Shown here: positions 1-64,000 of the stretch, piece after piece | Numbering within the stretch: the first letter of the stretch is position 1 | Layout: each line of letters begins with the position of its first letter | Position numbers and translations under genes: made by a program | Assembly (NCBI GenBank): GCA_963514005.1 | Contig: OY740787.1 | Span: forward strand, 69,440,001-69,504,000 | DNA from: Raja brachyura | Lineage: Eukaryota | Length of the DNA stretch: 64,000 nucleotides | Direction: 5' to 3' | Notes under the pieces: generated by a model | Seen by the model: only the letters and a program-made list of their open reading frames with translations | What the model was told of the DNA's origin: nothing | The model's database searches: none

Positions 1-26050: not shown

Positions 26051-29000
26051 AATTTTAGTTTTGTTTCTGGTAAGATAGCAAATGAATGTAACTGTCATAT
26101 ATATTTGATGAATAGCGCCCTTTGCTTCTTACTATGTGCTACCAGGCGACAGTCATAAGTTGCAGTAGGCTGATATACTGACCTTCTATTCGGATTAGGT
26201 TTAACATTTTGGAGCAACTATGATAAACTTCAGGTGCAAAAAAAATGTATCTGCTATATCTTGGAGGTGGGAGGTAAACATTGGTAAGACTGCGGTGGGA
26301 TTATTATTAAGGCGTAGTTTTGTGTCATGAAATGGCGTGGATTTTACGGTTTAGTTGTGCTTTATTGCAAACAATGCCGGCTGTCATGGCATCTGCTGCC
26401 TATTTGTACACAGCGAAGTAGAGGCCTGAGCTGATATTGAATACCACGAGTCATATATTTTGTGTTCTTTGAGACGTAATGGAAGACTGTAAATGAGATT
26501 CAGCGAGAACAATTGCAGGTACTTACGTCAACAGAAAATATATTCATGGCCATTTCATGCCTTATATTTTAGCCGATGCGTTGCTTTAAAAAATGAAACA
26601 AATGTTTCCTTTGAACCTACTGATTTGCGTTTACAGTTAATTAGTATTTATTTCTTAGACTTGTGGACTAAAAGAGTATTCACAAAACTATAATTGTGCG
26701 CTAGACTCATTTAAAGAATAGATGGGAGTGATTGATACCCTGAATAAGAACAATCATGGGTGCATTTTATAAGGTAATAAATTAACACAATTCTGATTTT
26801 CTGAATCTATGTGAGTGCGAGGAACTGCATTAAAGTATGCTTTACATATATTATAAATAATGCGATGCAGCAATGCACAAGTCTGATCTGGCTCTTTATT
26901 CTAAGCTTTTCTTTTCCACCCAGTGAGATGTAATAATTTTATAATTAGGATGCAGATTAAAAGTGTATTCCAGTAAACATTTTCTGTTACAACACCGAGC
27001 AGAAATGTTAAACTTGCTCTGAAGGAAAGGGAAAGGAATCTGCAAACCGTATCACCATAACCAGCAGCGAAAGTATTCGTAACATACCAATAAATATTCC
27101 TCAATAACTGTAAATTACACTGTTGGGTTTAGTGGCATGCTTTGACAGCGCCGTTCCTCCACCTCTCTCTGAAGGTGTAATTAAACTGTATAAATTGCCG
27201 TGGCAAATACACATGTCTGTGAAAAAGGATTTTATTAAATTGATTGGAGATATTTTAACAATATGAACCGCCGCACTTATTGCTTCCGTTCCTTTTGTCA
27301 TATCGCACTTCTGGAAATTGAATTTGTGCTGTCGTCACGTGTGTAAAGTCGACGTTCGTTTCCTTTTTAAATAAATTATGCATTAAAACAATAACCTATT
27401 AATTCAGTTATTCGCCGATGACAAATCTGCGGTTGTGAAGCCAAGTTGGGTTTTTTTAAACTCACTACAACTCAGTATACCCTGCCCTTAAATTCTTATC
27501 CAGCAAAGAACCAGGCAGACAAGAATCAATGAAAACGGTTTAATTACAACTTTTTCATTAAATCGAAATAAAGTATTATGGTGTGGAGGGTCAACAACTT
27601 CCAACCCCGTTATAAATCACCAGTCGTAATTCCTGAAAGGGCGCAAGGCTGCCGAGGCCAGGCGAAGATTGTAAATCTCTCCATTTTATTGCTCTATGAA
27701 CATATGCTGTGATCGAAGACGTCTTCGAACCCCCGTTTGATTATATTCCTCGTAAAGCCCGGTTCTCACAGTGGCAAGCATTAGCACTTAGTTGTTTTTT
27801 TTCTCTTAAGTCTCCTCATAAAATTATCAGCGAAGGCATAAAATGGTCTATTTACATTTGTGGGGTCGAACATAATAAAACTGAAGCTATTTCCCAAGAC
27901 CCAAGTATTGTTAACGGTATTAAGGTTTAATTCTCTTCACAAATTCACATTGCATAGTCTTCATTTTATGAACGGTGGTCAGAAGATAAAGAATGGAACT
28001 TGTTCAGTACAGTTTTGGTGGAGGAAAGTGATTCTTTAGCTAAACAGTGAGATGTAACCGTTTTATTTCCTTTTAAATAATTTATAATGCAGTAATTGCA
28101 AAGCAATATTTCTATAACGACCATATAGAGCCACAGAGGGTAAAGTAATTTAGATAAATGTTGCGTTAAGCCAGCGCAAGGTGCAATAAGGTCATGCATT
28201 ACTGTCAATAGAAATGTTTTTTATTGCGATTAAATTACAGACAAATGTTTTGGAGGTTAAAATAGTTTCTCATAGCATTTAACAGAAATATTAAGCAGTT
28301 CGATAAAATGCAACTGAAAATTAATATTCCAGAACTAAAAACATTATAATTCAACAAAACAATTGCAGGAGGGAAAATACAAAATAAGATCAGAAGCTGA
28401 ATGAATCATTTCCAGCGTTCAGTTCCCACCGGCTCCTGTGGTTTAAAATGCCTCGCCTGAAAGAGAAAGGGAACATTCCCGCATTAGTTCTTGGTCTACC
28501 CACATCAATTTCACCATATAAATCTCCAGTTCAGAACGATGATTAATTTGTCCTCCCCGGAAAGAAAGTAGCTGAGAATGACCGAGAAAATCTTATCTAT
28601 TCGTAGCTTTATATTTTTAAGTATCTTCTTAACTGCTCCATTGCCTATCCCGGATAAATAGGAAATCCCTATTGCTTTCCCGGATTGTTGTGAACACTTC
28701 ACAATACTTGTCCAAACATTCGCTTATTTTGCCGCCATTGCCGAATTTATCATTCTATGCTCATGTCTTGAGATCAATTTATAAATAGTGCTTTAAAAAA
28801 ATCTAAAATATTTCACACTGAGACAAATAATTTATGTCAATGCTTTGCTTCGGTTACATTTATTTACGAAATCTGTTCGGACAAAAAAAAATCCTTCTTT
28901 TTATAGTTGAAGAAAGCAATGCAATAATTAGCTAAATGCACCGGGAAGAAATAATGATGTACAATATATAGCCCCCGAGACGGCGAAATAGCAATAACAT

Positions 29001-29204
29001 ACAAATCTATTGTTCATTTTGGTAAACGTGCTACCGCTCGGAAAAACGATGCCAATGAAGTCTAACTATACTATCCTCTTTCAAGTAAGGGTCAAAATAT
29101 CATTTTTTCATTTAACTCCCCATTAGTGTTCATGGAAGAAGTGACTCAAAGCTCCTAACTATCCATATTAAAGAGATGCTAGTGAGGTAACGCTGGCTTA
29201 AGTT

Positions 29205-29592
29205 ACTGGCTCAATCAGAACAATCTGGTAACACAGATCACGTGAACAAATATGCCTGTATTTTAAGGCAGCGCCTATATTTTCTGATTATAAAAGGTAT
29301 CCGTTGTACTATAAAATTCATAAAAGGCAACATTTTAAAAGGAATACATACCGGTTTGTAAAGACCACTTTCTCGTTGATTGCTCGATTATGAAATCTCG
29401 ATTTAGATTTAAAGCAAAAACACCTCTGTACGCCGTTTTTATTGGTAGTTGTTTCTGAGACTGAAGCCATTTCTATCGGGAATACCGTCTGCTTTTCGTA
29501 TCGAAATGTCTGTAAAGCTGCAAGATCTAGTTTAAGACAGCATTGTCTGCAGACAAACGGCAGAGGATATTATTCGCAGCTGCAGGGTAAGA
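29205..29592 (+). promoter_or_regulatory. Candidate HoxD3 promoter and 5' non-coding exon
   Basis: TCTGG-N9-TCACGTG module, TATAAAA boxes at about 29289 and 29309, and a CAGG|GTAAGA donor at 29587. The HoxD3 coding exon begins at an acceptor (CCAG, 38374), so an upstream exon is expected. Confidence 0.55.
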
Positions 29593-30742
29593 GATTATGT
29601 TTGGGAAGCACAGATATATGATAAATTGACACACAGGTAAGCAATCGTTTGATAAAATGCAACCTTTAGCAGTAAGTTTGCATAATCCCGGCATCAGAAG
29701 GGCATATAGTTATTTCCAAATTGTATGAAATTCTGATACAAACGTGCATTGCTTCCATTTCAGTCGTAGATCAGAAAAATGATTTTGTAGCAAGGAAAGT
29801 CGATTTTAAGGAACATATTTGCTGTTTCACGAAAGTGCACCATTTGAGAAAGGTCAGATCGGGCAAACCAGAGCAGTCTCAGATTTGTCTTGTGGCTGTA
29901 TTTTAGCTGATTCGGCAGTTTTAGGTAAAATGAAAACGAAATAAAAAGGCACAGAAACCCAGGGAACTTTTCAAACTGTCACAAGCAAACTTAGATCGTA
30001 AATCACATTAATTTGTTGTCTCTAGCTTATCGTCAGGCTGCAGTCTTCCGTGATTTATGCGTTTCAGAAATATATTGCGGGGTAAAGTTATTGCAGCAGC
30101 CTGTATAAATTATTTCTCAATTAAGGTTATTGTCGTTCAAGGAAAACAATTTGTGAATTTCGAAGAACTTGGTATAACAGTATTTCAAATTTTATTAAGT
30201 ACAAGAGATCGAGTATTATTTTTTAACTTATTGCGGTCCTGCCAGAGGATAGTCTCTGTAATTGATTAAATGCAATATTTTTCTAATTAAACTCTTTATT
30301 TTTGGCCACTTCTTGCAAAAGATAAAACAGTCCTGTTTTGACCCCATTTGTTGCTGATTAGGCGATCATTTCATTGGAATTAAATGTTAAATGTTGACGT
30401 AGTTTTTCCTTCCAGTTCTAGAAACGCATTCACTTACAGTTGTTAAATCTGATGTAGAATTCAGCTGTATTTCTTTCCAGTCTTAAAATATAGAGTGCCT
30501 TGTAATTTCCACGTTTAGACATGATACTTTAATATAATTATGGCACGCAGGATGTTTTTTTAGATGGATGTAACGTACGGCCAAAGGTGTTTGAAGTTGC
30601 TATCTAAGAACACGGATTAAAATTGTAAACTGTTGTATTAATCGTCATTATGAATGGAGGTCCATTGTTTTCTTACGTCAATGTGTTTATGTGTATCTAT
30701 TTGTGAGTATCTGTTTGGGACATTTTCTCAGAATATTCACAG

Positions 30743-31080
30743 NNNNNNNNNNNNNNNNNNNNNNNNNNNNNNNNNNNNNNNNNNNNNNNNNNNNNNNNNN
30801 NNNNNNNNNNNNNNNNNNNNNNNNNNNNNNNNNNNNNNNNNNNNNNNNNNNNNNNNNNNNNNNNNNNNNNNNNNNNNNNNNNNNNNNNNNNNNGTGGGTG
30901 GGTGTGTNNNNNNNNNNNNNNNNNNNNNNNNNNNNNNNNNNNNNNNNNNNNNNNNNNNNNNNNNNNNNNNNNNNNNNNNNNNNNNNNNNNNNNNNNNNNN
31001 NNNNNNNNNNNNNNNNNNNNNNNNNNNNNNNNNNNNNNNNNNNNNNNNNNNNNNNNNNNNNNNNNNNNNNAGAGAGAGAG
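30743..31080. other. Assembly gaps or masked bases (N runs 30743-30893 and 30908-31070) within a GT/AG microsatellite
   Basis: N runs flanking GTGGGTGGGTGTGT and followed by (AG)n. Confidence 0.95.
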
Positions 31081-34000
31081 AGCGCGCTCCTCTTCGGTCG
31101 GTTAAAAAACTTTTGACTCGAACATTTTTCATTGCTGCATGCCTGGAAGCTGCCGGACTGCCATGTTAGTCAGCTAAATCCAATTACTGTGAGTAGCATT
31201 TCATTTTGCTCGATGGGGCCACTCACTTATAACTTCACCTAAAATTTCAATAAACCTCTCCTCAGCTCTCGCCATGGTAAATATCAACGTCTGTCTGATA
31301 GTCTACCCTTCAACTTTTCATCTCTGAATAAAGGCGAAAACTTTTTCAGGCCCCAGTACAGTAACTGCTTTGGACTCAGAACTACACTCGGCTATATTAT
31401 CTTCTGGTAAGCAGTACAACTAATAAGCACATCACTATTTTCGGCTCTGTTCCCCCCCCCCCCCCCCCCCCCCCCCTGCAAACCTAGTCTGGCAATTTAG
31501 TAACGTGAGAGAAAGTTTTCAAAACTTTTCCGTTAGTATTCTTTCCACTAACGTCATGTACACGATTAGATTGCCTTTAAGGTTCTATGGCCGTAATAGT
31601 AGAGCTCGCTCGCACTTCTGCGAAATTAGTAAGCAAGATGATTAAAAACTTACCGTACAGACCTCGCTCGAGCACATTTCTCAAAACCATCTGAAAGTAA
31701 CCAATTGTTTAAAGTTTGAGCAGCTTACTGGTTCCTTGGAAAGTGGCGAGTTTACTCTGCAAATACTTACTTCCAGTGATTACAGGGAAATAAAAGCTTA
31801 TAAATTGACGTGTGGCCACGTGAATACATTACACACATTATGGTGGGAGGCATTGGACCCAGGACCTAATGCCTTGACGACTGTGCTTTGGATCCTCTTC
31901 TAACTTCAAATTATATCGACACAAGTTGGTGAGGCTAGTTTGTAAGGTGCTGCGTCTTAGTAGGATTAAGGAGGGATAGAGAAACCATGGTGAAGTTGTG
32001 TGATGGGCTGTATTGTGAGCTAGTGGAGGCGCTTCCGTTGGTTGTTCATTAAGCGGTGAGTTATTGCTGTACATGCCAAAGGTCATTTCAAAGGCTTATG
32101 ACTCTTACATTTTGTCAGCTAATGACTGGGATTTCTTTATGCATTTGATCTGCCACAGTTGCTGTTTTTTTCTTAAATTTAGTTCTAGATTAAAGCATGC
32201 ATTTTAAATTGATATAAAATCGAGTGGTACAATTTTTGCATGACTTCAGCTTCGGCGTATGTTCTATCGGCCTCTTTCACTGGAATTTTGAGTCTTTTTG
32301 GAGGCTCCAGGAGTGCACTGTTAATGCATTTTAGTGACTTGTTGTATAACCAAGCTGTTTCTTGGCTGTATTATGAATATGCCCAATCGATATAAAATAA
32401 TACGTACGTGATGTTTGGTATCCCAATGACAAAGCATAACCGTCTGTCAATATGATACATTATTCATGAGTTTTATATATGGCGCCAGGCTCCTTCTTGC
32501 AATCCTCCATATTTGTATTGTTTTGTGCGTTTATGTTAAAATGTTCGACAACAGCGGTAGTCCCCCCCCCCCCAGTAAATACACATAGCTAAACATGAAC
32601 GGAATAGAAATAAATATCTAACGGAGGCATGCTGATATCGTCAGGTCGGTGTAGGTTAGACGAAACCGAAAGATCACACGATACAAATTCGAGATTTTTA
32701 TTCCGTACGTTGTTCAGGCCCAGCTTCTATTAAAGGGCCACTACAGAAATATTTGTTCTCGTAAAGTGTACACATTCACCCTTCAGGCACAATGCTGATT
32801 CTCTAATTGACAGTTGGATCTGAAATGCTCAATGCTATCCATAGATTTATCATTCTGCAATAACAATCTGAATTAGGAACACAGCTTGTCTTAAATTATA
32901 GGTTATGGTATTCAAATCCTTATGAAGCAGTATTTGTCGAATATCACCGCCTTCAAAAAAATCTAATTCGAATCTTTACCGTCACCAAACCTCGTGAAAC
33001 TCGTTCTTTGACTTTTCAAAACAAAATCATCGAAAACGTGACTCACGGTCATTTATCACACAACAGTGCAACCAATAACACTTTGTTTACAATTTCTGAA
33101 GGAAAAAAAGCTGATGCTTAGTTTATTTCTGCTTTCATTTAAAAGCCAATCAAACGCATTCGTTATTTTATGAAAGCCCACAAAGAAACATTGCTTTATG
33201 TCTTCTTAATAAAACATCAATTTTTTTAAAAGTCTTCTCAACCTGCTGATTGTTGTGTTCTTCGATAGTATCCGGGGAGGTGGCCTGAAATATATGTGAT
33301 ATACAAAAATATTATTAATGCATTTGAAAAAAAAAACCTGTAATTACATTTTCTTTCAGAACAAAGCCAGCGGCCTCTGGTCAATCAGGACAATTTCCAA
33401 ACTCAATCCAAAGAAAAACAGATAGAAACATTGAGTGTGGTGAGTTGTTCCATTTTTGCTTTTTTACGCTTTGAACAACACTGCATTCGGTCCTGCTCTG
33501 GGTTCTGTGTGTAACTGAGATTTGCCAATGGAGAACTAGCTCGTGATTCGTAATTTTATGCCATGGCCAGTAAAAATAACCACATAAAACAGCAACGAAA
33601 CACGTTGAACAGGCAGGGACGCGATCTTTGAATTCTCTTTGTAGGTCTCTTCAGCAGTTGCCGGCTATGAATCTGTTTCTACTTTGTACAGGAAACATAA
33701 AGCTTAATTCTAAAAGTTGAGTTGCATCTATTGATACTTTAAAAATGTAGATCATGTAGGCCCACACTCGAGTTAATGGATTGAAAATAAGAGCATAATG
33801 AACATTTGTTTAAGCTCACCACCTCACTGCTATTCTTAATGCACAGAATGAGCGATGTTTGTAGTCAGTCTTTAAACCTGAGCCCGTTCCGTTAAGCCTG
33901 CAATAGCTATCTGGGAGAGAGATTTATGAAGTCTTGGAAAGTGATTCGTTCGAACTGTGATGTTGCTCCCCCACGCTCCCACTCCCGTTACTATAGGTCC

Positions 34001-35818
34001 GGTTCTATTGCAACATTGTTGCTTAATCTTTCTCGTTAAAATTAAAATTGCAGCGTTGCTTTTATCAGCTTTTGTGCTTTTACATCTCTTGTCATTCTTG
34101 GTTACCCAAAATACCTAGTTTATAATTCAATTAAATTACACGGTGGGCTCATAAAATCAGATCATTATGTAGTTTTGATATAAGGGCCACATGATTCATG
34201 TAATCTTGGCAGTCTACTGTAGATGTGTTTACTGACAAAAAACAACGTAGGAAAGAAAACGTTATAAAGATGTTGAAGGGGGAATCGGGTTGTATGTTAG
34301 TTCAATGTAATCTTTTTGACTGCCTAAGTTGCTGTACCAGTGTCCTGGGTAGACTAAGCAAATCATTTCAATTTAAATGCAAGTTTTTAAATGTGGAAGC
34401 TTCAGGGACTAGCCGCGGATTTGTTGGGGATTGCGTGAATCAACTTGAAATATGGGCAGATGTGCCTATCCAGCCGAATTCCTTGTCAGAAATGATCCGC
34501 AGAATGTAAACACAATCAATGTCGTTACATTCCAAAAATAATAATCTTCCAGCGAGTAATAGCTGAAGGCAATACATATTTTAGTAGGCATTTTAACAAA
34601 ACATATCCCAACAATTAAGTAATGTGTAGAAAAGCTACGGTTAAACTCACCACACATTTTACAGTGAATTCGCCCGCTAATCACTAAGTATTACAAAACA
34701 AAAACACATTGGTTTTCAATTTCCCCCTTTTTTCCTGACTTCATACCTGAAATCAAGTATTTGATTTCAAATGTGCTCCCAGCTTGCATTTATCAAAGAC
34801 AAGTTTCAGATCCTCCAGCTCCAGCCACGCGATTCAGCTACATGTGAAAAGTTTGTCACCAACAACGTTTTTAAAATTCCTGGAGCACTTTCAATGCCTT
34901 ATATAAAATCCTGCAAGAACTTGCGAAACGCCTCGTAGGTAAGAAACTTGCGGAGTATGGACATTCTTTTTCTGGTCTTTCCTCCTACGCTCCATCTATT
35001 TTACACTTCTGAAGATACCAACTCTTTGGAAAGTGTCTGCTCCCCCCCCCCCCCCCCCCCCCCACCTTCTGGAATGAAGAGTTTACGACTATGGAACACG
35101 CTGCCATAAATGTTGCGTAGCACATAATGACAGGTGCTTTCATATGCACTGTGAGAACTCTGTCTTCTTAATAACATTAAATTGCTCACCCTTATGACAT
35201 AGTTTTTTTACATTCTTAGGATACTCTGTACTCTATTGATGCGGGACTAAAGTTAAAATAGACGGGAAATTAGTATTTGCTTGTTGTTTGGTTGATAAAA
35301 CTGCTGGTCAGATGCCCGATCGTAAGCACAAAACTGTACCAGAACGATTAAATTGTTGGTTAGAGCACATCGGCTACAGATTAGAAAAAAACGTGACAAA
35401 TGGCGTGATTTTGATGTTTTCTTGCGTATCGAGTCCTGTCGCAAAAGTTTAATGTGACACCGCCCTCCACATGGGACTTGAGAGTTTCGACAATGGGGAA
35501 TGGAAATTTAGCTCATTGGCCTCCATCCGTTTCTGGAACAGCACTATTCCCTCCTTCGGTTTTCCAGTTTTCTTAACTAACATTTTACACTTATGTCAAC
35601 AAAAGACAGATCTAATAAATTGCTACTTTACATTTTCTGCCACGGGTTCTACGATTGTTGACCATGTATCAATGAATGCACCGAAATAAAGTGATGGTTC
35701 ATAGCAAGGTGTTACTTATCAAAGCCATGTATTAGGTGATGCACCCTTGCATTTAGAAAACATGTAAGGTAAGAAAGATCTGAAAGATGAACGCAGAAAC
35801 AGTTGACCATTGTCCAAG

Positions 35819-35862
35819 TGATTTATGGCCCATGGCTGCGATTTAGGTTCAAGCAGAGTTCA
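35819..35862 (+). promoter_or_regulatory. Hox3 upstream DR5 RARE with adjacent Pbx/Hox site
   Basis: GGTTCA-agcag-AGTTCA at 35846-35862 and TGATTTATGG at 35819-35828. Confidence 0.82.
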
Positions 35863-38427
35863 CAAGCAGTTGGTATATCTGAGCCAGATTTGCAGCTTCA
35901 CTACCGCCCCCCCCCCCCCCCCCCCTCCCCTGCCCCACATTGCCTTTATATTAATGCAAGTTTTGATTTTCTGAAGATAGCACTTCCAAATGAACTACAA
36001 ACGTTAAGGCCGGTTGTGGTGGCGATGGTTCAGAGCCCATGGGAGTAAACAGTATTACCTTCTTATCTCACACACATAACGCTGATTAGATGGGGAGACG
36101 GGGTGGGGCAAATAGAAATGTAATTAGATTTCAGATTAAAAAGCCAAACAAAGAGCAGAAATCTAATGCCAAATTTATTAAACTAAAATGGCGAGCATGG
36201 ATACCACGGGAAAGCTGGGTAACAGAATACAATAAAATATATGGAAATGCATGAAAACGGGCAACGTAGATCAGGAAAGAGGGGAAAAATGAATTGCTTT
36301 TTTTTAAAGAACAGCATAGATGTGTGCACGTGTGCCGAGTTTCTACATTGGAGGCCGCGGATCATAAACCTCATATTTCATTATAATGTCAGGTCTTGTA
36401 TGGCTGAAGGCTTTTTTTTCTCGAAATGAATAGAAAATCTATTTGTGACGTGATATAGTAGCCAGATAAGTCATACGTCCAATATTTGTGACGATTTATA
36501 CAACAATGTTTTATTTAAATAGTTTTATAGACTAAGTGCTATATTCAAAACTTAAATCCCAGGTCACTCATAATCGTGTTATGTTTCAACTTTATGCATT
36601 TCACTGCGATTTGTTTTGATGTGATTTGTGACCATTTAATTCTGATCACACCTATAACTTTTTAGTTTAACACATAATTTACGGCGGTCTAACCGGGAAC
36701 TAGACATTCGCCTCAATCTAAGGGACTTGATTTTATTGCTGACCACAACAACCAACCGCCCAACACTCCACCATCACCTCCCCGCACGCCCCCCACGCCC
36801 CCACCGCCCAGTTCACTCAGACACCGGCCTTTTGGGAGGTTTTCTTACTACGTTAGGTTAATTCCGTGAAAAAGGGCTTTTGCCAAGAATTTGCGATAAA
36901 TTAAATATAATTAGCTTACTGATGCCGTTGCAAATAACTAAATAATGTTTGTTTAATTGGCACTAGGGTCGAGAGAAAGTACATGTATAAATATATATTT
37001 AAAATTAACATGATAAATTATGATATTTCAGTTTCTTTATCTGTAATATTGTTTATTTAGCCAGTTTCAAAAGTCTAACCTTCTTTGTCTGCTTCAGTAT
37101 CAGTTTCAGTATCATAAACCGTCTGTTGACTTTAAAGATGATGCTTAATGCTATAAAATACAATAATTCGATGATTTCTGTTTCAGTTTTGCGCGCTTAT
37201 GTGTTTATCTATTTTTCTATATGTTCGTATAAGTTTATCCAATAGTATATTATTTCATAGACATATGCTGGAAACAGCAGAGTGCAAATGTGAAATGCTG
37301 ACTTAGTTATTTCTCTGTTTTAATTAGAACAAAGAGTTTGAATAGATGCTAGTTATACTTTAACTACAATGCCTATCCCTGTCATAAAGCAAAACGTGTA
37401 ACAGAAAGAAAAAAAATCGCTTAAAACAAACCTTTCTTACGTTGAAGAAAAAGAAGGCAACAATGGTGAGGGTACACTTCGCTGGTTTTTCAGGTTTTGG
37501 AACTGGTCCGATCCATCATGTCGTGCGTTACAGCGTCCGGGCCACAGAATAAAACGGTCTGTACCCACAGCAAATGCTGCAGGCAAATAACTCGCCTGTG
37601 ACTGTGGTTTTTTCGCTCTTTTTAAGAGGGGCCTTTTTGTTTCTCACCATTATAAAAATGGCCTCAATCAGTGAAGTCAACTGGAATAGCACTGTGTGTC
37701 CGACCGAAATCCAGTCATATCAAGCATGACAGGGGCATATCTAGCCTTCTGCAATTTCCATTCACTATGGGGATATTCAATAGGAAAATAGGAGAGCGTT
37801 TGTTTTTTTGGTTGGTTTCTACATGATGTGATGCGTTTCAGATCGCAGAGCTGATCAGTTTTCTTAACATTCCTTTATAATATTATTTGGTAAATGAATG
37901 AAAATAGAATCGTTATGAATGGGTAGTTTGTCTGTGGTGGATTGTAGTAATTGGATAATGCAGTGTATAACAAATAATAACAGTTGATAGCCGAAGAAGT
38001 GGAATGCAATTGTAATAATTTATATATAATTTGAATTAAAAGCATTTGATATGGCTGGTGTAAATTATCACTAAGAGCTATATACAAAATTTAAACTAAC
38101 TGCTTCCAACTCAGGAAAGCACCAACTCTTTAATCCATTAGAAAACTATAATGATTTCCATGAAATTGTCAAATAAAGTACTTTGGATTTCGCCAACTTA
38201 CTCATTTCCCCATGAAATAATAATTCTTAAAGTTGTAGGAGAGGAAATGAACAAGTGTGTTAATGGCAGCAATGCCAAATGTTATTTATGATATATTTTA
38301 TTTTAGTTTATGCACTGAATTAACTATGATTCTTGATGTTTCATTTTTATTATGTTTTGTTTCACACCATCCAGGAACTTTGCATTCTGTCGATTGTGGT
38401 AAACGTGCCGTGTGATCAGAGGTGTCA

Positions 38428-41387
38428 ATGCTATTCGATAAGGGTGTCAAGACCCTGTCATTTCAAAATAGCGAGATGCAAAAAACAACTTATTATGACA
38501 ACTCTGGAATATTTAGTGGTTACTCTTACCAAAAATCAAATACATACAACTACAGCTCTGGTCATCAAACCTACCCACCACCATCGGTTGATAATGATTA
38601 TCAGAACTCAACATGCCCAGTTCAGACAGCCAGTGCCAGAGCCCCAGCCCATAAGACCACTGATATCAATGGCAGTTGTATGAGAACAAGTAGCAATCAA
38701 GGCACTGCCCAAATTCCAAGCATTAGTGAGCCACAACAACCACCTCCTTTGCCACCCTCGCCAAATGGAAGCAACACTGCGACTCAGAAAAGAACCAAGT
38801 CCATTCCAAATTCTTCCAGCGGTCCGCCTGCTACCCTGACCAAGCAAATCTTCCCATGGATGAAAGAATCTCGTCAAAATACCAAGCAGAAAAACAACTG
38901 CACAGTTGCAGGTATCTTTCAGCAGTTTGTGCTTTTCTCAGCTCTAATCTGCATGAAGCTTCTTAAAAATGGGGATGTTTGTCAAAGAATGTCACACATG
39001 GGTGGGAGTAGCTTGCCAAAAATGTCACATGGAGGTGAGAGCATTTTCCTTCCATGTTGCAAGCAATTGTTGAAAAGGGTAAAAGAATCATCCAGTTTTT
39101 TAATCAACATTGTACATATTTTTTGTATTTAGTAATCTATTTCTTTCAGTAAGGAGGGCCCCAAACTAAGATTCAGTTGAATAAATAGCATATGCTGATA
39201 TAATTAACTGAGAATGTAGATTGGCAGGAACTTACAAGAACATGTAAATGTTCCTGTTTTGTTGTCAAACATTGCATGGTGACATTCTACTTTGTGCAAT
39301 GCTTGGAAATGACTCAAATAATTCCTCTAACAAAATATATAAATGGAAGGATGTAACTTTTATTAGTTTTATATCTCCATCAATTTGAACAAATGTTAAC
39401 ATCTTACACTTACACTGATTCAGAATGGCTGAAAATTCAGAAGGTTGAAAGCATTTGACCTAGCCAGAGTTAAATATATGCTTGCACTGGAAAACATAGT
39501 TCTTGTCCAAATTAAATTCTAAAGAGAAGCCTCATTTGGTATCACTGTGCTTTAAGTGACAATAATTATATATGGTTTGATATATAGAATAAAATAAAAT
39601 ACACATCTAGACTACTGGTCATTGCATCATTGCATCATACTTGCAATTGCAACTAACTTTTACTAACCAAACTATCCATAAAAAGGACCTTTCATTTCTC
39701 TACATATTATTTTCTTTGGAGTGGATTAATGAGTTAACCCCAGTTTTCTGAAGAAGGGTCTCGACCCATTCCTTCTCTCCAGAGTTGCTGCATGTCCCGC
39801 TGAGTTACACCAGCTTTTTGTGTCTATTTTCAGACGGAATATATGCAAGCTGGAACAATATGGTAGCCTTATTCAGCAATATTCATGGTATTTTCTTAAG
39901 TGGCTATTCTCATAAAGATTAATTCTTGTGAAAGTCAAATTTTGAGATTTTAATGACATTGCTGGCAGAATCTCCCAAAATTGCATTTGGAATTTGGTGC
40001 AAATATTAATGAAGTTGAACAATTTGCATTTATAGAATGCACTCTGCACTGGGCCCAAGATAGTCCAAAGTTATTCACACTTATGGAATACTGTAGGACT
40101 GTTGCAATTTACTATATTTATAATGTGAGGTCATTATTATACTTCTAGATAGTCTACTCTGGCAAAATGAAGTAGTTTAGAGGAGAAAAGACAAGTTTTA
40201 TTCTGAATATATTAGTTTTAAGTTGGAATAACTATATTGCAGAACTTATCGTTTAATTTACTTTAGTTTAGTTTAGTTTATTATTGCTACCTGTACAAAG
40301 GTACAATACCTGTTTTTTCCCCCTGACCATATTAGTTTCAAGTTAGAGCAACTATGTTGCAGAGTTCTTAGTTTAGTTTACTTTACATTACTTTATTTTG
40401 CTTTAGTTTAATTGACTTTATTATTGCCACGTGTACCAAGGTACAGTGGAAAGCTTTTATGTTGCGTGCTACCAAGTCAATGAAAACCTCTATGTGATTA
40501 CAATCGAGCCAACCACAGTGTACAGATAGAGGATAAAGGATATATCATTTAGTGCACGATAAATTCCAATAAAGTTCTCTATGGAAAATGCATGTATGTA
40601 TATTTATGTACAGTTATTAATATATTTTCATCCTGTAGGAGACAATTGTGAGGATAAAAGCCCACCGGGTCCAGCTTCCAAGAGAGTCCGCACTGCCTAC
40701 ACCAGTGCACAATTGGTTGAACTGGAAAAGGAGTTTCATTTTAATCGTTACTTGTGTCGCCCTCGCCGAGTTGAAATGGCAAATTTATTAAATCTAACTG
40801 AACGTCAGATAAAGATTTGGTTCCAGAACCGAAGAATGAAGTACAAAAAAGATCAAAAGGCCAAAGGGATCATGCACTCACCCATTGGACAGTCTCCAGA
40901 CAGAAGTCCTCTTTTAAATGCTCCAAATAATATTGGATTCTCAAACCAGCTCACCACTGTCAACAGTTTAAATTATGAAACTCATTCTCCAACATCATTC
41001 ACCAAATCTCAGCAAAATATGTATGGCTTGGCTGCTTACACAGCACCTCTCAATAGCTGCTTACCACAGCAGAAAAGGTACCCAGGCACAGAGTATGACC
41101 ATCATACTATACAGGGCAATGGTAGCTTTGCCAACCATAATTTGCAAGGCAGCCCTGTGTATGTAGGAGGAAACTTTGTTGATTCAATGCCAGCTTCTGG
41201 GCCAATGTTCAACCTTAGCCATCTTCCTCATCCTTCATCAGCCACTGTGGACTATAACTGCGCTGCTCAAATAGCAGGCAATCACCACCATGGACCATGC
41301 GATCCTCATCCCACTTACACGGATCTGACTACTCATCACACAGCTCAGGGAAGAATTCAAGAAGCACCCAAATTAACGCATCTGTAA
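38428..41387 (+). CDS. hoxd3: Homeobox protein Hox-D3; exon 38428-38911 (alternative ATG 38476), exon 40639-41387, about 410 aa
   Basis: [27 protein letters not shown] (HoxD3-type 16-aa extension), [13 protein letters not shown] hexapeptide, [67 protein letters not shown], and C-terminal [13 protein letters not shown]. The 1233 nt spliced CDS is in frame. Confidence 0.96.
39746..39833 (+). mobile_element. Penelope-type terminal-repeat fragment in the HoxD3 intron, with a 12-nt deletion in the hammerhead core
   Basis: Aligns by eye to the copy at 59841-59936 (CTGAAGAAGGGTC..GACCC..ATTCCTTCTCTCCAGAG..TGTGTCTAT) but lacks GAAACGTCACCC. Confidence 0.75.
40250..40570 (-). mobile_element. 3' end of a LINE-like retroelement with (TAAAC)n tail, partly duplicated
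   Basis: (GTTTA)n followed by TTTATTATTGCCACGTGTACCAAGGTACAGTG...GATTACAATCGAGCC. A related TTTATTGCCATATGTACCTCGGTGCAGTGAAA occurs at about 58542. The family assignment is from memory only. Confidence 0.55.
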
Positions 41388-44239
41388 CGGACTAGTACGG
41401 TCTGCCAAGCGATGGTACTTCGCTTTTTTATTACCTCATTTGTATCAGATATTCTCCTGCTATGAGACTGCCACAGTATTTGTCAATCATTCATTTTCTA
41501 TCCACCACCTTGCTTTTCTGTGTTTATTTAAGGGTCTACACATCAGCCATCCCTTTCAATAAGATCCTAGCATAATACAGAATGCAAATAGAGGAACAAT
41601 TGCTTGAAATAGGTGCTTTTGAAGGTAAGACATACAAAGTCAGTCTTCAGCAAACCCTTCTTAATGTGAATTTTAAAGACTGGTATTCTATACAGTCCAC
41701 TTTGGTGGTATTTTGTCTGTAACTGGTCTTATTGCCCTGAACCTCAGCTATGTACTTTTCAGTAATGAACAAACTACATTCAACGTCATCAATATGTATT
41801 TATTATTTAAAGTCAATATCAAAAAAAAAGATTTTTCTATACTTATTTATCCTTGACTTAATGTATTTATGTGAAATTTATAGAGCTTATACAATCTGAC
41901 TTTGACCTGTTTGATTCATGTCTGTTACAATCATATTTCTCCTCTTTAGTAAACCTGGGTTAAAACTAGATGAGAGGATAGTTTCTTGAGCAGTTGTATC
42001 AGTGGCTGGTGTTTGTAGATTATGTAAGGATTATCTCTGAAAGCAAATTGTGAGTTATGACTGTAGTAATCAGAGAAAATGTGACACTACAGGATAGACA
42101 ACACATTTCTATAAGAATACTTTATTTCAATTGTCTGGTACTATTTCAACAGATATTTAGAATAAAACGGTGTTCTTTGAACAAACATGTAGCCCTCATT
42201 TATGATTGCACTACACCACCTTTGTGCCTCGCCATCTTGTCTCCGTACTTCCCAATCACACACCACAAGCGGGCTACAGTCAAAGGTTGGGATCTGAGCT
42301 GTTTGTGCCGTGCTGCTTTCCCTGTGCTTTTGGGATTAAAAAAACATGCTAACATGTTCAAATGCGACATCATGGGCAAATGTGACTTTTTGTTTCACTC
42401 AGAAATGTAATGTTGCTGCATTCAAAAGAAACGTTAAGAGACGGACACAGAAAATACAACGTGGACATAGAAATAATGGAAGAAAGGAGGAGAAAATGTG
42501 ACAAAACATCAGTAGAATGTAACTAGAGCGAAAAATAATATCCTTAATGGTATCTTGATGAAGCCTGTCTATTATCCCTTGTTTTACTTTTCCTAAATAT
42601 CAAACATTTGTGCCACATTAAATATTTCCATTGATATAGATTTAAAGATAAAGTTAATTTCACTGCAATTCAAGTATACCTCGCATTTTCACAGAATGAA
42701 TGTACAGAATGTGACTGCGTTAGGGAGGCGGCGGTGGTTGTCTGCAACGTCCGATGCTGCCCGGGTCTGTTGGCCCAGTGCTGAGCTGGGCAGCGAGTGC
42801 CGGCGGGAGCCGTGGGAGCTCCCGGCCGCTGAATGCTGTCTCTGTCCACACCAGTCACCCGCAACCCCAACCCATGTACGGCCATCTTGTTCACAAGCTC
42901 AGCGGGGCCGTTGTAATCCCTCCAGCAACAAAGATATCCCCCAGGCAGTGAAAAAGTGCACGTCCCTATTTTAAGGTGCAAATAAACTGTTTACCTTCCA
43001 GCTATGAAATCGTCAGCGCTTTGGGGAATGACAGCAAACTAACAATCTTGTGTGGAATATTGCAATAAAGCCAGTACAGGACTTTAAATCCTCTTTTAAT
43101 TTAATTTACCTCGTTTAATTTCTTTCATTATAAAACGTCTAATGACAAAGCTAATGCTGGATGTGGGTACAATGCAGATTGTAATGCACAACAAACAGCT
43201 CCTCGGCGGCTGTTGGTCATCATTAACGCCAACGCTGGAAAGGGATCCTTCAGCCTTGTTTTCTTATTAAGCCACCCACACGTCAAAAAATGCCAAATGT
43301 TGTCTTTCTAGCAGAAGGGAGTAAAGTCACCCACTCACTCCACTTATTCCCGAAAGCCGATACGAATTCACTGGAATAACACACATAAATGTAATGTTGC
43401 ATTTCGACTGATTTTTGGAGCCTGAAATATTATGTGAATGTGAGTGGGGAAAAAATAACAAATATTGTGCTTACTAATTTGCCAATAATGTATTGCAGAA
43501 TACGCAGCCTGGGGGTTGAAGTGGCAAATAATTTACAAATATTGTTACAAAATGTGGAAAGCTAGTAAATCGCGACAGCTGTATTCAGAGAGAGAGTCTC
43601 CGAGATATTACTTCAAGAAGATTTAAAGAAATGGCTTGTGGGTGTTTATGAATGCAACAAATAACAAATGAACGGAAGTTGTTTGTAAACATGGTGCGCT
43701 GCTCCAGATGGGTAAATTGAATGGTGCTTGTTGAGACTGTGCAGACACAGAATAAATGGCACGATTAAAACAATTTCTAATGGCCCAAAGGGGAAAATAA
43801 AAGTAAAGCTAGAACTGTTTACCATGCTAGTTTATATTCATGGTAAAATCCAGAGTGTGTCTGAAAGTAATTCTCCTGTTTGCCTTTGCCAACTCCAACT
43901 GTCCAGGGTCCTGCTTTGACCACAGATTCTGTCCATTATTCTATAAGGAAGAGTCTTGCGATCTTTGTCAGAGCTCGGAAGATTAATTGATTTGTCGTTT
44001 ATTACTCGACTCCATACATTTGCTGGCAGGACTCCTCAAATGTTCCTTTCTGTTCCATGAAATAGCCACTCACCAAGAGAAGAATATTTTGTAGTCCCTA
44101 CATTTCTTACTTGATAAAACCGCTTCTTCAATGCCCAACCCGACATGCTATGACCTATAAACGGCAGAGGAAATGTTACCTACACCTTCATGTACTTTAT
44201 TTCAGAATCGTTCAGAAAGCCGATCTTATTTTCCACTCT

Positions 44240-44270
44240 TGCCATTGGTTCAGGCGATCATGTGACGATA
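44240..44270 (+). promoter_or_regulatory. HoxD2 proximal promoter CCAAT/E-box module
   Basis: GCCATTGG-N9-TCATGTGAC about 170-190 nt upstream of the ATG. Confidence 0.65.
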
Positions 44271-44432
44271 AAATCAGCCTCATCTCAACGTCGAGACCGT
44301 CTATTCAATAGACATAGTTTAATAATAGCACACTCCCTTAGCGTTTGCAATCAGTATATTTTATAAATATACATTTGTTTTCCAAAATAATTATCAAATA
44401 AGCAATTTTCCACCGATTCTCCCCGAGCAGAA

Positions 44433-45881
44433 ATGAACAGCGAATTTGAGCGAGAGGTTGGTTTTATCAATAGTGAGCCATCGCTTGCCGAGTGCCTGCC
44501 ATCCTTGCCTCCTGTAAGCGAGACATTTCAAAGTTCATCAATCAAGAACTCGACGCTTTCACATTCGACACTGATTCCTCCTCCTTTTGAGAACAGCTTC
44601 TGCAGCTTGGACCCTGGTAACACACACCAAAATGGGAAAACCCACACTTCAAAAGGCATTGGTCGGTCCACGTTAAGGGACAAACCTCTGGAATACCCGT
44701 GGATGAGAGAGAAGAAAAACCACAAGAAAAAAACTATCCCCGCGCCAGGATCAGTTTCGTCTTGTTCTTCCAATGAAGGTCGGGTCAATAATATTTACTT
44801 GTATTTTAGTTTTAATTTGGCGTTCAGAGGTAGTGGTTATTTTCAAATTAAAGGTCAATTCTGAAGCAGAAACAAAGGTTTAATTGTCTGAAAGGTGTCA
44901 CGCCTATAAAATGCTCACCCCTTCTCTTAACAGGATTCAGAAAGTAAAGCTCTTTTGATCTTGTGTGCTTACCAATAGCTGGACTATACTACAGGAGAGC
45001 ATCCGTATTATCTATCTATTGCTTTGCTTGGGCCATTAATGAAAACATTCGGTGTCACGGAGACGGCCATTTTATGTTGCTGGATTATTTGGTTTAAAAT
45101 TGAGATGATTTATCGAAACTTTTCTTTATTTGTTACAGAAAACGAAGAGCTTAATGAGCCGGATAACGGGAGTCCTTATGACAGCTCCAGGAGACTACGA
45201 ACCACTTACACTAACAATCAGCTGTTGGAGCTTGAGAAGGAATTTCATTACAACAAATACCTTTGTAGACCACGGAGGGTAGAAATCGCAGCTCTCCTCG
45301 ATTTAACAGAAAGGCAAGTCAAAGTCTGGTTTCAGAACAGACGCATGAAACACAAGAGGCAAACTCGATTCAAACAAAGCCAAAATGCCGAATCAAAGCG
45401 CCACATTGCCAACAATGTTAATCAGAGTGGATTTTCCACGAGAAGTTTTGAGGCACCTATAAATAAAATTTTGAGTTCATTATACAGTGAAAGCACTACA
45501 AAGCAAGATATATGTGGTCTTACACATAAAGATACATTGAGCGACATCAGCAGAGATCTGCTCAGTCTTGGTACCTCTCTGATCCCCACTGAGGGATCGG
45601 AGAGCCATCCTTTCCCTCAGAGTTCAGATGAAACCGACTGCCTGCTACCTATACTGAAGAACTGCTCAGCTGGAACAAGCCCCAGTAGTCCGGAGAGCTT
45701 CAGTATCCCATCTCTGGAGGACTTAGACAAAATTACAATCGAACCCCGTCTAGATCTGCTGGAAGATTTACCTCATATGTCTTTGTTGGAAAACGAAGAC
45801 ACGCTGGCTATTCCGTCCAATGTGTTTGACTTTTTAAGTGACAGTTTTAGTTCCACTGATTTGCAGCAATTGCAGTTTTAG
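44433..45881 (+). CDS. hoxd2: Homeobox protein Hox-D2; exon 1 44433-44778, exon 2 45139-45881, 362 aa
   Basis: PG2 N-terminus [22 protein letters not shown]...[31 protein letters not shown] hexapeptide, [61 protein letters not shown]-terminal DLQQLQF. The 1089 nt spliced CDS is in frame. Confidence 0.93.
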
Positions 45882-48800
45882 TTCGAATTCCAACATATCC
45901 ATACACACTCTGCTGAGATACTCTAACGTGTGCTATCTCCAGCAGCTACGAATTAATTGGAAAGTCGTGTCATTTAGTGCAATCGTCTTGGTCCGAGGCA
46001 TAATCAACTATGGACCTCAGTTCATACCAGCATTATGACATGAATGAAAACAATGAGTTCAGAGAAAATTGAATGAAGTGCAAGAAATAAAATTATTTTC
46101 AATATTTTATTTTGAATAGTATAAATATGTCGAGCATTGCAGATTTTCCTAAACTAATTACGTTCTTAAATAACAGATTATATATTAGCTTTGTATTTAA
46201 AAAAAATCAACATAACAATATGCAAGCAAGGATAAAATATAACAGTTGATTGTGTCCATTCTGCCTCTGCCGATCACATTCAGCCCCATAGATGATCTGT
46301 GTCAGTCCAAACTCTAAATCAGCCACATTCCTGGAAAAAATAAAATAAAAAATCAACCAACAAGCAAACAAAAATAGCAATAATTGTGTTCTGGATGAAT
46401 CAAAACTCACTATTTATGATAAAACTACTGTTCTTTATAACAGAAAGATTGGTTGTTATAGAAACTGCATTAATTATAAATCATGGGAGCTCCTTTCAGG
46501 CTTATGGATCTCAACAATAAAAAAAATCAGGTTTTATAAACCACTAAAGGATCAATTTTTCAAGCTGCATTGTGGATCTTTATTCATAATTAAATATCAA
46601 AGATGTTTCTTATGATTTTAATACCTGAAAGGCTAGAAAGATCCTCTTCATTCGCATGAAGATGTATGTAATTTTCAATTATAAAACTACCCGGTTATTA
46701 GATTGTTGTTCCTGAAGAAAACTCTTAGCAATCCCAAGCGATACCAAGGAAAGGCGCCATTTTGTAAAACTAAGAATTTAGCAGCTGTATAGTCATATAT
46801 GAGTACCCACTGACAAGAGGTGGTAGAACAAAAGGTTCATATATAACTCAATTTCCAGCTTCCAACCAGGGTACCTCCGAAGAAATGCGTGACATTTGGA
46901 ATTATAAACCAAATATGAATAAATTTCCAGCGCTGAATAACAAATCAAATGTATTACATAGTGTATTACAAATGAATGACATAGCAAATCAAAATTGTAT
47001 TTCAAGTGGACATAATTTCTTTGGCTTCCACAATTTGAGGTCGGATTAGCCTATTACGAGTGATATTTGTATTTCTAAATCTTGTGCATTACTTCGAGGA
47101 AAACAATCTTCGCGCTATATCTAGAGTCTAAAGTTTAAAAAAAAGAATGGTAAAGATCTAATTGTAACAAGTTTTTTAAAAACTCCATGTAAAAGTAATG
47201 TTGATATGACCGCCCCCCCCCCCCCCCCCCTGCAGTTTTATTGTTAAAACCTTGATTTTTAAAATCTTATATTCTCGAAAAAAAATTACCCCAGCTATTT
47301 ATCAATTTTCACGACTCCATGAAATTTATTGCGCTTGATGGTGGCTGAAAATAATGTAAAGGGAAATAAAATGCATCACAGTCTAAGCCAGAAATTCACC
47401 AGTTATTTCGAAGAAAAGATGCAAATCGTTTCCTGTTTCTGAAGATGAACACGTGTGCTGTATAAAAAGTCCACCTTAGGCGTTCAGCAGACAAAGAATA
47501 ACATTTTACTTAGGTAGAAAAATGCAGTTTTAAAATATTTAACACGCCCACACACATTTTTATTAGTAACCACTGCTGATTGTGCCAGAATTGCGCGTCG
47601 GAACGCCCACTAGGCACATTTGTAATGTCCAATAAATATTTATTTTTCAAAAATCCTTTAATGTCTTTTTTTAACGAGAAAAAACGACCTGTGAGCAGCC
47701 AAATCATATGAATCTATTTGTTTTATATATTAGGCAAGATCACGCTTTTATTACAAAACGCTCCAGGAAAAGTCCTTTCCATTTAACGATTAACTGCCAA
47801 AAAGTGGCAAATATTGTTTTAATTTATTTAATGTCATTATTTACTTGAAAGAAGCATTTAATTAATTGCTCACTTGGTTCCATCAGAAACGATATATTCA
47901 AAAGAAGTTATTAATCCTCTTTAACTTCCCTTGCAAATATATCACAGCAAAAATAGTAAACCCTTTTCAGCATATTTAATTGTAATGTGTTTATTCCATC
48001 TGCATTAAACGCTGATGAAATTAGCAATAAACTCACTTAGTTCCTTCCCCAAGTCAAACGTTGTGCTTTGGTTCCAGTGCACACAAATCACTCCGTCCAG
48101 CTTGTTCACAGAAACAAGTGGCTCATTGGGTTATGAAGATTTTACCGCTCTATTTAGTGAAAAACAACAAATGCTTCCCAAAAATATTAAACTCCCACTC
48201 AGAAAAAAAATTGAGTAGGTTGTTTAGTGTTCTTGGCAATAAACAGCAGCTCTCCAGGAACCCTTAAGCAAACGGTCACGTGACAGCAAAATCAGTCATC
48301 ATATTTCATGTTTATATTGACAAGTAGCTGGTATATTTACAACCACTGTTTCCGTTTATTTTACAAACGTGATGGCTATAAAAGCGCAATTGCAAATGAA
48401 AAGGAAGGCTAATTTTGGAATTTGAAACAAGGTACTAGCAAATAAGGAGTTCTGCTGAAAGACTCGCAGCTAACTCTGGATGCAAGGCTGTCAGTGGGGC
48501 ATTGTTAAGAGTTCATCAATCATGAAATCTGCACTTTTCCCTCGACAGCAGTTCCTCCTACTTTAAAGCAAGCCAAGGCCAGCTGGGATCCCTCCAGCAA
48601 CCGCTGCCAAAGCGGACAAATGCGAAAACGAATAACACACCAGTCTAATCACACTACAGACGAAACCTTCCGTGCGGCTAGTCTTCGGCAAACCTGGATC
48701 CCAAGTTACTGCTCGTTAAAGAGGGTAAAGCATTTCAAGGACACCAATAATACTGATTTGGATGCGAAAGCTATGTGTGCTTAAATTATTTTCATGTATG

Positions 48801-49058
48801 ACTGCTTTGGTGGTATTGGGTCATTTGCATTAACCTCTTAAAATGTGGCACTAATAGATGTAGATTGAAGGAATCCCTAATGTATAAAACCCCACTATAT
48901 TTTATTTACAACCTTGCGTTTCCTCTTGTCGATTCACAGTACAGTTAATGGAAAACTAGTATAATTGTTATTACTGACGGGGGTTGAAAGAAAATCCAGA
49001 TTTCTATTTTTGGTGCTGAATAAAGGAACTTAGCTTGGAAAAATAGAATGCATGACTT

Positions 49059-49177
49059 GATTCTTGATTAGTACGGGTGTCAGGGGTTGGGGGGGGGGGT
49101 AGATCTGATGGACCGAATTGATGGGACATGATGGGCCGAATGGCCTAATTCTGCTCCGAGAACTTATGAACTTATGA
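49059..49177 (+). mobile_element. CR1-type LINE 3' end fragment
   Basis: GATTCTTGATTAGTACGGGTGTCAGGGGTT...GATGGGCCGAATGGCCTAATTCTGCTCC plus an 8-bp tandem tail (AACTTATG)2, typical of CR1 3' termini. Confidence 0.7.
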
Positions 49178-50455
49178 CTTCAATCGCCTCGAACGATAAA
49201 GTGAAAGCTAAACTAGTTCAGGGACAGTCCTGGGATTCTTGATGAGTTACAAAAGCAAAGCAACTCACCCCCGAATGGTTGTTTCCAAACTGATCCTTTC
49301 ATCTCCAGATGTCGAAATGGCCCACATCCTTCCCCCTTCCCCTCCCCCACCCTCACTCCAACTCCGCCCCATGTGATTACAGCATTAAGATGGAGACTAG
49401 CCTCCGACGTATCCAAGATTTTATTGGAAAGCGTGGGAAAATTTTGACATGGTTAGTTTATTTCACAAACCCCTAACCAACTCAGAGCAATCTGCACCAG
49501 GAGAACTTTTATCTCCAAATGGTTGGTTAAATACTGCTGAAAAGTCACATCCACTGTGTTAGTTGTTTTAACTGCCTTGTATCAAGTGAAGCAATATGAT
49601 TAACCAGCGTCATATGAAAAAGTGCGCCATTCTTTGAATCTAGATTCAGACTTTAATTTGGGTATAGTCCCACATAATTTAATGGAGTGAACACAACCTG
49701 AGATTCAAAAAAATAACTGTATCATCCACTTCGGATATGTCACGTATGCATGGTTCAGTTATTTTCACCTAATACTGTCCAAATAAAAGGATCTGTTTCA
49801 GGATTTATTTCAACTACTTGTGGGAGAGATCATAGACAGGGGTTGATAGTATTACAAGCAAGACTAGTTGCCTATGTATTTAAGCAACTAAGCACGTGGG
49901 TCTGATACTGCCCCTTCATTAAAGAAAATGTAAAGTTGCGATTAAATTAAATAAATATTGAAAGATTTCCTACTCATTCAAATAATCAATCAAAACGTTT
50001 TGGCAGACTTGCGTGCAGCGGTTAAAAGAAAACAACATCACAAAACGTTCAACATTATTTGGATGTGGAATGCATAGGTTTTTGAAGCTTTGGGAATCGG
50101 AGTTTACGTTTTGCATTTGCAAATCACACTATTGTCGGTAAGATAAACGATTCGGAGCTGTGCAATGTTAAATTATGCAAAAGGTGTTCCGAAGTGAGCG
50201 TCTTTATATCGCTGGCTGCTAAACATACAGACGTGTACTAATACTTTGATATCAGCACAAATGAATAGGCACTTGCTGTGGATCCCGATTCCATGCATTT
50301 GTAAAGTTGCACTTCAAAGAACAATCTAAATATATCGATATAAAGAAAATGATCGTGATTTCACCGTAGATATAATTCCGTATAACAACAATATGGAAAG
50401 GGAGTATTTTAATATATCATTTAAACATGGAACACTGTGTTTATGTAACTTATCT

Positions 50456-50546
50456 GTGACTATACTTCAAAAGTATTTCACTGGCGTTGAGACATTTAGG
50501 GGCGTCCTGAATGGGACATGAAAGGCGCTATATAAATGCAAGTCTT
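50456..50546 (+). mobile_element. Ancient DeuSINE-like (SacSINE1/AmnSINE-type) 3' fragment
   Basis: GTGACTATACTTCAAAAGTATTTCACTGGC...CGTCCTGA...TGAAAGGCGCTATATAAATGCAAGTCTT resembles the recalled L2-derived tail of shark DeuSINEs. Confidence 0.6.
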
Positions 50547-51594
50547 CAAAACATTGTTATGATGTTTTTCTTTTTTTAAAGTTCGGAATGCTGCGTATAT
50601 CTTTCACAAAACACGGAAGAGGCATGTTAGCAAAAGACAAATGTGATGTGAATGAGAATGCGCATATGCTGAATTGTGTATGCAGGAATTTAGTCATTTG
50701 CAAATCCGTGGGAACTATGCTTTCAAAGCTCTCAAACTCACTTCCCTCTGAATTATGCATAACAGTTTTTTAAAAGATATGGCCGCAACGTGGACTGGAA
50801 AAGCTTTTCCACGCCGAACCTTTTAAGGCAAAAGCGCAAAATAGCAATGGGAAACTTTATTACTACTCTGGCCCTCAGCAACATCCGATTGCGAGGGCAC
50901 ACGAGAGCAGAATGTAAGGGAATGACTCGGATGGCCGACTTTGAACATTTAGGCAGAGGGATTACAATTCACTTGTAGATCGGTAGGTAGAGACAAGAAA
51001 CATAGCAGAAATACGGACGCAGGGCAAACACGCTGCAAAGAGTTATTTTAAATTCAGAACCCTTTATATCGATCATACATTCACACTCTTTTTATACGAT
51101 TAAAGACGTTTCTTTCAAACAAAAACAATTGTATCCATTAACACAAACAGGCTTCAGACACTGTGCCAACAAGCTGGCGAAATGAATGAGAATGCATACT
51201 GCCCCTGGCGATTAAAAAGAACAATTGCCAGAGAGTGCTTTGCCAGGTCAAAGGCTTCTACTCTGTTTCTACCACGGAAATGTCCCAGGACAGAATTATA
51301 TGTGCACACATTTGCCAAATGAATCACAATATTAAATCGATTTCTCTGAACAAATGTAATTACTTAAATGTGCAGTCGGGAAAACATTATATTTTTGTTT
51401 TTAAAACTTTACAATCTAAAAAGTGAATATGATCATCATCATCATAATATCATCTAAATATGAATCTATTTGTTTAAATTCATATTTATCATTATTTAAA
51501 TAAATAATCGTTGTATCACAAAACGCTATATGCAGCAGGTGGAGATAGCAGAGTGTAAGAATTCAGATTCAGCAACGGGTCGTACCTCTTTGAG

Positions 51595-51922
51595 GCCGCC
51601 CACCACCCCGCTTGCTCACCTCCCCCCCTCCCCCTCCCCCCCCCCCCCACTGCTCACCCCCCCCCCACCACCACCACCTCAACCCCTCCTGCTCACCCCC
51701 CCTCCTGCTCACCGCCCCTCCCTCCCCCCGCTCACCCCCGCCCCCCCCCACCACCCCGCCTGCTCACCCCCCCCCCCCCACCACCACCCCGCCTGCTCCC
51801 CCTCCCTCCCCCTCCCCCCACTGTTCACCTCCCCTCACCACCGCGCCTGCCCCCCCCGCCTCCCCCCCCACCCCCTGCTCACCCCCCCCCCCTACCCCCA
51901 CCCCCACCTCCCTCCCCCGCTC
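51595..51922. repeat. C-rich minisatellite / low-complexity tract (unit about CCCCGCCTGCTCACCCCCCC)
   Basis: Repeated (C)TGCTCACCCC units. It generates the spurious Pro-rich and Gly-rich ORFs. Confidence 0.85.
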
Positions 51923-51925
51923 ATT

Positions 51926-52020
51926 CCGTACGATGAAGGGCCGCAACCTGAAACGTCGACTATCGATTTCGTCCACAGATGCTGTCTGGCCAGTTGAATT
52001 CCTCCAGCGATTTGCTTCTG
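51926..52020 (+). mobile_element. Diverged Penelope-type terminal repeat with degenerate hammerhead motif
   Basis: CGATGA-AGG-GCCGCAA-CCT-GAAACGTCGAC...TCCACAGATGCTG...TCCTCCAGC is related to the family at 59841. Confidence 0.6.
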
Positions 52021-52854
52021 CTCAATACTGTTCAGGCAGGTGAGCAAAAAGGAAGCTCTTAACCTACTTCAGTCTCTTCTTTATATAATTACATATTATA
52101 CCTATTTCAGTTTTGATGCAATTTTGCATCTTTTAGAGCCATTATTAAACATGAAGTTACCGTTTGGAAAGATAAGGACATCTACTTATTTGTTATATCT
52201 CCCGGAAGAAAGTTAATTGGTTTCTCTACGTGTTTGAAAAGCAGCGTTAGGAATCGCAAACTCTCGATCTACGGGATAATCCGACATAATTTGGTCGTTT
52301 TAAACGCCCCTTTAACTACTCCCTAAAACCATTCCCAAACAGATCTGATATGCATTACTCTGAAGTAAAGCAGCGCATAGCAGAGAAAAAGGCTTTAAAA
52401 ATATATAACCTAGTTGCACCGCGTTGCAGAACGGGACCCTGCCAGGAAAACCTGAAACTGTTTAAACGGCCTTTAGACGTATTCAGTCATTGATTTGTTT
52501 GTGATGTAACTATAGTAACTCAGTCCGTGACTCTGTCATGATTGCACCCCCTATTTTGATGATCGCCCTGCCATAAAACAAGTGCTAGCAGCAAAGGAAG
52601 GGAGCGCCTTTACGCCGTGTGCGCCACCATCGCCCTCTCCTTGCTGTGCATCGCTAACACGCGTCTACGACCCCAGGTAACAGCGAGCACTTACCTCTCG
52701 GAGCATCGACCGTTGCATGGTCTTTGCACTGCGGACGTCTCTGCGCGCTGTGCTGATGATGTGATCCTAATGGAAGATGAGCGCAATGAAGGGTCCGCTC
52801 CTCTCGGAGATAAGCGGGGACCTCCGACCGCCATGGAATAGCGCTGCTAGTGGT

Positions 52855-52890
52855 TGCTGTGATTGGGCGGGCGTGGTAACGTGACTTTCC
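52855..52890 (+). promoter_or_regulatory. HoxD1 proximal promoter (CCAAT, GC box, E-box-like)
   Basis: GATTGGGCGGGCGTGGTAACGTGAC about 130-155 nt upstream of the ATG, within a CpG-rich stretch. Confidence 0.6.
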
Positions 52891-53015
52891 TGCTCTATAT
52901 TAGGAATATTTACTTCCTCTACGTCGGAAGTGAAGGATCTGTTATGTTGTTCGGGAATAGACAGTAATCAACCCGCGCCAAGCATCGCATTCCCCTCCAG
53001 CCCGTCATTGGAAGA

Positions 53016-54263
53016 ATGAACTCTTATTTAGAATATATCCCGGGTGCAGATATTCTGACGTTTTCTCCAAAGTTCTATCGCAGCGATTCCCCATGTGTCC
53101 CGTTGAAGCAGTGCCTCGGAGAAGGTCGGTATGGAGCAATTGGACCGGAAGGTAATTCATCTCTCAGCCATCGTCACCTCAATCATCTCCATCAAGCCGT
53201 GCCTGCTAGTCTCGAACTTTACAGCTACAACTCCTCTCCAACTGCCGATGTTAACGTCTTAGCTCAAAGTTACCAGGGCTGTGACTTTCCCTACGCTGAT
53301 CACCAAGAGCTGGATGACACTGGTGAACTTTTCTCACACACCACCTCTGTTTACTCAGGAGCCACCTCTTTGCCGTTCAGTGTGCGCCGGCATGAGTACA
53401 GTGTATTTGGTGATCAGGAGGAGGAACAATATCAAACCTATGGCAAAGAGTTCCCAAACTTTTACTCCGGGCAATACCAGAGTCTATCTCCTTCTCAGGA
53501 CCTTTACCAAAGTCCGGAGTCTCCCACAACCGTAAGAATCCCCACAGCGAACACCTTCGAATGGATGAAAGTGAAGAGAAATCCTCCCAAAACAGGTCAG
53601 TTTAACCTTTAGGTGAGAATGCTTAACCTCTTCATCTCACGCATCTGCGCTCTCGTGGGTGCCGTCTGTAGCGCGCGTTAAAAGCAATAATATAGTGCTA
53701 ACCCTTTCTAGACACCGAGATAATGTAACTGGTGAAAGGTGTGGTTCTTGGTGTTCGTTTTCACTTCCCACGTTCATATGAACGGCATTAATGTTGTTAG
53801 AACACAAGAACAGTGAAGTGAAAAAGTGCCAATGTTGAAATGTGCTTACTTCTGCTTCCCACGACACTCTGCTTAACTCGCCTCTATGTGTTTTGTAGTC
53901 AAACCAACTGACCAGGGAGTCGTCAGCCCCCTCAACAGTGTGCGCACAAATTTCACCACCAAACAACTGACAGAATTGGAGAAGGAATTCCACTTCAATA
54001 AATACTTAACGCGGGCCAGGCGTGTGGAAATAGCGAACGCTCTGCAGCTTAGTGAAACTCAGGTGAAAATTTGGTTCCAGAACAGAAGAATGAAACAAAA
54101 GAAGAGAGAAAGAGAAGGCCTCCTCGGGAGTCTAGTCTGCTTGGGCGGTAGTCAGGACTCACCGCTCACAGAAACTTCTGAAAAATCGGACTCTTGCTCG
54201 TCATTGCCTTCCCCACCAACAATGAGCATTTCAGAAACTCCCAACTTCGCTGAATTGAAATAA
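53016..54263 (+). CDS. hoxd1: Homeobox protein Hox-D1; exon 1 53016-53595, exon 2 53899-54263, 314 aa
   Basis: MNSYLEY start, [14 protein letters not shown] hexapeptide, labial-class homeodomain [61 protein letters not shown]. The 945 nt spliced CDS is in frame. Confidence 0.96.
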
Positions 54264-57238
54264 TTGTAGCGATAAAAAGCAAGACTTGGTTTTGAAGCCA
54301 CGTAATTTACACAAAGTATCTGCCTCAATGTACTGGAATCACTTAGCACATGACAATGTTTTTCACATTTATTGTATAGCTGCCAGAAGGTGAAGCGTTT
54401 GTATATATTGGTTTGAAATGATTTTAAATGCTCTAGTTATTCAATTGGGCACCATGAGGTTCGCTCAGTATTTTCACTTTGATCTGCAATGTACATCAAC
54501 ATGTACTATTACAAGTTAGGAGCAATTGTGAAACCATATGTATAACTCTACTTGTGATAGTAAAACGTTCTTTACTCGTTTACACAAGCCGCAGGTCAGC
54601 TGTTGTAAGTGAAGTCTGACCGTGTGAGGCTGCTACAGGTTTACTGCTTTACTCTATATACTGACTTGCTGAGTTTGTCACTTTTGTTAAGTAAATTGTT
54701 TACATGTATGTTTTTTATTGATTTATGTGTGATGACAATGAGAATGTAACCTAGCATGTTGGACACAGCTCCTCAATGAATGGAATTTGCACAATTTATG
54801 CCTCAGGTTAAAAGGTGTGGTTGCTGCTATGTAACACTGTGCCTATCTACAATTCCTTCTCGAGTGAATATACTACATAGCCACTCTACCTCGGTTACAC
54901 CACTGTAAATTTAAAAAAAGGTGAAGATCAGGTTGTATTCTGCTTTATTATGTGCAACGACTTAAAATGCCTGTAATTTTTAATCTGTGATAAGTAATCA
55001 TTTGTCAGCTTTAGTAGTTATTGTACAAAACAATAACCAGAGCTAAGAACATTAAAAACAACATGAGCTTGGAAAACAATGTGCTTGAAATAAAATATTC
55101 CAAATTGTAAACTAACTGGTGCAATCATCTCAATTAATTCTCTCCATGTATTGTACTCCTTTGGGGCAAATGGACAGAGAATGTGTTTTCTTTGATCTGA
55201 ATGTACTTCAAGGAAGAAAACCTCCAGCGGTTCAATGCATAACTCAACTGTTTAACACACTGCCAACTAGAATAATAAAGAGGTCTGCAACTTGTAGGTG
55301 ATATATGGATGGCCTCCATAAATTGGAATCACTGTCATTTTACATTTTATTGTCATTGATACCCTAATGTTTGTGCAGTCAAAATATTTGATGGATATAG
55401 AGCATTCTCTTTCTGTACCAAGGGAGGAAAAGGAAGCAAGCTTCTGCATTATTAACAAAATATAATGAGTTAACTTGTATAGAACATCTTTGCTCAGCAA
55501 ATGTCTACCCAATGATCAATATATTAAAAGAGAGAGAACATTCAACGACTTCCTGTACAATTTCACAAAAGACATTTGTTTGTTTATTAGCTTTTTGTAC
55601 CATGTGCTATTGGGCTAACTAGGACTTGTCTTTATCACCAGATTATAGACATAAGCTTTCCATAGTTGCTGAGTGTTAGGAGAAAAAGTCAATTGGTGAT
55701 GACAGCATCCATTTATTTTTCAAAAAGGAAGATTAACAAGATAGTATAGAGGCTAAAATGTAATAAAGAACAGTTTTGCTACTAAATAAGAAATGGCAGT
55801 TGTAAAATTTGACAAAATTACACACAATTTCTTAATGGATATTTCTCACATTTATTCTTGGACAGCTGTATTTGGATGACAACATATGCTGGCATCTTGC
55901 TGTTAATACGTTGTAATTCAGCGTTTACTCTGCAACTCTAACTTCATTTAGAGCACAGCTATATAAGTAGCCAACTGAATCCATGTTACAAATTATGGTT
56001 GATTTTATAGATGATGATGGTAATTATGACAATAATAATTTTGAGCAGTTATTAACTAATCCTCAATATGCTTGGCATAACATTAACTGAGCATACAGAG
56101 TATCGATGCAAAACAAGTTGCGATAAGCAAAACAACTTTATTTTACACGACGCCTTCAGCTGGACCTCTGGTCTCCGCCTTATAGCACTTCTGAAATATA
56201 GGTACGATAACAAAGTATTTACACTTCCGCGCATGTCATTACCTTTCAAGATGGCTTGTGATTAACGGTATATTCACTACGCCCAAAATCTTAATTTGGG
56301 TTAAACTTGAAGGTGTATTTTAAACATTTGGCTATTAAAAAAAAAGCCATTTTCAACATGAGTTGCTTACAATATGATATTCCATTAGGTTTTAATTGTC
56401 TGATTTTCTGCATTATTCAAACGAGAAAATCGCAAATCAAAATGCCATTGTATGTTTAAAACGAAACAGGTTTTGAATAAAGCCAGTAAACACGAAGAAC
56501 GCAATCAACATGCCGATATTTTACATCCAAATGTTTCGACCATTTGGTTTTGTCGGCTTAGTGTTAATTGCAGTTCCACTGAAATAACATACAGCAGTCT
56601 CCAAGAAGCGGCATTTCAAAGAATGGCTGAAGCCGTAAATTTTACAATGCCCTCCTTGGGAATCAATTCGGAGATCTTTGATATGAATTCCACGATCCTT
56701 TGATGATGACTTGTGGTTGTATTTTTCTGCGCCCAGGGAAACGCCTCATTCAGAACTTTATTGTACATCTTATTTATTTTATTTTTAGGCAACGACATAT
56801 GTTAGACCCAGACCGAGAGAGTGGTTTAAAAACGTGATACATTTTGGAGAGCTTAAGTATGTGATGCTCGGTTACGCCTCGGGAGATGGCATATCCTGGT
56901 GCGATTGCATGTTATAAACTTGCAGATCTTTTGTTTTGTCCCTTGCTGTTCGGCGCCTATTGTTCGCTTTTATGTTATCATACCTCTGATCCCAGTCGCG
57001 ATTACTCCCCAAAGCTCCCGAAGACGTGGGGGATGCGAGGGATTTTATTAGCACAATGCGAAAACTGTTCGTTACTGTGCCTTGTATTGTAAAGGCTACA
57101 ATACTCGTTTGCACTTGTTTGATATCCCGTTTTACTCCTGCTCACAGCGGAAGAACTATTCAATATTTACTCTGGCTGAATGGGGTTGTGGAAGGGTGAA
57201 CCATAGCAGGCATCCCACCGACCCCACCCCCAGAACCA

Positions 57239-57255
57239 GGTTCACTGAAAGTTCA
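57239..57255 (+). promoter_or_regulatory. DR5 RARE 3' of HoxD1
   Basis: GGTTCA-ctgaa-AGTTCA is one base from the recalled Hoxa1 3' RARE (GGTTCAccgaaAGTTCA) and lies about 3 kb downstream of the stop codon. Confidence 0.8.
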
Positions 57256-57779
57256 CTGGAAAAAAAAAACACCAAATCGATCCTTGGTCTTCTTTGGTTC
57301 CCATTGTGATCACAATCTCTGCCCTTTTTTTCTTTCAAATATAAACAGCACGAAATATAGTCGTGTATTTATCTAATCGAGAAAAAACGAGTTTAATATT
57401 CGGGAGCATCTTTAAATTAAGGTGACGCGTACTTCTTATCTTTAAATAGACTCCAAAGGTCAGAGTTCACCGTGGCACTGCATAAATGAATATTTAACCT
57501 AACTTTATGGCTGACGTACAATTAATATGCCGGCAATTCGTTGCGTTCGTGGAAAATTCAAGGGCGTGTCAGCCATGGACTATTCGCTGATGTCGATTAA
57601 TTTTGAGCATTAAACCCCCATGATAAAACATTTATCAAAATGACAGTGCACCATGCTGTACCTCTAAAACACCAAAAAACAAACAGTATATTGAAAATGT
57701 GAGGGTACACAAAATGTGATTTTCGCTGCCGGACATTGAGGGGCTGAGTCCGATGGGGTCTCCCCTTAAACAGGGAATG

Positions 57780-58085
57780 TATATCACCGGAGATAGACAC
57801 AAAAAGCTGGAGTAACTCAGCGGGGCAAGCAGCATCTCTGGAGAGAAGGAATTGGTGATGTTTCGGGTCGAGTGACGTTCGGGTTCGATGACGTTCATAT
57901 CACCCTATGGGCCACAAGCGCAGTCTGTCCACAGATAGGTGCGAACACTCCCGTGTATGAAGAAGGGGTTCGACCCGAAAAATCACCTCTTTTTTTCTCC
58001 AGATACGCTGCCTGACCCGCTTGGTTACTCCAGCACTTTGTGTCTATCTCCGGTGATATACCAGCATCTGCAGTTCTTTTCTACA
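57780..58085. mobile_element. Inverted pair of Penelope-type terminal repeats (- copy 57780-57872, + copy 57957-58085)
   Basis: A perfect 24-bp inverted repeat, TATATCACCGGAGATAGACACAAA (57780-57803) with 58037-58060. Same family as 59841. Confidence 0.75.
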
Positions 58086-58663
58086 CCACTGAGTATGATA
58101 TTACCGAATGCATGGACTGAGAATGTATGAAGAGTTTTTTGCACCGTTTTTCTTGTGTATTTTTTAAAAATTTGGAATAAAGTCTATTTTGGTGGGAAAA
58201 AAAGATAATATTAAGTTTGTTGCAACTGCTTCCTATCACCCAAAGATATGAAGAACGTGTTTCAGTCAGCGCTGCAGGGAAACCAATGTTTCTGCGAAAT
58301 GTACTGCTGACAAAACTAATGCAATAAAGAAGCCCTTCGGCACCGACAGGATTGGCGCAGCGATGATAACATCATTCCGTGGCAGCCCTGCTCCTTCTTG
58401 TGTCGAGTTTATCACTTTGCCCTGGAAACATGTAATGAATATAAAGATGATCCGCAAATTCAACTGTCCACCCTTTGTCATTTCTGCCACCCACAGCACT
58501 AGGACAACGAGTACATCTGATGATGATGATGATGGTGATACTTTATTGCCATATGTACCTCGGTGCAGTGAAATGCTTTGCTTATTTCCTCTACCTTCGG
58601 TATCCCGAAGGGACCTTTCCTTCAACTGCAACGGAGTGCGTTCTTGCTGCACCTGGCCTTCCA

Positions 58664-58720
58664 GTGGCACTAACCCTTATATGCAGGAGATGGAACACCT
58701 GCCATCTTACATCCTGACTT
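58664..58720 (+). mobile_element. Degenerate Penelope-like ORF fragment (Cys-rich linker)
   Basis: Frameshifted GT.P / CRRWNTCHLTS resembles the recalled GTFPCNRRRCNTCPYTS zinc-finger linker between RT and GIY-YIG. Confidence 0.35.
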
Positions 58721-58924
58721 TCCATCGTCAATGCTAAATATTACTGCAAAGTGATCAAGGTTTTTCCGCCGCTTGTAGCACCTTCGATTTCGTGTCCCTT
58801 GATATAATCAGGAAGAATAAACACCGTGCGGATTACCGCAGACCCTTTGCTAGAACAGCACACCAAGCTCTCTGTCCACAACCACGTACACTGTTCCCAC
58901 GAAACTGAATTTAAGTGCCATGAA

Positions 58925-59200
58925 ATAATACAGCAAGGAAACGGCCCCTTCGGTTCCTCGTGTCCGTGCGGGCCATCAAGTACCCGTCTACACGAATCCA
59001 ATTATCCGGCGCTCGGCACATCGCCTTCTATGCTTTTATGCCACGGCATTTCCAGTGATTATCTAAATATTCCGTGAATGCTATGAGACTATCGGCCCCC
59101 AACATTGCAACTGGTCCACTCCCCCGCCTCGGGCACTGCATTCCAGATTTCGGTGAAAACAAAACTTCATTTAAATCTCATCCCGACCTTAAACTTTCAC
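58925..59200 (-). mobile_element. CR1-type LINE 3' end (antisense)
   Basis: ATACAGCAAGGAAACGGCCCCTTCGG...GCCTTCTATGC...GCACTGCATTCCAGATT...GGTGAAAA resembles the reverse complement of chondrichthyan CR1 3' ends. Confidence 0.6.
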
Positions 59201-59767
59201 CCCCCGATTTAAAGGGGGAGGGGGAGGGGGAGAGGCCTCATAATTTTGGACGACCCAATTATTTCTCCGCACAGCGTTCAACGCTGCAAGGAATATAAAA
59301 CCCGCCAAACTCAATTCCCTTCAAAGTTGGAACCGTGCATCCCAGACGTAACTTCTTCAAGTACAGCACCTCACCTTTCCATTAGGCACTTCTGCACTGT
59401 TCACTGAATGTAACCTTTCGGGTTAACAGCTGCATACATTGTTCTTCAGCTAATAATAATTAGAGATGATTCCGCTTTCCATTCACCTTTCGTCTCTTTA
59501 AGCTTTTGCTTTGACTGACCCTTTAAAAAAATGTCTGCCTTGGTCTTCCATCACACGCCTTCTCTTTATAATTTGTTTAATGTTATCCTTCTTAGCGTCC
59601 TCACTTGCTTAAAAGTTATTATATCTATTACAGTCTCCAGTTCTTATGAACGGCCATTAACCCAGTACATTAATTTTGTTTCCCCTTCCATGACACTGGC
59701 TGACCGCTTAACATTCAGAGCATTGTCTGTATTTGCGTTTTATAAACACAGCTAAAAATGAAACCAA

Positions 59768-59936
59768 TGTGTAGGAAGGAACTGCAGGCTGGTTTACACC
59801 GAGGATAGACACTAATTTCTGGAGTAACAGCGGGGCAGGTGTCTGAAGAAGGGTCTTGACCCGAAACGTCACCCATTCCTTCTCTCCAGAGATGCTGCCT
59901 GTCTCGCTGAGATATTCCAGCATGTTGTGTCTATCT
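59768..59936. mobile_element. Inverted pair of Penelope-type terminal repeats (- 59768-59839, + 59841-59936)
   Basis: GATAGACAC...GGAGTAAC on the left mirrors TTCCAGC...GTGTCTATC on the right. Confidence 0.75.
59838..59876 (+). ncRNA. Minimal type I hammerhead ribozyme motif (complete core)
   Basis: CTGAAGA (59843-59849), extra A, stem II GGGTC-TT-GACCC, GAAA (59863-59866), then CGTC with predicted cleavage after GUC at 59870. Stem I is only marginal. Confidence 0.55.
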
Positions 59937-60881
59937 AAAAATGAAAGCATTTGCTTGTTCTGGTAGCACCCCATAACTCTTGCTCCGAGAACGAAGACTC
60001 GGATCTTCTTGAGTGCATGTTGTTTAAACATGCAAATTATCCATGTGACACTTCTAGGCGAATAACTCTCGCCATTGGCTTGGCCTGATATTTATCTGAG
60101 TATAATTATTTGATTAGGGCGCTCCATGAATAATTATTTATTTAACTGTTGCTCCTTCACGACTTATTTCACTCACTGTAACTTTTACAGGAATGACATG
60201 AAAGTCAACATTGATACAGGAAATAAATCTTAAACACAGTTCCAAAATGTTATATGTAGGAAGGAACTGCAGATGCTGATTATATATTTAAATGTAAATA
60301 GTTTAGAAATTATTTGACATTGATACTTCTTGACCTGGTAAGAGGCAAGCCTAGTAAATACAGAATTGTATATCCATTACTCCATGTGGAGGACCTGCTG
60401 TTCTTAATCGAGCGATGTAACATTAATTATTCGAGCAGTCTTACTGCGTAAATATGGAACCTGTGCGACAAGAATCGTGGTAACATTGTCCTACAACTGA
60501 GAAGAGACGATTATAAACTGTATCTTCGGCATGGTTCCTTCGTTAAATATGCTTGATGTTATTGAGATCCGGAAAACAAGTCGCGCAATCTTGGATACAT
60601 TTGCGTTGAAATTAAGATTAGTTAAGAAACAATAGTTTCTTAGGAAATAATTTAAATGTATATCTTATGTTTTGTTTGCTCGTTGCATTATATTTTGTTT
60701 GCTCATTGCTCATTATTTTGTAGCATTGCATTTGAAATTCGAAATCTGTTCGCGTAAAATCTTCAAGCCATGTTTAGATATGGGCGATCATTAGAGATCT
60801 GGCAATTACAATGGAAAAAAAGAACTTAATATAGGTATGACCATTCCCTTTAGCGGGACAAGTTGCGAAGCGTTTACGTAA

Positions 60882-60966
60882 AGATAGACACATAAAGCTG
60901 GAGTAACTCAGCGGGACACGCAGCATCTCTGGAGAGAAGGATGGGTGACGTTTCAGGTCGAGACCC
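60882..60966 (-). mobile_element. Penelope-type terminal repeat copy, truncated within the hammerhead
   Basis: AGATAGACACATAAAGCTGGAGTAACTCAGCGGG...GGGTGACGTTTCAGGTCGAGACCC. A further 25-nt fragment lies at 60254-60278. Confidence 0.75.
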
Positions 60967-61833
60967 AGTGGTTACGTATTTAGCTACGCGTGTTTCTTTT
61001 ATCCTTCGGAGCATAGTTATGTACAAATGCACGTGAGACATTATTGGTTGCAAGAAAAACCGTTGATTGTACTCGGGTTCAAGCGAAGAGCATCATTTTT
61101 TTTCTCTTTTCTAAAGTGTTTCGGAAACAAAAACCATCGCCAATAATTGCAGCCGATTGTGGAAATCAGCCAGGAAGGCCCAACCTTCATGGGTTACACG
61201 CTGCTTAGGAGCACACGAATAAAAATCAAATTGTCAATGTCTGTTTTAAGATTTAGTTAAAATTATGAACAGGTTAGGACAAAAAAGACCTCTATCTTTG
61301 CATTGCTATTTTGTTAAGACATCAAGAAGGCGGATCAGACAAATACAAACTAATCAATTCGCTTTTGTACGTCTTGGTTAAAAACTGATCATTGTGGATT
61401 AACTGAGTCAATATGTAAACACAACATATTTATTAACACTTTTAATTGATGAATATCATAACATATGTATCATAAGGCTTGTTAGTATAGTAACAGTGCT
61501 GGAAATTGATTTAAAATTGTAACAGTGGAACTGTCAAATTTTGTGTAACGATACCTAGTAAGTAATATTGTCTGATTTGCACGTGGAAATATTATACTGA
61601 ATCTGATACTGAGTTATGCATCAAGTTATCCAAATTGAATTGCTTCAGTGTGATTATTCCATTTGATTACCTCACAATATTCATAGCAGTTAAATGCAAA
61701 GCGACGTTCCACAATTCCATGCTTTTTATTCTAAACGGCATGTCAATTTTCGATATCTCCTAAATTCATTAGTGTAAATCTATTGATTGATAAGTTTGAA
61801 ATAGACACCGAAATGGGAAAACTCGCTGTATAT

Positions 61834-61933
61834 ATCCTTCGCTGTTCTCTGCTCCCAGCCAGTTTATATATGTGAATCGTGATCCTTCGCTGTTCTCTGC
61901 TCCCAGCCAATTTATACATGTGAATCGTGATCC
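61834..61933. repeat. 48-bp tandem duplication (2 copies + 4 nt)
   Basis: ATCCTTCGCTGTTCTCTGCTCCCAGCCA(G/A)TTTATA(T/C)ATGTGAATCGTG at 61834 and 61882. Confidence 0.9.
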
Positions 61934-63312
61934 GACCAAACCTACAGAAAAAACAATACAATAGATTTGCAGTAGAAATGGCGGTTATGTAATCGCGAAT
62001 CCCAGTCCACTATGAAGAAGATTTTGCAATCAATACATTTCATATTTTCTTGAACAAATTGTTTCTTTGGGAAATCGAAAGCATCTACATTATTCGGAGC
62101 AAAGATAACTGAAGATTCATTCTACTTGCCATTTTATAGTAGGATTTAAATCACCTTTCCCTTTCTTTTGTACGCAAGAGGATTTCATGTTTGAGTAAAT
62201 ATATTTCCCTGGAATATCGATCTACAAATAACCAGGAAACCAGAATTTATACTTATTTGACTCGACAGCTATTAAAATTGGTTCACAAATTATTTTGAAT
62301 TATGTTGCCTGTCATTGACATGGTGCAATACCAAACACTATCAAACTATGTCGGGGAAGTCTATATTTGGCGAGAATGTAATCGAGCTCTCTTTTCTGAG
62401 GCATGTTGAGCACTTACTAGTTAAATAGGCAAGATGCATTAACCATCAATTCTCATTTCACTTCTCATCTATTCTCTGAGAACAGTAATATTTTTGGGTA
62501 GAAGAGGACTGGTTAACGCACTTGGCTGGAGACTGACCGACCTCTGACAGTCTTGTTGAAATTCAGTGCTGACAGAATAAATGAATTTGTCAGTGTCAGC
62601 GCCCTAAGTGAGTTTGGTCAGTCAGTATCTAGTAACTAGTTAACGTGGGCCTGCGGCACAGAACTCTCCAGTTCGGTACGAATTGACAGCTTCTCTCGGA
62701 GAAGCCACATATCTGGTGTGGTAAATTGGAAAACAAATCACGTCAGCGTAACAGCGCACGATGTTAGGACCAAATAGAACTGAGCTTTCTACACGACCTG
62801 GAAGTGTTTGATGATGACACCGGACGCCTGAAGTGAAATCAATTCAATATCCCAGCAATGAGGCGCAATTCCAAGATCCTATTGATATCTGCGTTTGTTA
62901 ATCGCTGAAATAAATGTAATTTTTCGGAGCTTACATTTTATTTATTGATGTAAATACGCGGTTGTTTTACGCTGTTCATCAAATATGAGTGTTCCAATTC
63001 TAAGTTATAATTTGAACACCACTTTTTTTAAATTATTATCGCCAATGAATCCCTTTAGAATTTTCCAAATCGGTCCCAGATATTAATTATAATTTCTCTA
63101 TAATGGTCTTAACTACTATTTCATTTTAGGTCCACGATGAATCAAAAGTTTGGTGAAATGTACGAATTGGAAGATGGTTCATGGAAATTATAGAATTAAA
63201 TATGATGTGTGTTACAGACTAGCAAATGCGTGTATTCGTGGTCGAGCAGGTTGTCCAAGTTAAATTGTTAGTTCTACAATTAATCATTTTTACATCAGAG
63301 CTTCACGAATTT

Positions 63313-63410
63313 GAAGATAGGCACAAAGTGCTGGAGTAACACAGCGGCTCAGATGGCATCTCTGGAGAGAAGGGATGGGTGACGTTTCGGGTCGAGATCC
63401 TACTCCAGAC
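63313..63410 (-). mobile_element. Penelope-type terminal repeat copy, degenerate hammerhead
   Basis: Same family. The minus strand reads CTGGAGT...GACCCGAAACGTC (CUGANGA mutated). Confidence 0.72.
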
Positions 63411-63601
63411 TCTCTGCCGCGACCCCCCACCCCTCCGTTTTCTTTTCTCAATCATGAGAGCTCTTCCACAAAAAAATGCAGCTGGGGCTGTCGTGACTGA
63501 ATTCTCTGACCCCCCCCCCCCCCCCCCCCCATCCAATAAAGGACGCTTGTGGTCATGTATTGGTCGTAATAGTTTTGCGTAGTGGGTCTGTCAATTGTTT
63601 G

Positions 63602-63810
63602 GACACAAAGTGCGAGGGTAACTCAGCGGGTTTGGCACAATCTCTGGAAAAAAAGAATGGGTGATGCTTCGGGTCGGGACCCATCTTCAGAACCGAAACG
63701 TCACCCGTTCTTTTTCTCCAGAGATGTTCCCGGACTAGCTGAGTTACTTCAGCACTTTGTGTCTATCTTTGGTATGAACCAGCATCTGCAGTATTTTTTT
63801 TTCTCTACAG
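63602..63810. mobile_element. Inverted pair of Penelope-type terminal repeats (- 63602-63691, + 63693-63810)
   Basis: GACACAAAGTGC...GGGTCGGGACCCATCTTCAG is directly followed by CCGAAACGTCACCC...GCACTTTGTGTC. Confidence 0.75.
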
Positions 63811-63869
63811 CTTATCAATTGTTTGATACGTCGGGTTTAAATACTTAGGTGGAGATTCTATCTTGCAAA

Positions 63870-63960
63870 AGATAGACACAAAATATTGGAGTAACTCAGC
63901 GGGTCAGACAGCATCACTCGAGAAAAGGAATAGGTGACGTTTCGGGTCGAGACCCTTCTT
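63870..63960 (-). mobile_element. Penelope-type terminal repeat copy truncated at the CUGA of the hammerhead
   Basis: GATAGACACAAAA...GGTGACGTTTCGGGTCGAGACCCTTCTT. Confidence 0.75.
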
Positions 63961-64000
63961 ACAATCTCCGTTAAAAACAAATTGTAAGTCGCTGTCAATT

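What the first reader, a model, noticed from the sequence alone, without database searches (positions are those of the whole stretch)
59838..59876. Penelope-type repeat family carrying a minimal hammerhead ribozyme, scattered around the 3' end of the cluster
Seen: about a dozen related segments of roughly 90-130 bp (39746, 51926, 57780/57957, 59768/59841, 60254, 60882, 63313, 63602/63693, 63870). The copy at 59843 has CTGAAGA-A-GGGTC TT GACCC-GAAA-CGTC, i.e. CUGANGA, stem II, GAAA and a GUC cleavage triplet with a tiny palindromic helix III (ACGT). Known: Penelope-like retroelements carry such minimal type I hammerheads in their pseudo-LTRs, and these are proposed to cleave as dimers. An extra A after A9 occurs in some natural hammerheads. 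A Cys-linker ORF scrap at 58664 supports Penelope identity. Only this copy has a complete core, and its stem I is weak, so activity is unproven.
Basis: partly seen in the sequence, partly recalled or inferred. Interest (0 to 1): 0.72.

Follow-up and report, generated by a model that had tools for sequence, protein, structure and literature searches.

The report
Penelope retrotransposon hammerhead, million short copies
The motif is a real minimal hammerhead-ribozyme sequence in one of roughly a million short, decaying copies of a Penelope-like jumping gene, a known kind of element; this copy is likely inert, and the short copies likely record the uncut, capped front end of the element's RNA.

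Summary
Confirmed, and mostly a known kind. The motif at 59843-59870 is a complete minimal type I hammerhead core. It lies in a 173-bp insertion (inverted arm plus forward arm) with a 12-bp target duplication, 3' of HoxD1. Longer copies elsewhere run into RT + Cys linker + GIY-YIG ORFs; four intact pLTR-ORF-pLTR elements were found (Neptune type). The family has about 0.37 copies/kb (about 1 million), is depleted inside the Hox cluster, and decays at CpGs. The core is unchanged between subfamilies (0/32 differences, against 20/90 in the tail). Stem I is only 2 bp family-wide, and stem II shows no compensatory changes. Cleavage is untested, and this copy has no intact dimer partner in the window. 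The added observation: copy 5' ends pile up at an initiator-like YCAGTCT 3 nt before the core (3,806 exact matches), not at the cut site (289; controls 94 and 245), often with a non-templated G. Short copies therefore likely come from the uncut, capped 5' end of the mRNA, primed internally in the tail. Earlier scan notes found the same hammerhead/Penelope link in shark genomes.

The parts
59843..59870 (+). Minimal type I hammerhead core: CUGAAGA, extra A, stem II (GGGU/ACCC with a 4-nt loop), GAAA, palindromic A-CG-U helix III, C17; predicted cut after 59870
59841..59842 (+). 5' strand of the 2-bp stem I (GT, pairs with AC at 59871-72) and 5' end of the forward arm, 1 nt downstream of the inferred transcription start (the A of YCAGTCT, absent in this copy)
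59871..59936 (+). pLTR tail of the forward arm, ending at the shorter of the two usual family 3' ends (inferred RT start site)
59768..59840 (-). Inverted arm (tail only, running to the longer 3' end), the head-to-head structure typical of PLE insertions
   Evidence: 78 such pairs among 441 hits
59752..59763 (+). Target-site duplication, left copy (12 bp, A-rich), followed by 4 extra bases at 59764-67
59935..59946 (+). Target-site duplication, right copy (shares 2 nt with the element end)
58578..58716 (+). Old degraded fragment of the PLE Cys-linker region; a separate insertion
39742..39834 (+). Family copy with a 12-nt deletion through GAAA and the cut site
51929..52025 (+). Divergent older relative with a decayed core
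57779..57872 (-). Family copy, arm of an inverted pair, lacks the 5' half of the core
57955..58076 (+). Family copy, arm of an inverted pair, core mutated
60250..60276 (-). 27-nt piece of the tail end
60873..60966 (-). Family copy starting in stem II
63305..63411 (-). Family copy, core mutated
63600..63691 (-). Family copy, arm of an inverted pair, GAAA mutated
63690..63793 (+). Family copy, arm of an inverted pair, lacks the 5' half of the core
63858..63960 (-). Family copy lacking the first bases of CUGANGA

Best explanation
This is one short, likely inert insertion of the pseudo-LTR and tail of a Penelope-like retrotransposon (Neptune type by its Cys linker), and it carries the family's conserved minimal hammerhead motif. 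Shown: the family link to RT + GIY-YIG ORFs, the copy number, the inverted arm and target duplication, the 2-bp stem I, and the pile-up of copy 5' ends at the A of YCAGTCT, 3 nt before the core. Inferred mechanism: the element is transcribed from an initiator in its pLTR, so the capped RNA begins AGU-CUGAAGA. The encoded protein nicks A/T-rich DNA and starts reverse transcription at one of two sites inside the tail. Priming in the 5' pLTR gives only about 95-130 nt of cDNA that runs off the capped end and often gains a G; these are the bulk of the short copies. Priming in the 3' pLTR gives the longer copies with UTR and ORF. The templates were mostly uncut RNA. Any cleavage would need a dimer through the ACGU palindrome and probably the element's protein, and would remove a 31-nt leader. 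At this locus it is unlikely: there is no intact partner in the window, and the predicted fold disrupts stem II.
For: Family link: the 30 loci carry UTR + core, and many run into Cys linker, GIY-YIG and a conserved C-terminus, two into the YIDD region. L135, L137, L139 and L142 have a pLTR on both sides of a long ORF (1203 codons in three, 1135 in L142); P0001 hits RVT_1 (E=3e-4) and GIY-YIG (E=1.5e-3), both below Pfam cut-offs. The window's tail type continues into the same post-tail sequence as the intact family. Copy number: 441 hits in 118 arbitrary 10-kb stretches, 0.37/kb. Decay: in 170 anchored copies most core positions are 88-99% conserved, but CpG positions only 69-84% (the anchoring itself demands a near-intact 5' core). 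Selection on the element: 0/32 differences in the core against 20/90 in the tail (p=0.002) and 21/154 in the UTR (p=0.03), young element versus subfamily majority. 5' ends: 203 of 441 hits start at model positions 230-239 and 7 of 441 at 264-268, the cut site. Exact genome counts of two foreign bases followed by element: 3,806 at the A of CAGT, 289 at the cut site, 245 at +3, 94 at -4. The base before AGTCTG is G in 56 of the first 100 listed (hand count; 28% expected, p=4e-9). Among 21 G-type junctions, 5 have a 6-13 nt target duplication followed by one G found in neither target nor element. 3' ends: 17 of those 21 end at L139 3530-3543 or 3569-3572, like the two internal RT starts of Anolis Poseidon, whose hammerhead needs the protein and is not needed for insertion in vitro (PMC11167929). 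Window copy: stem II pairing probability 0.0 in the 181-nt context.
Against: There are no usable RNA data. The four runs laid were contigs; three were only guessed to be RNA and one was of unknown kind, so no start, cap or cut could be seen. The breakpoint patterns differ in scope: one search covers all subfamilies with G after the cut (about 49 of 170 copies, against 33 of 170 for the young type), so the true excess over the cut site is nearer 9-fold than 13-fold, and some matches are re-amplified duplicates (3 of 21 share one flank). Part of the G excess comes from microhomology: 6 of 21 junctions carry an inverted arm and at least one G is target-templated; in the unbiased sample the excess was weak (11 of 24, p=0.046). 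RTs can add terminal bases without a cap (recalled). The cut-site count is 3-fold above one control, so a minor cleaved template is not excluded. Clade assignment rests on the linker motif; no tree was built.
Confidence: 0.7

Rival explanations
1. The conserved pyrimidine tract + YCAG|T is a 3' splice acceptor, and AAG|GTATGY 162 nt downstream is its donor. The hammerhead and tail then form a cassette exon; splicing would drop the whole ORF or back-splice a 162-nt circle and bring hammerheads together as dimers.
For: UTRs of different length and sequence nearly all end in a pyrimidine run + YCAG at position 2.1 of stem I. AAG|GTATGC is the best-scoring of 125 GT sites in the intact element (recalled donor frequencies); GTATGY follows the anchor in 21 of 41 stretches. 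One locus carries the exact junction in both arms. In D. virilis Penelope the intron ends at the 5' side of a 2-bp helix I (PMC4209133).
Against: Only 1 of 9 loci with a short post-tail-to-core junction is exact. No good donor lengthens stem I; the 3 sites that give 4 bp score below zero. cDNA of spliced RNA should run on into an upstream exon rather than stop at the A of CAG. No GT..AG joint among the 15 of 761 joints shown (inconclusive). The donor fits equally well as the end of a first exon after a pLTR start, as in Chlamys-3 (PMC8557442).
Confidence: 0.15
2. The hammerhead is catalytically dead in this lineage. The 32-nt core is kept as DNA promoter sequence (initiator plus a downstream ACGT element) or as a binding site for the element's protein.
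For: Stem I pairs 3 and 4 form in only 3 and 5 of 55 copies with native upstream sequence; no compensatory change in stem II. Predicted folds pair the core with the post-cut strand or the tail end, and predicted dimers form mainly through stem II. Penelope has a DPE-like RGACGTGY (PMC2377424); the ACGT here sits at +27 to +30.
Against: Every catalytic position, the extra base after A9, G10.1-C11.1 and the 15.2/16.2 palindrome match the published PLE motif (PMC4209133). Stem I pair 1 varies only between U-A and U-G (45 of 55 paired). The DPE match is only 5 of 8. The Anolis motif looks silent alone but cleaves with protein (PMC11167929).
Confidence: 0.25
3. The short copies are ordinary 5'-truncated 3' ends, or progeny of a few non-autonomous SINE-like masters. 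The shared 5' edge then reflects RT stalling or template switching at the core, or the masters' boundary, and not a transcription start.
For: Many junctions show microhomology or inverted arms. Starts spread over about 10 nt and also occur within stem II (11 of 29 young copies). Some short copies sit inside other repeats and were re-amplified. Internally deleted tandem derivatives exist.
Against: The same edge holds in five of six tail classes by majority and in long copies that run on into the ORF start (4 of 10 such loci start at L139 3435-3439). Single non-templated G after clean target duplications. RT stalls are expected at the 3' side of a structure, not at its 5' edge (inference).
Confidence: 0.2
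4. The copy has been co-opted as a self-cleaving or regulatory element for HoxD 3' transcripts.
For: It lies on the Hox coding strand about 5.7 kb after the HoxD1 homeobox and has the only complete core in the window. Copies are denser than average in the last 7 kb (10 against 2.6 expected).
Against: About 16 complete cores per 580 kb occur at random, so 1 in 64 kb is expected. 2-bp stem I, unfavourable fold, no intact partner; near-identical copies are widespread.
Confidence: 0.03

Closest known systems
Minimal hammerheads (min-HHR) in pLTRs of metazoan Penelope-like elements (PMC4209133; dimer cleavage reviewed in PMC6765202)
   Same: Type I core in both pLTRs, extra base between 9 and 10.1, G10.1-C11.1, palindromic 15.2/16.2, mostly solo copies, some in opposite-strand pairs.
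   Different: Stem I is 2 bp rather than 4-5 bp and stem II 4-5 bp rather than 7-8 bp (the S. mansoni values). The core is nearly invariant rather than highly variable. About 75,000 complete cores are extrapolated (16 per 580 kb), against about 4,000-9,000 reported for coelacanth and Xenopus.
D. virilis Penelope hammerhead variant (PMC4209133, PMC2377424)
   Same: 2-bp helix I, small palindromic helix III, an AG directly at the 5' side of helix I, promoter inside the pLTR.
   Different: Different clade. No bulge in helix II here. In the fly the AG is a proven intron end; here copy ends point to a transcription start instead.
Anolis Poseidon PAc (PMC11167929)
   Same: Two 3' end positions about 35 nt apart (the tail), A/T-rich target, uncut RNA as the main template.
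   Different: PAc's ORF starts inside the hammerhead; here the likely ATG is about 135 nt after the cut site and the protein has the Cys linker. A start site 3 nt before the core is not reported in the text read.
Neptune clade of PLEs (PMC8557442)
   Same: Single ORF with RT, CX2-5CxxC linker and C-terminal GIY-YIG; pLTRs, inverted 5' arms, tail.
   Different: Membership rests on the motif; no tree was built, and Nematis shares the linker.
Non-LTR retrozymes (bioRxiv 10.64898/2026.07.22.740005)
   Same: Short PLE-derived units with a type I hammerhead; 15 same-strand pairs within 400 nt among 441 hits.
   Different: The window copy is a solo insertion with an inverted arm, not a tandem array of complete hammerheads.

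Membership tests
Penelope-like elements (EN+) | Single ORF with RT and C-terminal GIY-YIG endonuclease | tested here: met
   P0001, 1203 aa stop to stop, YIDD and LIYIGET motifs; Pfam RVT_1 and GIY-YIG below cut-off; met by relatives, not by the window copy
Penelope-like elements (EN+) | ORF flanked by direct pseudo-LTRs | tested here: met
   L135, L137, L139, L142
Penelope-like elements (EN+) | Inverted 5' arm, optional 30-40 nt tail, target duplication | tested here: met
   Window copy has all three; 78 inverted pairs among 441 hits
Neptune clade | Cys linker CX2-5CxxC between RT and EN | tested here: met
   CNRKRCYTC in P0001 and CNRRRCNTC in older copies
Neptune clade | RT phylogeny groups with Neptune | not tested
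   No named reference RTs were fetched
PLE minimal type I hammerhead | CUGANGA ... GAAA ... UH core | tested here: met
PLE minimal type I hammerhead | Extra base between 9 and 10.1, G10.1-C11.1, palindromic 15.2/16.2 | tested here: met
   A in 97% of 170 copies; G-C in 131 of 170; ACGT
PLE minimal type I hammerhead | Helix I of 4-5 bp | tested here: not met
   2 bp in 70 of 93 descriptor hits; pairs 3 and 4 form in 3 and 5 of 55; the published fly variant also has 2 bp
PLE minimal type I hammerhead | Compensatory changes in stem II | tested here: not met
   Only one-sided changes among 170 copies; the stem is near-invariant, so the test has little power
PLE minimal type I hammerhead | Self-cleavage as a dimer or with protein | not testable with these tools
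   Needs in vitro work; the genomic footprint at the cut site is inconclusive
Non-LTR retrozyme | At least two consecutive tandem units with complete hammerheads | tested here: not met
   One complete core in 64 kb
tRNA-derived SINE or DNA transposon | Independent origin (tRNA head, or terminal inverted repeats of a DNA transposon) | tested here: not met
   No tRNA-like Rfam match in the window; the sequence is the pLTR of an RT-encoding element

The most novel reading that the evidence does not exclude
In this lineage the hammerhead core starts 3 nt after the cap of the retrotransposon's own mRNA. It would act as a protein- or dimer-gated decapping switch that cuts off a 31-nt capped leader, while uncut RNA primed in the 5' pLTR has seeded about a million 'strong-stop'-like copies, a few percent of the genome, that map the RNA's 5' end at base resolution.
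Probability: 0.2. Interest if true: 0.62.

Novelty: new member of a known kind. Interest (0 to 1): 0.35.

Why it matters
The hammerhead/Penelope link is published and this copy is probably a fossil, so the finding itself is ordinary. What adds value is the family. It has very young intact elements and about a million copies whose ends act as a record of the RNA templates. That record says the templates begin just before the hammerhead and are mostly uncut. The function of PLE hammerheads is still called unclear (PMC8557442), and this family gives a concrete, testable layout: start site, 31-nt leader, 2-bp stem I, two priming sites.

Tried and rejected
Rfam scan to E=10: no hammerhead model hit. 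Contig C358 repeats at about 6.7-kb spacing looked like tandem full-length elements but are duplicated stretches with identical flanks around a short copy. The GGTGT 5' flank in many top hits is query bias; it is rare in unbiased copies. A splice that repairs stem I: no good donor does so. A 122-nt intron from the donor into the ORF start: 0 genomic copies with that junction, and the tail ATG frame is closed in the window's subfamily. Whole-ORF or back-splice junction: 1 of 9 loci. RNA test: runs X1, X4, X2, X19 were contigs only, so uninformative for start, cut or splicing. Cut-site footprint: 289 against controls of 245 and 94, with inflation by tandem arrays and palindromic junctions at the cut site and at +3; inconclusive. 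tblastn and blastn did not detect the 58664 scrap; only nhmmer --max did. Pfam found nothing in three ORFs around 58250-58730. The bacterial promoter scan was irrelevant. Lunse et al. 2016 was not held. Searches for prior reports of a start site at the core or cap-derived G in PLE copies gave no such title in their listings; the library lacks most subscription papers, so this is weak.

Full report
1. Observation. The window is a Hox cluster on the + strand: six homeoboxes and mir-10 at 18595. I read them as HoxD8, 5, 4, 3, 2 and 1 of a cartilaginous fish; these names are recalled, not from a call. The motif is present as described. A strict minimal-hammerhead descriptor finds only 59843 in the window, and 3 of 100 shuffles give a hit. 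Twelve related segments exist. The copy is a complete insertion: 12-bp duplication (59752-63 and 59935-46), 4 extra bases, inverted arm 59768-59840, forward arm 59841-59936. The Cys-linker scrap at 58578-58716 is real but weak (13.0 bits against at most 7.1 in 30 shuffles) and not collinear with this copy.

2. What it is. Walking upstream from longer copies leads through a UTR into a GIY-YIG endonuclease, a Cys linker and an RT. A protein search found long open frames. Of 20 stretches fetched around such hits, four (L135, L137, L139, L142) have a pLTR on both sides of a long ORF, with the same core in each pLTR. P0001 hits RVT_1 and GIY-YIG below Pfam cut-offs. The linker fits the CX2-5CxxC motif given for Neptune (PMC8557442). 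The window's tail type continues into the same post-tail sequence as the intact family. In 118 arbitrary 10-kb stretches there were 441 hits, 0.37/kb, or about one million in 2.7 Gb; they covered 4% of the first 580 kb. The first 54.5 kb of the window hold 2 copies where 20 are expected (p=3e-7), and the last 7 kb hold 10.

3. State of the ribozyme motif. Between the young intact element and the majority of the window's subfamily, the 32-nt core has 0 differences, the tail 20 of 90 and the shared UTR 21 of 154. So the core is under selection in active elements. Individual copies decay at CpGs, including G12 (69% of 170). Against activity: stem I has 2 bp in 70 of 93 descriptor hits; pairs 3 and 4 form in 3 and 5 of 55 copies; stem II shows only one-sided changes. 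Predicted folds pair the core with downstream sequence, and the window copy's stem II has probability 0.0 in context. Published PLE motifs cleave weakly as dimers (PMC4209133) or only with the element's protein (PMC11167929).

4. Where copies begin. 203 of 441 hits start at the YCAGT just before the core and 7 at the cut site. Of 170 anchored copies, 115 lack pyrimidine-rich native upstream sequence; their match to CAGT falls 78, 72, 61, 38% from -1 to -4. Exact genome counts were 3,806 at the A of CAGT, 289 at the cut site, 245 at +3 and 94 at -4. The first pattern is about 1.5 times wider in subfamily scope. G precedes the A in 56 of the first 100 listed (hand count). I fetched 20 stretches around G-type hits, giving 21 junctions. 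Five have a 6-13 nt target duplication and then one G found in neither target nor element (one of the five was scored by the script as a terminal mismatch), one has three extra bases, six adjoin inverted arms, and the rest are unresolved or templated. YCAGTCT fits the initiator consensus YYANWYY, and an extra G is the expected trace of copying a cap; both points are recalled knowledge. 17 of the 21 copies end at two zones about 35 nt apart, as for the two internal RT starts in Anolis (PMC11167929).

5. Mechanism. Shown: family, structure, numbers and ends. Inferred: transcription starts 3 nt before the core; RT primes inside the tail; priming in the 5' pLTR yields 95-130-nt copies that end at the capped 5' end, and priming in the 3' pLTR yields long copies; templates are mostly uncut. 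This also explains why stem I is not kept longer, since only AGU precedes the core in the 5' copy. A strong donor-like AAG|GTATGY lies 164 nt after the inferred start (best of 125 GT sites), like the first-exon donors of Penelope and Chlamys-3 (PMC2377424, PMC8557442). The rival cassette-exon reading has one exact genomic junction among nine loci and does not repair stem I. RNA data were uninformative (contigs only; loose ends pile up before L139 3439-3441 in all 4 runs, which shows only that the homology boundary is shared).

6. Comparison and novelty. The PLE hammerhead was described in 2014, including fish Neptune elements, and earlier notes of this scan found it in shark genomes. This is a new member, closest in shape to the D. 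virilis variant. The start-site reading did not appear in my searches, but coverage is limited.

7. Papers seen. PMC4209133: parts 1-2 of 4 (abstract, results, discussion). PMC11167929: parts 1-2 of 4 (main text). bioRxiv 10.64898/2026.07.22.740005: part 1, passages, discussion. PMC8557442, PMC6765202, PMC2377424, PMC3846280: passages only. Lunse et al. 2016: reference listing and review summary only. No supplements were read; those of PMC4209133 and the preprint may hold a cartilaginous-fish motif.

8. Verdict. Real, correctly identified, a known kind, and probably inert at this locus. Interest 0.35, carried mainly by the 5'-end evidence.

Noticed in passing
window 700-54100: Six + strand homeoboxes, read as HoxD8, 5, 4, 3, 2, 1 (names recalled), with mir-10 at 18595-18666; the repeat family is about 10-fold depleted inside the cluster.
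   Followed up: partly
L156:1127-1599: Insertion whose two inverted arms both carry the exact donor-to-acceptor junction; possibly a copy of a spliced or back-spliced RNA.
   Followed up: partly
L207, L209, L212, L214, L217 around 1500-1750: Internally deleted tandem derivatives (tail, post-tail, 70-120 nt, next core): retrozyme-like units that could place two hammerheads in cis.
   Followed up: partly
L144:8945-9518: Tandem array of about 54-nt units made from the tail alone; 61-63-nt arrays starting near the cut site also appear on C1 and C2.
   Followed up: no
L178:1442: A young long copy starts exactly at the base after the predicted cut and runs into the ORF; a candidate copy of cleaved RNA.
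   Followed up: partly
window 51929-52025: Older relative whose strand after the cut reads GACTA; it may belong to a family with a longer stem I.
   Followed up: no
L139:4100-4980: The intact ORF has a long Pro/Ser/Ala-rich region (about 290 aa) between the conserved N-terminal block and the RT.
   Followed up: no
G000:C358:11000-59000: A several-kb unit holding a short copy is repeated at least six times with identical flanks; the unit was not identified.
   Followed up: no
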